Virus record (IMG/VR): IMGVR_UViG_2778261418_000019
Coordinates: 1 to 22,248 of that record
Length of the DNA: 22,248 bases
From: a virus
Lineage: Duplodnaviria > Heunggongvirae > Uroviricota > Caudoviricetes
Reading direction: 5' to 3' (one strand)
In this document: in pieces, positions 1 to 22,248 of the stretch
Layout of the letters: every line of letters begins with the position of its first letter
How positions within the stretch are numbered: position 1 is the first letter of the stretch
Position numbers and translations under genes: made by a program
The notes under the pieces: generated by a model
Told to the model about the DNA's origin: nothing
Database searches by the model: none
What the model saw: only the letters and a program-made list of their open reading frames with translations

Positions 1-300
1 GTGCAATATATTAAACTAAGTGAATATAAATTATTTCATCGTTATGATTATGAAGGCGATGTATGTATTAATGTGTTTTCGAATATGGTGATTTATTTTG
101 ATGGCTATGACCGTGTTGTACTTGATCGTAGTACAAATACCTTCACGTATCAAAATATTGAAACTGCAACCCAACAAGAAATAGAAGATTACACTACCAT
201 CAAAGAAGAATTGATCTTCCAGTACAGCACACTGATTGACGTCGAGAAATACATCTCAATTCAAGAAGAAATGAAGAAACTAAACGATATGTACGAATAA
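1..300 (+). CDS. hypothetical protein (99 aa; GTG at the window edge, possibly 5'-truncated)
   Basis: The frame is open from base 1 to TAA at 298-300, and a stem-loop follows a few nt downstream. No motif recognised. Confidence 0.5.
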   Translation: MQYIKLSEYKLFHRYDYEGDVCINVFSNMVIYFDGYDRVVLDRSTNTFTYQNIETATQQEIEDYTTIKEELIFQYSTLIDVEKYISIQEEMKKLNDMYE

Positions 301-302
301 AA

Positions 303-323
303 AAGCCCACTTAATGTGGGCTT
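303..323. terminator. bidirectional rho-independent terminator between convergent genes
   Basis: AAGCCCAC (303-310), loop TTAAT, GTGGGCTT (316-323). On the minus strand the stem is followed by TTTTTATT. On the plus strand it is followed by the weaker run CATTGTTTCATT. Confidence 0.6.
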
Positions 324-333
324 CATTGTTTCA

Positions 334-516
334 TTATACGGCTTTTTCTACATGGTACGCGGCGAAGTGAAAGGAAGTAAATGTACCCGACGCTGCGTTA
401 TTCTTATGTACGGTACGGTATTTGTTATCCTCACCTTTTACTACTGCCCCCATATATACATCGTTAACCATGATATCAGTGATGTTACCGCGTTCTAAGT
501 AAGTTACTGTATTCAT
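334..516 (-). CDS. hypothetical small protein (60 aa), the only convincing minus-strand gene
   Basis: ATG at 516 is preceded by AAGGGA with a 7-nt spacer. The track start at 549 is a TTG with no RBS. The gene has its own promoter-like element (557-584) and ends at the 303-323 hairpin. No motif recognised. Confidence 0.5.
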   Translation of the reverse strand: MNTVTYLERGNITDIMVNDVYMGAVVKGEDNKYRTVHKNNAASGTFTSFHFAAYHVEKAV

Positions 517-556
517 TATATATCCCTTCGTAGTAGTGTTTTGCTTCAATAAAGAC

Positions 557-584
557 AGTATACACTACCGTTAGTTACTATCAA
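557..584 (-). promoter_or_regulatory. sigma70-like promoter for the minus-strand gene
   Basis: Read on the minus strand: TTGATA (584-579), 16-nt spacer, TATACT (562-557). This lies about 40 nt upstream of the ATG at 516. Confidence 0.45.
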
Positions 585-617
585 GTGTTTTCTACTAATA
601 AAATATTTTAGTAACTA
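572..617. promoter_or_regulatory. 9-bp inverted repeat pair, candidate operator half-sites between divergent promoters
   Basis: TAGTTACTA (572-580) and TAGTAACTA (609-617) are exact reverse complements 28 nt apart. The left arm overlaps the minus -35. The right arm ends 3 nt before the plus -35. Confidence 0.35.
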
Positions 618-620
618 GTG

Positions 621-649
621 TTGACGTTAGATACTAATGATCCTAGTAT
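621..649 (+). promoter_or_regulatory. sigma70-like promoter for the rightward small-gene cluster
   Basis: TTGACG (621-626), 17-nt spacer, TAGTAT (644-649). The spacer and -10 contain the inverted repeat GATACTA (630-636) / TAGTATC (644-650). Confidence 0.4.
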
Positions 650-678
650 CAGTGGTGTCAATACAACGAGGACACAAC

Positions 679-765
679 ATGACGTTCACTATCACTAAAG
701 AGCATGTACTATTTGTAGTCATCATAACCTTGTTACTAATCGTAGGGAGTATCGAAAATGTCTAA
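679..765 (+). CDS. 28-aa hydrophobic mini-protein (MTFTITKEHVLFVVIITLLLIVGSIENV)
   Basis: Not in the ORF track because it is under 60 aa. ATG at 679 has GAGGA 5 nt upstream. One predicted TM helix. The 3' end overlaps the next ATG at 758. Confidence 0.35.
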   Translation: MTFTITKEHVLFVVIITLLLIVGSIENV

Positions 766-928
766 GGGTGTATCTACTGATTTGATCATTAAGGCACATG
801 ATTTAGGATTCAAGATTAACGAGATTGATAATCGTGTAACGGGAATGTTTCATATAGTAATTAGTTCCCGTCATAATGAGCGTGAATTATTCAGTATGTT
901 TCTTATGTCTGGTGGCTTGTTCCATTAG
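758..928 (+). CDS. hypothetical 56-aa protein ending at an in-frame TAG; the frame stays open a further 40 codons to TAA 1049-1051
   Basis: ATG at 758 follows GGGAG with an 8-nt spacer. The stop is TAG at 926-928. The same frame has no stop and no start codon until 1051, 4 nt before a 16-bp hairpin. Confidence 0.4.
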   Translation: MSKGVSTDLIIKAHDLGFKINEIDNRVTGMFHIVISSRHNERELFSMFLMSGGLFH

Positions 929-1055
929 GAAAAGAACATCAATTTACCTAAGAGTGTAACCGATAAGATCACTATTGCCCGATTCGATGGTGAACGTGCT
1001 TTCACTTCATTACTAGAAGTAGTATCCGAAGAAATTACTAACGTACATTAATCAA

Positions 1056-1094
1056 TTAACACTACTAGTACATTTTCGGTACTAGTAGTGTTAA
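1056..1094. repeat. perfect 16-bp inverted repeat with a 7-nt loop (hairpin; terminator or operator candidate)
   Basis: TTAACACTACTAGTAC (1056-1071), ATTTTCG, GTACTAGTAGTGTTAA (1079-1094). No U-tract follows. Confidence 0.45.
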
Positions 1095-1106
1095 TATGGA
1101 CACTCT

Positions 1107-1208
1107 ATGAAAAAATTAACCTTTACTTACCTTGCGGCTGCAAATTTCTTTTTCTTCATTGCTGGGATCTTTACATGCGTATTAGTTGTATTGCTGGTGG
1201 ACTTATAA
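1107..1208 (+). CDS. 33-aa hydrophobic mini-protein (MKKLTFTYLAAANFFFFIAGIFTCVLVVLLVDL)
   Basis: Read directly from the sequence. KK followed by a long hydrophobic stretch looks like a single-pass membrane peptide. Only a weak GGA lies upstream. It overlaps the alternative frame of the 1088-1372 ORF. Confidence 0.3.
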   Translation: MKKLTFTYLAAANFFFFIAGIFTCVLVVLLVDL

Positions 1209-1372
1209 CCGAAGTTTTCGACGATCACGACCGAAAGGTAGGGGCGGTCACTATGTCTAAGCATCCCCTACACATCAATAAGCCTTTTAGTGATGGTAAG
1301 ACGTGGCACACTACCTATAACGAAGCACTATTGAACTTACTAACTAGAAAACGCGTGAACATTAAGCTATGA
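1175..1372 (+). CDS. hypothetical protein (65 aa from ATG 1175; alternative start ATG 1253 gives 39 aa)
   Basis: The track ORF 1088-1372 begins with a GTG inside the hairpin arm, which is unlikely. Its 3' end is coupled to the next gene by an ATGA overlap at 1369-1372. Confidence 0.4.
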   Translation: MRISCIAGGLITEVFDDHDRKVGAVTMSKHPLHINKPFSDGKTWHTTYNEALLNLLTRKRVNIKL

Positions 1373-1590
1373 ATGATCTTAATGATCTAAACGTGCTCTA
1401 TATAGATACAGTACGAAAACTTACCGAAGAAGATCTACTACGTGATTTTGGTCTTACAAGTGAGATGATAAACACTTTGAAGGAGATCCCACTTGCAAAT
1501 ATAGGTAAACTAACCGAATGTACTCAGTTACTGTTAAAATCAAACGAGGCTGTACTATGGGAAGCATTAAAAGCATTACCGCAAAGATGA
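1369..1590 (+). CDS. 73-aa helical protein, possibly FlhD-like (weak, from memory)
   Basis: ATGA overlap with the upstream gene. RDFGLTSEMINTLKEIPLANIGKLTECTQLLLKSN lines up without gaps with E. coli FlhD [35 protein letters not shown], as I recall that sequence. Confidence 0.6.
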   Translation: MNDLNDLNVLYIDTVRKLTEEDLLRDFGLTSEMINTLKEIPLANIGKLTECTQLLLKSNEAVLWEALKALPQR

Positions 1591-2240
1591 TCAGTACGAT
1601 TCTTAATGATGATTTTCATGTAGGTATGTTGACTGCCGACGCAACAGGCCGCAATGCACTGGCAAACGTCAACGAAGAAGATATAGATACACTTATTCAA
1701 CGCCTGGAAGAAGTGAAAGACTATGTTAGTACACTTCGTACCGAGCGTATAAACGAAGCTAAGAAACTATTAGAATCACTTGTACAAGAGTCTGGTAGCT
1801 TCTCTAGTGTAGAGGAACTGCTTTCTACACTTGCCGTATCTTCTCCTGCTTCCATACCACAAAAAGCATCGAAGCCAAACGGCAATAAAATATTCGAAGT
1901 AGTCATAGTTGATAGCAAGAAGGACGAAAGAAGATCCTATAATGTAATCAATAAGAAGTTACCAGCGGCATTACTCAAGGATGAAGTATACATTCAGTTG
2001 GTTAAGAAGAATCCCGAACTATCAGACGTTGACGAGTTTTTACGGGCGTATAGTGAGGACTATCGCAAAAAATACCCGCTTAATGCGAAGTGGAACGGTC
2101 ATGAGTTCCATCTAAACCAGAAAGGGAAGATGAACGCGAAAGCACAGGAATACTACGCCGAGTACAAGAAGCAGTACCCCAAACAGGCCGACGAGCAAGA
2201 CTTCAAAGAGCTTGTTACTAAAGCCTATAAGGTAGCATAA
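1557..2240 (+). CDS. hypothetical protein (227 aa) with an H-NS-like N-terminal coiled-coil pattern and a K/Y-rich C-terminus
   Basis: ATG at 1557 follows GAGG with a 7-nt spacer (alternatives 1518 and 1587). EEDIDTLIQRLEEVKDYV...AKKLLESLVQESGSFSSVEELLSTL resembles an H-NS-type oligomerisation region. No TWTGRGRxP-type DNA-binding motif and no cysteines. Confidence 0.65.
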   Translation: MGSIKSITAKMISTILNDDFHVGMLTADATGRNALANVNEEDIDTLIQRLEEVKDYVSTLRTERINEAKKLLESLVQESGSFSSVEELLSTLAVSSPASIPQKASKPNGNKIFEVVIVDSKKDERRSYNVINKKLPAALLKDEVYIQLVKKNPELSDVDEFLRAYSEDYRKKYPLNAKWNGHEFHLNQKGKMNAKAQEYYAEYKKQYPKQADEQDFKELVTKAYKVA

Positions 2241-2247
2241 GAAGAAT

Positions 2248-2280
2248 AATAGCTACTACACAGATAAAGTAGTAGCTATT
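2248..2280 (+). terminator. perfect 12-bp stem-loop after the 1557-2240 gene (no U-tract)
   Basis: AATAGCTACTAC (2248-2259), loop ACAGATAAA, GTAGTAGCTATT (2269-2280). Confidence 0.4.
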
Positions 2281-2301
2281 ACTAAATATCATAGCTATAA
2301 T
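2273..2301 (+). promoter_or_regulatory. possible promoter for the lipoprotein cassette
   Basis: Consensus -10 TATAAT (2296-2301) sits 17 nt after a poor -35 TAGCTA (2273-2278) that lies in the hairpin arm. Confidence 0.3.
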
Positions 2302-2348
2302 AATTCACATCAAGCATCACTCCACACAATCACTAAAAGGAATTACTA

Positions 2349-2729
2349 ATGAAGCATCTCTTTGCCCTAGCTGTACTTGCTACTGCTACAATCACTACTG
2401 GCTGCACTACTACAATGCCTGCATTTATGAATGAAGCTGTAGTAGGTGATATTAACGGTCGTACACTAGTATTATTCCCCGTAAATGGTGGCAAAGAGTA
2501 TCGCCCACAATTCAGTAGTGATTGTCAGCCAATGCTATTAGGTGAAGAACGCCCATCTACTGGTAACTGTATTATTGCCGCCGCCCGCCTTACAAACATT
2601 CATAGCTACACCGAACATAAAGCCCACGGCCCCCACAAAAACACCACTAAGATAGTTGATCGTTCAAATAATTACGGTACAGAATTTGAGTTATCGAAAC
2701 CAACTAATTATATAGGCGATAATCTGTGA
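2349..2729 (+). CDS. putative lipoprotein (126 aa)
   Basis: AAGGA RBS. The N-terminus MKHLFALAVLATATITTGC is a signal peptide ending in a lipobox-like TTGC. Confidence 0.7.
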   Translation: MKHLFALAVLATATITTGCTTTMPAFMNEAVVGDINGRTLVLFPVNGGKEYRPQFSSDCQPMLLGEERPSTGNCIIAAARLTNIHSYTEHKAHGPHKNTTKIVDRSNNYGTEFELSKPTNYIGDNL

Positions 2730-2815
2730 TGAAGAAAACAATATTTGCCGTACTTTTAGTTATGGGGACTGCATATTACTATGATATAATAAAATATATT
2801 AATCCCACTTATTAA
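2729..2815 (+). CDS. 28-aa hydrophobic mini-protein (MKKTIFAVLLVMGTAYYYDIIKYINPTY)
   Basis: Its ATG overlaps the lipoprotein stop (TGATG at 2727-2731), suggesting translational coupling. The N-terminus is signal- or TM-like. Confidence 0.35.
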   Translation: MKKTIFAVLLVMGTAYYYDIIKYINPTY

Positions 2816-2908
2816 ATTGCAGTCGCCGTAATCAAAAACACTGTCATTATCTGGCATCAATAATGCCATTGATTCTGATAAAGTAGATAATCCCGAATGG
2901 ATGAATTT

Positions 2909-3289
2909 ATGAAAAAGATTGTACTGTCTGCATTACTGTTAGTAGCCCCTTCGGTACTGGCAGTAAATGTAATACTCCCTGATGATGGTCTGTATCGTTG
3001 CGGTGTTGAATCGTGGGAACAGGTAGGAAAGCGAGTAGTAAAGACTGGTTATTATGGTATGACTGGTTATGTGAGTATTGATAACCGTGCTGTTAGTGTG
3101 AAGTTTAGGGATGTGAATATTTCATTCAGCCCTGTTTCAAAACTTAAAAGCGGTCGCCTGATGGCCTATGCCGTAGATACTGACCAGTACGATATTATTA
3201 TTAGTGCAATCAATGGTAAAACACAGTATATGGTCAGCAATGAGAATAATCCCGTATTTTTGAACTTCTCCAATTGTATTATTGAATAA
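2909..3289 (+). CDS. secreted protein, paralog A (126 aa from ATG 2909; the track start 2897 is also possible)
   Basis: MKKIVLSALLLVAPSVLA|VN is a type I signal peptide. Cysteines sit near both ends of the mature protein (LYRC ... FSNC). Paralogous to 3299-3685. Confidence 0.7.
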   Translation: MKKIVLSALLLVAPSVLAVNVILPDDGLYRCGVESWEQVGKRVVKTGYYGMTGYVSIDNRAVSVKFRDVNISFSPVSKLKSGRLMAYAVDTDQYDIIISAINGKTQYMVSNENNPVFLNFSNCIIE

Positions 3290-3298
3290 GGAATAGAA

Positions 3299-3685
3299 AT
3301 GAAAAAGGTTATCGTATCTGCATTACTGTTAGTAGCTCCTTCGGTACTGGCTAACACTCACTCTCTACCAGAGCAGGGATTGTATCAATGTGATGTGAAA
3401 GTAGTTGAAATGCTGGGTGATACTCCAGTAGAAAAATCTTCTTATTCTGGTGCAGGTCACGCTAAAGTTAATAGTGATGGTTTTATCCTTAACTTCGGTG
3501 CAATGACTCACGCCACCGGACCAATAGAATCTAATGATTCAATGACAATGGCTTATGATAATGATAGGCAGCGATACTTCCTTGCAACAATGGGTAGTAA
3601 AGAGCAAAACGATATTACTTTTATCTTCTCATTGAGATCTGATACTCGTAATTACTACTTTCAAAACTGCGTTAAAATAAAATAA
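3299..3685 (+). CDS. secreted protein, paralog B (128 aa)
   Basis: AAGGAA RBS. MKKVIVSALLLVAPSVLA|NT is a signal peptide. Cysteines at LYQC ... FQNC. MAY and NC positions are shared with paralog A. Confidence 0.75.
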   Translation: MKKVIVSALLLVAPSVLANTHSLPEQGLYQCDVKVVEMLGDTPVEKSSYSGAGHAKVNSDGFILNFGAMTHATGPIESNDSMTMAYDNDRQRYFLATMGSKEQNDITFIFSLRSDTRNYYFQNCVKIK

Positions 3686-3696
3686 GGGATATATAT

Positions 3697-3906
3697 ATGT
3701 CAGAGAAACTAATTAAAGCAATCCGTAATATTACGGAATATAATATGAGTATTGAGCGTATCATTGTTAGTACCGAAGACCAGCAACACTATTATAGTAT
3801 TAATCCTTATAAGGAAACTGTAATAAAGGTAGCAGACCAATACGGCAAACCAATTGAAGGAGAAGTAGAAATACCACAAATACCGCCATTATTCGATACT
3901 AACTAA
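3697..3906 (+). CDS. hypothetical protein (69 aa)
   Basis: AAGGGA RBS 7 nt upstream. A strong terminator follows directly. Confidence 0.6.
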   Translation: MSEKLIKAIRNITEYNMSIERIIVSTEDQQHYYSINPYKETVIKVADQYGKPIEGEVEIPQIPPLFDTN

Positions 3907-3912
3907 TAATAT

Positions 3913-3940
3913 AGCCCACTAATAAAAGTGGGCTTTTTTA
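3913..3940 (+). terminator. rho-independent terminator
   Basis: AGCCCAC (3913-3919), 8-nt loop, GTGGGCT (3928-3934), then TTTTTT. The stem sequence matches the hairpin at 303-323. Confidence 0.8.
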
Positions 3941-3951
3941 TTCCTGCCTAA

Positions 3952-3978
3952 ATACTCCTATACATGCAATAGGAGTAT
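3952..3978 (+). promoter_or_regulatory. hairpin that sequesters the RBS of the 3985 gene
   Basis: ATACTCCTAT (3952-3961) pairs with ATAGGAGTAT (3969-3978) across the loop ACATGCA. The right arm contains the AGGAG Shine-Dalgarno at 3971-3975. Confidence 0.35.
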
Positions 3979-3984
3979 CCCACC

Positions 3985-4371
3985 ATGAATACAATCTACC
4001 TACACTTCCCTGATGGAACGTATAAGGCCATAGAAAGCACCACAGGCCGACAGGAATCAGGATACATACCATCACGCAAGGATAAGCTAATAACCGCTCA
4101 TATCATCACACAGGACGGTTACGAGCTATTCATAGATACCTATACACTAACGCTTAAGTATAAATACATTACATTAAACTACTCACGCTTCACCATAGGC
4201 CGTACTAATTACCCTATCAATGCACTAGATACATTCAGCGGTAGTGAGCTACCACACTTAACCCGACTAAGGGAACTACGCGACGAGATCTTACAGTACC
4301 GTACCGTAGATGGTCTGCCTATCTCTTATCGTTGTGATGTAATCGTTAGTAATATGGTGATACTCAAGTAG
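3985..4371 (+). CDS. hypothetical protein (128 aa)
   Basis: AGGAG RBS. Ends in TAG, followed two codons later by an in-frame TAA. No motif recognised. Confidence 0.65.
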   Translation: MNTIYLHFPDGTYKAIESTTGRQESGYIPSRKDKLITAHIITQDGYELFIDTYTLTLKYKYITLNYSRFTIGRTNYPINALDTFSGSELPHLTRLRELRDEILQYRTVDGLPISYRCDVIVSNMVILK

Positions 4372-4684
4372 ATTGCATAAGAAGTGCATAACGGCATGGG
4401 TGGCATGATTCTGCACTGATAGGTGATACCTATCAACATTATGTACAATTTGTGCGATCTTATCGAAAAAAGATGAAATTAATTAAAATAAAGGTTGACA
4501 AATAAAAATATAATAGGTTCTCCCAAAAAACGGCAAATAGAGCGAGTTTTCGCCGCGAATTGCAAATAAAATTCGTGGAAAATTTTACAAAGAACAAACA
4601 AAACTATAGATAAAATCTATCAGTACAGAAATAGATAGGAAATATCAATCAATGGAAAAGAATAAAAAGTGAATAGGAAATCAC
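4372..4684 (+). other. 313-nt non-coding region upstream of terS; probable cos and terminase-binding region
   Basis: No ORF. Very AT-rich with one small GC island. Repeated GATAG-type motifs: the inverted pair TGATAGGT/ACCTATCA (4417-4435), ATAGATA (4606-4612), GATAGAT inverted (4615-4621) and ATAGATA (4631-4637). Direct TGCATAA repeats at 4374 and 4385. The position matches lambda cos, immediately upstream of Nu1. Confidence 0.4.
4549..4559. other. GC-rich palindrome TTCGC-C-GCGAA, candidate cosN nicking centre
   Basis: It is the only GC-rich, two-fold symmetric element in the AT-rich leader of a Nu1/GpA-type terminase operon. Confidence 0.2.
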
Positions 4685-5254
4685 ATGGCAAAAGTAAAAG
4701 ATGATGGAACAAGATATTCCTGGCAAGAAATTGCCGACCGATTCGGTGTGGAACATTCCACAGTATCCCGTATCTGGTCTGGTAAAGGACTGGATATTAC
4801 ATGGCCTAAGAAATTAGTAGACGACTGGTTACTTGCAAACGTAATCGAACCCCTACGCAATGGTGATACTAAAGGTCAAATACAAAAAGCAAACCTACGC
4901 AAACTAGAAGCAGAAGCAGACCTAAAAGAATTAGAACTACGTCAACAATCTGGTGAACTAATTCCGGTAGCAGTAGTACAGCAAACATTATCACAATATT
5001 TCTATCAACTAAGACAGGTACTAAGAAGTATTCCAGCGTCGAGTTATGTAGAACTATTTGAATCACAGGACGCCTTAGAATTAAAAATTAAATTACAGGA
5101 CAAGATAGACCGCCAGCTAGAAGAAATCGGCGGGTATGAATATGAGGGAACATATGAAGACCAACTACCAGAAGATGATGAAGATCCTAACGAGGGCGGC
5201 GAAGTCGATCCTACCTCCGAAGAAACAACTACCCGCAGAGTGGGTAGAGAGTAA
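4685..5254 (+). CDS. terS: terminase small subunit (Nu1-like, 189 aa)
   Basis: The N-terminal HTH-like segment is YSWQEIADRFGVEHSTVSRIW. A coiled-coil middle resembles lambda Nu1, and the tail is acidic. It lies immediately upstream of terL. Confidence 0.8.
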   Translation: MAKVKDDGTRYSWQEIADRFGVEHSTVSRIWSGKGLDITWPKKLVDDWLLANVIEPLRNGDTKGQIQKANLRKLEAEADLKELELRQQSGELIPVAVVQQTLSQYFYQLRQVLRSIPASSYVELFESQDALELKIKLQDKIDRQLEEIGGYEYEGTYEDQLPEDDEDPNEGGEVDPTSEETTTRRVGRE

Positions 5255-7049
5255 CCTAGTCTTCCCCGATGGCGAACTACAAGGGCAACGCGTCAAATTA
5301 TTTGCCTTTCAACATAAGCCCATCAACGATATAGTTAATCCACGTGTACGTAAAGTGGTACTAATGAGTAGTGCTCAACTTCTCAAAACAACGGTACTAC
5401 AGAATAGTATGTACTACTTCCTAGCCAATGATCCGAGTAACATGATCTTCGGTGGTGCTACTGGCGGTACTACAAGTAAATTCCGTACTGGTAAATGGCA
5501 GGCAGTCATAGAAGCATGTCCGGTGCTGAAAAATCTAGTTAGTAATAAGAATGATAAGAACTATACGAACAATGACAAGACACAACAAAATTTAGATGGT
5601 ACGTTTACCTACTTCCTGTCATTGGGTAGTAGTGCTTCCCTTCGTGGCCTTAGTTCGCCTCGCGTATTCCTAGACGAGATATCAAACGTAGACGCAGACG
5701 GGGATGAAGGCAACCCATTGAAGCTAGCCGAGCAGAGGACGAAAGCATTCTCTAACCCCCTTATTATGTGTTGTTCTACACCACTAGATGAACACGACCT
5801 GATTACTCAACAGTACGAGCAAAGTAATAAACAGAAGTTTTATGTACCGTGTCCACACTGTAACCACTCTCACGAAATGGTATTCGAGAATGTTAAATTT
5901 GAATGGAAGATCATAGAAGGTGGTCGCCGTCGTATCCCCGATGCAGATACTGCAAGATTAGAATGCCCAAAATGTAATAATGTAATCACCGAAGCAGAAC
6001 GTGTACGAATGATTCGTAGGGGTGAATGGGTAGTAACAGCACCAGAAGTAACCGATATAATGGGATATCACATATCTAGACTCTATTCCCCCATCAACTC
6101 CATAAAATCAATAGTAGCAGACTTTGCCGAAGCACATTATACCTTTGACCTTGCATCATTCTATAACAACGTCTTAGGACTACCATATATTGATAAAGAG
6201 AATACCGACCATGATTTGGTACTGTTAGAGAACCTACGCGATAGTGAAATAGATATTAATACCGTGCCAGATGATTGTCAGGGAATCGTATTTGGCGTAG
6301 ACCAACAGTTAGACCGTTTGGAAGTTACTACACTAGGAGTAAGTGAAAAGAATCTATATGTACTAGATCATAGAAGCATTTACGCAATTGACTGTACTAA
6401 GATCGAAGCACCAGCATGGAATAAGCTAACGGCCTTTGCAAATACACCATTTAAAACTAAATCGGGTAAACCATTGAAGGTACTGGCAGGATTCGTAGAT
6501 AGTTCGAACGGCAACGCAACTAGTACCGTATATCGCTATTGCAGTAGTTCTACTATCTTTAAACCAATCAAAGGTGGTACGTCTAACTCTAACCCACTAT
6601 TCAAAGATAGTACCGCTGGTGGTCACTCCCTGATTAACCTTAACGTAAACTTAGGCAAATCAAACGTCCGTCAATTACTCAACCGTGCTGTATCCGATAG
6701 TGAAAATAGTAAGGAAGTACAAATACATTTCAGTCATTCAGTACCGGATGATTACTTTATTCAGCTTACTTCCGAGAAGCGAGTAATAAAGGCTGGTGCC
6801 TGGGTATGGGTGAAGAAAGTTAGTTCGGCGAGAAATGAAACCCTTGATTGTCTTAATTACTCGCTTATATGTTTCCAGTGGTATCTATCCAAGTTAGGTA
6901 GTCAACCATTCCGACAACTAAGGGAATACAACGCTAAACAAAAAGAGAAAGCAGGACTAAATAAAGAAGTAAATACAGAAGAAGCACCAACTAAGCCAAC
7001 TCCAAAACGAGTAATAAGGCCGCGTAAAGGTGGTGGATTCTTTAAATAA
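5136..7049 (+). CDS. terL: terminase large subunit, GpA family (637 aa; alternative starts at 5142, 5154 and 5175)
   Basis: Blocks match lambda gpA: LPAEWVESNLVFP vs AVEWADANYYLP, GVDQQLDRLEV vs GIDSQLDRYEM, and RNETLDCLNYSL vs RNEALDCFVYAL. It also has CPHC...CPKC zinc-ribbon cysteines. Confidence 0.93.
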   Translation: MNMREHMKTNYQKMMKILTRAAKSILPPKKQLPAEWVESNLVFPDGELQGQRVKLFAFQHKPINDIVNPRVRKVVLMSSAQLLKTTVLQNSMYYFLANDPSNMIFGGATGGTTSKFRTGKWQAVIEACPVLKNLVSNKNDKNYTNNDKTQQNLDGTFTYFLSLGSSASLRGLSSPRVFLDEISNVDADGDEGNPLKLAEQRTKAFSNPLIMCCSTPLDEHDLITQQYEQSNKQKFYVPCPHCNHSHEMVFENVKFEWKIIEGGRRRIPDADTARLECPKCNNVITEAERVRMIRRGEWVVTAPEVTDIMGYHISRLYSPINSIKSIVADFAEAHYTFDLASFYNNVLGLPYIDKENTDHDLVLLENLRDSEIDINTVPDDCQGIVFGVDQQLDRLEVTTLGVSEKNLYVLDHRSIYAIDCTKIEAPAWNKLTAFANTPFKTKSGKPLKVLAGFVDSSNGNATSTVYRYCSSSTIFKPIKGGTSNSNPLFKDSTAGGHSLINLNVNLGKSNVRQLLNRAVSDSENSKEVQIHFSHSVPDDYFIQLTSEKRVIKAGAWVWVKKVSSARNETLDCLNYSLICFQWYLSKLGSQPFRQLREYNAKQKEKAGLNKEVNTEEAPTKPTPKRVIRPRKGGGFFK

Positions 7050-7059
7050 GGAAAATAAA

Positions 7060-7551
7060 ATGGCAATAGTTCGCAAAGTAACCCTAAGAGGCGATATCTT
7101 TAAAGGCGAGACTATTACATTCGATTACCCCGCAGGGTCAGAAGTAGACTTGATTGATCCAAACGGGGTAAAGACCTCATATACATATCCCTTCCCAGAT
7201 ATTGATACTAGTAACTGGGTAGCGGGTGTATGGACTGCAATTATTAACAGTACCGTAGCATATGGTGTACAACAATTCGAAGTAATAGATCCAACTTCTA
7301 AAGCGTCAGAATATAACGACCTGATGCAAATCATCAAAGATATTGATCAAATCATCATGGATAGAATTAAAGGCGGTGGTGTACTAAGTCAATCAATCCA
7401 AAATAAATCATTAACATATGAAAGTAGCGAAATACTTATGAAACTACGCCCTGTATATGTCAGTCGTGCAAATGATTTACTTTCGGATATGAAAGGCTTC
7501 AATACTGGATGTCCTATCAAATCAATTACTACATTTAGGAGATCTAGATAA
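7060..7551 (+). CDS. head-tail joining protein with a gpW-like C-terminal half and an extra ~85-aa N-terminal domain (163 aa)
   Basis: ATG at 7060 follows AAGGAAA (the track start 7030 is a GTG inside terL). The C-terminal part GGGVLSQSIQNKSLTYESSEILMKLRPVY fits the gpW pattern [28 protein letters not shown]. It sits between terL and the portal, as W does in lambda. Confidence 0.5.
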   Translation: MAIVRKVTLRGDIFKGETITFDYPAGSEVDLIDPNGVKTSYTYPFPDIDTSNWVAGVWTAIINSTVAYGVQQFEVIDPTSKASEYNDLMQIIKDIDQIIMDRIKGGGVLSQSIQNKSLTYESSEILMKLRPVYVSRANDLLSDMKGFNTGCPIKSITTFRRSR

Positions 7552-9047
7552 TGTTCGGATGGAATAAAAAGAAAGTAGAAGAACCTAAACAAAAAGTTTT
7601 AGTACAGAAGCCAGTGAAGCTAATGAAGAATAACCCAATGAAACGAGCAATGACTTCCCTGAATTTGGGATCATCTAGCCCTGTTATCTCATTTGGCTTC
7701 ACTGGTGGTAATCAGGCTGGCAATATTAACGCCATCATTAACCGTACACTACCCGTAATGGTAGCCGTTAGTCGTGAACTATCAATCAAGAACGGTATTG
7801 TAAAAAAATATGTTAGTACGAATAGTGCAGGTGTAACGGGTGCAGATGGCCTATATATTCGCCCTTGTACGCATAGCTCCGACGACGAACAGGTTAACCA
7901 GTCAATCGATAAACAGATTGAAGATGCGTTTTACACGTGGGCCGAAGATCCTAAAGCGTTTTCCCGCTGCGGTACTCTAGATATCAGTACCTTCCAACGT
8001 CTGGTAGAACGTACTCGATCAGTAGATGGTGATTGTTTCATTCGCGTTCACAGTAAGCCAGGAGAGCTACCACAGATTGAGATTATCGATTCTATGCGTA
8101 TCTCGACCTATGAGAACCAATTACTACCAAGTGGTAACTATATTAGTAATGGTATTGAATTTGATATTAATACTAACCGACCTGTAGCTTATTGGGTAAC
8201 ACGTTATAACCCCATCATGTACAACTATATGATTGGTGAGCGTGAACGAGTACCAGCCGACGAGATCCTACACCTATTTCAGCAGGACTATCCAACACAG
8301 CAACGCGGTATTCCAGATGTGCATTCCGGTACTGAAAAGTTAAAAGAGTTAGAGGAATTTATGTCGGCGGCAATTACTTCCCGAAAGGTTGCAGCGTCCG
8401 CAATGGCCTTTATTACTAACCCTGATAGTGATGACGTACAGCTACTGACTGATGATAGTGTATCGTACTATGATCAGGACTATCTAAATCCGGCTGCAAT
8501 CGTAGAACTACAGGCAGGTCAGGATATTAAAACAGTAAACCCAACACAGACTACCGATGGTATACAAGAGTTTATTGATAACCAAATGATGATGATTGCA
8601 ATGGGATTAGATATTACAAAACAATCTCTAACTTCTGATACTAGTAATGCTTCATTCAGTGCTGCAAAGTTAACTGATAAATTACAGCAATCAACATTTA
8701 AAAGCCGTACTAATGCTTTAATTGTATCCGTACTGAAACCTCTTTATATTGCATGGCTAAAATCTGCAATGCTAAATAATAGTACATTAAGCAATTTAAA
8801 TTTTAGTGATTTTAATAAATTAACTCATGCACAATATGTACAGACGCGTCAAATCTCCCTAGATCCATATAAAGACCTTCAAACCGAAGTATTAGCAATT
8901 GATAACGGTTTAAAGAGTAAGGCAATGGTAATTTCGGAGATGGGATACGATCCGGTTATTGTCATGGAAGAAATCAACAAGGAAAATAAAGAAAATGGAA
9001 TTGAACAAGAACCAGACGAGGGCGATCAATCTAACGCAGATCAATAA
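7551..9047 (+). CDS. portal protein, lambda (gpB) family (498 aa)
   Basis: Its size, its position after the terminase and W genes, and its TAATG coupling all fit. Sequence character is typical of lambda-family portals. Confidence 0.88.
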   Translation: MFGWNKKKVEEPKQKVLVQKPVKLMKNNPMKRAMTSLNLGSSSPVISFGFTGGNQAGNINAIINRTLPVMVAVSRELSIKNGIVKKYVSTNSAGVTGADGLYIRPCTHSSDDEQVNQSIDKQIEDAFYTWAEDPKAFSRCGTLDISTFQRLVERTRSVDGDCFIRVHSKPGELPQIEIIDSMRISTYENQLLPSGNYISNGIEFDINTNRPVAYWVTRYNPIMYNYMIGERERVPADEILHLFQQDYPTQQRGIPDVHSGTEKLKELEEFMSAAITSRKVAASAMAFITNPDSDDVQLLTDDSVSYYDQDYLNPAAIVELQAGQDIKTVNPTQTTDGIQEFIDNQMMMIAMGLDITKQSLTSDTSNASFSAAKLTDKLQQSTFKSRTNALIVSVLKPLYIAWLKSAMLNNSTLSNLNFSDFNKLTHAQYVQTRQISLDPYKDLQTEVLAIDNGLKSKAMVISEMGYDPVIVMEEINKENKENGIEQEPDEGDQSNADQ

Positions 9048-10857
9048 TGCAATTGATGAAAACGATAGAACTGTAGAACTCTCTTTTGCCTCCGAAATTC
9101 CAGTAGTACGCGATATTAAAGGGACTCTCTATAATGAGATCCTTTTATGCAGTCCTGAAAACGTAGATTTAAGCCGTCTAAATGACGGTGCACCTGTACT
9201 AGTAGAACATGATGCAATGCGTCAAGTTGGTATAGTTGAAAATGCTCGCGTAGATATGGATAAAGTATGTCGTGCTACTGTACGTTTTAGTGCTTTGGGT
9301 ACTGCAAATACTATCTTCGGAATGATCGTAGAAGGTATTCGCCCTAAAGTATCAGTAGGTTATAACATCCTAGATTACTATCTAGATGGTAATGATCTAA
9401 TCGTTTCCAAATGGCAACCATACGAAGTATCAAGCGTATCCACTCCCGCAGATAATAGCGTAGGTGTAGGAAGATCACTAAATAGTAATGATGAAATTAC
9501 TTTAGAGGATCAACCCCAAATGGAACCAGAACAAAAAGAAGAACTAGTACAGGAAGTAAAAATTATTGAAAAAGCACCACAAGAAGAAGTGCAATCAGAA
9601 GTAGTTGAAGAATCCGTAGTAGTCGAAAGTGAAGAATCAGTAGAAGTAGTAGAAGTTGAAGTAATCGAGGAAGTACAAGAAGATGTACAACCGGAATTAG
9701 TAGAAGAACGTTCTATTGCAGTAACTGATATTCAAGAAAGTATAAATAAAGAAGTAGAAGCAAATCGTATTCGCGAACTTCAATCTATTTCTTCGGTACT
9801 AGGTGTTAGTACCGAAGAAGCAATTAAAAACGGTGTAAGCGTAGAAGACTTTAAACGCTCACTACTAAATAAAGATAACAAATCAATTGATAAGGAAATC
9901 AAACAAATGGATAAAAAATCTCTAATCGCCGAAGGTCTACGTAGTCTAAAAGGCGAAGCAAACGAACTAGCAACCTTCGAAAAAGGTACACGCGGTTATA
10001 ATGCAGATCTTAATGCTATGGTACGTTCTACTGCCGATACCACTTCTACCGTCACTGCCGCAGGTCTTGTAAAAGAAGAATTAGCAGATGCCTATATTCG
10101 CCAACTACTTGCACGTACCGTACTAGGTGAACTACCAGTTACCGTCTTTGGTGGTCTTGCTGGTCGTGGTAATTTCTCTATCCCACGTGCAAAAGGTATG
10201 AACCCAGTAGCACGTTTCTATGGTGAAGATGAAGCAGTATCCGATGGCTTCGAAACCTTCGATAAGATCACTCTAAAGCCTCGCATGTTCGCAGCAGGTA
10301 TCAAGATCACTAAAGCAATGCTACTAAGCAACGCAGCTACCGAACGTTATGTAACTGATGAGCTACTACGCCAATGTTCTAACGGTCTAGAATCAGCAGT
10401 ATTTACACAAATCGCTAATACCGTTCCAGTACAGGAAACCGCAGCAGTAGGTACAGTAACCGAAGCAGACGTACAGAAAGCAATTGAGGCACTAGGTGTA
10501 GCAAACGTTGATATCAACCGTTGTGTTGCAATCGTCCACCCTTCTATGCTCGCTAAACTACGTCAGTATGCAATTTTGGGTAACACCAGTGCAGTAAGTG
10601 CTGTAGCAGGCCATCGCTATGATATGTGGTTGTGTGACGAAGTACGCGTAATTGAATCTACTTTCGTAGCAGCAGATGCAATTCTAATTGGTGACTTCTC
10701 CGAACTAATCTTTACTAACTGGAACGAAGGCCAAGAGCTGGATTTCGACGATACTACCTACCGTGCAGCACAAACTATCGCAATCCGTAGCTTCCAGTAC
10801 CTTGATGTAGCTATTGCACACGAAGAATCATTCGTACAAATCAAACTAAAAGCATAA
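8995..10857 (+). CDS. fused prohead protease (HK97/S78-type), acidic linker with scaffold-like region, and HK97-fold major capsid protein (620 aa from ATG 8995)
   Basis: The N-terminal part has PVLVEHD...KVSVGY...YEVSSVSTPAD, the protease His and Ser blocks. Bases 9490-9710 encode an E/V-rich linker. The ANRIRELQSI...AIKNGVSVEDFKRSLL motif is scaffold- or delta-like. The C-terminal ~290 aa have HK97 MCP character (AILIGDFSELIFTNWNEGQELDFDD...IAIRSFQYLDVAI). The track start 8959 is a TTG. Confidence 0.85.
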   Translation: MELNKNQTRAINLTQINNAIDENDRTVELSFASEIPVVRDIKGTLYNEILLCSPENVDLSRLNDGAPVLVEHDAMRQVGIVENARVDMDKVCRATVRFSALGTANTIFGMIVEGIRPKVSVGYNILDYYLDGNDLIVSKWQPYEVSSVSTPADNSVGVGRSLNSNDEITLEDQPQMEPEQKEELVQEVKIIEKAPQEEVQSEVVEESVVVESEESVEVVEVEVIEEVQEDVQPELVEERSIAVTDIQESINKEVEANRIRELQSISSVLGVSTEEAIKNGVSVEDFKRSLLNKDNKSIDKEIKQMDKKSLIAEGLRSLKGEANELATFEKGTRGYNADLNAMVRSTADTTSTVTAAGLVKEELADAYIRQLLARTVLGELPVTVFGGLAGRGNFSIPRAKGMNPVARFYGEDEAVSDGFETFDKITLKPRMFAAGIKITKAMLLSNAATERYVTDELLRQCSNGLESAVFTQIANTVPVQETAAVGTVTEADVQKAIEALGVANVDINRCVAIVHPSMLAKLRQYAILGNTSAVSAVAGHRYDMWLCDEVRVIESTFVAADAILIGDFSELIFTNWNEGQELDFDDTTYRAAQTIAIRSFQYLDVAIAHEESFVQIKLKA

Positions 10858-10869
10858 GGTACTTTCACT

Positions 10870-11190
10870 ATGAGGCATTTTACTAGTAATCAAATTGATT
10901 CTACTTTTCTAAATGCCTTTGGTGAACCTATCACAATTAACGGGGCGACGTTTACAGCAATTGTAGATAATCGCCCCGTAGTCGTAGATAGCGGTACTGA
11001 AGGGATTGTAGAAAGTACAGAAACATTTCTATCAGTAAAGACTGATGACCTATCTACTTACAGTATCGCAATTGATTCCGTAGTAGGCGTACAGGGTACT
11101 AACTACACTGTATATAATATCTATAATGATTTGAGTGGTATCAGTGAAGTTTACATTAGACCATCAACAATTAATAATTACGGGTGGTAA
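10870..11190 (+). CDS. head-tail connector, gpFII-like (106 aa)
   Basis: Positioned after the capsid gene. The pattern FLNAFGEPITINGATFTAIVDN...FLSVKTDDL...VVGVQGTNYTVYNIYND resembles lambda FII. Confidence 0.5.
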   Translation: MRHFTSNQIDSTFLNAFGEPITINGATFTAIVDNRPVVVDSGTEGIVESTETFLSVKTDDLSTYSIAIDSVVGVQGTNYTVYNIYNDLSGISEVYIRPSTINNYGW

Positions 11191-11191
11191 T

Positions 11192-11584
11192 ATGAATCTT
11201 CTAACTCAAGTACAGAAAACTATTAGAGACAGTTTAAATAATATCATGCCAATTCGTAAAGCAATGAATATTGCAGCAGGGCGTGATCTCTTTATTCTCG
11301 TTTCAACCAATCAAACCTACCAATCTGTAAACTATAATAATCAAAATCAAATGGGTAACTTTAACTTTCAATTCCTATTAGTACCGGAACCTTCAATCAA
11401 TTTACCCGCCGACACCTTCGGTACTATTTTTGATTACTTCCGTACTAATACTATCATGGAATTTGGTAATAATGGTGTACAACTTCATAGTTATGACGTA
11501 GCAGACAGTGAACTAGTAACAGATCCGTCAACTGGTTATCAATCGCTATCTTTTGCAATAAATATTGTAGCGACTCTAAGATAA
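11192..11584 (+). CDS. tail completion or tail terminator-like protein (130 aa)
   Basis: ATG at 11192 lies 1 nt after the upstream TAA (the track start 11135 is a GTG). The call is positional only. Confidence 0.4.
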   Translation: MNLLTQVQKTIRDSLNNIMPIRKAMNIAAGRDLFILVSTNQTYQSVNYNNQNQMGNFNFQFLLVPEPSINLPADTFGTIFDYFRTNTIMEFGNNGVQLHSYDVADSELVTDPSTGYQSLSFAINIVATLR

Positions 11585-11599
11585 AAGGAATTACAAAAG

Positions 11600-15334
<3,735 letters not shown>

Positions 15335-15341
15335 ATAAACG

Positions 15342-15364
15342 GTAGGGAAAAGGACTTTCCCTAC
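15342..15364 (+). terminator. 9-bp stem-loop after the fibre-fusion gene (no U-tract)
   Basis: GTAGGGAAA (15342-15350), loop AGGAC, TTTCCCTAC (15356-15364). Confidence 0.35.
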
Positions 15365-15394
15365 TAATCCAACTTATATAAGGAAATAAAAAAT

Positions 15395-15853
15395 ATGGCT
15401 ATGTCTATTATGACTGGTGCTAACCTAAAAGTAGAGTTAGGCACTTATACCGCTGGTAGCTCTACCGCTGCCGCAGATTTTCAAGAAATCCCAGAAGTGG
15501 CAGCATTCGCTACTAGTGGTTTTGAATCTACTGTTATTGATGTTGTTACTTACAACTCTGCTTATAATCGCAAGCTACTAGGAACAAAATCCGTGCCTGA
15601 TTGTGAACTAACTGTTAACTATCTAGCAGATAACGCAGTACACCAAAAGTTAGAACAACTTGCAGATGATCAGGTACGTACTCAGGTTAAAATCACCTAC
15701 TACGAAAACGCAACCCGTACAACTGGCTTCTTCGTAATCTACAATGCTTTCGTATCTTCAAACTTGATCGCAGGTAGTAAAGACGAAGTAGTGACTAAGG
15801 CATTTACACTAGCTGTAGATGGTGGTCCAATCCAATCCGGTATTAATGCTTAA
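15395..15853 (+). CDS. major tail (tube) protein (152 aa)
   Basis: Strong AAGGAA RBS. It lies directly upstream of the G/GT chaperones and tape measure, has a typical size, and is followed by triple stops and a strong terminator. Confidence 0.8.
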   Translation: MAMSIMTGANLKVELGTYTAGSSTAAADFQEIPEVAAFATSGFESTVIDVVTYNSAYNRKLLGTKSVPDCELTVNYLADNAVHQKLEQLADDQVRTQVKITYYENATRTTGFFVIYNAFVSSNLIAGSKDEVVTKAFTLAVDGGPIQSGINA

Positions 15854-15861
15854 TAATAAAT

Positions 15862-15898
15862 AAGAGTGATGGAGTAATCCACACTCTTTTTTTATTTT
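15862..15898 (+). terminator. rho-independent terminator after the major tail gene
   Basis: AAGAGTG(A)TGGA, loop GTAA, TCCACACTCTT gives an 11-bp stem with one bulge, followed by TTTTTATTTT. Confidence 0.8.
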
Positions 15899-15915
15899 AC
15901 ACAGGAATTATAAAC

Positions 15916-16214
15916 ATGAATCTACAGAACATTCTAAATAAACTATCTCCAAAAAAACACGCGTACGAAATCGAAGGCGAAACTATCTATATTCATCGTG
16001 CACGTTCAAAGGATATCGAAGCTCTAAACACTCCACTAAAAGCAGTAGTAGTATGTACTTGTGATGAAAATGGTGATCCAATTTTCAGTACCGAAGATAT
16101 CGAAGGACGTATTAACCTCAATGCGTTAGATTCAGAACACGTATCAAAAATCTATCTCGCAATCATCGAACTCTATAAAGATCCCGAAGATATTCAGGAC
16201 GAAATCGAAAAAAA

Positions 16215-16218
<4 letters not shown>
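15916..16218 (+). CDS. tail assembly chaperone, gpG-like (100 aa)
   Basis: It sits between the tube and tape measure genes and ends ...GAA AAA AAA TAA at a slippery run. Confidence 0.85.
16209..16215 (+). promoter_or_regulatory. -1 programmed ribosomal frameshift site A AAA AAA
   Basis: An A8 run (16208-16215) lies at the last two codons of gpG. The -1 frame is open from 16215 straight into the 16284-16598 ORF. Confidence 0.75.
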
Positions 16219-18808
<2,590 letters not shown>

Positions 18809-18812
18809 TTAT

Positions 18813-18834
18813 AAAGGGGGCTTAGGCTCCCTTT
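18813..18834 (+). terminator. possible terminator after the tape measure gene
   Basis: AAAGGGGGC, loop TTAG, GCTCCCTTT gives 9 pairs including one G-U. Only a weak T-rich run follows. Confidence 0.4.
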
Positions 18835-18875
18835 ATTCGTATAAATATAATAGAAATCTATAAAAGGAATTTAAA

Positions 18876-19430
18876 ATGATTAACTTTACTAAAGCAATTA
18901 AAGTATCTGGATTCAGTTTGAAATCTACGCAACCAATGTATGAACATCAATCATGGACAGGTAAAGTTTTACAGCGTGGAACCGGAATACAATACTATGA
19001 AGCAGAATTTACACTAACCTATAACATTTCAGACCGTCACGAAGTAGACCAGTTTTTAGCACTACATTCATTGGGTAAACCATTTCAAATGGACTTAGGA
19101 CACCTATCAACCTATACAGGTACACAAACGGCAGCAGTTACCAGTACCACAGCAAAGGCGGCAGGAAGTGCAACTATCAATACATCTACTCAATCTTTAC
19201 GTGTTGGTGATCGCATCCAGTTTACTAACCATACGAAAATATATTCCATTATTGACCGAACTAATACTAGCGTTACTATCTTCCCTGCATTACGTCAGAG
19301 TGTAGCAACTGGCGAGATCATCAAGTACAGCAATATTACAATCACAGGCATCCTTAAAGCCGAGAATACATACGTTTGTCCAGTTACTAACGTTACTACC
19401 CAAAAATTAACAGTATGGGAGAATCTCTAA
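18876..19430 (+). CDS. distal or minor tail protein, gpM-like (184 aa)
   Basis: It is the first gene after the tape measure. The N-terminal pattern (SWTGKVLQRGTG...EAEFTLTYNISDRHEVDQFLALHSLGKPF) resembles lambda gpM (FGDGYSQRAP...YSVTLSVPREEATVLESFLEEHGGWKSF). Confidence 0.5.
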   Translation: MINFTKAIKVSGFSLKSTQPMYEHQSWTGKVLQRGTGIQYYEAEFTLTYNISDRHEVDQFLALHSLGKPFQMDLGHLSTYTGTQTAAVTSTTAKAAGSATINTSTQSLRVGDRIQFTNHTKIYSIIDRTNTSVTIFPALRQSVATGEIIKYSNITITGILKAENTYVCPVTNVTTQKLTVWENL

Positions 19431-20066
19431 ATGGCACTTGATACAATCTCGACTAATGCAAATCTACTAAAATATTGGAACTTAACCCGCAATAGTGGGA
19501 CACCAAAAACTAAACTATCTGATCAAGAAATAATGAGTATGGGTCAGCACGTAACATGCTTTGATGTATTCCCAAAAAATGCAAATGGTATTCACTGGAC
19601 TGATGCTTTTATTAATATCGATATGAATAGTGTAACCTATCTATCTTTCCCCGATATTGTACAGGACTCACTACCAGCATTTAGCGAAGAAAAAGGAATT
19701 AGTAATAATGCCATCTCTTTTAAAGTAAGTAATATTGATAACTCAGTACAGATGCTTGCTCTCTCAGGTGGTCTATTCAAAGCTAAAATTAATATCTATA
19801 TGGTAATCCTTGATCCCTATACTACTACACCACTCTATCAAATGTTGATGTTCTCTGGATTCATTGACTACTGTCAGGCAGTAGCTAACCCAATTGATGG
19901 AAAAACAGAGATGACAGTAAACGTAAATAGTATATTCCAAAAACTAGACGTTCAGACACGTACTATTGCAAGTAATAGCGTATATCAATCATATTACCCA
20001 GGCGATGAGTTTATGTCACTACTAGGACAGGTAAACCAAGCTAACCAAACATGGAAGATGAACTAA
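19431..20066 (+). CDS. minor tail protein, gpL-like position (211 aa)
   Basis: Second gene after the tape measure, adjacent TAA-ATG junction, size close to gpL. It lacks the C-terminal Cys cluster of lambda gpL. Confidence 0.45.
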   Translation: MALDTISTNANLLKYWNLTRNSGTPKTKLSDQEIMSMGQHVTCFDVFPKNANGIHWTDAFINIDMNSVTYLSFPDIVQDSLPAFSEEKGISNNAISFKVSNIDNSVQMLALSGGLFKAKINIYMVILDPYTTTPLYQMLMFSGFIDYCQAVANPIDGKTEMTVNVNSIFQKLDVQTRTIASNSVYQSYYPGDEFMSLLGQVNQANQTWKMN

Positions 20067-20458
20067 TGGCAAATTTACATAATGAAATAATGAAACATAT
20101 TGAAGATGCACTAGCTAACCCTTATTCCTTCGGTACTAATGATTGTAATATTGTTGCCTTACGAGTAGTTGATACTATTAAAGGTACTAAATGGTCAGAA
20201 GTAGCGGAATACTCATCTTTAAAAGAGGGAGTAGCACAACTACATGAACTAGGATTTAACAGTACACAAGATATTATCATTCAGGAATGTACACAGGTTG
20301 AAATCCCAATTGATGGTGATATTTGGCTAGATCCAGATAACCCATTGCTAATGGCAGTAGTGGTATCTGGTCGCCTATTGGGTGTCAATGATGAACATGA
20401 CGCTTTCGTACTAATCAATAAAAAGAAAAACGGAACTTACTATAGGAGTAACAAATAA
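20066..20458 (+). CDS. gpK-position protein, possible NlpC/P60-like (130 aa)
   Basis: TAATG-coupled ATG at 20066 with a GGAAGA RBS. GTNDCNIVALRVVD followed by DGDIWLD...MAVVVSG loosely fits the cysteine peptidase pattern. Confidence 0.4.
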   Translation: MANLHNEIMKHIEDALANPYSFGTNDCNIVALRVVDTIKGTKWSEVAEYSSLKEGVAQLHELGFNSTQDIIIQECTQVEIPIDGDIWLDPDNPLLMAVVVSGRLLGVNDEHDAFVLINKKKNGTYYRSNK

Positions 20459-22248
20459 TGGGTAGTGGTGGTGGAATATTCGGAGCACTAATAACGGCGG
20501 TCATGGTCGCGGCAGCAGTCTACACGGCTGGTACTTCTACACTATTAGTAGCGGCCTATTGGGGAGCGGCAGCAGGAGCACTATCATTAGTCGCTACCAG
20601 TATGCTAGGTCAGGTAGGAGGGCTTACGGGATACTCCGATGTAGCCAGTGCATTACAGCGTTCTACAAGTCCTACAAGTGGTTTACCTGTCATATATGGC
20701 GGTAGTGCACCACATAAAAACGGTGTATCTGGTGGCAGCTTCATTCTAACTGGTGTAATCAATAACTGGTATAACGTAAAAGATGATAGCTCTCAATATT
20801 TCTTTAGTGAGCAAGTCGTGTCAATGACAGGTACGGCAAAACATATTGAACAAATTTACATGGACGATGAACCAGTATTAGCAGTACCGATAACTACAGA
20901 TGGCGTAGTACCGAAAGCTAGTATCGTGTCTAAATTCCAACCGTATCTACAATTGGAAGTTAGATTTGGTGGTAATTACACAACCACAAAAACATTAGCA
21001 AAACAATATGCTGGGCCGAAATGGACTGATAAATTCTTAGGGAAAGGTGTAGTATCTATTTCATCGGTAATCTATAAAACCGAAGATTCCACAATGGATG
21101 GTATCCTCACTAATGATAACTTCAATATGACCGTAGAAATGAAAGGACAGGTAATCTATGATTTTAATAGTGGTACTAATTTCGCTACTTCATGCCCTGC
21201 AAGTCAGGTTTATGATTATCTCGTTAATACTACCTATGGTCTGGGACTAGAACCCGCTTTAATCAATCAGCAATCATTCTCTGAAGTTAGTCAATGGTGT
21301 TTCCAACAGGGACTAACTTCCAATATTAGTATGTCTTATCAGTCAACATATAAAGAGAATATAGAATCAATTCTACAGGCTTGTGGCGGTATTCTTTATG
21401 TACACGCAGGACAAGTTTGTATAACTGTAGACCGTAAAACTCTATCAGTACATACCTATGATGAATCAAATATTATTGGTGATGCAAGCGTATCTACTTC
21501 GGGTAATAATGACTACTATAATACAATTGATGCAACCTATACCGCAGTTAAGAACCAGTATACAAGCGATGTATTGCGTATTCCTTCGGATATTAGCACG
21601 GATGAAGCAATTAAGAGTGATGGTCTAGTTATTACCCTAGCACGTGATTTTAAAGCCGTATACGATGAAGAAGTAGTAGCACGACTAGTAAACGCCGAAC
21701 TACGTAAAACTAAATTCAGTCTACGTACTGTAACCTTTACCAGTGCCGAAGCGTGGGATCTCAAAGTATGGGATAGTATTACTGTTAATATCAAGGAATT
21801 GATGGTAGCTGGTAAGTTTAAGGTATTGAGTAAATCAGTAGCAACAGATCAACAGAACGTAGGCTTCTGTACTGTTACTTGTCTTGAATATCCTGATGCA
21901 ATCTTTGACGGTACAGATCCGGGTGTATGGAGTCCTGGCGGTGTTATCGGTGGTGGGTCAGCACGTATTGTACAACCTCCTACTAATCTAGTAATTACCC
22001 GCAAAGGTGATATTGTATCTGGCTCAGTAGTTAATATGTCGTGGACTGCTTCACCTTCTAGTAATGTTCGTGGTTACTATACATACTATCGCAAAACAGG
22101 TACAACCAACTGGACAGCAGCAGGTCAGACAGTACCGACACAGTTAGAGTTTGATTTATACGGACTAGATCCAGATACAAACTGTGACTTTGCAGTAGCT
22201 GCATATATGGATTTGCCCCTATATTTCCAGACACCTGTTATCACTTAA
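20458..22248 (+). CDS. tail tip / central fibre protein, gpJ-like with a gpI-like N-terminus (596 aa)
   Basis: The N-terminus GGGIFGALITAVMVAAAVYTAGTSTLLVAAYWGAAAGAL...GLPVIYGG resembles the lambda gpI C-terminal region. The middle matches J-like blocks. An FN3-like domain (PPTNLVITRKG...YYTYYRKTGTTNWT...FAVAAY) lies at the C-terminus. TAA falls exactly at the window end. Confidence 0.8.
   Translation: MGSGGGIFGALITAVMVAAAVYTAGTSTLLVAAYWGAAAGALSLVATSMLGQVGGLTGYSDVASALQRSTSPTSGLPVIYGGSAPHKNGVSGGSFILTGVINNWYNVKDDSSQYFFSEQVVSMTGTAKHIEQIYMDDEPVLAVPITTDGVVPKASIVSKFQPYLQLEVRFGGNYTTTKTLAKQYAGPKWTDKFLGKGVVSISSVIYKTEDSTMDGILTNDNFNMTVEMKGQVIYDFNSGTNFATSCPASQVYDYLVNTTYGLGLEPALINQQSFSEVSQWCFQQGLTSNISMSYQSTYKENIESILQACGGILYVHAGQVCITVDRKTLSVHTYDESNIIGDASVSTSGNNDYYNTIDATYTAVKNQYTSDVLRIPSDISTDEAIKSDGLVITLARDFKAVYDEEVVARLVNAELRKTKFSLRTVTFTSAEAWDLKVWDSITVNIKELMVAGKFKVLSKSVATDQQNVGFCTVTCLEYPDAIFDGTDPGVWSPGGVIGGGSARIVQPPTNLVITRKGDIVSGSVVNMSWTASPSSNVRGYYTYYRKTGTTNWTAAGQTVPTQLEFDLYGLDPDTNCDFAVAAYMDLPLYFQTPVIT

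Follow-up and report, generated by a model that had tools for sequence, protein, structure and literature searches.

A low-GC prophage of the Enterobacteriaceae carries, between a single leftward gene and a rightward operon, a 162-bp spacer (positions 517-678) in which divergent promoters appear to be overlapped by repeated dyad sites. Conservation and motif statistics support the conclusion that this is a real control region. We also propose, at evenly balanced confidence, that it is the main control region of the prophage, that a dimeric protein encoded by the element reads the site array, and that the leftward gene is an autonomous cassette. The stretch of DNA analysed (the window, 22,248 bp) is part of a prophage of ~33 kb, of which sequence comparison revealed a near-identical annotated copy in E. 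coli. The family to which it belongs has members of ~30 kb with low GC content, hosted by E. coli, Enterobacter and other Enterobacteriaceae. In both of the complete E. coli genomes examined (2/2) the insertion site is yegD, beside a large serine recombinase gene. DNA searches of phage and plasmid collections gave no match to the element among deposited phages, and a literature search found nothing relevant on yegD prophages; this is an undescribed and uncharacterised prophage family of gut bacteria. Profile searches, Pfam and PHROGs among them, recognised no replication genes or origin and no repressor genes in the element.

Divergent promoters and palindromic sites

A consensus scan places the leftward promoter, PL, at 557-584 on the minus strand, with TTGATA (584-579) and TATACT (562-557) separated by 16 nt. 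At 10/12 it is the best promoter-like site within the first 5 kb, and TATACT and the leader behind it are found again in relatives of type E. The rightward promoter, PR (621-649, plus strand; 9/12), consists of TTGACG (621-626), a 17-nt spacer containing GATC, and TAGTAT (644-649). Types B and B', with spacer DNA only ~70% identical, retain its −35, its −10 and the 17-nt spacing. Back-to-back divergent promoters of the sigma-70 type are thus present, as judged from the in silico scan and from conservation, and transcription would be predicted to start near 550 leftward and near 656 rightward. An AT-rich stretch (598-610) lies in the same spacer. The leftward unit is closed by a bidirectional intrinsic terminator at 303-323, whose 9-pair stem precedes TTTTTTATT on the minus strand; it ends both the leftward gene, for which it has the better T-run, and the upstream rightward gene (1-300), and a terminator is found 3' of the leftward gene in every relative type examined.

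A sequence-only reading of this region had described a 9-bp inverted repeat touching both −35 boxes and, nested at the rightward promoter, a second symmetry flanked by TTGAC and GTCAA. The features lie at the positions it gave, except that GTCAA is at 657-661 and not at 656-660. The first symmetry goes beyond chance, but is better described as two self-palindromic 9-mers, since each arm of the repeat is itself a 4-1-4 palindrome, TAGT-W-ACTA. The occurrence of the same 4-1-4 palindrome twice in the spacer has P ~0.010, a value that is optimistic because the motif was defined after viewing the region. Site S1 (572-580, TAGTTACTA) is perfect, lies inside the PL spacer and overlaps the PL −35 by 2 bp. 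Site S2 (609-617, TAGTAACTA), also perfect, ends 3 bp upstream of the PR −35, so that contact with a −35 box holds for PL only; its centre is at about −43 relative to the predicted PR start. These two sites, 37 bp apart, are the only perfect copies in the 22,248 bp. A third site, S3 (628-636, TAGATACTA, 8/9), is located in the PR spacer directly after the −35, at a distance of 19 bp from S2. At ~30% sequence divergence, types B and B' have a perfect TAGTAACTA at the S3 position, and only one perfect site is kept in these types. Between S1 and S2 there is a weak site, S1' (589-597, TTTCTACTA), matching TAGCTACTA at 7/9; in a by-eye comparison, types A and E not being aligned, it matches in sequence a one-mismatch site of type E, and taken alone it is weak.

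The second symmetry, GATACTA-N7-TAGTATC (630-650), together with its TTGAC/GTCAA flanks, is at chance level. It pairs the right half of S3 with the −10 hexamer (P ~0.63), and a 7-bp inverted repeat arises in 63% of shuffles of the 162-bp spacer, against 7% for a 9-bp one. Of this symmetry, types B and B' retain just the inner ACTA/TAGT, and the flanking TTGAC/GTCAA pair and the inner repeat have different centres (641 and 640, respectively). A role for the 9-bp repeat as an RNA hairpin was considered and rejected, as neither predicted transcript holds both arms.

Recurrence of the motif and its variation among relatives

The motif, in the form TAGT-W-[A/G]-CTA, has seven copies in the whole E. 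coli prophage copy, six of them in the intergenic DNA that makes up 9.2% of the element. The expected number of intergenic copies is 0.13-0.15, an enrichment of ~40-fold, for which the statistics are again optimistic given a post hoc motif. None of 3000 shuffles keeping intergenic dinucleotide content reached six copies, the maximum being three, whilst coding DNA of the same copy has one against 1.3 expected. The six intergenic copies are arranged as three pairs with spacings of 37, 20 and 20 bp. The second pair in the window (2248-2280) comprises TAGCTACTA (2250) and TAGTAGCTA (2270), which make a perfect 12-bp inverted repeat, and sits between the gene g227 and a lipoprotein gene; in types D and E, too, the g227 homologue is followed by a site pair or a TAGCTA cluster. 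The third pair lies outside the window, in front of the lysis genes and without a consensus sigma-70 promoter. One motif copy before the lysis gene remains in an element that lacks the leftward gene as well as g65, g73 and g97 of the rightward operon, a hint that the reader could instead be a conserved core protein or a host protein.

Relatives keep the layout of one site leftward and two rightward, and the palindrome differs by type. Type C has GTATNNATAC at the one-plus-two positions (3/5 copies found in 21.9 kb). Type E has pairs of TAGTAGCTA 19 bp apart, in addition to the pair after the g227 homologue, and its rightward-position pair is without a consensus sigma-70 promoter. Arrays of TAGCTA are found in type D and in element L037, and type F has TACTAGTA three times. 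No operator motif is common to all types bearing the leftward gene, and k-mer sharing between spacer types does not exceed chance. A constant layout combined with a changing palindrome is operator-like behaviour, as seen in heteroimmune phages.

The leftward gene and the rightward operon

The leftward gene, g60 (334-516, minus strand), encodes 60 amino acids from an ATG at 516 to a stop at 334-336. The ORF listing extends it to 334-549 by way of an upstream TTG, whereas the ATG is the start in all homologues. A Shine-Dalgarno sequence, GAAGGGA (523-529, minus strand), lies 6 nt before it. The claim that g60 is the only minus-strand gene holds over the window's span in the annotated E. coli copy. 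Synonymous to non-synonymous changes stand at 19:6 to 19:9 against types B and B', and at ~20:16 against the more distant types C and D, a pattern which indicates that g60 is a genuine protein-coding gene under purifying selection. Its base composition is not deviant (GC 41% versus 39%). AlphaFold2 models describe a four-strand beta-meander with a C-terminal helix (pLDDT 82 for the best, ~61-64 for the other four). Searches of Pfam, PHROG, NCBIfam, PADLOC and PDB sequences and a fold search returned no match and no DNA-binding fold, and at 60 residues the protein is too short for an S24 domain.

The distribution of g60 is patchy. It is missing from related elements (L002-L004, L009-L012), in which both flanks are mosaic, and within the element family every element with g60 also has g65; it is intact in a decaying copy with a fragmented terminase gene. 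Distant homologues, at 43-59% identity, occur in unrelated phages, where they are co-directional with their neighbours and have their own near-consensus promoters (L024, L038-L040). Two of these have a terminator on their upstream side and a terminator-like hairpin on their downstream side. A profile search of genome contigs with the g60 alignment gave, among the matches listed, one weak and probably spurious hit (41% over 34 residues). In related elements without g60, the stretch from the left arm to the terminase genes contains different leftward cargo, such as an OLD nuclease (L002/L003), an 8xMP membrane protein or a DUF4238 protein. The possibility that a CI/Cro pair occupies the same place in these relatives was rejected, their leftward genes lacking HTH and S24 domains; apart from the OLD nuclease, these have no Pfam family or belong to 8xMP or DUF4238.

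Hendrix, Juhala and colleagues reportedly described the morons of lambdoid phages as autonomous promoter-ORF-terminator units. Like these, g60 is preceded by a promoter-like element and followed immediately by an intrinsic terminator in every context seen, is patchy among related elements and is a stand-alone cassette in unrelated phages. Unlike them, it is back-to-back with the main rightward promoter and has an operator copy in its own promoter; furthermore its composition does not deviate, and since the flanks are mosaic in relatives without g60, the adjacency of its neighbours cannot be judged. On this comparison g60 is probably a self-contained, moron-like accessory cassette.

The first gene of the PR operon, g28 (679-765, plus strand; Shine-Dalgarno GAGGA at 668-672), encodes a 28-aa membrane peptide, and its end overlaps the start codon of the following gene. 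Conservation among types A, B and B' is 82-100%, and types E and F have related peptides. The g97 frame follows (758-1051, plus strand), with 56 codons, an in-frame TAG (926-928) and then 40 codons. Relatives have an intact g97, with TGG (Trp57) at the amber position; among E. coli copies, NZ_CM151386.1 has the amber allele and NZ_CM135810.1 the intact one. Scans for tRNAs and with Rfam found nothing, hence no suppressor tRNA for this TAG. The model of g97 has the topology alpha-beta4-alpha-alpha (AlphaFold2, pLDDT 82), and the 97-aa family co-occurs with the TAGTA[A/G]CTA operator types. Beyond g97 lies a perfect 17-bp hairpin or palindrome (1055-1095; arms ATTAACACTACTAGTAC and GTACTAGTAGTGTTAAT) with no T-run, which contains TACTAGTA, the word of the type F operator array. 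A 10-mer, TAGTAGTGTT, occurs both in this hairpin and in the g60 leader, which we judged to be roughly what chance would give in 800 bp. Further downstream are the basic 65-aa g65 (1175-1372, plus strand) and, overlapping it, the helical 73-aa g73 (1369-1590, plus strand), both conserved wherever g60 occurs. That none of the small proteins has an obvious HTH was confirmed with Pfam and PHROGs, and profile searches of g97 and g73, which are acidic, found no recognised DNA-binding domain. The resemblance of g73 to FlhD is weak: it scores 15.2 bits against PF05247, below the Pfam gathering threshold of 27, with an hhalign probability of 20.5% over 31 columns and E 0.68 in a PDB profile search.

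Control of the prophage and its possible reader

In the mechanism proposed, a dimeric regulator encoded by the element would recognise the TAGT-W-ACTA array over both promoters, where S2 and S3 bracket the PR −35 at a distance (19 bp) of about two helical turns. The same regulator would also read the pairs before the lipoprotein gene cluster (2250/2270) and the lysis genes, joining three transcription units in one regulon. Occupation of S1 would turn PL off, whilst occupation of S2 and S3 would set PR. Repression would be expected where there is a good −35, as in the window, and activation may occur at the two places without a consensus promoter. The reader would most likely come from the rightward operon, either as a member of the 97-aa family or as the overlapping 65-aa/73-aa pair, and g60, consisting of promoter, Shine-Dalgarno, ORF and terminator, would presumably be expressed in the resting prophage and governed by the same sites. 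The divergence of g73 and the g97 family both follow operator type; both are physically linked to the operators, and shared descent could therefore be an alternative explanation of the co-variation. Should g97 be the reader, the amber codon may leave it defective in the window's lineage. The element's 50-aa ribbon-helix-helix-like protein (Pfam RHH_1, 14.2 bits against a cut-off of 20.5) was rejected as reader on co-variation. In elements L016 and L018, whose operator regions are identical, this protein is only 49% identical and differs in its strand residues, which are like those found with other operator types. A more ambitious form of the proposal, which we regard as rather unlikely, has a switch without a classical HTH repressor, in which a new small regulator, from the 97-aa family or in the form of the 65-aa/73-aa pair, reads type-specific operators and g60 is a protein-level antagonist or a new kind of repressor.

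The sequence-only reading had likened the region to a repressor/antirepressor or immunity switch. The control region, the divergent promoters and the dyad sites stand; g60 as its repressor is not supported, for want of a DNA-binding family and of co-variation with the operators. A new non-HTH repressor that binds S1-S3, represses PR and autoregulates PL would fit the place of g60 as the sole leftward gene in the window, divergent from the operon leading to the structural genes, and, in types A, C and E, the presence of an operator copy within the g60 promoter. Profile searches found no CI-like or other HTH repressor anywhere in the element, and the integrity of g60 in the decaying copy and a conserved basic hairpin (K27-K38) are further points in favour of this role. 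However, the g60 proteins of L066 (type E) and L005 (type C) are 88% identical with unrelated operators, whereas those of the two type E elements, which share the same operators, are 86% identical. The identity of g60 thus fails to follow operator type, which makes it an unlikely operator-reading repressor. The evidence leans the same way in the absence of k-mers shared between spacer types, in a net charge of about zero by hand count without a DNA-binding fold, in the elements from which g60 is missing and in the co-directional homologues of other phages. It is probably not the reader of S1-S3, and we consider the repressor explanation unlikely. It is less probable still that g60 acts without contacting DNA, as antagonist or partner of a conserved g65-g73 module, perhaps with g227, which would itself read the operators, the switch then being set at the protein level. 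Such a role would account for the restriction of g60 to elements with g65, and for its conservation, without DNA-binding features, while the operators change. The FlhD complex is controlled by small protein antagonists, and g73 weakly resembles FlhD, but the resemblance is below every threshold and homologues of g60 occur in unrelated phages with no g73 nearby.

Two further explanations dispense with a switch. Two ordinary promoters might simply abut, with repeats arising from an AT-rich, TAG/CTA-rich intergenic composition. Promoter-like matches are indeed at background density (18 found versus 19.2 expected in 5 kb), generic inverted-repeat tests are non-significant in every spacer type (P = 0.08, 0.92, 0.35, 0.085 and 0.16), and one-mismatch copies of the motif are over-represented across the window (30 versus 14 expected), which hints at word bias. 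Against this, the dinucleotide-keeping shuffles never exceeded three copies where six are observed, pairs 19-20 bp apart occur in three separate intergenic regions, the S3 position is conserved across the divergence to types B and B', and type C shows the same layout with unrelated palindromes; such a lack of coordination seems improbable. An iteron-type replication origin, or a partition or packaging site, would explain three to four short dyad repeats on a ~19-bp lattice beside the AT-rich stretch at 598-610, in an element in which profile searches recognised no replication module. Against this stand motif pairs directly before genes in two other intergenic regions, spacer sites that fall exactly on promoter hexamers, and a GC skew that is featureless at the spacer. 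We regard this explanation as highly improbable.

The proposed operator array can be compared with known systems. In the lambda immunity region, PRM and PR are controlled through OR1-OR3, 17-bp operators read by CI and Cro. The prophage similarly has back-to-back promoters within ~100 bp and three to four dyad sites over both, one within the leftward and two at the rightward promoter, and as in lambda heteroimmunity the site sequence varies among related elements in a constant layout. In contrast to lambda, the sites are 9-bp palindromes and recur before two other operons; the leftward gene has neither an HTH nor an S24 peptidase domain and shows no co-variation with the operators, and the first rightward gene encodes the 28-aa membrane peptide. 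The gene after it, g97, follows operator type, has no known DNA-binding fold and is cut short in the window. The ribbon-helix-helix proteins omega of pSM19035 and MetJ read arrays of 7-8-bp boxes in several promoters. Short boxes, paired or arrayed, in several promoter regions of one replicon are common to both cases, and the element does encode a 50-aa protein of weakly similar kind; that protein, unlike omega and MetJ, is an unlikely reader, given its 49% identity between elements with identical operator regions. Lambda CII, at PRE, recognises 4-bp direct repeats 6 bp apart that bracket the −35. S2 and S3 likewise flank a −35, and the pairs at the lysis genes and at the type E rightward position lack a consensus promoter, as is typical of activator-dependent promoters, although the sites are here 9-bp palindromes 19-20 bp apart and the window promoter already has a good −35 (TTGACG).

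An operator motif, three putatively regulated regions and few candidate readers turn a set of 'hypothetical proteins' into a small, testable regulatory problem. Should the reader be other than an orphan protein, this would be an ordinary promoter-operator region in a new phage. If it is an orphan protein, it would represent a new DNA-binding family, with orthogonal operator/regulator pairs among types A, C, D, E and F. A switch without a classical HTH repressor, if true, would amount to a form of lysis-lysogeny control not described before in prophages of the Enterobacteriaceae.

Palindromic sites at the predicted divergent promoters

The 162-bp spacer (517-678) between the leftward 60-aa gene (334-516) and the rightward operon carries TAGTTACTA and TAGTAACTA at 572-580 (S1) and 609-617 (S2), which a sequence-only reading had taken as one of two symmetry elements in a switch-like control region. 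Each is its own reverse complement outside a central W, which makes them two copies of a palindromic 9-mer, TAGT-W-ACTA, and not merely the arms of an inverted repeat. They are the sole perfect copies in the 22,248 bp. A third site with one mismatch, TAGATACTA (S3, 628-636), lies immediately 3' of the rightward -35, and a longer form, TTAG-N3-CTA, is common to all three. In dinucleotide-preserving shuffles of the spacer a perfect 9-bp inverted repeat arises in ~7% of cases, and one 4-1-4 palindrome found twice has P ~0.010. The second proposed element, GATACTA/TAGTATC with a non-concentric TTGAC/GTCAA, shows no excess over chance in spacer shuffles (a perfect 7-bp inverted repeat arises in 63%), and only its inner ACTA/TAGT is conserved in relatives. 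The earlier description was otherwise largely correct: apart from GTCAA, which lies at 657-661 and not 656-660, all the sequence features it listed are present, and the 60-aa gene is the sole minus-strand gene, every other annotated gene in the window's span running rightward in the annotated E. coli copy.

In a consensus scan of the first 5 kb, the leftward promoter (PL), TTGATA-16-TATACT, is the top match at 10/12, and the rightward promoter (PR), TTGACG-17-TAGTAT, scores 9/12. The promoter-like matches in these 5 kb total 18 versus 19.2 expected from shuffles, so that such matches alone prove nothing. A GATC (Dam site) at 638-641 in the PR spacer is conserved in spacer types A (the window), B and B' despite variable neighbouring spacer bases; the element has a split SAM-dependent methyltransferase gene, located upstream of the window.

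Putative operator types across the element family

No close relative of the window was found among deposited phages or plasmids, and its terminase has at most 37% identity to any deposited phage protein. Of 5426 complete E. coli genomes, two have a chromosomal copy, NZ_CM151386.1 (99.3% identical to the window) and NZ_CM135810.1 (95%). In both, an element of ~33 kb (1811455-1844594 in NZ_CM151386.1) lies within a split yegD, with a gene for a 532-aa large serine recombinase at its start and its end just past a lysis cassette. Pfam and PHROGs matched an HNH nuclease, the split methyltransferase, and head, tail and lysis genes, and gave a 50-aa protein a weak likeness to ribbon-helix-helix proteins; no classical or HTH repressor and no replication protein was recognised by them anywhere in the element. 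In the NZ_CM151386.1 copy the head-tail joining genes are separated from the tail tube gene by a tail-fibre-like gene of 1244 aa. IMG/VR contigs contain related elements, as do assemblies of Enterobacter, Klebsiella and Cronobacter.

With either A or G accepted at position 6, the motif has seven copies in the complete E. coli element, six of them in the 9.2% that is intergenic. These six form three pairs: 572/609, in the spacer beside the 60-aa gene; 2250/2270, which separate the 227-aa gene from a lipoprotein gene and make up a perfect 12-bp inverted repeat; and, outside the window and just 5' of a holin-like gene, two copies with a spacing of 20 bp. The six compare with 0.13-0.15 expected, and none of 3000 shuffles of intergenic DNA gave more than three, figures that are inflated since the motif was defined after inspection, with the margin still large. 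Coding DNA holds one copy versus 1.3 expected. At 2248-2300 the 12-bp repeat, AATAGCTACTAC / GTAGTAGCTATT, is accompanied by a third TAGCTA and adjoins TATAAT, an arrangement that types D and E also have 3' of their 227-aa homologues.

The 60-aa gene occurs in at least six spacer types, leftward and divergent from the rightward operon in each. Types B and B', whose spacer DNA is ~70% identical to that of the window, retain TTGAC and TAGTAT with 17 nt between them, and their counterpart of S3, at exactly the same position, is a perfect TAGTAACTA. In type E (Enterobacter), S2 and S3 correspond to two perfect copies of TAGTAGCTA with a spacing of 19 bp; partial copies occur at other places in the spacer, and the 227-aa homologue is likewise followed by the inverted pair. 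The unrelated spacer of type C has its own palindrome, GTATNNATAC, with one copy beside the 60-aa gene and two overlapping a rightward promoter; in all, 21.9 kb of sequence has five copies. In type D and at locus L037 the sites are TAGCTA arrays, and type F has TACTAGTA three times. A constant layout with type-specific palindromes is as expected of heteroimmune operators, and we therefore treat the sites as probable protein-binding sites. Motif statistics and the comparison of relatives together back the proposal of a switch-like control region.

The 60-aa gene as a candidate regulator

The 60-aa gene is a genuine coding gene. Among nine sequences 36 of 60 positions are invariant, and codon changes are more often synonymous than non-synonymous (19:6 to 19:9 in comparison with types B and B', ~20:16 with types C and D). 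The gene is preceded by a Shine-Dalgarno sequence and followed by an intrinsic terminator with the better T-run on the gene's own strand; every type has a terminator 3' of the gene. The protein has no match in Pfam, PHROGs, NCBIfam, PADLOC or PDB sequences, and when 1.8 billion representatives were searched exhaustively with a profile, just two further small relatives emerged. Compared with the related locus L018, the window has ~17 differences in 327-445 (terminator and 3' half of the gene) and one in 446-853; left of 327 the sequence is wholly replaced in L018, which lacks the 99-aa gene. This comparison places a recombination breakpoint inside the 60-aa gene.

The suggestion that this protein is a novel regulator gains no support. 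It is unlikely to be the repressor, even though the position of its gene favours a regulatory role, an operator copy lies within its own promoter, it survives in a decaying element copy in which the terminase is fragmented, and it is found only in elements also carrying the 65-aa gene. The protein does not follow operator type: those of type E (L066) and type C are 88% identical with unrelated operators, those of type D and type E (L065) are 98% identical, and the two type E proteins are just 86% identical with identical operators. No k-mers beyond chance are common to the spacer types, and the gene is absent altogether from related elements. Homologues with 43-59% identity are, moreover, co-directional in unrelated phages, behind near-consensus promoters of their own (TTGACT-17-TATATT, TTGACA-16-TATAAT or TAGACT-16-TATAAT); two of these phages have the homologue between lysis genes and a DNA methyltransferase, preceded by a terminator and followed by a terminator-like hairpin. 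This layout is that of an autonomous, moron-like cassette. Still less probable is a role as a protein-level antagonist.

In L024 and L040, from unrelated phages, the homologue's leader forms a GC-rich hairpin between promoter and start codon (arms GAGGAGA...TCTCCTC and GGGGAGAGA...TCTCTCCCC), which may be a conserved leader structure. Relatives without the 60-aa gene have other leftward cargo between left arm and terminase genes, namely an OLD-family nuclease, an 8xMP membrane protein or a DUF4238 protein. The nuclease (minus strand, L002 3914-5734 and L003 2703-4523; PADLOC Old, E 1e-74) lies just upstream of the small terminase gene. Such variation suggests a cargo or defence slot in the family.

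Rightward genes and a proposed shared control node

Two rightward-operon protein families that are candidate readers of the sites, the 97-aa family and the 73-aa protein, follow operator type, a co-variation that may reflect shared descent because the genes are linked to the operators. The 97-aa family (predicted alpha-beta4-alpha-alpha, pLDDT 82) has clear homologues in types A and E; types B and B' have a related but shorter protein of 76 aa, and the type F homologue is distant, at 29% identity. The 73-aa protein is an outlier in type C (27-36% identity), while the type E pair is 90% identical; its resemblance to FlhD is weak (15.2 bits where the Pfam cut-off is 27, PDB profile E 0.68, and an hhalign probability of 20%). 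Another candidate reader, the 50-aa ribbon-helix-helix-like protein, fails to co-vary with the operators: its two E. coli versions are 49% identical with different strand residues, and both copies share the operator region (one SNP in 446-853).

Several features of this operon may be recorded. The 97-aa frame (758-1051) has an in-frame TAG at 926-928 where L018 and L001 have TGG (conserved Trp57), so that the TAG represents a W57* nonsense mutation; gene calls in several independent assemblies give the truncated form of 56 aa, and no suppressor tRNA was found in the element. A perfect 17-bp-stem hairpin without a T-run (1055-1095) follows this frame. Its arms include TACTAGTA, the operator word of type F, and its 7-nt loop is the reverse complement, with one mismatch, in the window and L016 (the NZ_CM151386.1 copy) versus L018 and L001, a small hairpin-loop inversion. 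The basic 65-aa gene (1175-1372), whose length, as against a 39-aa reading, rests on homology reaching further upstream, overlaps the 73-aa gene. The 227-aa protein (1557-2240) has no family match, and its N-terminal part resembles an H-NS-type coiled coil by eye; homologues, all annotated hypothetical, span E. coli, Enterobacter, Klebsiella, Cronobacter and Leclercia, and in Cronobacter and Klebsiella elements the gene occurs without the 60-aa gene. A lipoprotein-like 126-aa gene and, after it, two paralogous secreted-protein genes (130 and 128 aa, ~32% identical) occupy 2349-3685, and a strong bidirectional terminator (3913-3934) closes the operon before the terminase genes.

S1 lies within the leftward promoter spacer, its centre at ~-26 from the inferred start, so that its occupancy should block PL. 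S2 (~-43) and S3 (~-24) flank the rightward -35, two helical turns apart, and given the good PR -35 in the window, repression is the simplest reading. No consensus promoter was found at the lysis-gene site pair or at the type E rightward pair, which fits activator sites. The system is a prophage promoter-operator node of a familiar kind, in an element family undescribed so far, and one regulator, repressing or activating, would bring the 60-aa cassette and the rightward operon under common control with the lipoprotein cluster and the lysis genes.

What the first reader, a model, noticed from the sequence alone, without database searches (positions are those of the whole stretch)
758..1094. An in-frame amber codon splits a 96-codon frame that ends right at a 16-bp hairpin
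The ORF from ATG 758 stops at TAG 926-928. The same frame then stays open for 40 more codons (EKNINLPKSVTDKITIARFDGERAFTSLLEVVSEEITNVH) to TAA 1049-1051, 4 nt before the perfect hairpin at 1056-1094. The 123-nt extension has no in-frame start codon of its own. TAG is rare as a stop here: among the large ORFs only 3985-4371 ends with it, and there a TAA follows two codons later. Possible explanations are a nonsense mutation (natural or laboratory amber), regulated readthrough giving two isoforms, or chance.
Basis: seen in the sequence. Interest (0 to 1): 0.5.

Follow-up and report, generated by a model that had tools for sequence, protein, structure and literature searches.

The report
Natural amber mutation in prophage gene
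The in-frame TAG is a real, inherited single-base nonsense mutation (TGG tryptophan to TAG) that cuts a conserved 97-codon gene of an E. coli prophage down to 56 codons, which is an ordinary gene knockout and not a recoding signal.

Summary
ATG 758 runs to TAG 926-928, the same frame stays open to TAA 1049-1051, and a perfect 17-bp hairpin follows at 1055-1095.

The window is a roughly 33-kb E. coli prophage inserted in yegD. Close relatives (97-98% nt identity) carry TGG where the window has TAG, and they encode one 97-aa protein. All 15 listed variants of a 28-member cluster from E. coli, Shigella and E. marmotae are 97 aa. Six diverged homologs (28-55% identity, 95-97 aa) have Trp at this position, or Phe in the most distant one.

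The 40 codons after the TAG are protein-coding in those relatives. N60, L63, P64 and L86 are invariant, and dN/dS is 0.10-0.34. A confident AlphaFold model (pLDDT 90.5) puts codon 57 inside beta-strand 4, so truncation removes strand 5 and the long C-terminal helix.

The TAG allele is neither a sequencing error nor a laboratory amber. All 18 copies examined have it (17 independent records plus the window), and its exact 56-aa product is on 36 contigs. No revertant was found. The same lineage also has a frameshifted methyltransferase gene.

Programmed readthrough, code reassignment and chance are not supported. The finding is a natural nonsense allele of an accessory gene of unknown function, and it is of low interest.

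The parts
621..649 (+). Sigma-70-like promoter match (TTGACG-17-TAGTAT) upstream of the small-ORF/97-codon gene pair. It faces a divergent promoter-like site on the minus strand at 584-557.
   Evidence: This is a consensus match only, 9 of 12 positions, and the number of such sites in the region is not above the shuffle expectation. Function is inferred from position.
679..765 (+). Unannotated 28-codon hydrophobic upstream ORF (MTFTITKEHVLFVVIITLLLIVGSIENV). Its TAA overlaps the ATG of the 97-codon gene (ATGTCTAA), which suggests translational coupling.
   Evidence: The peptide M(T/A)(F/I)TITKEHV(F/L)... is conserved in the same position in four diverged loci that share no detectable or only patchy nucleotide similarity with the window in blastn (L009, L011, L022, L023).
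744..749 (+). Shine-Dalgarno-like AGGGAG, 8 nt before ATG 758.
   Evidence: Read from the sequence.
758..925 (+). Retained N-terminal 56 codons of the gene. In the full-length model they form helix 1, strands 1-3 and the first half of strand 4.
   Evidence: The exact 56-aa product is on 36 contigs in public assemblies.
926..928 (+). Premature amber codon TAG, derived from TGG (Trp57) by a G-to-A transition at position 927.
   Evidence: Position 927 is A in all 18 TAG-lineage copies and G in all 6 intact E. coli copies. Trp is present in all aligned homologs except the most distant, which has Phe.
929..1051 (+). Now-untranslated remnant of codons 58-97 plus the original TAA stop (1049-1051). 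In intact relatives it encodes the rest of strand 4, a short helix, strand 5 and the long C-terminal helix.
   Evidence: N60, L63, P64 and L86 are invariant and R75 nearly so. dN/dS is 0.10 (L009 vs L011) and 0.34 (L011 vs L023).
1055..1095 (+). Perfect 17-bp stem with a 7-nt loop, just after the original stop, with no T-run after it. It is imperfect in the intact-allele lineages, and its loop is inverted relative to theirs. It is probably an RNA stem-loop marking the gene's 3' end, but its role is undetermined and it is unrelated to the amber codon.
   Evidence: not called as a terminator; no Rfam match; z = -5.9.
1107..1208 (+). 33-codon hydrophobic small ORF following the hairpin (MKKLTFTYLAAANFFFFIAGIFTCVLVVLLVDL).
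   Evidence: A similar peptide is encoded at the same place in L022. This ORF and the hairpin are both missing from the Enterobacter-type loci L009, L011 and L023.

Best explanation
The region 758-1051 is one gene, not two pieces that abut by chance. It is the first sizeable gene of a rightward operon in a roughly 33-kb temperate phage integrated in E. coli yegD. In its ancestral form it encodes a 97-residue compact alpha/beta protein of unknown function.

In the sub-lineage that includes this window, a single G-to-A transition at position 927 changed Trp57 (TGG) to amber (TAG). Ribosomes in an ordinary host with no amber suppressor therefore terminate after 56 residues. The product ends in the middle of beta-strand 4 and lacks strand 5 and the C-terminal helix that packs on the sheet, so the fragment is most likely unfolded or degraded and inactive.

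The 123 nt downstream, up to the old TAA, is an untranslated remnant. It still looks coding because the mutation is young relative to the substitution rate. The allele is inherited stably with the prophage, which indicates that the gene is dispensable for prophage carriage.

Shown: the ancestral state, the single-base change, conservation of the C-terminal part in relatives, and the spread of the allele.
Inferred: loss of function of the fragment, absence of suppression in the hosts, and dispensability.
For: 1. A sense codon in relatives. L001 (IMG/VR provirus, 96.9% nt identity) reads TTCCATTGGGAAAAG where the window reads TTCCATTAGGAAAAG. Position 927 is G in six intact E. coli copies and A in all TAG copies. 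RefSeq annotates the intact 97-aa CDS (WP_113078672.1) in NZ_CM135810.1. In NZ_CM151386.1, which is 99.9% identical to the window, nothing is annotated over the site.

2. Family architecture. A 28-member cluster from E. coli, Shigella and E. marmotae has all 15 listed members at 97 aa. Diverged homologs of 95-97 aa at 28-55% identity were found. In alignment A1, W57 is at least 90% conserved, and N60, L63, P64 and L86 after it are invariant. phrog_6147 matches weakly but over the full length.

3. Purifying selection on codons 58-97 in intact homologs. dN/dS is 0.10 and 0.34.

4. Structure. The AlphaFold2 model has pLDDT 90.5 and pTM 0.82, with strand 4 at residues 54-60, strand 5 at 75-77 and a helix at 78-96.

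5. A real, inherited allele. The exact 56-aa product is listed in 47 index blocks and on 36 contigs. All 18 copies examined (17 independent records plus the window) carry the TAG. They include sub-lineages with further changes: G17R, G29R, H56N.

6. A second disrupted gene in the same lineage. A frameshifted adenine-methyltransferase-like gene, once its two frames are fused, aligns as a single piece over residues 1-239 to 287 phage records.

7. No recoding apparatus. The window has no tRNA genes, all large ORFs are open under the standard code, and this is the only in-frame TAG noticed in it.
Against: There is no direct evidence that the fragment is inactive or that TAG is not partly read through in the natural hosts. 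The hosts' tRNA sets were not examined. The supE-type allele exists in 155 of 5426 complete E. coli genomes, and I could not determine whether NZ_CM151386.1 is among them.

The downstream remnant shows no degenerative change. It has one would-be-synonymous substitution across 18 copies. That fits a young pseudogene but equally fits continued constraint.

The allele is common and has persisted through sub-lineage diversification without reversion, so selection for the truncated state cannot be excluded.

Belinky et al. 2021 (PMC7918605) argue that in-frame stops in bacterial genes often persist under weak purifying selection.
Confidence: 0.88

Rival explanations
1. Leaky or suppressed amber. 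The TAG is read through, by a host or phage suppressor tRNA or by near-cognate decoding. The result would be a small amount of full-length protein alongside the 56-aa fragment, so the stop would act as an expression-dampening switch or a two-isoform device.
For: The downstream frame is still intact in all 18 copies. The allele is widespread and has not reverted. In-frame stops with retained constraint have been reported in bacteria (PMC7918605). supE-type alleles exist in E. coli genomes.
Against: The stop is derived and confined to one shallow sub-lineage, and every other homolog has a sense codon. No tRNA gene is in the window. No structure lies next to the stop, since the only strong hairpin starts 127 nt downstream, after the old TAA. 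The 60 supE carriers shown, out of 155, are largely recognisable laboratory K-12 derivatives such as C600, DH5alpha, DH1 and MG1655. The intact downstream frame has no statistical weight, with one substitution in 123 nt across 18 copies. From general knowledge, UAG followed by G is not a notably weak E. coli termination signal (Poole, Brown and Tate 1995, recalled and not checked here).
Confidence: 0.05
2. Selected truncation. The 56-aa fragment, or simple loss of the full-length protein, is advantageous. This could arise because the intact early protein is toxic to the lysogen or promotes induction. The nonsense allele would then have spread by selection and not by drift.
For: The allele makes up a sizeable share of known copies. 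It is on 36 contigs, against 74 for the commonest intact variant. It persists across sub-lineages. The structural genes of the same prophage remain open, so decay is not general.
Against: There is no functional information on the protein: no Pfam hit and only generic fold matches. A second gene, the methyltransferase, is also broken in this lineage, as expected from drift. Clonal expansion of host strains explains the frequency equally well. Changes at otherwise conserved residues (G29R, H56N) occur within the retained part, which argues against a constrained functional fragment, although the numbers are tiny.
Confidence: 0.06
3. Artefact or chance. The TAG is a sequencing or assembly error, or the two open stretches adjoin in frame by coincidence.
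For: A 40-codon stop-free run has a 1-6% chance probability in this AT-rich sequence (from the counts).
Against: The identical TAG appears in all 18 copies examined: 17 independent records (a complete RefSeq chromosome, an NCBI draft assembly and 15 Logan assemblies) plus the window. The two halves align end to end with 95-97-aa homologs.
Confidence: 0.01

Closest known systems
Nonsense-mutation pseudogenes in prophages (early prophage decay or domestication; general concept, e.g. Bobay et al. 2014 PNAS, cited from memory)
   Same: A single-base premature stop sits in an accessory prophage gene whose intact orthologs circulate in sister lineages. The allele is inherited vertically with the prophage. 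A second disrupted gene, the frameshifted methyltransferase, lies in the same element.
   Different: The prophage otherwise looks complete. The terminase, portal, capsid, tail and lysis genes are all open. This is therefore at most the very beginning of decay, or simply loss of a dispensable gene in a still-viable phage.
Persisting in-frame stop codons in bacterial genes with proposed readthrough (Belinky et al. 2021, PMC7918605)
   Same: An in-frame TAG in an otherwise conserved ORF is shared by several related genomes, with the downstream frame still open.
   Different: That paper's argument rests on stops shared between species and on a measurable dN/dS below 1 around them. Here the stop is confined to one shallow lineage with almost no variation, so no such signal can be measured. 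All deeper relatives carry TGG.
Classical laboratory amber mutants of phages (T4, lambda, T7 'am' alleles)
   Same: Mechanistically identical. A sense codon, here TGG, is converted to TAG in a phage gene and could in principle be suppressed in a supE, supF or supD host.
   Different: This allele was not made or selected in a laboratory. It occurs in clinical and environmental isolates and in public sequencing runs from several archives (ERR, SRR and DRR accessions).
TAG-recoded phages (amber reassigned to a sense codon, with phage-encoded suppressor tRNA)
   Same: There is an in-frame TAG in a phage gene, and TAG is rare as a true terminator in the genome.
   Different: Only one in-frame TAG was found, the window has no suppressor tRNA, and all other genes are open under the standard code. 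The low use of TAG stops simply follows the TAA preference of an AT-rich (38.7% GC) genome.
Small alpha/beta phage proteins with an RWD/UBC-like sandwich fold (T4 MotA C-terminal domain, T7 gp1.2)

Membership tests
Nonsense-disrupted allele (pseudogene) of an intact gene family | Orthologs carry a sense codon at the position of the stop | tested here: met
   TGG is present in L001, L003 and L005-L008. W57 is present in 20 of 21 aligned proteins, with F in the most distant.
Nonsense-disrupted allele (pseudogene) of an intact gene family | The sequence after the stop, in the same frame, is homologous to the C-terminal part of the intact proteins | tested here: met
   The remnant has at most one would-be amino-acid difference (T83A) from intact E. 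coli alleles over codons 58-97. N60, L63, P64 and L86 are invariant family-wide. dN/dS is 0.10-0.34 in intact homologs.
Nonsense-disrupted allele (pseudogene) of an intact gene family | The truncation removes parts required for the fold or function | tested here: met
   In the AlphaFold2 model (pLDDT 90.5), the stop falls within strand 4 (residues 54-60). Strand 5 and helix 78-96 are lost. This rests on a prediction, not on experiment.
Nonsense-disrupted allele (pseudogene) of an intact gene family | Relaxed selection, meaning degenerative changes, after the disruption | tested here: inconclusive
   Across 18 copies there are three non-synonymous changes before the stop (G17R, G29R, H56N) and one would-be-synonymous change after it. 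That is too few events to tell.
Programmed stop-codon readthrough | The stop codon is conserved at the same position among homologs | tested here: not met
   The stop is present only in one shallow E. coli prophage sub-lineage. All other homologs have Trp or Phe codons.
Programmed stop-codon readthrough | A stimulatory context or RNA structure lies immediately 3' of the stop | tested here: not met
   No inverted repeat lies near 929-960. The only strong hairpin begins 127 nt downstream, beyond the old TAA. No Rfam match was found.
Programmed stop-codon readthrough | Two protein isoforms are produced | not testable with these tools
   This needs proteomics or tagged constructs in a carrier strain.
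Stop-codon reassignment (TAG read as sense) in phages | Many in-frame TAG codons occur across genes, especially late genes | tested here: not met
   All structural ORFs are open under table 11. This is the single in-frame TAG found in the window.
Stop-codon reassignment (TAG read as sense) in phages | A phage-encoded suppressor tRNA (CUA anticodon) | tested here: not met
   ARAGORN finds no tRNA gene in the 22-kb window. The remaining ~11 kb of the prophage carries no annotated tRNA.
Laboratory amber mutant | The allele is restricted to a laboratory stock or constructed strain | tested here: not met
   The allele is present in a human stool isolate from Canada, in NCBI assembly GCA_002467205.1, and in 15 independent Logan run assemblies.
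PHROG phrog_6147 (unknown function) | A significant profile match over the full length | tested here: inconclusive
   E = 0.005 for P0001 and 0.017 for P0003, covering profile positions 8-89 of 91. This is weak but consistent across two diverged members.

The most novel reading that the evidence does not exclude
The amber allele is not a dead gene but a tolerated or selected 'dimmer'. Low-level natural UAG readthrough, or suppressor-carrying hosts, would yield trace amounts of the full-length early protein. That would tune a toxic or induction-promoting function and explain why the allele is common, unreverted and still open downstream. This is the kind of persisting in-frame stop proposed by Belinky et al. 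2021.
Probability: 0.04. Interest if true: 0.45.

Novelty: new member of a known kind. Interest (0 to 1): 0.12.

Why it matters
The practical consequence is for annotation. The region 758-1051 should be annotated as one disrupted gene, a pseudogene allele of the WP_113078672/WP_038994346 family. RefSeq instead leaves the stretch empty in NZ_CM151386.1, and other gene callers report a 56-aa ORF there.

The finding also shows that this small, uncharacterised but conserved early protein is dispensable for prophage carriage. That is a useful constraint when its function is eventually studied. The TGG and TAG lineages provide a ready-made natural knockout pair for such a test.

It says nothing new about decoding or gene regulation.

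Tried and rejected
1. DNA searches of 500-1400 against GenBank phages found nothing, in both megablast and blastn modes. tblastn of the conceptual product found only chance hits at E = 9. The element is absent from the isolated-phage collection, and its TerL is only 37% identical to the nearest phage, DCP80.

2. The genome-contig scan with the 97-aa protein returned no confirmed locus. The species-representative E. coli genome evidently lacks the prophage.

3. Pfam gave no hit for the protein or its small neighbours. PHROGs gave only a weak hit to a family of unknown function.

5. The long repeat proteins hit by phmmer (P0022, P0024, P0025) were judged spurious matches driven by repeats. P0024 is a repeat protein and P0025 has HSP20-like repeats.

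6. A supE (glnV CUA) search across complete E. coli genomes found 155 carriers. It could not resolve whether the carrier strain NZ_CM151386.1 is one of them, because only 60 rows are shown.

7. Rfam found no match for the hairpin or its surroundings, and the terminator scan did not call it because there is no T-run.

8. Two literature searches on natural amber suppressors and prophage pseudogenes gave one relevant paper, PMC7918605.

9. An exact-sequence look-up for a W57 or Q57 version of this precise allele, which would be the immediate ancestor or a revertant, found neither in the collection.

Full report
**Observation.** The sequence is as described. ATG 758 opens a frame that meets TAG at 926-928 and then runs for 40 more sense codons to TAA 1049-1051. 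None of those 40 codons is ATG, GTG or TTG. A perfect inverted repeat follows, with 17-nt arms at 1055-1071 and 1079-1095 and a 7-nt loop. As RNA it folds far better than shuffles, at -24.7 kcal/mol with z = -5.9. TAG is rare as a terminator here. Among + strand ORFs of 50 or more codons, 23 end in TAA, 4 in TGA and 4 in TAG. Two of the TAG ORFs are nested inside larger genes, which leaves 3985-4371 (TAG ATT GCA TAA) and this one. The gene has a Shine-Dalgarno-like AGGGAG 8 nt upstream of the ATG.

**What the window is.** Nothing similar exists among deposited phage genomes at the DNA level. The large terminase is only 37% identical to its nearest phage relative. The region does match two complete E. 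coli chromosomes: NZ_CM151386.1 at 99.9% and NZ_CM135810.1 at 98.0%. In NZ_CM151386.1 the element is a prophage of about 33 kb that splits yegD into two annotated halves. It has a serine recombinase at one end and a full set of open structural and lysis genes.

**The decisive comparison.** An IMG/VR provirus (L001, 96.9% nt identity) reads TGG where the window reads TAG. The same holds for NZ_CM135810.1, where RefSeq annotates an intact 97-aa CDS, and for four Logan contigs. In NZ_CM151386.1, which has the TAG, RefSeq annotates nothing across the site.

A search of 5.8 billion proteins found a 28-member cluster from E. coli, Shigella and E. marmotae. All 15 listed members are 97 aa. It also found Enterobacter homologs of 97 aa at 44-45% identity. 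An exhaustive phmmer search added four more small homologs of 95-97 aa (31-55% identity by phmmer; 28-53% in alignment A1).

In the 21-sequence alignment, Trp57 is present everywhere except the most distant member, which has Phe. Conservation continues past it, with N60, L63, P64 and L86 invariant and R75 nearly so. Nei-Gojobori estimates for codons 58-97 give dN/dS of 0.10 (L009 vs L011) and 0.34 (L011 vs L023). These are comparable to the N-terminal part. The 123-nt 'extension' is therefore the genuine C-terminal coding region of a 97-codon gene, and the TAG is a derived TGG-to-TAG transition.

**Consequence for the protein.** AlphaFold2 on this alignment gives a confident single-domain model (pLDDT 90.5, pTM 0.82). 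Its elements are helix 7-15, strands 18-25, 30-37, 43-50 and 54-60, a short helix 65-68, strand 75-77 and helix 78-96. The stop falls inside strand 4. The 56-residue product lacks half of that strand, all of strand 5 and the long C-terminal helix. I infer that it cannot adopt the native fold.

**Is the TAG allele real, and how widespread is it?** The exact 56-aa product is indexed in 47 blocks of the assembly collection and on 36 contigs. I examined 18 copies. These are 17 independent records plus the window: one complete RefSeq chromosome, one NCBI draft assembly and 15 Logan assemblies. All have A at 927.

The lineage has diversified a little. G17R is present in six copies, G29R in one and H56N in two. 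There is one would-be-synonymous change downstream, at position 994, and mosaic variation begins about 180 nt past the old stop. No W57 or Q57 version of this exact allele is on record, so neither the immediate ancestor nor a revertant was seen. This rules out sequencing error and a laboratory origin. It also shows that the allele has been transmitted stably.

**Readthrough, recoding and other alternatives.** Several observations argue against programmed readthrough. The stop is not conserved outside this shallow lineage, and no structure lies near it. The hairpin starts 127 nt downstream, after the ancestral TAA, and it also exists, in imperfect form, in the lineages that have TGG. The window encodes no tRNA, and the rest of the prophage has none annotated.

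Genome-wide reassignment of TAG is excluded, because all other genes are open under the standard code.

Host suppression could not be tested directly. A supE-type glnV allele occurs in 155 of 5426 complete E. coli genomes. The 60 shown are largely recognisable laboratory K-12 derivatives, and the carrier strain's status was not resolvable.

The intactness of the downstream frame has no weight, with only one substitution among 18 copies. Belinky et al. (PMC7918605) argue that in-frame stops can persist under constraint. Their criterion of shared stops with measurable dN/dS below 1 cannot be applied here for lack of variation.

**Supporting context.** The same sub-lineage carries a second broken gene about 1 kb upstream of the window. 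RefSeq annotates it as two 'class I SAM-dependent methyltransferase' CDSs. These are the two frames of one gene. When the frames are joined at the CAGIG motif, the 243-aa product aligns as a single piece over residues 1-239 to 287 phage records. Two inactivating lesions in accessory genes, with an otherwise open structural module, fit early mutational erosion of a resident prophage, or loss of dispensable genes in a still-viable phage.

**The hairpin.** It sits just after the ancestral stop and has no T-run. It matches no Rfam family and is not called as a terminator. Relative to the TGG lineages, the window's version is perfected and its loop is inverted. It matches the reverse complement of the intact-lineage hairpin at 38 of 41 positions, against 32 of 41 in the forward sense. 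That is the signature of template switching at a quasi-palindrome, a mechanism I cite from general knowledge. The hairpin and the following 33-codon hydrophobic ORF are both absent from the Enterobacter-type loci. I see no functional link between the hairpin and the amber codon. They co-occur because they mark the same lineage.

**Verdict.** The finding is a correctly observed natural nonsense allele (Trp57 to amber) of a conserved prophage gene of unknown function. It is an ordinary kind of event and of low interest. It is useful mainly for annotation and as a natural knockout.

Noticed in passing
window 679-765 (+): An unannotated 28-codon hydrophobic ORF (MTFTITKEHVLFVVIITLLLIVGSIENV) has a stop that overlaps the ATG at 758. 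The peptide M(T/A)(F/I)TITKEHV(F/L)... plus a hydrophobic tail is conserved upstream of the homologous gene in four diverged loci (L009, L011, L022, L023) that share no detectable or only patchy nucleotide similarity with the window in blastn. It is probably a real, translationally coupled mini-protein or leader peptide.
   Followed up: partly
window 1055-1095: In the TAG lineage the hairpin is a perfect 17-bp stem, and its loop (ATTTTCG) is close to the reverse complement of the loop in the TGG lineages (CGGAAAT). It matches 38/41 to the reverse complement and 32/41 forward. The TGG lineages have one or two stem mismatches. This looks like quasi-palindrome correction and loop inversion by template switching. 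Three TAG-lineage copies have since lost the closing pair (G1079C).
   Followed up: partly
L021:25609-26341 (NZ_CM151386.1 1815608-1816340, about 1 kb upstream of window position 1): RefSeq annotates two adjacent 'class I SAM-dependent methyltransferase' CDSs that are one gene split by a frameshift, consistent with a 1-nt insertion near the CAGIG motif. The fused 243-aa translation aligns in one piece to methyltransferases of 287 phages at about 49% identity. Nearly all TAG-lineage loci that cover this region show the same split.
   Followed up: yes
L021 and L030 (NZ_CM151386.1 about 1811417-1844640): The element is a prophage of about 33 kb inserted within yegD, whose two halves are annotated as partial pseudogenes. 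It has a 532-aa serine recombinase at the left end. No replication or repressor genes are recognisable, and the early region is almost all hypothetical proteins. Only 2 of 5426 complete E. coli genomes carry it.
   Followed up: partly
window 1107-1208 (+): A 33-codon hydrophobic ORF sits right after the hairpin. A similar peptide (MISKFKFTLVQAASTFFLMAGVVLCVLIALLAA) is encoded at the same place in L022. In the Enterobacter-type loci (L009, L011, L023) this ORF and the hairpin are missing, and the 97-aa gene abuts the next gene directly.
   Followed up: partly
window 2247-2281; also 303-323 and 3905-3942: A second perfect hairpin (13-bp arms, 9-nt loop, TAATAGCTACTAC...GTAGTAGCTATTA) lies 6 nt after the stop of the 1518/1557-2240 gene, again without a T-run. 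Canonical GC-rich terminator hairpins (AAGCCCAC...GTGGGCTT and AGCCCACT...AGTGGGCT) follow the ORFs ending at 300 and 3906.
   Followed up: no
P0024 (577 aa, metagenomic), not in the window: phmmer matched the 97-aa protein to five tandem repeats of a secreted repeat protein (…YWHLFLMNGATVTPNYNISLP…), which resemble the FSMFLMSGGLFHWEKNINLP segment (E = 6.8e-5). I treated it as a repeat-inflated chance match, but the motif similarity is striking.
   Followed up: no
protein collection, cluster of P0026: The 56-aa truncated product is clustered at '90% identity' with unrelated proteins of 212-489 aa, such as an Actinoallomurus 'coagulation factor 5/8 type' protein. This appears to be a clustering artefact. 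It explains why the first protein search did not return the window's own 56-aa product.
   Followed up: no
window 8959-10857 and 11600-15334: The gene annotated as major capsid protein is unusually long (about 620-632 aa). A 1244-aa 'tail fiber domain-containing' ORF sits between the head-tail joining genes and the tail tube gene, which is an unusual position.
   Followed up: no

Follow-up and report, generated by a model that had tools for sequence, protein, structure and literature searches.

Introduction

FlhD-type proteins have so far been known solely as one half of an FlhDC-like activator, either that of the flagella or, on ICEs and plasmids, SetCD and AcaCD. The latter are heteromeric activators of the FlhDC type controlling mobile elements (PMC4207636), and the partners of such complexes can be swapped, as in BisDC, where BisC, which is FlhC-like, acts together with BisD, a ParB-like protein (PMC7423338). 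The flagellar complex FlhD4C2 is in turn the target of STM1697 and YdiV, degenerate EAL proteins that inhibit it by binding helices 1 and 4 of FlhD (PMC5622320).

Here we analysed a 22,248-nt stretch of viral DNA (Caudoviricetes; IMG/VR record IMGVR_UViG_2778261418_000019), referred to as the window, in which an earlier note had pointed to a possible orphan FlhD-like protein of 73 aa (ORF73) encoded just upstream of, and overlapping, the gene of a putative H-NS-like protein of 227 aa (ORF227). We found a conserved gene pair, in which an FlhD-core-like protein stands beside a partner of no known family.

The Prophage and the Organisation of the Operon

The window is part of a siphovirus prophage of ~33 kb, inserted at yegD of E. 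coli, and is 99.9% identical to NZ_CM151386.1. The prophage was present in 2 of 5,426 complete E. coli genomes; it is bounded by a large serine recombinase and carries a lambda-type terminase, a portal, a fused protease-capsid and siphovirus tail genes, and its first 6 kb are AT-rich (30–45% GC). DNA and protein searches with ORF73 and ORF227 gave no match among GenBank phages and PLSDB plasmids; the closest deposited phages and plasmids are distant capsid relatives only, and none is close to the prophage, which belongs to an uncharacterised and rare lineage of temperate siphoviruses in Enterobacteriaceae. In its E. coli version we could recognise no classical repressor, antiterminator, late activator, replication gene or other regulator.

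The features of the region are reported in Table 1. The operon consists of the 97-aa gene, ORF65, ORF73 and ORF227, in this order, and is closed by a hairpin, after which the moron genes begin; the cassette ORF65-ORF73-ORF227 is, hence, located between the early region and the moron/structural genes. The 97-aa gene, interrupted here, is intact in another locus (L005). PGAP left positions 517–1556 of the window, ORF73 included, without annotation. Promoter-like sites were observed on the minus strand (TTGATA-16-TATACT, 584..557) and on the plus strand (TTGACG-17-TAGTAT, 621..649), although the number of such sites in a consensus scan was not above that of shuffled sequences. Repeat scans gave only one motif in an RBS context and one perfect palindrome, the inverted repeat upstream of ORF65, which might serve as an operator or form an RNA hairpin, and the search for operators and iterons found no repeated operator-like motif common to the candidate target promoters. 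No relatives were found in PDB or Pfam for ORF65 or for the 60-aa protein of the minus strand, and neither belongs to a known family. Searches of PHROGs and PADLOC with ORF65, ORF73, ORF227 and the genes around them were uninformative, yielding one weak match to phrog_18820 (E 0.011).

Table 1. Features of the ORF65-ORF73-ORF227 region (positions of the window).
Feature	Position	Strand	Description
60-aa gene	334..516	-	Conserved; sole minus-strand gene of the arm; divergent from the ORF73/ORF227 operon
Divergent promoter-like region	557..649		From consensus scan only
97-aa gene homologue	758..1051	+	Conserved gene; broken here by an in-frame TAG at 926-928
Perfect 17-bp inverted repeat, 7-nt spacer	1055..1095		ATTAACACTACTAGTAC n7 GTACTAGTAGTGTTAAT; just upstream of ORF65
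ORF65	1175..1372	+	65 aa, basic, pI 9.65; its stop overlaps the ORF73 start (ATGA)
ORF73	1369..1590	+	73 aa, acidic, pI 4.6; FlhD-core-like predicted fold
GAGG Shine-Dalgarno of ORF227	1546..1549	+	Within ORF73, 7 nt before the ATG at 1557; read from the sequence
ORF227	1557..2240	+	227 aa, Cys-free; two domains and a linker; no known family
9-bp stem-loop	2251..2277	+	AGCTACTAC ... GTAGTAGCT; directly 3' of the ORF227 stop; read from the sequence

ORF73 Is a Gene Conserved Together with ORF227

The two reading frames, their 34-nt overlap and the lack of cysteines in ORF227 were as the earlier note had described them. Despite its absence from the PGAP annotation, ORF73 is a genuine gene. In fact, it has seven close homologues (85–97% identity), an exhaustive HMMER scan revealed more distant relatives of 70–82 aa with 35–59% identity, and intact frames of this size persist at dS > 1. 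The constraint on ORF73 is weak (dN/dS 0.3–0.7). Scanning 1.84 billion representatives with HMMER gave only 11 matches, and the small proteins among them were all members of the ORF73 family.

Every ORF73-like gene whose surroundings could be examined is followed directly by an ORF227-like gene, and ORF73 was never found without ORF227; the pairing holds down to 35% identity for the former and 40% for the latter. ORF65 accompanies ORF73 in almost every lineage. ORF73 and ORF227 typically overlap by 34 nt, lengths of 22, 25, 28 and 40 nt also occurring; since all these lengths are 1 modulo 3, the two genes keep the same relative frame in every case. In two lineages the overlap is missing, and the genes are separated by a short gap or by an inserted gene. 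The constant frame led us to consider a programmed −1 frameshift fusing the two products, which was discarded, as 1557–1590 contains no canonical slippery heptamer, ORF227 has its own Shine-Dalgarno and ATG, and in other phages it stands alone.

The reverse dependence does not hold. ORF227 occurs without ORF73 in several loci (L001-3, L011-12, L021, L022, L033, L034, L041-43), and remains intact in others where ORF73 has decayed, by a premature stop (L019), loss of the N-terminus (L023/24) or a frameshift (L030). The distribution of ORF73 over the ORF227 tree makes it an ancestral gene of the three main clades that has since been lost on several occasions. Thus, ORF227 does not need ORF73, and these losses indicate that ORF227 provides the core function, ORF65 and ORF73 being an optional cassette just upstream of it.

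Similarity of ORF73 to the FlhD Core

The similarity to FlhD from which the analysis started was reproduced: residues 27–57 of ORF73 align without gaps to residues 36–66 of E. coli FlhD with 11 identities, in the G, EM, TL, L, KL, E and QL columns. By hhalign, the two proteins matched with 78.6% probability (P 1.7e-5; 33% identity over 33 columns; segment FGLTSEMINTLKEIPLANIGKLTECTQLLLKS). When ORF73 was compared with curated families, FlhD was the sole match in both Pfam (PF05247, E 0.027, 15.2 bits, below the cut-off of 27) and NCBIfam (NF002783, E 0.013, 15.6 bits, below the cut-off of 90), and the Pfam match recurred in 6 of the 14 members of the ORF73 family, with a best E of 0.0037. Every score of this check is, therefore, under its curated threshold, yet FlhD is the only consistent match, and the similarity is reciprocal at the profile level. 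In fact, an HMM of the ORF73 family found FlhD of E. coli K-12 (E 0.0048), and an HMM built only on enteric FlhD gave ORF73 ORFs as its best non-self matches (E 4e-4 to 3e-3) among 4,566 six-frame ORFs from 40 loci, the other ORF73 clades scoring 5–9 bits.

Similar results were obtained with structures. In a search of PDB with the ORF73-family profile, three FlhD entries were the only single-stretch matches besides repeat proteins (E 0.09–0.6). Stronger matches to designed armadillo and LRR proteins were rejected as artefacts of summed repeats, consisting of many 8-bit stretches each with an i-Evalue of ~18; a match of one ORF73 homologue to DUF2857 (E 0.023) was not significant either. The AF2 model of ORF73, searched against PDB with Foldseek, gave FlhD chains as all of the top eight matches (probability 0.80–0.99, TM 0.55–0.66, E 0.06–0.6), followed by a sharp drop, the next matches having probabilities of 0.10 or less. 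As the model has a pLDDT of only 70.6, this support for an FlhD fold is moderate.

ORF73 spans positions 8–66 of the 102 of the FlhD profile and is without the C-terminal third of FlhD; at 73 aa, it falls short of a full-length FlhD (~105–120 aa including the C-terminal region), and its identity to the FlhD of the host is 20–33%. Features of helix 1 (LN.LY....R.L) and helix 4 (KLT[ED].NQL) of FlhD are kept, and the acidic residue of the latter motif aligns with FlhD Glu62. Judging from sequence profiles and the predicted fold, the match exceeds chance, since FlhD is the sole family found, recurs in 6 of 14 members, is recovered reciprocally and dominates the fold search. ORF73 is, very probably, a remote homologue of the FlhD core.

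ORF227 Is a Two-Domain Protein of No Known Family

ORF227 is under strong purifying selection (dN/dS ~0.1) and has at least 26 homologues, located in 17 IMG/VR contigs as well as in prophages of Escherichia, Enterobacter, Klebsiella, Cronobacter and Leclercia; no relative was found in the GTDB species-representative genomes scanned. Its AF2 model is confident (pLDDT 81) and shows two domains of complementary charge joined by a linker: (i) residues 1–95, acidic (pI 4.5) and helical, with a 40-residue helix at 40–79; (ii) a disordered linker at residues 93–108 (pLDDT < 50); (iii) residues 110–227, a basic alpha/beta domain (pI 9.2) rich in Lys and Tyr. The unfamiliar K/Y-rich C-terminus noticed earlier is indeed such, with 24 K+R and 10 Tyr in the last 117 residues and no known family found for it; it contains the motif FLRAYS..Y...YP.NAKW, of which LRAYS..Y...Y.xNAK is invariant. 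The fold search with this domain matched no known DNA-binding fold. A dynein LC8-like light chain (E 0.11), suggestive for its beta-alpha-alpha-beta pattern, was neither significant nor supported by the fold search.

The absence of an FlhC-like gene after ORF73 was borne out. The ORF227 family matched FlhC with 0.1% probability by hhalign, Pfam FlhC (PF05280) was not found in ORF227 and its homologues (27 members), and FlhC was not among the listed fold matches. Moreover, a protein without cysteines cannot form the four-Cys zinc site of the FlhC type. The proposal that ORF227 is an H-NS-type protein, instead, failed: hhalign against E. coli H-NS gave 0.25%, none of the 27 members matched Histone_HNS (PF00816), H-NS was absent from the PDB profile search results, and no structural match was found to either the N-terminal oligomerisation or the C-terminal DNA-binding domain of H-NS. 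The predicted architecture, with helices up to residue 94, a linker and a basic C-terminal domain, resembles that of H-NS and of many oligomeric DNA-binding proteins, by analogy rather than by membership. By sequence homology, ORF227 is neither H-NS-like nor FlhC-like. Of the pairing of a phage FlhD-like protein with a nucleoid-protein mimic suggested by the earlier note, the pairing stands and the relationship to H-NS does not.

A Possible Regulator with an FlhD-Type Co-Subunit

Starting from the gene structure, the conservation, the pairing, the FlhD-like sequence and fold of ORF73 and the absence of H-NS or FlhC homology in ORF227, we infer a complex, its DNA binding and its targets as follows. 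Tentatively, ORF227 may be the core DNA-binding regulator of the phage and ORF73 an optional co-subunit of the FlhD type. ORF227 would self-associate through its acidic helical N-domain, and the basic C-domain, at the end of the flexible linker, would contact DNA; it would control phage transcription, most likely that of the downstream moron and late operons. ORF73, a putative minimal FlhD-fold subunit reduced to the helical core, would be co-transcribed and probably translationally coupled with ORF227, and would bind it as FlhD binds FlhC, tuning its activity as an optional co-factor and not as an essential half. We suggest a co-subunit because all characterised FlhD-type proteins are subunits of heteromeric transcription activators and because BisDC offers an example of partner swapping.

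In favour of a regulatory role, no further regulator or repressor could be recognised in the prophage. Against this reading, ORF227 is alone in several loci, the constraint on ORF73 is weak and no shared operator motif was observed; the same holds for the sub-threshold FlhD scores, the moderate quality of the ORF73 model and its missing C-terminal third, and for the C-domain of ORF227, which matched no DNA-binding fold.

Alternative Explanations

A different reading, possible but doubtful, is that ORF73, perhaps together with ORF65, acts on the host as a mimic of FlhD, the overlap with ORF227 being mere gene packing. With the same reserve, ORF73 could pair with the host FlhD, titrate FlhC or act as a decoy for anti-activators of the YdiV/STM1697 type, and the outcome could be an altered flagellar expression in lysogens, resulting in lysogenic conversion or in the exclusion of flagellotropic phages. 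The FlhD features kept in ORF73 belong to helices 1 and 4, exactly those bound by STM1697 and YdiV, and sister prophages carry in their moron region a gene for an STM1697-like EAL-like protein (E 3.7e-44 to 5hxg_A and 7e-19 to YdiV). In this protein, 6 of the 11 residues by which STM1697 contacts FlhD are identical and 2 conservative; those kept include F160 and L173, at the centre, and K167 and K175, the lysines of the salt bridges. On the ORF227 tree, the EAL-carrying prophages form one clade, no member of which retains ORF65; one member (L015) has an intact ORF73, two have fragments of it and the rest lack it, a pattern that fits a functional replacement. ORF65 and ORF73 are also missing from the prophages of Klebsiella isolates.

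On the other hand, this pattern comes from one clade only and, hence, amounts effectively to one evolutionary event, and L015 carries both the EAL gene and ORF73. The EAL gene is present in a K. variicola prophage as well, and the K. pneumoniae complex is not known to be motile. The low identity of ORF73 to the host FlhD makes heterodimerisation uncertain, and the conserved overlap with ORF227 across ~10 lineages would be left unexplained. It is, in our opinion, unlikely that ORF73 and ORF65 form an FlhD mimic entering the host flagellar circuit by binding FlhD, FlhC or YdiV/STM1697-type proteins; in that case, the lineage would possess two interchangeable devices for one host target, the FlhD-like cassette or, where this was lost, the STM1697-like EAL protein. 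If ORF73 did target the host FlhD4C2, prophages would have a new route to reprogramme motility, with relevance to the colonisation of the gut, to detection by the immune system and to resistance against flagellotropic phages; no description of a viral FlhD decoy was found in the searches made.

The resemblance to FlhD could also be the product of chance or convergence, and ORF73 simply a small four-helix phage protein with an unrelated function, such as an adaptor or an anti-repressor. We consider this improbable. All the E-values are marginal (Pfam 0.0037–0.027, PDB 0.09–0.6, Foldseek 0.06–0.6), the alignable core is just ~33–56 residues, the remaining ORF73 clades reach only 5–9 bits against enteric FlhD, and both the C-terminus of FlhD and an FlhC partner are missing. 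However, five partly independent methods gave FlhD alone, repeat-protein artefacts aside, and the match covers the most conserved motif of FlhD, KLAETNQL.

With a lower probability still, ORF227 might be a protein of DNA metabolism, for instance a phage replication initiator, and ORF73 its accessory factor. The lack of a recognisable replication gene in the E. coli version of the prophage is compatible with such a function, as are the universal presence of ORF227 in the lineage, its strong constraint and its position after the early genes, which recalls lambda O. By contrast, no iterons or tandem repeats were found in or near the ORF227 gene and no initiator family was matched, and the known FlhD-type proteins all belong to transcription activator complexes.

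Finally, that ORF227 is an H-NS-type nucleoid protein, or a mimic of one, silencing or counter-silencing the AT-rich prophage is very improbable: the parallel layout (short helices at the N-terminus, then one long and one short helix, with a disordered linker leading to a basic C-domain), the ~30–45% GC of the prophage in E. coli, typical of an H-NS substrate, and the pattern-level likeness of IDTLIQRLEEV...VEELLSTLA to LETLEEMLEKL...PNELLNSLAA of H-NS are set against the failed homology searches reported above and a C-domain of ~118 residues whose secondary structure differs and whose sequence shows no QGR/GRTP DNA-binding loop of the H-NS type.

Comparison with Known Systems

Coming back to ORF227 as regulator and ORF73 as its co-subunit, such a pair, if true, would mean that an FlhD core has co-evolved with an unrelated two-domain protein of no family, making the FlhD fold a portable co-factor module, and would define a new phage regulator in a lineage without a recognisable repressor, antiterminator or late activator. 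Either way, ORF227 represents a conserved and well-folded orphan family worth a structure.

Among the systems described so far, the EAL proteins YdiV/STM1697 are linked to this locus by their close homologues in the moron region of sister prophages and by the FlhD helices they bind, which are conserved in ORF73, but the EAL gene is absent from the window. H-NS and StpA (PF00816) resemble ORF227 in domain layout only, and both they and ORF227 are linked to AT-rich foreign DNA; sequence, profile and fold similarity are lacking, and the C-domain of ORF227 is more than twice as long.

FlhD of FlhD4C2 (PF05247; PDB 1G8E, 2AVU, 4ES4, 5HXG, 8J56) appears, from the fold search, to have the same helical core as ORF73, and the two share the motifs N-x-x-Y in helix 1 and K-L-x-E/D-x-N-Q-L in helix 4. 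Both are small acidic subunits, encoded immediately upstream of a larger partner with a basic region. ORF73, however, has 73 aa compared to the 116 of FlhD, is without the C-terminal region, scores under the family thresholds and, unlike FlhD, has no equivalent of Cys65, has a partner that is not FlhC and is encoded by a prophage.

SetCD of the SXT/R391 ICEs and AcaCD of the IncC plasmids also pair a subunit weakly similar to FlhD, encoded on a mobile element, with a co-expressed neighbour, and, as in their case, the ORF73-ORF227 pair is a candidate activator of the late functions of its own element. The differences are that SetC and AcaC are recognisable FlhC homologues and that both subunits are essential (PMC4207636), whereas ORF227 has no similarity to FlhC and the FlhD-like gene is dispensable, several lineages with ORF227 lacking it or carrying a decayed copy. 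BisDC of ICEclc is a precedent for a pair of the FlhDC type with an unrelated protein substituted for one of its halves, but with the opposite choice: it keeps the FlhC-like BisC (DUF2857) and has a ParB-like protein in place of FlhD (PMC7423338), while in the present pair it is FlhC that has been substituted and the FlhD-like half that remains. ORF73-ORF227 may be a two-part regulator of a new kind, whose novelty lies in a minimal FlhD core standing, without FlhC, beside a conserved orphan partner in an undescribed lineage of temperate phages.

A foreign lineage and genes missed by annotation

The GC content of positions 1-6000 of the window is 30-45%, well under the value of E. coli, which is roughly 51%. 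No close relative of the window prophage was found in searches of deposited GenBank phages and, therefore, it is an uncharacterised foreign lineage. RefSeq PGAP annotated no genes in the 1-kb stretch at 517-1556 (11518-12557 of its counterpart locus L004), which contains the conserved ORF65 and the conserved, FlhD-core-like ORF73, together with a 97-aa gene, also conserved but interrupted by an in-frame stop. The 97-aa gene is intact in the compared locus L005, whereas the copy in the window prophage may be decaying; the methyltransferase gene upstream of it is also split (L004 9419-10151). The perfect inverted repeat preceding ORF65, kept as an exact copy in loci L005-L008, could be an operator or an RNA hairpin. 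The highly conserved 60-aa minus-strand protein, for which no relatives were found in Pfam and PDB searches, is encoded divergently from the operon of ORF73 and ORF227 (the latter a two-domain protein), and is a candidate switch component.

Features of the window and of sister prophages (window positions unless a locus is named)
Feature	Position	Strand	Remarks
Terminator-like hairpins (2)	303-323; 3913-3934		bidirectional
60-aa gene	334-516	-	His/Tyr-rich product; sole minus-strand gene of this arm
97-aa gene	758-1051	+	TAG at 926-928
Inverted repeat	1055-1095		17 bp, 7-nt spacer; between 97-aa gene and ORF65
Moron-like gene, lipoprotein-like product	2349-2729		signal ending TTGC
Paralogous moron-like pair	2897-3289; 3299-3685		predicted exported
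RBS-context motif	2333; 11581; 15376; 18860
1244-aa gene	11600-15334
Tandem array	14274-14459		33-nt
Tail tube gene	15395-15853		152 aa
EAL protein gene	L015:6472-7146
EAL protein gene	L001:10504-11187
EAL protein gene	L041:9163-9837
EAL protein gene	L022-L024

Moron-like and tail genes

The products of all three moron-like genes at 2349-3685 are predicted to be exported, and the signal-peptide DNA of the two paralogues is 89% identical. Nearly the same sequence (AAGCCCACT...AGTGGGCTT) is reused in both hairpins. An RBS-context motif of about 20 nt (ATAAAAGGAATT..AA.ATG) is shared by four genes and stands in front of each; one of them is a moron, and the others code for the fibre-like protein of 1244 aa, the tail tube and the distal tail protein. 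In the 1244-aa protein a tail-tube-like N-terminus (phrog_158) is fused to tail-fibre repeats, which include the tandem array; the separate tail tube gene follows directly, an unusual arrangement.

An EAL protein in sister prophages

In the moron region that separates ORF227 from the terminase, sister prophages encode a degenerate EAL protein of 224-227 aa. The prophages carrying it form a single clade, in which ORF65 is lost and ORF73 mostly lost. Its best relative is Salmonella STM1697 (E 3.7e-44), with YdiV at 7e-19, both EAL-like anti-FlhD4C2 factors that bind FlhD, and 6 of the 11 FlhD-contact residues are identical.

Follow-up and report, generated by a model that had tools for sequence, protein, structure and literature searches.

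Positions 2241-3912 of the window, by which we mean the whole stretch of 22,248 nucleotides analysed here, are very probably accessory cargo in a hot spot of a prophage. The cargo enters at the 3′ end of an operon of two backbone genes, p73 and p227, and the slot here holds two independently moving modules, one made up of a predicted outer-membrane lipoprotein (Lpp126) and a small membrane peptide (TM28), the other of two tandem secreted paralogs (PeriA and PeriB) and a small cytoplasmic protein (p69). The best explanation as a whole, which we hold tentatively as a plausible one still short of probable, joins hot-spot cargo, two modules and a protection exerted by binding at the envelope. The locus itself is an ordinary-looking moron or hot-spot locus with orphan genes: the cargo is new, its kind is known.

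The window is part of a prophage of about 33 kb and 39% GC, integrated in the yegD gene of E. coli, whose integrase is a large serine recombinase. The phage is a rare temperate siphophage of Escherichia with a lambda-type terminase. Searches of 50,697 phage records and of the PLSDB plasmids yielded neither close nor distant DNA or protein matches, and the best TerL match is only 37% identical. The hosts of the prophage lineage are gut isolates; lysogens include isolate 02B21CPO003B (NZ_CM151386.1) and GCA_002521215.1. A literature search on the yegD prophage or on the cassette proteins found nothing relevant. All the features described below lie on the plus strand. The slot extends from the stop codon of p227 to the intrinsic terminator of the p73-p227 operon, so that the cargo prolongs this operon. 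Both p73 (1369-1590) and p227 (227 amino acids, 1557-2240) are kept in relatives at 45-98% identity, always directly 5′ of the slot, with a dN/dS of about 0.1; neither has a family match, and a PDB sequence search with p227, meant to time the operon, came back empty. The right border consists of a palindrome, ATACTCCTAT-N7-ATAGGAGTAT (3952-3978), and of the backbone gene orf128 (128 amino acids, 3985-4371), both conserved in relatives L025, L034 and L042; orf128 is itself followed by what is probably the cos region and by the terminase genes.

The interval between p227 and orf128 is hypervariable, with about 17 architectures among about 45 related loci. One relative (L042) has an empty site, in which the order is p227, terminator, palindrome, orf128, and the Lpp126 and barrel (PeriA/PeriB) families are both missing from L042, L031/L043, L033 and L041. 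Since an empty-site relative exists along with many alternative cargoes, the site of insertion and variation upstream of the packaging genes is genuine. The alternative cargoes in this same slot include an Old nuclease (PADLOC, E 1.4e-74, in L027), a PLDc_2 nuclease, an HNH/mREase_IV-like (type-IV-like) nuclease, an 8xMP membrane protein and DUF4238, a methyltransferase assigned by eye from an NPPF-type motif, and other lipoproteins and secreted proteins. The Old and nuclease cargoes are cytoplasmic systems and lie on the opposite strand.

Such an arrangement has well-known parallels. The lambda morons bor and lom are extra envelope genes that sit among backbone genes near cos and the terminase and are variably present in relatives; the moron concept itself is reportedly due to Hendrix and colleagues. 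The cassette resembles bor and lom in both the location and the patchy occurrence of its envelope genes, and differs from them in having no Bor or Ail/Lom homology, no compositional contrast, a terminator that belongs to the backbone and a candidate promoter without a credible -35 box. The initial annotation had described a moron-type insertion, and the presence or absence of the cargo between conserved flanks, as seen in L042 and in the many architectures, supports this; its base composition is not distinct (GC 0.33-0.40 against 0.35-0.44 in the flanks). A precedent is also provided by the defence hot spots of P2 and P4 prophages (Rousset et al. 2022, PMC9122126). Like these, the slot is a fixed site between conserved prophage genes at which cargo is rapidly exchanged, and a P2 Old-type nuclease is found among the relatives; it differs in the phage lineage, in its position and in a cargo that is exported and matches no known defence protein.

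The regulatory elements around the cargo do not make it a self-contained unit, as had been proposed. The terminator at 3913-3940 (AGCCCAC-loop-GTGGGCT, stem 3913-3934, followed by a run of six T; z -4.9) has the same stem directly 3′ of p227 in the empty site of L042, and is therefore a backbone element and not part of the cargo. It lies 3′ of the cargo in L034, and a different terminator stem occupies the equivalent position in L025. Moreover, in L029 and L034 the cargo begins 0-1 nt from the stop codon of the upstream gene. At the left end, the TATAAT hexamer taken for a promoter is indeed present (2296-2301) as a candidate -10 box, but the case for a promoter is weak: the best -35 matches at three of six positions, there is no extended -10, a promoter scan made no call there, and 14 copies of the hexamer on the window's strand, against about 18 expected from composition, correspond to a chance frequency. 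Just upstream lies an inverted repeat, TAATAGCTACTAC-N9-GTAGTAGCTATTA (2247-2281), which forms a perfect 13-bp stem without a U-tract (-16.5 kcal/mol, z -4.7, none of 200 shuffles folding equally well) and is kept in close relatives. Its role might be that of an operator, of a hairpin in the RNA or of a weak stop behind p227. No second full copy of this repeat, or of the palindrome at 3952-3978, was found in the prophage as the signature of a regulon; half-sites of the repeat with one mismatch number 9, against 2.4 expected from shuffles, and are scattered inside genes. Rfam and tRNA scans found nothing.

What had been read from the DNA at the level of single elements is all there: five ORFs, a lipobox, two Sec-type signal peptides, a membrane peptide, the paralogy, the hairpin and the terminator. 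Export signals were also found for the products said to be targeted to the envelope, with signal peptides assigned by simple rules only. Among genuine genes of the window, signal-like N-termini are limited to the three of the cassette, if one sets aside the tail-tip protein (encoded from 20458 to the end of the window), whose N-terminus is hydrophobic. Lpp126 (126 amino acids, 2349-2729) begins with MKHLFALAVLATATITTGC, which contains a PROSITE-type lipobox ending at Cys19; the residue at +2 is a threonine, in accordance with the rule for sorting to the outer membrane. Its folded core comprises about residues 25-95, two of its cysteines (Cys59 and Cys74) are conserved and its last 30 amino acids are disordered; the AF2 pLDDT is 57. 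Its homologues form just six clusters among 5.8 billion proteins. TM28 (28 amino acids, 2729-2815) is a hydrophobic, single-pass peptide, predicted to reside in the inner membrane and to be translationally coupled to Lpp126, the ATG of TM28 overlapping the Lpp126 stop codon by one base (TGATG); an alternative GTG start is present at 2726.

PeriA (2909-3289) and PeriB (3299-3685) both start with MKK, a hydrophobic core and VLA. They are 31% identical as proteins (E 1e-19), and the DNA of their signal peptides is 89% identical. A confident structural model shows PeriA as a small β-barrel of 8 strands that is disulfide-bonded, Cys31 being located on its first strand and Cys123 on its last. The mature proteins are of about 108 amino acids and end in ...NCIIE or ...NCVKIK. 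The last gene, p69 (3697-3906), encodes an acidic cytoplasmic protein of 69 amino acids without hydrophobic segment, which accompanies the barrel genes and is known from three clusters only, in E. coli and E. fergusonii.

The absence of an enzymatic motif was borne out, no Pfam, PHROG, NCBIfam or PADLOC match having been obtained; the five products are lineage-restricted orphans. The PADLOC search covered Lpp126, PeriA, PeriB and p69 and gave no credible match, the only hit being that of PeriA to an oligonucleotide cyclase model at E 0.016 and 12.7 bits, and no homology of the cassette proteins to exclusion, defence or immunity proteins was found. None of the five is a member of the Llp, Cor, Bor, spanin or MliC families. 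The barrels have no Pfam match to Ail/Lom/OmpX, a family with a mature barrel of about 150 amino acids and a C-terminal aromatic β-signal. A weak resemblance of the barrel family to the β-trefoil lectin HA33 of botulinum (E 0.004) was lost with a broader profile and contradicts the confident barrel model; a secreted protein of 109 amino acids in L029 was likewise discarded as a homologue, because the alignment covers the signal peptide only.

The five genes do not form a single combination, as first assumed. Lpp126 occurs on its own, without barrels, in L025. Conversely, a barrel gene is followed by a 77-aa homologue of p69 (31% identical), without Lpp126, in L034, L037, L038 and L039; a barrel accompanies Old in L035, L036 and, again in the absence of Lpp126, in L027, and is alone in L044. 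TM28 is missing from L025 and L029. The two parts have also had separate histories, differing about 10-fold in their divergence between loci: where TerS varies by 46-58 nt, Lpp126 varies by about 20 nt and the second module (PeriA, PeriB and p69) by 0-5 nt.

Why should a prophage carry these genes? Because anti-phage genes are found at the same slot and enzyme domains are lacking, the exported products would most likely bind at the envelope and thereby protect the lysogen or the infected cell. Superinfection exclusion or envelope protection as their actual function is suggested by analogy and context, and is possible rather than probable. Lpp126 might attach to an outer-membrane protein from the periplasmic side, in the manner of Llp or Cor, and PeriA and PeriB might bind an incoming component that acts in the periplasm, such as a muralytic enzyme or a protein of the tail tip or of ejection. 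The exclusion of other phages by small exported proteins, in the periplasm or at the membrane, is exemplified by Sp (which is helical) and Imm of T4 and Sim of P1; these proteins illustrate the mechanism that we would favour for the barrels, with which they share no homology. For the lipoprotein, the analogy is with the Llp/Cor family of T5, T1, phi80 and N15, whose members are also outer-membrane lipoproteins with no enzyme domain and with conserved cysteines in the mature part, so that jamming of a receptor from its periplasmic face is conceivable. The proposal that Lpp126 is of the Llp or Cor type is nevertheless not borne out, as it resembles these proteins neither in sequence nor, to any significant degree, in structure, and its mature part is of about 108 amino acids, against about 60. 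In addition, exclusion lipoprotein genes adjoin receptor-binding or tail-tip genes (see PMC9586334, which also offers a precedent for lipoprotein-mediated exclusion). The gene of Lpp126, unlike llp, cor and those of other exclusion lipoproteins, does not follow a receptor-binding or gpJ gene: it is separated by about 18 kb from the tail-tip genes downstream, near which there is no lipobox ORF, and this speaks against protection. The tail fibre is encoded at 11600-15334. With a weak promoter, and with the cargo fused to the upstream operon in L029 and L034, expression in the lysogen is at best presumptive, and the association with Old and nucleases is a weak argument.

The cargo could also be directed at threats other than phages, by neutralizing host lysozyme, peptidoglycan hydrolases delivered by T6SS or colicins, or by conferring serum or host resistance as does Bor, the outer-membrane lipoprotein of lambda. 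The folds nearest to the PeriA barrel are indeed those of the PliC/MliC/PhiA lysozyme inhibitors, of Neisseria ACP and of the T6SS immunity protein BtaiB. PliC and MliC are, like PeriA, periplasmic 8-stranded β-barrels; also, diverged paralogs in tandem whose signal peptide is conserved are reminiscent of orphan-immunity arrays, the secreted product of a gene in the slot of L041 contains an LprI lysozyme-inhibitor domain (PF07007, E 2.7e-7), and the hosts come from the gut. However, PeriA is no more similar to PliC/MliC than it is to unrelated barrels or to designed ones, 12 members of the barrel family gave no Pfam match to the MliC/PliC profile at E≤1 and have no MliC/PliC motifs, the C-terminus of the L041 protein is not significantly related to the barrels (hhalign probability 5.6%), and no toxin or T6SS genes are nearby. 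We consider this explanation unlikely. Somewhat less so, while still on the doubtful side, is a broader proposition: that the 2-Cys barrel family, with its coupled TM peptides and p69, is a new class of exclusion or lysozyme-neutralizing proteins acting in the periplasm, kept at one position across an enterobacterial prophage lineage and diversified by intragenic recombination, Lpp126 being an unrelated new receptor-jamming lipoprotein.

Another possibility, which appears quite improbable, is a conserved role of the envelope proteins in the phage cycle, namely in lysis or its control, Lpp126 being similar to an o-spanin and the pairs of barrel and TM peptide acting as antiholin, as spanin or in lysis timing. 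Lpp126 is the sole lipobox ORF of the 33-kb prophage, which leaves no other o-spanin candidate, and the lysis-like genes are limited to those for an 88-aa protein with a TMD and a predicted coiled coil, a minus-strand endolysin (2476-2928 in L024) and a 97-aa protein with two TMDs. Coupling of small TM peptides to the exported proteins recurs, and the barrel family stays at the same position in distant relatives, strongly diverged and at times membrane-anchored (P0016, P0017), a persistence that would also fit a function in the phage cycle. But the lysis genes occupy the extreme right of the prophage, with the endolysin about 22 kb away; the gene after Lpp126 encodes TM28, with only about 10 periplasmic residues, and not an i-spanin as in two-component spanins, nor is there any other i-spanin-like neighbour; the signal peptides of PeriA and PeriB are cleavable, hence these proteins are not anchored; and both families are absent from the relatives listed above. 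Lpp126 itself has no C-terminal hydrophobic segment of the kind that defines unimolecular spanins. Such a spanin was suggested by the frameshifted Lpp126 homologue of L029, a 76-aa lipoprotein with a hydrophobic tail, and was rejected: another frame continues the full-length homologue, so that the apparent C-terminal TMD is a frameshift artefact. Finally, the genes might be hitch-hiking or decaying cargo of no current use to phage or host. This would be in keeping with orphan families of very narrow distribution, with frameshifted or truncated copies (the L029 lipoprotein, a remnant in L036, a 53-aa fragment of p69) and with the change of the TM28 ATG to ATA in nine loci, where the GTG is retained. 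Against it, dN/dS relative to other alleles is 0.0-0.6 for the cassette genes (about 0.27 for Lpp126), indicative of purifying selection, and the three substitutions in TM28 among loci are all synonymous, which makes the genes look real; identical copies of the proteins are found in 60-112 contig blocks, the block of barrel and p69 genes has spread almost unchanged over diverged backbones, and the PeriA model is confident. Decay seems very unlikely.

If envelope protection, the function that we tentatively prefer, is true, two new families, a lipoprotein and a minimal secreted β-barrel, would join the short list of exclusion factors acting in the periplasm or at the outer membrane. Current defence-finders, with their bias towards cytoplasmic nucleases and NTPases, cover exclusion at this level poorly. 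The slot, from the p227 stop codon to the AGCCCAC terminator, is a defined site in an uncharacterised lineage of yegD-integrating prophages and can be mined for further cargo.

The five genes at positions 2349-3906 of the window are accessory cargo in a prophage hot spot adjoining the packaging genes; the kind of locus is already known, the instance is new. Comparison of the interval from p227, the backbone gene upstream of the cargo (1557-2240), to orf128, the backbone gene downstream (3985-4371), or to the small terminase gene TerS, revealed about 17 different contents among about 45 related loci. One relative, L042, has an empty site, where the p227 stop is directly followed by AGCCCAC-loop-GTGGGCT-T6, then by a palindrome and by orf128. 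The cargo at this position includes, in some relatives, a nuclease of the P2 Old type (PADLOC Old, E 1.4e-74; L027 8795-10615, minus strand). In other relatives it is a nuclease of the PLD family, an HNH protein similar to type IV restriction enzymes, a membrane protein of the 8xMP kind or a DUF4238 protein (L031 5793-6731, minus, 4151-4876, plus, and 2493-3191, minus; L041 2015-2998, minus). L029 has a protein of 242 aa in which an NPPF-type methyltransferase motif was recognised by eye only, and still other relatives have different lipoproteins and secreted proteins. These contents support the insertion at a moron-like site proposed in the initial annotation. The slot parallels the defence hot spots that occur in P2-like prophages (PMC9122126). 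One secreted protein of 242 aa, encoded at L041 4189-4917, has an LprI lysozyme-inhibitor domain (PF07007) together with a PQ repeat and, at its C-terminus, a 2-Cys domain. This last domain shows a GIYKCD...ICKK pattern like that of the barrel family described below, but the similarity is without statistical support.

The gene layout initially described stands as regards ORF positions, lipoprotein rule, signal peptides and paralogy; the reading given to it finds support in part. All five genes are on the plus strand. Lpp126 (2349-2729, 126 aa) has an N-terminus, MKHLFALAVLATATITTGC, that satisfies the lipoprotein rule, with Thr at +2, and keeps two further Cys besides the lipid-modified one. 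The ATG of TM28 (2729-2815), a 28-aa hydrophobic peptide, shares one base with the Lpp126 stop. PeriA (2909-3289) and PeriB (3299-3685), in tandem, each begin with an MKK-hydrophobic-VLA signal peptide and have two invariant Cys, one toward either end of the mature chain. Over their full length the two proteins share 31% identity (E 1e-19), and the DNA of their signal peptides 89%. The PeriA model is confident (pLDDT 86, mature part above 90) and predicts a small up-and-down 8-stranded barrel, whose nearest models in a viral structure library are uncharacterised phage secreted proteins and lipoproteins. The acidic p69 (3697-3906, 69 aa) has no hydrophobic segments. Because dN/dS is 0.0-0.6 in allele comparisons of the cassette genes and all three substitutions in the TM28 ORF are synonymous, these ORFs appear to be coding sequences under purifying selection. 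Small single-pass membrane peptides start-stop-coupled to exported cargo recur in different relatives, with 49 aa (L034 5899-6048), 47 aa (L046 8492-8635) and 28 aa (2729-2815), and show no sequence similarity to one another. By the searches made, all the cassette proteins are lineage-restricted orphans: the lipoprotein forms 6 clusters among 5.8 billion proteins, the barrel family forms 8 clusters and p69 forms 3, a profile search run exhaustively over 1.84 billion representatives returned only 6 barrel members, and neither matches in Pfam, PHROG, NCBIfam or PADLOC nor plasmid homologs were found.

The initial annotation had also presented 2248-3940 as a self-contained cassette. A perfect 13-bp hairpin on its upstream side (2247-2281, z -4.7) and a terminator on its downstream side (3913-3934 plus T-run, z -4.9) do exist. 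The stem of this terminator recurs directly behind p227 at the empty site, so the terminator is that of the operon of p227 and its upstream neighbour p73 (1369-1590), with the cargo inside that transcription unit. The lipoprotein gene of L029 starts 1 nt past the p230 stop and the barrel gene of L034 overlaps the stop of the p227 homolog; with this layout, both have to share a transcript with the genes before them. The cassette therefore does not appear to be self-contained. The supposed promoter, TATAAT at 2296-2301 (plus strand), is a weak point, as it lacks both an acceptable -35 and an extended -10, was not called by a consensus scan, and belongs to a hexamer found at chance-level frequency (14 on the window strand vs ∼18 expected from composition). 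The stem AGCCCAC/GTGGGCT is common to two intrinsic terminators of the window (303-323 and 3913-3934) and to the site 3′ of p227 in L042 (5456-5484); it looks like a lineage-specific terminator motif at operon ends, and such terminators possibly mark recombination borders. A perfect 10-bp palindrome at 3952-3978, ATACTCCTAT-N7-ATAGGAGTAT, ends 6 nt 5′ of the orf128 start; even the distant relatives L025 and L034 keep it, and L042 does so in part. The palindrome may serve the orf128-terminase operon as an operator or activator site.

Nor do the five genes form one system, since modules occur separately and differ in divergence. The lipoprotein is found by itself in L025, and L029 and L040 have it beside unrelated neighbours. 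Barrel genes lacking the lipoprotein are present in L034-L039, where a coupled TM peptide of 49 aa and a homolog of p69 (31% identical) come next, in L027, L035 and L036, together with Old, and in L044 and L046, where the barrel is membrane-anchored and not cleaved. Across L004-L036, loci separated by 46-58 nt in TerS (4685-5254) show ∼20 nt of difference in Lpp126 and 0-5 nt in PeriA, PeriB and p69 (2909-3906). This trough indicates that the barrel-p69 block has spread recently in a recombinational sweep. A recombination breakpoint lies within PeriA in strain WGI31CT and the chimeric P0010.

The window belongs to an E. coli prophage of ∼33 kb and ∼39% GC (L022 12066 to L024 4641), located between two yegD halves and adjoining a 532-aa large serine recombinase. 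The order is recombinase, small early genes, p73, p227, the cassette, terminator, palindrome, orf128, a 313-nt gap, TerS (PHROG 57, E 1.6e-20), GpA-type TerL, portal, capsid and tail. The prophage showed no recognisable replication genes. Among complete E. coli genomes it is rare (2 of 5,426); the exact cassette proteins are nevertheless present in 60-112 blocks of assemblies and metagenomes. A collection of 50,697 records held no close phage relative, the best TerL match being 37% identical. The non-coding gap directly 5′ of the DUF1441-type TerS (4372-4684) contains a 25-nt inverted repeat (4409-4433/4606-4630) and is a candidate cos region, in which case the cargo would sit at one end of virion DNA. 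TerS and the longest TerL ORF have 119 nt in common (5136-5254), and public gene calls differ in the start they assign to TerL, giving it 561, 631 or 637 aa; several assemblies divide TerL or portal between two ORFs, perhaps through frameshifts or errors of assembly. Lysis-like genes lie at the far right end (L024 2181-2928 and 4302-4595): an 88-aa protein with a TMD and a coiled coil, an endolysin of the glycoside-hydrolase type (150 aa, on the opposite, minus strand, ∼22 kb from the cassette) and a 97-aa protein that has two TMDs at its C-terminus. A canonical pair of spanins was not found.

As to function, we favour, by inference, a binding-type protection at the envelope, because no product is an enzyme, all but p69 are predicted to be exported, and the slot carries defence genes in relatives. 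The lipoprotein would jam an outer-membrane protein from the periplasmic side, in the manner of Llp or Cor (PMC9586334), and the barrels would bind some incoming component that acts in the periplasm. Against this, no homology to exclusion, defence or immunity proteins was found for the cassette proteins; the lipoprotein gene is not adjacent to tail-tip genes, whereas genes of exclusion lipoproteins usually are; and the syntenic persistence of the barrel family would also fit a role in the phage cycle.

In a rival reading, the proteins would guard against host lysozyme or against periplasmic toxins of non-phage origin, as is weakly suggested by the barrel fold and by the LprI-domain protein in the slot of L041. 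A role in lysis might be read from Lpp126 being the sole lipoprotein of the prophage, but it fails as a spanin in adjacency, partner and location; the only variant with a C-terminal TMD, as in a spanin-type form, is a frameshift. That the genes are functionless hitch-hikers is argued against by purifying selection and recent spread. The cargo comprises two families of orphan proteins predicted to act at the envelope, and interest in the locus would rise if either module gave an exclusion or anti-lysozyme phenotype.

Follow-up and report, generated by a model that had tools for sequence, protein, structure and literature searches.

The neighbouring genes A and B of a tailed phage encode small proteins with nearly identical signal-peptide DNA and strongly divergent mature parts. 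They are probably two very old alleles of one beta-barrel family, which have their signal DNA in common because it belongs to the shared phage backbone and which were placed in tandem by a non-allelic crossover, that is, by ordinary phage mosaicism. The genes are located in a stretch of 22,248 nucleotides (IMG/VR record IMGVR_UViG_2778261418_000019, positions 1 to 22,248; Caudoviricetes), which as a whole is termed the window. The following features of the window are relevant to the analysis.

2349..2729, + strand: conserved lipoprotein gene (126 aa, MKHLFALAVLATATITTGC...; open reading frame with lipobox), left backbone flank of the cassette
2729..2815, + strand: tiny hydrophobic open reading frame (28 aa, MKKTIFAVLLVMGTAYYYDIIKYINPTY), the ATG of which overlaps the lipoprotein stop codon; conserved left flank
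2909..3289, + strand: gene A, slot-1 barrel allele (126 aa; putative 18-residue Sec signal and predicted 108-aa beta-barrel with C31 and C123)
2909..2962, + strand: signal-peptide coding segment of A, conserved part of the backbone
2927..2961, + strand: 35-nt repeat, copy 1, in the signal segment of A
3285..3322, + strand: putative chimeric junction, comprising the A stop codon, the ribosome-binding site, and the first 8 codons of B and ending at TCTGCA
3299..3685, + strand: gene B, slot-2 barrel allele (128 aa; putative 18-residue Sec signal and predicted 110-aa barrel with C31 and C124)
3317..3351, + strand: 35-nt repeat, copy 2, in the signal segment of B
3697..3906, + strand: 69-aa open reading frame, which accompanies B in the tandem and also where B stands alone (69 or 73 aa)
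3913..3934, + strand: intrinsic-terminator-like hairpin from a consensus scan (8-bp stem, of which 5 pairs are GC, and a T run behind it), end of the cassette

A and B are arranged head to tail with 9 nt between them. The two copies of the 35-nt repeat differ, as a sequence-only reading of this DNA had stated, at one base, a synonymous C/T exchange in codon 13. With up to three mismatches allowed, these are the only two sites of the 35-mer in the window, and none occurred in 100 dinucleotide-preserving shuffles. A repeat finder extended the pair to 53 nt with 89% identity (2909-2961 and 3299-3351), which corresponds to the entire signal-peptide coding part; the copies are 390 bp apart and in direct orientation. 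The encoded N-terminal signals, MKKIVLSALLLVAPSVLA in A and MKKVIVSALLLVAPSVLA in B, are by inspection classical Sec signals (MKK / IVLSALLLVAP / SVLA, with V at position -3 and A at position -1), which suggests Sec export of both proteins. Over the 18 signal codons A and B share 87% of their nucleotides, compared to 40% in the mature part, and at identical degenerate residues the same codon is used in 12 of 14 cases in the signal versus 6 of 20 in the mature part (Fisher p = 0.002). The synonymous divergence pS amounts to 0.26 in the signal and to 0.70, a saturated value, in the mature part, which implies that the signal DNA is either of far more recent origin than the remaining gene or under constraint as a nucleotide sequence. 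The mature proteins themselves are 24% identical over 106 aa in BLASTP (E 8e-10), which shows that A and B are homologous from end to end. This corrects the earlier view that the mature parts resemble each other only at LY(R/Q)C, MAY, and F(S/Q)NC; MAY is neither aligned between the two proteins nor conserved among the other family members.

The barrel family was delimited by two types of search. Word-indexed searches of 5.8 billion sequences led to nine clusters at 90% identity (P0001-P0009); A retrieved eight relatives with 45-98% identity, B retrieved near-identical copies of itself only, and all relatives with a source name were from E. coli. Beyond these clusters, a profile search run exhaustively against 1.84 billion cluster representatives brought in two distant members (P0010 and P0011, with E values of 1e-7 and 2e-4), which possess a transmembrane anchor and a linker in place of a cleavable signal, an architecture that fits a periplasmic location of the domain. 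Their genes are found at the corresponding place before the terminase genes of related prophages, in one case in Enterobacter hormaechei; a search for related loci with P0010 or P0011 gave no matches. As far as can be judged from these sequences, the family is small and confined to one prophage lineage. No meaningful match was obtained in Pfam, PHROGs, NCBIfam, or PADLOC for A, B, the adjacent genes, or the distant homologues, and nothing specific was found in the literature on prophage-encoded lysozyme inhibitors or on the barrel family. Two further proteins, the upstream lipoprotein and a 113-aa Cys-bracketed protein of locus L020, were tested as possible members and proved not to belong to the family.

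The residues G27, Y29, C31, V33, G40, G53, F120, and C123 are invariant in the family, and the two cysteines are present in all 11 members, the distant ones included. The AlphaFold2 model of A, calculated from a ten-sequence alignment, consists of nine antiparallel strands (pLDDT 86, pTM 0.77) with C31 in the first strand (27-39) and C123 in the last (118-125). The model of B is of lower confidence (pLDDT 70) and has the same strand order. The mature domain of about 108 aa is thus predicted to be a periplasmic antiparallel beta-barrel, and the placement of the cysteines suggests a disulfide C31-C123 that would connect the first and the last strand. The proposal of a disulfide-bracketed periplasmic domain accordingly holds with respect to the paralogy, the cysteines at both domain ends, and the predicted barrel, the disulfide and the export being inferred. 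The fold comparison with AlphaFold and Foldseek that had been proposed together with it gave a predicted barrel for both proteins, but no match in the PDB below E 0.02; Foldseek against BFVD listed only uncharacterised phage proteins and lipoproteins (E ~1e-3). A search of the PDB with the family profile returned weak matches only (botulinum haemagglutinin HA33, E 0.005, per-domain 0.12), and the likeness to HA33 was taken as an effect of chance or composition.

With the MliC/PliC lysozyme inhibitors (PF09864, COG3895; PDB 3oe3, 2f09, 3f6z, 4mir) the barrels have in common the general architecture and the placement of one cysteine in the first strand and another in the last. A disulfide between these strands is a common property of MliC, PliC, ACP, and PhiA (PMC2267010, PMC5507604, PMC8334348). 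The sequence-only reading had pointed to this Cys-bracket topology, which is borne out by the positions of C31 and C123, whereas membership in the inhibitor family is not. All true MliC homologues contain PF09864, and hmmscan against Pfam did not detect this domain in A and B at E values up to 1 or in six relatives at E values up to 10. In hhalign, the family aligned to MliC/PliC with 27% probability over the N-terminal 34 columns only (signal and Y-x-C), the MliC alignment used here being shallow (enterobacterial sequences and two PDB fragments). The lysozyme-contact motifs of MliC/PliC, SxSGAxY in loop 4 and YxxxTKG (PMC5507604), are absent from every conserved position of the family alignment. 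The MliC strings YQCDE and SASGARY named in the sequence-only reading are correct, but the weak link drawn from similar strings of B dissolves, since SYSGAG (residues 48-53) lies in the beta2-beta3 loop instead of loop 4, is replaced by GYYGMTG in A, and is not conserved in the family. Further differences are the nine strands of the A model compared to eight in the MliC/PliC barrel, the domain length of ~108 aa compared to 85-90 aa (about 20 residues more), and the fact that the barrel genes described here are phage-borne and highly polymorphic. Judging from its sequences, the family is not a member of MliC/PliC; it may be a very remote relative.

It is consequently quite unlikely that the barrels are true inhibitors of the MliC/PliC/ACP type which shield the lysogen from animal c-type lysozyme as a trait of lysogenic conversion. 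Besides the lack of Pfam or profile similarity and of SxSGAxY and YxxxTKG, and besides the deviating strand number and length, two points speak against such a role: PhiA, a protein of this fold that is likewise devoid of the motif, showed no binding to lysozyme or SagA in vitro (PMC8334348), and E. coli already possesses MliC, Ivy, and PliG. As the family has no family-wide surface motif and the contact motifs of MliC/PliC are missing, nothing directly indicates lysozyme as the target.

At 97-99% identity, the window corresponds to a roughly 33-kb prophage of E. coli NZ_CM151386, which is integrated in yegD, adjoins a large serine recombinase, and comprises lambda-type terminase, portal, protease-capsid, and tail genes as well as a GH24 endolysin gene at its far right end. 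The region was matched in 2 of 5426 complete E. coli genomes. A blastn search of a phage collection gave no match among deposited phages, and in a Megablast search with the whole window the end of an IS element was the sole match. The exact pattern of the signal DNA was present in one IMG/VR contig, which contains the same tandem, and was found neither in GTDB representative genomes nor in JGI metagenomes.

Within the prophage, A and B are located between the left flank formed by the lipoprotein gene and the 28-aa open reading frame and the terminase genes. The lipoprotein gene precedes the barrel gene in most of the E. coli sister loci examined (it was not called in L008), and the 28-aa frame is 98% conserved in L002, L003, and L014. 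Neither the lipoprotein nor the 69-aa protein had a family match, and promoter-like sites (14 versus 11.5 expected from shuffles) were not enriched. In the sister prophages, the slot between conserved flanks is occupied by variable barrel alleles, by lipoprotein genes, including one for a 152-aa lipoprotein behind the barrel alleles, by genes for proteins of 157, 218, or 232 aa, and by an OLD-family nuclease gene, the latter in the same variable region of L008. A role in lysis, which the position upstream of the terminase had raised, was rejected, as the GH24 endolysin is encoded at the far right end and the barrel is unlike spanins.

The region has one feature of moron-type cassettes, namely a gene content that varies between related phages at a constant place flanked by conserved modules. 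As in the moron regions of temperate phages, which are shuffled by relaxed or short-homology recombination (PMC3945230), variable genes are inserted between conserved modules, a terminator is located at the end, identity breaks off sharply at gene or domain boundaries, and short conserved linkers are found at the junctions. Unlike in the usual moron regions, one junction is located within a signal-peptide coding sequence, and the signal-like start of a second gene would have served as non-allelic partner, by which two old alleles came to stand in tandem.

The alleles of slot 1 fall into at least four classes (A type, L002 type, L006/L008 type, and B type), between which the mature parts are 24-55% identical. 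Barrel alleles of the sister prophages are 40-70% identical to A, and backbones which are otherwise 92-98% identical hold very different alleles. According to the modular theory of lambdoid phages, the mosaic accessory regions of temperate phages are shuffled by recombination. The signal segment of A recurs with 100% identity in L002, L003, and L014 and with 96% identity in L006, and the mature parts differ. When identity to the window was determined for the 180 nt upstream, the signal (54 nt), and the next 180 nt, the fractions obtained were as follows.

L002: upstream 0.98, signal 1.00, next 180 nt 0.70
L006: upstream 0.82, signal 0.96, next 180 nt 0.59
L008: upstream 0.53, signal 0.72, next 180 nt 0.58

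Identity to the window drops sharply at the end of the signal, and the identity of the signal tracks that of the flank. Additional switches occur within the barrel gene: that of L003 changes from A type to L002 type at about alignment column 72, and that of L014 combines a leader of L002 type with a body of A type. We propose that in most of these E. coli prophages, with the exception of L008 and L009, the signal DNA is part of the near-identical backbone, and that alleles would be replaced by recombination events that are bounded on the left by the signal/mature junction, other breakpoints lying within the gene. With the boundary at this position, every allele would become fused to the same signal DNA.

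The history of the tandem can be approached through loci in which B occurs alone. In L024-L026, B occupies slot 1 directly after the lipoprotein gene and is followed by the same 69/73-aa open reading frame, and among the sequences that cluster with B at 90% identity there are variants that begin, as slot-1 proteins do, with MKKIVL, one of which also includes the upstream MDEF codons. B of the window and B of L025 agree at 333 of 333 nucleotides after the first 54 nt; their five differences are all located in codons 4-6, and the two genes are identical from codon 7 (position 3317) to the stop codon. In the 38-nt segment from -14 to +24, B agrees with the start of the lipoprotein gene in slot 2 of L003 at 33 positions and with A at 22, whereas in the 30 nt from +25 to +54 it agrees with A at 28 positions and with the L003 lipoprotein gene at 9. 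The switch occurs at the hexamer TCTGCA (codons 7-8), which is common to B, A, and the slot-2 gene of L003.

The free-standing B in L024-L026 together with the lipoprotein-like 38 nt argues for an origin of the tandem by non-allelic crossover at TCTGCA within the signal. One parent would have carried B in slot 1, like L025, and the other, like L003, an A-type gene with a slot-2 lipoprotein gene behind it, the 5' end of which (ATGAAAAARGTTATC..TCTGCA) resembles the barrel signal sequence. An exchange at TCTGCA would then yield the order flank, signal, A, linker, and a B gene whose signal consists of MKKVIVSA before and LLLVAPSVLA after the switch, and the 35-mer repeat would be the footprint of this crossover. 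Relaxed homologous recombination between temperate phages is documented (PMC3945230). A crossover between two phages is the simplest history suggested by the sequences; a parent with full A and the slot-2 lipoprotein gene was not found among the sampled contigs, in which full-length A always precedes B, and for this reason the direction and the parents of the crossover are inferred. As the switch point is defined by 38 plus 30 nt, a short conversion tract is not strictly separable from a crossover.

A different origin would be a local tandem duplication, after which the mature parts diverged and repeated gene conversion between the neighbours kept the signal homogeneous. The distance and direct orientation of the copies (390 bp, 53 nt at 89% identity) and a synonymous divergence that is much lower in the signal than elsewhere in the gene would agree with this process, to which we nevertheless assign a low probability. 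In L024-L026, B stands alone in slot 1 and equals B of the window from codon 7 to the stop codon; this lone B shows the two synonymous deviations from A that are also seen in the tandem (GCT and GGCT), which indicates that the signal of B follows its own allele lineage and not that of the adjacent gene. The 38 nt at the 5' end of B stem from the start of another gene. An argument against a recent local duplication is that the mature parts of A and B resemble each other as little as each resembles the membrane-anchored family members found in other genera (22-27% identity). Repeated conversion would lack homology from which to start, the flanks being about 40% identical.

The divergence of the mature domains can be assigned to the same history of old alleles. 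Between the allele classes pS ranges from 0.65 to 0.84, and this saturation, like that between A and B, indicates that the divergence is old and not accelerated. In the pairs for which dN/dS could be estimated, values of 0.11 (L006-L008), 0.34 (A-L014), and 0.48 (L002-L003) were obtained, the latter two pairs differing mainly through recombined segments; B orthologues are 95-100% identical. With values between 0.11 and about 0.5, there is no sign of positive selection, and the data fit old allele lineages which are under purifying selection and are shuffled by recombination. The sequence-only reading had assumed diversifying selection and called for the calculation of dN/dS. A rapid divergence of the mature domains by positive selection in an arms race is, however, very unlikely, even though several very different alleles in 92-98% identical backbones, two of them kept in tandem, are a pattern to be expected at loci under frequency-dependent selection: saturated synonymous sites (0.70 between A and B), the low dN/dS values, and the near-identity of the B orthologues are all at variance with it. 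Long-term maintenance and shuffling of old alleles may take place and is a process distinct from one with dN/dS above 1.

Cone-snail toxins display a comparable pattern, with a signal that is near-constant even at silent sites, a retained cysteine framework, and a very variable mature sequence. In the toxins this is attributed to gene duplication and accelerated evolution of the mature region, whereas the pattern described here is explained by the shuffling of alleles onto a common backbone, with dN/dS below 1.

Selection at the nucleotide or mRNA level on the signal DNA (initiation structure, Sec-targeting codons, or an embedded regulatory site) is extremely improbable, although 12 of the 14 identical residues have identical codons and the 35-mer is exact or one base off in most E. 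coli loci, because the signal identity goes with the flank identity, because S7Y and A13S occur as natural variants in the signal of B, and because L008 and L009, which harbour the barrel lineage of L006 behind an unrelated upstream flank, have a different signal protein (MKKIVLALIFIVPSVLA), such that the mature parts of L006 and L008 agree at 87% of their nucleotides, with a dN/dS of 0.11, and the signals at only 75%, with a pS of 0.59. Mature parts that are alike next to signals that have diverged show that the signal DNA is without intrinsic constraint and is identical where the backbone is identical. Of the earlier suggestion of gene conversion or constraint on the export signal, recombination as the cause of the identical signal DNA is thus retained, and conversion between local duplicates and constraint are abandoned.

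Regarding function, we tentatively consider it possible, though doubtful, that the barrels are periplasmic binding or inhibitor modules directed against an envelope-acting protein, for example a peptidoglycan hydrolase such as a phage tail lysin or a lysozyme; a component of another incoming phage or of a toxin would be a further candidate target. As prophage cargo they might serve superinfection exclusion or host protection, with alleles that differ in specificity. A periplasmic role as cargo of this kind is suggested jointly by the putative export, the predicted disulfide-clamped barrel, the tethered variants in other genera, the many divergent alleles, and the location in an accessory region which elsewhere includes a defence nuclease. 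Precedents are known for both the role and the scaffold. T4 Spackle is a periplasmic inhibitor of tail lysozyme (PMC7677548), and Spackle, Llp of T5, and Ltp of Streptococcus phages (PMC3952083) are small exported proteins or lipoproteins of phages or prophages which act in the envelope against incoming phages; their folds differ from that of the barrels (Spackle is helical), homology is absent, and exclusion by the barrels is hypothetical. Neisseria ACP (PDB 6gq4; PMC5507604) and Brucella PhiA (PDB 7dpy; PMC8334348) possess the fold and the disulfide that are predicted for the barrels and likewise lack the MliC/PliC motifs, and in both the scaffold is reused with other binding surfaces (PMC5507604, PMC8334348). 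PhiA was proposed on genetic evidence to act on a phage-lysozyme-like autolysin (PMC8334348); its failure to bind in vitro (PMC8334348) is a warning against reading the barrels too readily as inhibitors.

A more far-reaching and unlikely version of the inhibitor function would be that the slot is a 'periplasmic immunity cassette', in which MliC/PliC-like barrels, old and strongly diverged from one another, each neutralise a different envelope-attacking enzyme and the signal DNA acts as a portable homology patch. The targets would include phage tail lysins, bacteriocin or type VI muramidases, and host lysozymes, and the patch would enable phages to exchange specificities or to accumulate them, of which the A-B tandem would be an example. 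If true, this would represent a new class of phage-encoded inhibitors with an export signal that doubles as recombination linker.

The mechanism described here amounts to ordinary phage mosaicism, the junction lying in this case within a signal sequence. It illustrates that neighbouring genes with a conserved signal and a divergent body can be misread as a product of gene conversion and diversifying selection when, as would be the case here, two old alleles were joined by a crossover. The barrel family is new and without annotation in any database; it consists of prophage-encoded beta-barrels which are predicted to be exported and disulfide-clamped and whose nearest structural neighbours are, according to the models, bacterial lysozyme inhibitors. 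If the barrels do not inhibit peptidoglycan hydrolases of phage or host, the locus stays an ordinary mosaic accessory region; if they do, they would constitute a new type of prophage-encoded envelope defence.

Outside the tandem barrel genes A and B, the prophage carries further structural and lysis genes; the coordinates refer to the window except for the lysozyme gene, which was located in L022, the locus of a related prophage.

8959-10857, long major capsid gene (632 aa)
11600-15334, 1244-aa ORF, with the head-tail joining genes on one side and the gene for the tail tube on the other
L022 2076-2528, minus strand, GH24 phage lysozyme gene (150 aa), without signal sequence

The homologues of the capsid product in L018 and in the Enterobacter hormaechei locus L020 contain both a Peptidase_S78 and a Phage_capsid domain, and this domain composition indicates a protease-capsid fusion. 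The 1244-aa ORF, whose copy in a sister prophage is labelled 'tail fiber domain-containing' in RefSeq, includes five in-register tandem units of 33 nt (14274-14459) and a 169-nt direct repeat with copies at 12297 and 12690 that are 82% identical. Both its size and its position are atypical of such phages. The final 41 nt of the window (22208-22248) represent the end of an insertion sequence, which we take to be the IS2 terminal repeat, and are 100% identical to annotated transposase InsD sequence in three E. coli phage records. Homology with the intact sister prophage ends at 22207, within a long tail gene starting at 20458, and this gene is therefore probably disrupted in the window's copy of the prophage. 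The only recognisable lysis gene is that of the GH24 lysozyme, which is located at the far right end of the prophage on the strand opposite to the structural genes and adjoins a gene for a GIY-YIG nuclease; neither a holin nor a spanin was recognised in the prophage.

In and beside the variable region, which lies between the conserved lipoprotein gene and the terminase genes, the following elements adjoin the barrel genes or their homologues in related prophages:

2729-2815, 28-aa hydrophobic ORF, its ATG overlapping the lipoprotein gene stop codon
3285-3298, and 5391-5404 in L003, linker TAAGGAATARAAATG
L020 7678-8019, secreted protein of 113 aa bearing a cysteine bracket (WYC...LLC) of its own
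L020 8001-8495, membrane-anchored barrel homologue
L008 5795-7615, minus strand, OLD-family nuclease gene (AAA_15/AAA_21 and OLD-like TOPRIM)

The hydrophobic ORF is kept in sister prophages; its counterpart in L006 has lost the stop codon and extends over 55 aa, as far as the barrel gene start. For the linker TAAGGAATARAAATG, the reading frame in the window differs from that in L003: in the window a TAA within it serves as the gene A stop codon, and in L003 its bases encode the final residues (K-E) of the preceding gene, which reaches its stop codon further on. This frame difference suggests that gene A bears a second recombination junction, located at its 3' end. In E. hormaechei, the gene of the 113-aa protein is located immediately upstream of the barrel homologue and overlaps it, and hhalign detected no similarity of its product to the barrel family. 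In one sister prophage (L008), the OLD-family nuclease gene comes directly after the barrel gene and is encoded on the opposite strand, an arrangement suggesting that the variable region serves as a defence-gene hotspot as well.

Follow-up and report, generated by a model that had tools for sequence, protein, structure and literature searches.

How can a phage gene that encodes a prohead protease and a major capsid protein as one polypeptide avoid making one protease for every capsid subunit? The question is raised by a locus in a 22,248-nucleotide stretch of Caudoviricetes DNA (the window, meaning the whole stretch that was analysed), in which a plus-strand frame runs uninterrupted from position 8959 to 10857. 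A first-pass annotation had read four parts in this frame, namely an HK97-type protease, an acidic linker, a scaffold-like helical segment and an HK97-fold capsid protein, and had concluded that protease and capsid subunits would be produced in a 1:1 ratio. All four parts were found in the continuous frame, and most homologues are likewise unsplit. The 1:1 ratio is probably wrong, because a Shine-Dalgarno (SD) sequence and an ATG are conserved together at two positions within the gene, Met176 and Met305.

A three-in-one head-assembly gene

The locus is best explained as a three-in-one gene for head assembly, carried by a temperate prophage of siphovirus-like type in E. coli and related enterobacteria. 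TTG 8959 is merely the mechanical start of the frame, and the true start is ATG 8995, which is also the start in the PGAP annotation of a 95%-identical E. coli prophage. The full coding sequence, including the stop codon, thus occupies 8995–10857 (+) and specifies a 620-residue, 68.2-kDa protease-linker-scaffold-capsid polyprotein that matches PHROG 617 end to end (residues 5–617 against profile positions 7–622 of 626, E = 6e-89). Methionine is found at the start position in 110 of 119 aligned sequences (the window and 118 close homologues). An SD-like AAGGAA that would serve the full-length product can be read directly at 8979–8984 (+), 10 nt 5' of the ATG and within the 3' end of the portal gene, and the same motif precedes the fusion start in 44–45 unique related contexts.

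Comparison of sequences indicates that the fused gene is a genuine single ORF and no assembly error. A hidden stop or frameshift between the two halves, which the first-pass annotation had named as grounds for abandoning the fusion, is effectively excluded by the unsplit ORF of 118 close full-length homologues (585–621 aa; E. coli, Shigella, Citrobacter and Salmonella, from independent assemblies) and of about 70 of the 80 viral contigs that were retrieved with a 15-sequence alignment, A2. The tape measure gene of the window is present as two ORFs, which could hint at sequence errors, and one might suppose that such an error, or a recent mutation, had joined protease and capsid genes that were once separate by erasing the intervening stop or frameshift. 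However, the split tape measure recurs in an independent complete genome, and the independent homologues and contigs are fused in the same way as the window gene; a sequencing artefact is rejected as the source of the fusion, and we give a decaying or artefactual gene practically no credence.

The N-terminal domain, residues 1–160 (8995–9474, +; fold from about residue 10 to 160), is identified from sequence and modelling as a serine protease of the HK97 gp4 or MEROPS S78 type, with predicted activity. Its AlphaFold model has, on fold comparison, the assemblin or prohead-protease fold. The predicted catalytic histidine, His72 (codon 9208–9210, +), and the predicted nucleophile, Ser120 (codon 9352–9354, +), pair in hhalign with His65 and Ser114 of HK97 gp4, which we take to be the catalytic residues of that enzyme, in an alignment that is weak overall (E = 0.0098, probability 4%). 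Both are invariant in 111 sequences aligned with mafft in fast mode, as are E144, D153 and R160. The proposed HMM check on the two domain types gave a divided result: the capsid domain scores above the Pfam cut-off (see below), whereas the protease falls short of the curated thresholds for PF04586 (Peptidase_S78; 15.9 bits, E = 0.015, cut-off 21 bits) and TIGR01543 (19.3 against 59 bits). The protease call is therefore built on NCBIfam and PHROG matches, the invariant residues and the fold, and these bear out the HK97-type identity that had been assigned to it. The NCBIfam match, to NF045541, scores 125.4 bits, far below its 525-bit cut-off, and aligns profile positions 1–259 of 634 only; the window protein is a relative of the NF045541 seed proteins and no equivalent of them.

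The sub-threshold Pfam and TIGRFAM scores would also be expected if the domain were a catalytically dead protease fold, retained as a scaffold, with some other protease processing the capsid protein. This is very improbable given that His72 and Ser120 match the gp4 catalytic residues and are invariant, together with E144 and D153, across the 111 sequences, and that no other protease gene was found by Pfam or PHROGs among the ORFs scanned (4685–22248).

The predicted active protease is followed by an acidic Glu/Val/Gln linker at 9481–9720 (+; residues 163–242), which is predicted to be disordered (pLDDT <50). The low-complexity Glu/Val run described earlier is present at residues 166–239 (9490–9711), with 34% Glu, 22% Val, 11% Gln and a net charge of about -24; the overlapping stretch 161–242 has 30% Glu, 20% Val and again a net charge of about -24. 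Linker length and sequence vary even between close homologues. A tandem-repeat origin was considered and rejected, since the run contains just one 9-nt duplication (9639–9656) and is of low complexity rather than a repeat array.

Residues 243–293 (9721–9873, +) are modelled as scaffold- or delta-like helices (243–269, 274–278 and 283–293; pLDDT about 86–89), in agreement with the helical segment that had been proposed to precede the capsid domain. R258, E261 and S282 are invariant in the 15 sequences of A2. No Pfam family matches residues 236–352. In hmmsearch, the alignment of the family profile begins at residue 47 of full-length HK97 gp5 (3QPR) and at residue 20 of the RcGTA capsid protein; the hhalign match to gp5 starts no earlier than gp5 residue 107.

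The C-terminal part is assigned by profile comparison to the HK97-fold major capsid proteins, as first supposed. PF05065 (Phage_capsid) matches residues 358–617 (10066–10845, +; 59.3 bits against a cut-off of 24.2, 5e-16) within a domain of about residues 345–620, and TIGR01554 gives 60.8 bits (cut-off 27.5, 1e-16). Homologues of solved HK97 fold are also recovered: the family profile matches the roseophage R4C capsid 8GTA at 2.4e-69 (E = 3e-6 with the single sequence), HK97 gp5 at about 1e-17 to 2e-17 and the RcGTA capsid protein at 3e-17, and hhalign with gp5 gives a probability of 97%. The pLDDT of the capsid stretch in the AlphaFold model is largely 85–96. Since hhalign sets gp5 residue 107 opposite residue 350, the equivalent of the gp5 cleavage site, which we take to be K103/S104, should lie near residues 344–348, and from this we infer a maturation cleavage at Arg344/Ser345 (10024–10029, +).

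Gene neighbourhood and family

The fusion gene lies between a lambda-family portal gene (7551–9047), the 3' end of which overlaps the fusion start by 53 nt, and an FII-like gene (10870–11190). As the first-pass annotation had stated, there is no separate gene for a scaffold or a decoration protein in the interval between the two. Its description of the neighbours as lambda-type stands for the portal, the FII-like gene and the terminase (TerL is of gpA type); the label W is positional only, and the 173-aa product of 7030–7551 matches PHROG 5774 ('head-tail joining') and no Pfam family. Apart from the fusion, the ORFs scanned (4685–22248) give a single peptidase-family match, to Peptidase_S74 in the tail fibre; this is an intramolecular chaperone domain and no head protease.

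An upstream gene could be identified in 54 distinct related loci, and in every one of them it overlaps the fusion start, by 23–71 nt and mostly by 44–65 nt. The order TerL, an approximately 175-aa gene, a lambda-type portal and the fused gene occurs in the cultured phages Alux-21 and VP882, and CRP-821 shares the portal-to-fusion part of it, its locus ending before the genes further upstream. Judged from these sequences, this order is the usual context of the fusion family, and the combination of such a head gene with lambda-type packaging genes, at first regarded as an oddity, is normal within it.

Fusions of this kind had also been thought to be annotated only sporadically, a view that does not survive the database searches. 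Clustered at 50% identity, the proteins that match the protease domain form 5,097 clusters; 117 of the best 150 cluster matches are at least 500 aa long, and most of the best matches are fusions of about 600 aa. Names already exist in NCBIfam (NF045541, 'prohead protease/major capsid protein fusion protein') and in PHROGs (4523, 'major head and protease protein'), and actinobacteriophage annotators use 'capsid and protease fusion'. The fusion layout itself is thus already known and widespread, and what is added here is the pair of conserved internal SD and ATG sites. PGAP labels the protein encoded here just 'phage major capsid protein', and PGAP and most phage records name these approximately 600-aa proteins 'major capsid protein' only, so that protease and scaffold functions stay hidden in thousands of phages and prophages, the genomes of which seem to be without both.

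Candidate internal translation starts

The first candidate is the in-frame ATG of Met176 (9520–9522, +), with an SD-like GAGGA at 9505–9509 (+), 10 nt upstream; initiation here would give a 445-aa (48.9-kDa) linker-scaffold-capsid protein without the protease. The second is the ATG of Met305 (9907–9909, +), shortly ahead of the capsid domain and with AAGGAA at 9892–9897 (+), 9 nt upstream; the product of this start would be a 34.3-kDa capsid protein of 316 aa that includes a short propeptide. Met305 is the methionine of KQMDKKS, singled out earlier as a possible start, and its conserved SD and ATG support that suggestion. Neither methionine varies across the alignment of 119 sequences (the window and 118 close homologues), although the flanking residues do, and M305 is also invariant in the 15 sequences of A2.

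The nucleotide signals are conserved beyond what the protein sequence demands. A [GA]AGG motif precedes the M176-type methionine in about 38 of 41 unique related contexts, where it is encoded by differing amino acids (LED, LKD, SEG, KEE, QEG, YKD, EE and others), and despite these changes the distance from SD to ATG stays constant at 8–10 nt. Codon choice is skewed accordingly: at the M176 site GAG accounts for 39% of Glu codons, against 8% gene-wide, and all 12 Lys codons are AAG. At the M305 site TAAGGA or CAAGGA is present in essentially all of 45 unique related contexts, and Lys is AAG in 64 of 64 genes, compared with 25% gene-wide and with neighbouring lysines that are AAA in 39 cases and AAG in 4.

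Predicted SD duplex energies point the same way. The post-protease site was picked as the best-SD methionine within a stretch of 56 residues, which carries a mild selection bias; its 41 contexts average -5.5 kcal/mol, whereas the mean of 498 other in-frame ATGs is -1.2 (p = 2e-22). The M305 site was picked by alignment column alone, with no selection bias, and here 35 of 35 unique contexts reach -5 kcal/mol or better, as against 6% of the other in-frame ATGs (p = 1e-21). The energies at the two sites and at annotated starts are on a par (-5.5, -6.0 and -5.6 kcal/mol). Glu-rich coding sequence is purine-rich, making SD-like strings commoner than average; compared with linker positions only, 78% of the sites are still within the top 10%.

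The two sites differ in how widely they occur. A post-protease SD and ATG are also present in the cultured phages Alux-21, VP882 and CRP-821, where they would leave a product of 438–466 aa, and among 110 diverse representatives Met is about 3-fold enriched at 11–20 residues past the protease end; in 10 of 71 related genes the first 60 residues after the protease contain no Met. An M305-type Met occurs in 26 of the 110, about a quarter of the wider family, and as a start it is clear only in the AT-rich subfamily that includes the window gene. ATG, SD and spacing persist in proteins as little as 36% identical and in hosts that differ in G+C content. Related sequences share ancestry, and these counts are not independent events, yet at 36–50% identity synonymous sites are saturated.

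Both M176 and M305 thus show a hallmark of nested genes, a conserved in-frame internal start codon with a putative ribosome-binding site of its own, and the two sites probably yield protease-free capsid subunits. An internal promoter as the origin of shorter products was considered and rejected: a promoter scan found no promoter-like site within the gene, and the sole plus-strand site of that kind lies at 8959–8987, just 5' of ATG 8995.

The simpler alternative is that only the 620-aa chain is made, in a true 1:1 ratio, with protease and scaffold trimmed from every chain after assembly; the internal SD and ATG sites would then be relics of once-separate genes, or translational pause sites that aid domain folding. 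The ORF has no stops, its first start is well conserved, existing database annotations of fusions presume one product, and the relatives that have no post-protease Met fit the same picture. Nor is space prohibitive, as by a rough calculation 415 copies of the 345-aa internal part amount to about 16 MDa and would still fit a T=7 procapsid. However, relics should decay, whereas ATG, SD and spacing have been held over the range of identities and host compositions described above, with codon choice skewed towards the SD, and pausing needs no ATG at a constant distance of 8–10 nt. On this evidence we regard a single product as possible and rather unlikely. A single ORF of protease, acidic spacer, delta-like segment and capsid protein that is read from three nested starts is the reading we favour, with somewhat better than even confidence.

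Proposed nested products and their precedents

Under three-start reading, one mRNA would be translated from in-frame starts at ATG 8995, 9520 (Met176) and 9907 (Met305), each with its own conserved SD, to give a protease-scaffold-capsid chain of 68 kDa, a scaffold-capsid chain of 49 kDa and a 34-kDa capsid chain with a propeptide of about 40 aa. All three would co-assemble in one shell through their common capsid domain. Scaffold and protease parts would face inwards on only a fraction of the subunits, so that the protease would be sub-stoichiometric, and it would be brought into the procapsid by a covalent tether and not by a targeting peptide. The first start overlaps the end of the translated portal gene by 53 nt, which may lower full-length synthesis further. 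Once the shell has assembled, the protease would cleave close to Arg344/Ser345 as well as inside the N-terminal parts; these would be released, and the capsid protein that is left would have a mature size of about 30 kDa.

HK97 gp4 and gp5 provide a close comparison for the parts. The protease family is the same, with the catalytic His and Ser aligned, as are the capsid fold with its preceding delta-like helices and the order of protease then capsid directly behind the portal gene. HK97 has two genes parted by a stop, whereas the window gene has no stop and an added acidic spacer of about 80 aa; the terminase and portal of the window are of lambda type and not of HK97 type. HK97 gp4 reaches the capsid by means of its own C-terminal targeting region.

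The precedent for the proposed mechanism is found elsewhere. In lambda C/Nu3, Mu I/Z and herpesvirus UL26/UL26.5, an in-frame internal start yields, besides the protease chain, a protease-free one that is more abundant and has the C terminus in common with it, and nesting of the C/Nu3 type fixes the stoichiometry and co-packages the protease. In these systems the common C terminus belongs to a scaffold, and the capsid protein to which this binds has a gene of its own, whereas in the window gene it is the capsid protein itself; they have one internal start, whereas the window gene apparently has two candidates. Pfam, NCBIfam and PHROG scans gave no matches to the Peptidase_S49 (lambda C) or lambda-scaffold (Nu3) families. 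Lambda C is a protease of another family, and the likeness is one of mechanism and not of ancestry.

Among described phages, Pseudomonas phage MD8 has a 693-aa protein, gp5, for which maturation protease, scaffold and capsid have been proposed to be combined in a single gene of a lambdoid genome (2021, PMC8508860). In contrast to the window protein, its protease part is lambda C-like and its capsid part Mu-like; the paper (PMC8508860) does not discuss internal starts, and the word 'internal' does not occur in it. Closer relatives of the protease are found in ECO1230-10/ep3/Alux-21, VP882/phiHAP-1 and PPpW-3, which share the N-terminal protease subfamily at 35–47% identity and, in Alux-21 and VP882, also the gene order of the window, whereas the capsid halves of most of these phages are too diverged for tblastn. 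The nearest solved structure to the capsid domain is that of roseophage R4C (PDB 8GTA), the capsid gene of which (006) likewise lies immediately behind the portal gene (005). The deposited chain of 268 aa begins at about the predicted mature N terminus of the window protein; R4C was not retrieved by single-sequence tblastn with the capsid half. No description of internal initiation in protease-capsid fusions, nor of a triple nested protease/scaffold/capsid gene, was found in the open-access literature, and prior work may exist.

The earlier interpretation thus holds for the architecture, most of the neighbours and the KQMDKKS start, and gives way on the rarity of annotation, the oddity of the gene combination and the 1:1 protease. 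Nested starts are relevant to gene callers and proteomics searches, which assign one product to each ORF. If the internal starts are used, they would explain how a fused gene escapes making one protease per capsid subunit, and would offer a tunable genetic system for the dose of scaffold and protease in capsid assembly, in which each start could be weakened singly by synonymous changes. The chances seem to us evenly balanced that a large phage head-gene family, of thousands of clusters, acts as a triple nested gene, with three ribosome-binding sites conserved in one reading frame. Were this so, the relative strengths of the start sites would determine how much protease and scaffold a procapsid receives, and the principle of lambda C/Nu3 and herpesvirus UL26/UL26.5 would extend to the shell protein itself.

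A single gene for protease, spacer, helical segment and capsid protein

The open reading frame at 8959-10857 (+) is real and uninterrupted, as the first-pass annotation had read it, and the motifs and segments described there were all found in place. TTG 8959 is only the mechanical start of the frame. Translation almost certainly begins at ATG 8995, which follows an AAGGAA motif by 10 nt, was also chosen by PGAP in a 95%-identical E. coli prophage and corresponds to Met in 110 of 119 aligned sequences (the window and 118 close homologues). The resulting 620-aa protein was modeled with AlphaFold2 using a 50-sequence alignment. The model has a well-folded N-terminal domain (residues ~10-160, pLDDT >90), followed by a predicted disordered region (163-242), helices at 243-269, 274-278, and 283-293 (pLDDT ~86-89), a second, short disordered stretch (295-306), and a C-terminal domain folded with confidence from around residue 362. 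The Glu/Val run at residues 166-239 consists of 34% Glu, 22% Val, and 11% Gln, and has a net charge of about -24. It is not a tandem repeat, with the exception of a single 9-nt duplication. The character of this acidic spacer is kept, and its sequence is not conserved.

Read literally, the HMM test that the first-pass annotation had set for the protease domain is borderline, because neither curated threshold is reached: Peptidase_S78 scores 15.9 bits against a cut-off of 21 and TIGR01543 scores 19.3 against 59. Protease identity is nevertheless settled by other, independent lines of evidence. The NCBIfam model NF045541, "prohead protease/major capsid protein fusion protein," matches residues 20-301 at 2.7e-36, with a score of 125 against a 525-bit cut-off and in the N-terminal half only. 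In PHROG, family 4523, "major head and protease protein," is hit at 6e-41, and family 617 spans the whole protein at 6e-89. The fused protein is a member of PHROG 617, and is related to the seed proteins of NF045541 without being their equivalent. An alignment of 111 sequences, comprising the window and 110 representatives that are each no more than ~60% identical to it, shows no variation at five residues (H72, S120, E144, D153, and R160). A profile alignment to HK97 gp4, weak in score (E = 0.0098), pairs H72 with His65 and S120 with Ser114, the catalytic residues of gp4.

The capsid half lies above curated cut-offs (PF05065, 59.3 bits; TIGR01554, 60.8 bits). Among solved capsid proteins, the family profile matches that of roseophage R4C (8GTA) at 2.4e-69 and HK97 gp5 at ~1e-17, and its alignment with full-length gp5 (3QPR) extends N-terminally as far as residue 47, which falls in the delta domain. 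By descent, the gene is the fused equivalent of HK97 gp4 and gp5. Neither C nor Nu3 of lambda is a homologue, and no match of the fused protein to the families of either was found in Pfam, NCBIfam, or PHROG.

An assembly or sequencing artefact can be rejected as the origin of the fusion, the same frame being present in independent assemblies and in viral contigs. E. coli proteins at NCBI share 99% identity with the fused protein; 118 of the best 120 homologues listed, which come from independent assemblies of E. coli, Shigella, Citrobacter, Salmonella, and Enterobacter, are full length (585-621 aa). One long frame with protease motifs is found in 73 of 80 viral contigs (36-90% identity), the remainder being mostly truncated loci.

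Such fusions had been thought to be annotated only sporadically, a view that does not survive a wider search. When the protease domain alone was used as the query in an exhaustive HMMER search, 5,097 clusters (50% identity) lay within E ≤ 1e-3, of which 2,471 reached E ≤ 1e-10. Members of at least 500 aa account for 117 of the best 150 clusters, and many of the shorter ones resemble contig-end or frameshifted fragments; this protease subfamily is therefore normally fused. Names for the fusion already exist in annotation vocabularies, and papers on actinobacteriophages use the term "capsid and protease fusion." A single gene in Pseudomonas phage MD8 was argued in 2021 to encode protease, scaffold, and capsid protein (PMC8508860). 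The protease-scaffold-capsid layout is thus known and common.

Gene neighborhood and distribution of the phage lineage

The neighborhood of the fused head gene is typical for the family. The cultured phages Alux-21 and VP882 share the order TerL, ~175-aa gene, portal, and fused gene; in CRP-821 the portal gene is again followed by the fused gene, and the locus ends before any further upstream gene. At the lambda W position, the window carries a gene for 173 aa (7030-7551 (+)), for which PHROG 5774, "head-tail joining," is the sole match and there is no match in Pfam; the ~175-aa gene of Alux-21 and VP882 occupies the same place. Lambda W is far shorter, and the name "W" is positional only. The head gene of Roseobacter phage CRP-821 (locus L085, 1403-4327) encodes 974 aa, its protease domain being preceded by ~400 additional residues, and by virtue of this region would be a four-part fusion.

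Of 5,426 complete E. coli genomes, only 2 contain the head gene at ≥90% identity, so the prophage is uncommon there, and ~30-kb viral contigs related to the window are common in metagenome-derived collections. The G+C content of the window, 38.7%, is well below that of E. coli (roughly 51%). This is an AT-rich prophage lineage, apparently recently acquired or of broad host range.

The gene at 11600-15334 (+) encodes a 1,244-aa protein whose N-terminal ~140 aa are a paralogue of the tail tube protein encoded at 15395-15853 (+) (32% identity, E = 9e-21), and which continues as a tail fiber ending in a Peptidase_S74 intramolecular chaperone domain (residues 1131-1185). It is also annotated in an independent E. 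coli genome, and this fusion of tube subunit and fiber might bring fibers to the tail tube or the neck. The tape measure is split between frames at 16600-16992 (+) (130 aa) and 17039-18808 (+) (589 aa), which lie in different reading frames 46 nt apart and match positions 1-137 and 156-756 of one PHROG (13674). Since the identical split is annotated in NZ_CM151386, it is probably no sequencing error. It could reflect two genes, a programmed frameshift, or decay. Two small frames, 15916-16218 (+) and 16284-16598 (+), lie between the tube and tape measure genes, the first matching a tail assembly chaperone PHROG. Because they are 65 nt apart and do not overlap, the arrangement usual for a G/GT-type -1 frameshift is not apparent.

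Conserved candidate internal translation starts

The first-pass annotation had raised the concern that protease would be made 1:1 with capsid subunits, and had pointed to the Met of KQMDKKS as a possible internal start. The hint proved productive and the concern is probably unwarranted, with conserved Shine-Dalgarno (SD) motifs and ATG codons at both Met176 and Met305. Met176 (ATG 9520), 16 residues past the last invariant protease residue, is preceded by GAGGA at 9505-9509 (+), 10 nt before the ATG. Met305 (ATG 9907), the residue in KQMDKKS, falls past the helical segment but ahead of the capsid domain and is preceded by AAGGAA at 9892-9897 (+), 9 nt before the ATG. The spacing at both is the same as at the first start.

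Both residues are invariant in 119 of 119 aligned sequences (the window and 118 close homologues), and those flanking Met176 vary freely (QPQMEPEQ, QPIMEEQK, TQIMDENL, HQFMEEQE). Among 71 related genes with DNA available, ~60 have an ATG 14-38 residues past the protease end, with [GA]AGG 8-10 nt before it and GAA or GAT after it. The amino acids encoded by this SD differ (LED, LKD, SEG, KEE, QEG, YKD, ERE, EE, GE, GG), which points to selection on RNA rather than protein.

Duplex energies with the 16S rRNA tail, computed for unique contexts only, average -5.6 kcal/mol at annotated starts (n = 44), -5.5 at the post-protease ATG (n = 41), and -6.0 at the Met305 equivalent (n = 35), as against -1.2 at all other in-frame ATGs (n = 498). 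Each internal site differs from these other ATGs at p ~1e-21, for related sequences that are not statistically independent. For the post-protease site, the Met with the best SD in a 56-residue stretch was taken, whereas the Met305 equivalents were identified solely from their column in the alignment; all 35 of the latter lie at -5 kcal/mol or better. The Lys codon within the Met305 SD is AAG in 64 of 64 genes, compared with 25% AAG gene-wide, and flanking Lys codons are AAA in 39 cases and AAG in 4. In the stretch before Met176, all 12 Lys codons are AAG, and GAG makes up 39% of the Glu codons, compared with 8% gene-wide. Codon usage at both sites thus agrees with selection for a putative SD.

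The post-protease SD and ATG are also present in Alux-21 (M216), VP882 (M185), and CRP-821 (M537), cultured phages of other subfamilies and other G+C content, where the predicted product is 438-466 aa compared with 445 aa in the window. Across the 110 diverse representatives, Met makes up 4.5% of residues at +11 to +20 past the protease end and ~1.5% in adjacent bins. The Met305-type start is clear only in the AT-rich subfamily of the window, being present in all viral-contig loci but in only 26 of the 110 wider representatives. A promoter scan found no promoter-like site inside the fused gene. Comparison across the family thus gives strong, if indirect, evidence for two conserved internal ribosome-binding sites; we found no prior description of internal starts in such fusions in the open-access literature.

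The first start lies within the 3' end of the portal gene, the overlap being 53 nt (8995-9047). An upstream gene was identified in 54 distinct related loci, and in every one its 3' end runs past the start of the fusion gene, by 23-71 nt and mostly by 44-65. Translation of the full-length chain, the one with the protease, may be coupled or limited by so long and conserved an overlap.

A proposed route to sub-stoichiometric protease

One conserved frame holds an intact protease, spacer, helical segment, and capsid domain, together with three conserved SD and ATG sites. Initiation at these would yield chains of 68.2, 48.9, and 34.3 kDa with the capsid domain common to all. We propose that the chains co-assemble, the longer ones carrying the scaffold-like helices and protease to the shell interior. 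In this way the protease would be sub-stoichiometric, and tethered rather than targeted. The acidic spacer is most likely a flexible, non-sticky tether and space filler. Doses would be set by the strengths of the start sites, to which overlap of the first with the translated portal end may contribute. The protease would then cut near Arg344/Ser345, a position placed by alignment alone with K103/S104, the cleavage site of HK97 gp5. The predicted mature protein of ~276 aa, or about 30 kDa, would be similar in size to mature HK97 gp5 and the 268-aa R4C chain.

If the internal starts are used, the mechanism would be like that of the nested in-frame genes C/Nu3 of lambda, I/Z of Mu, and UL26/UL26.5 of herpesviruses, with the difference that the shared C terminus is here the capsid protein itself.
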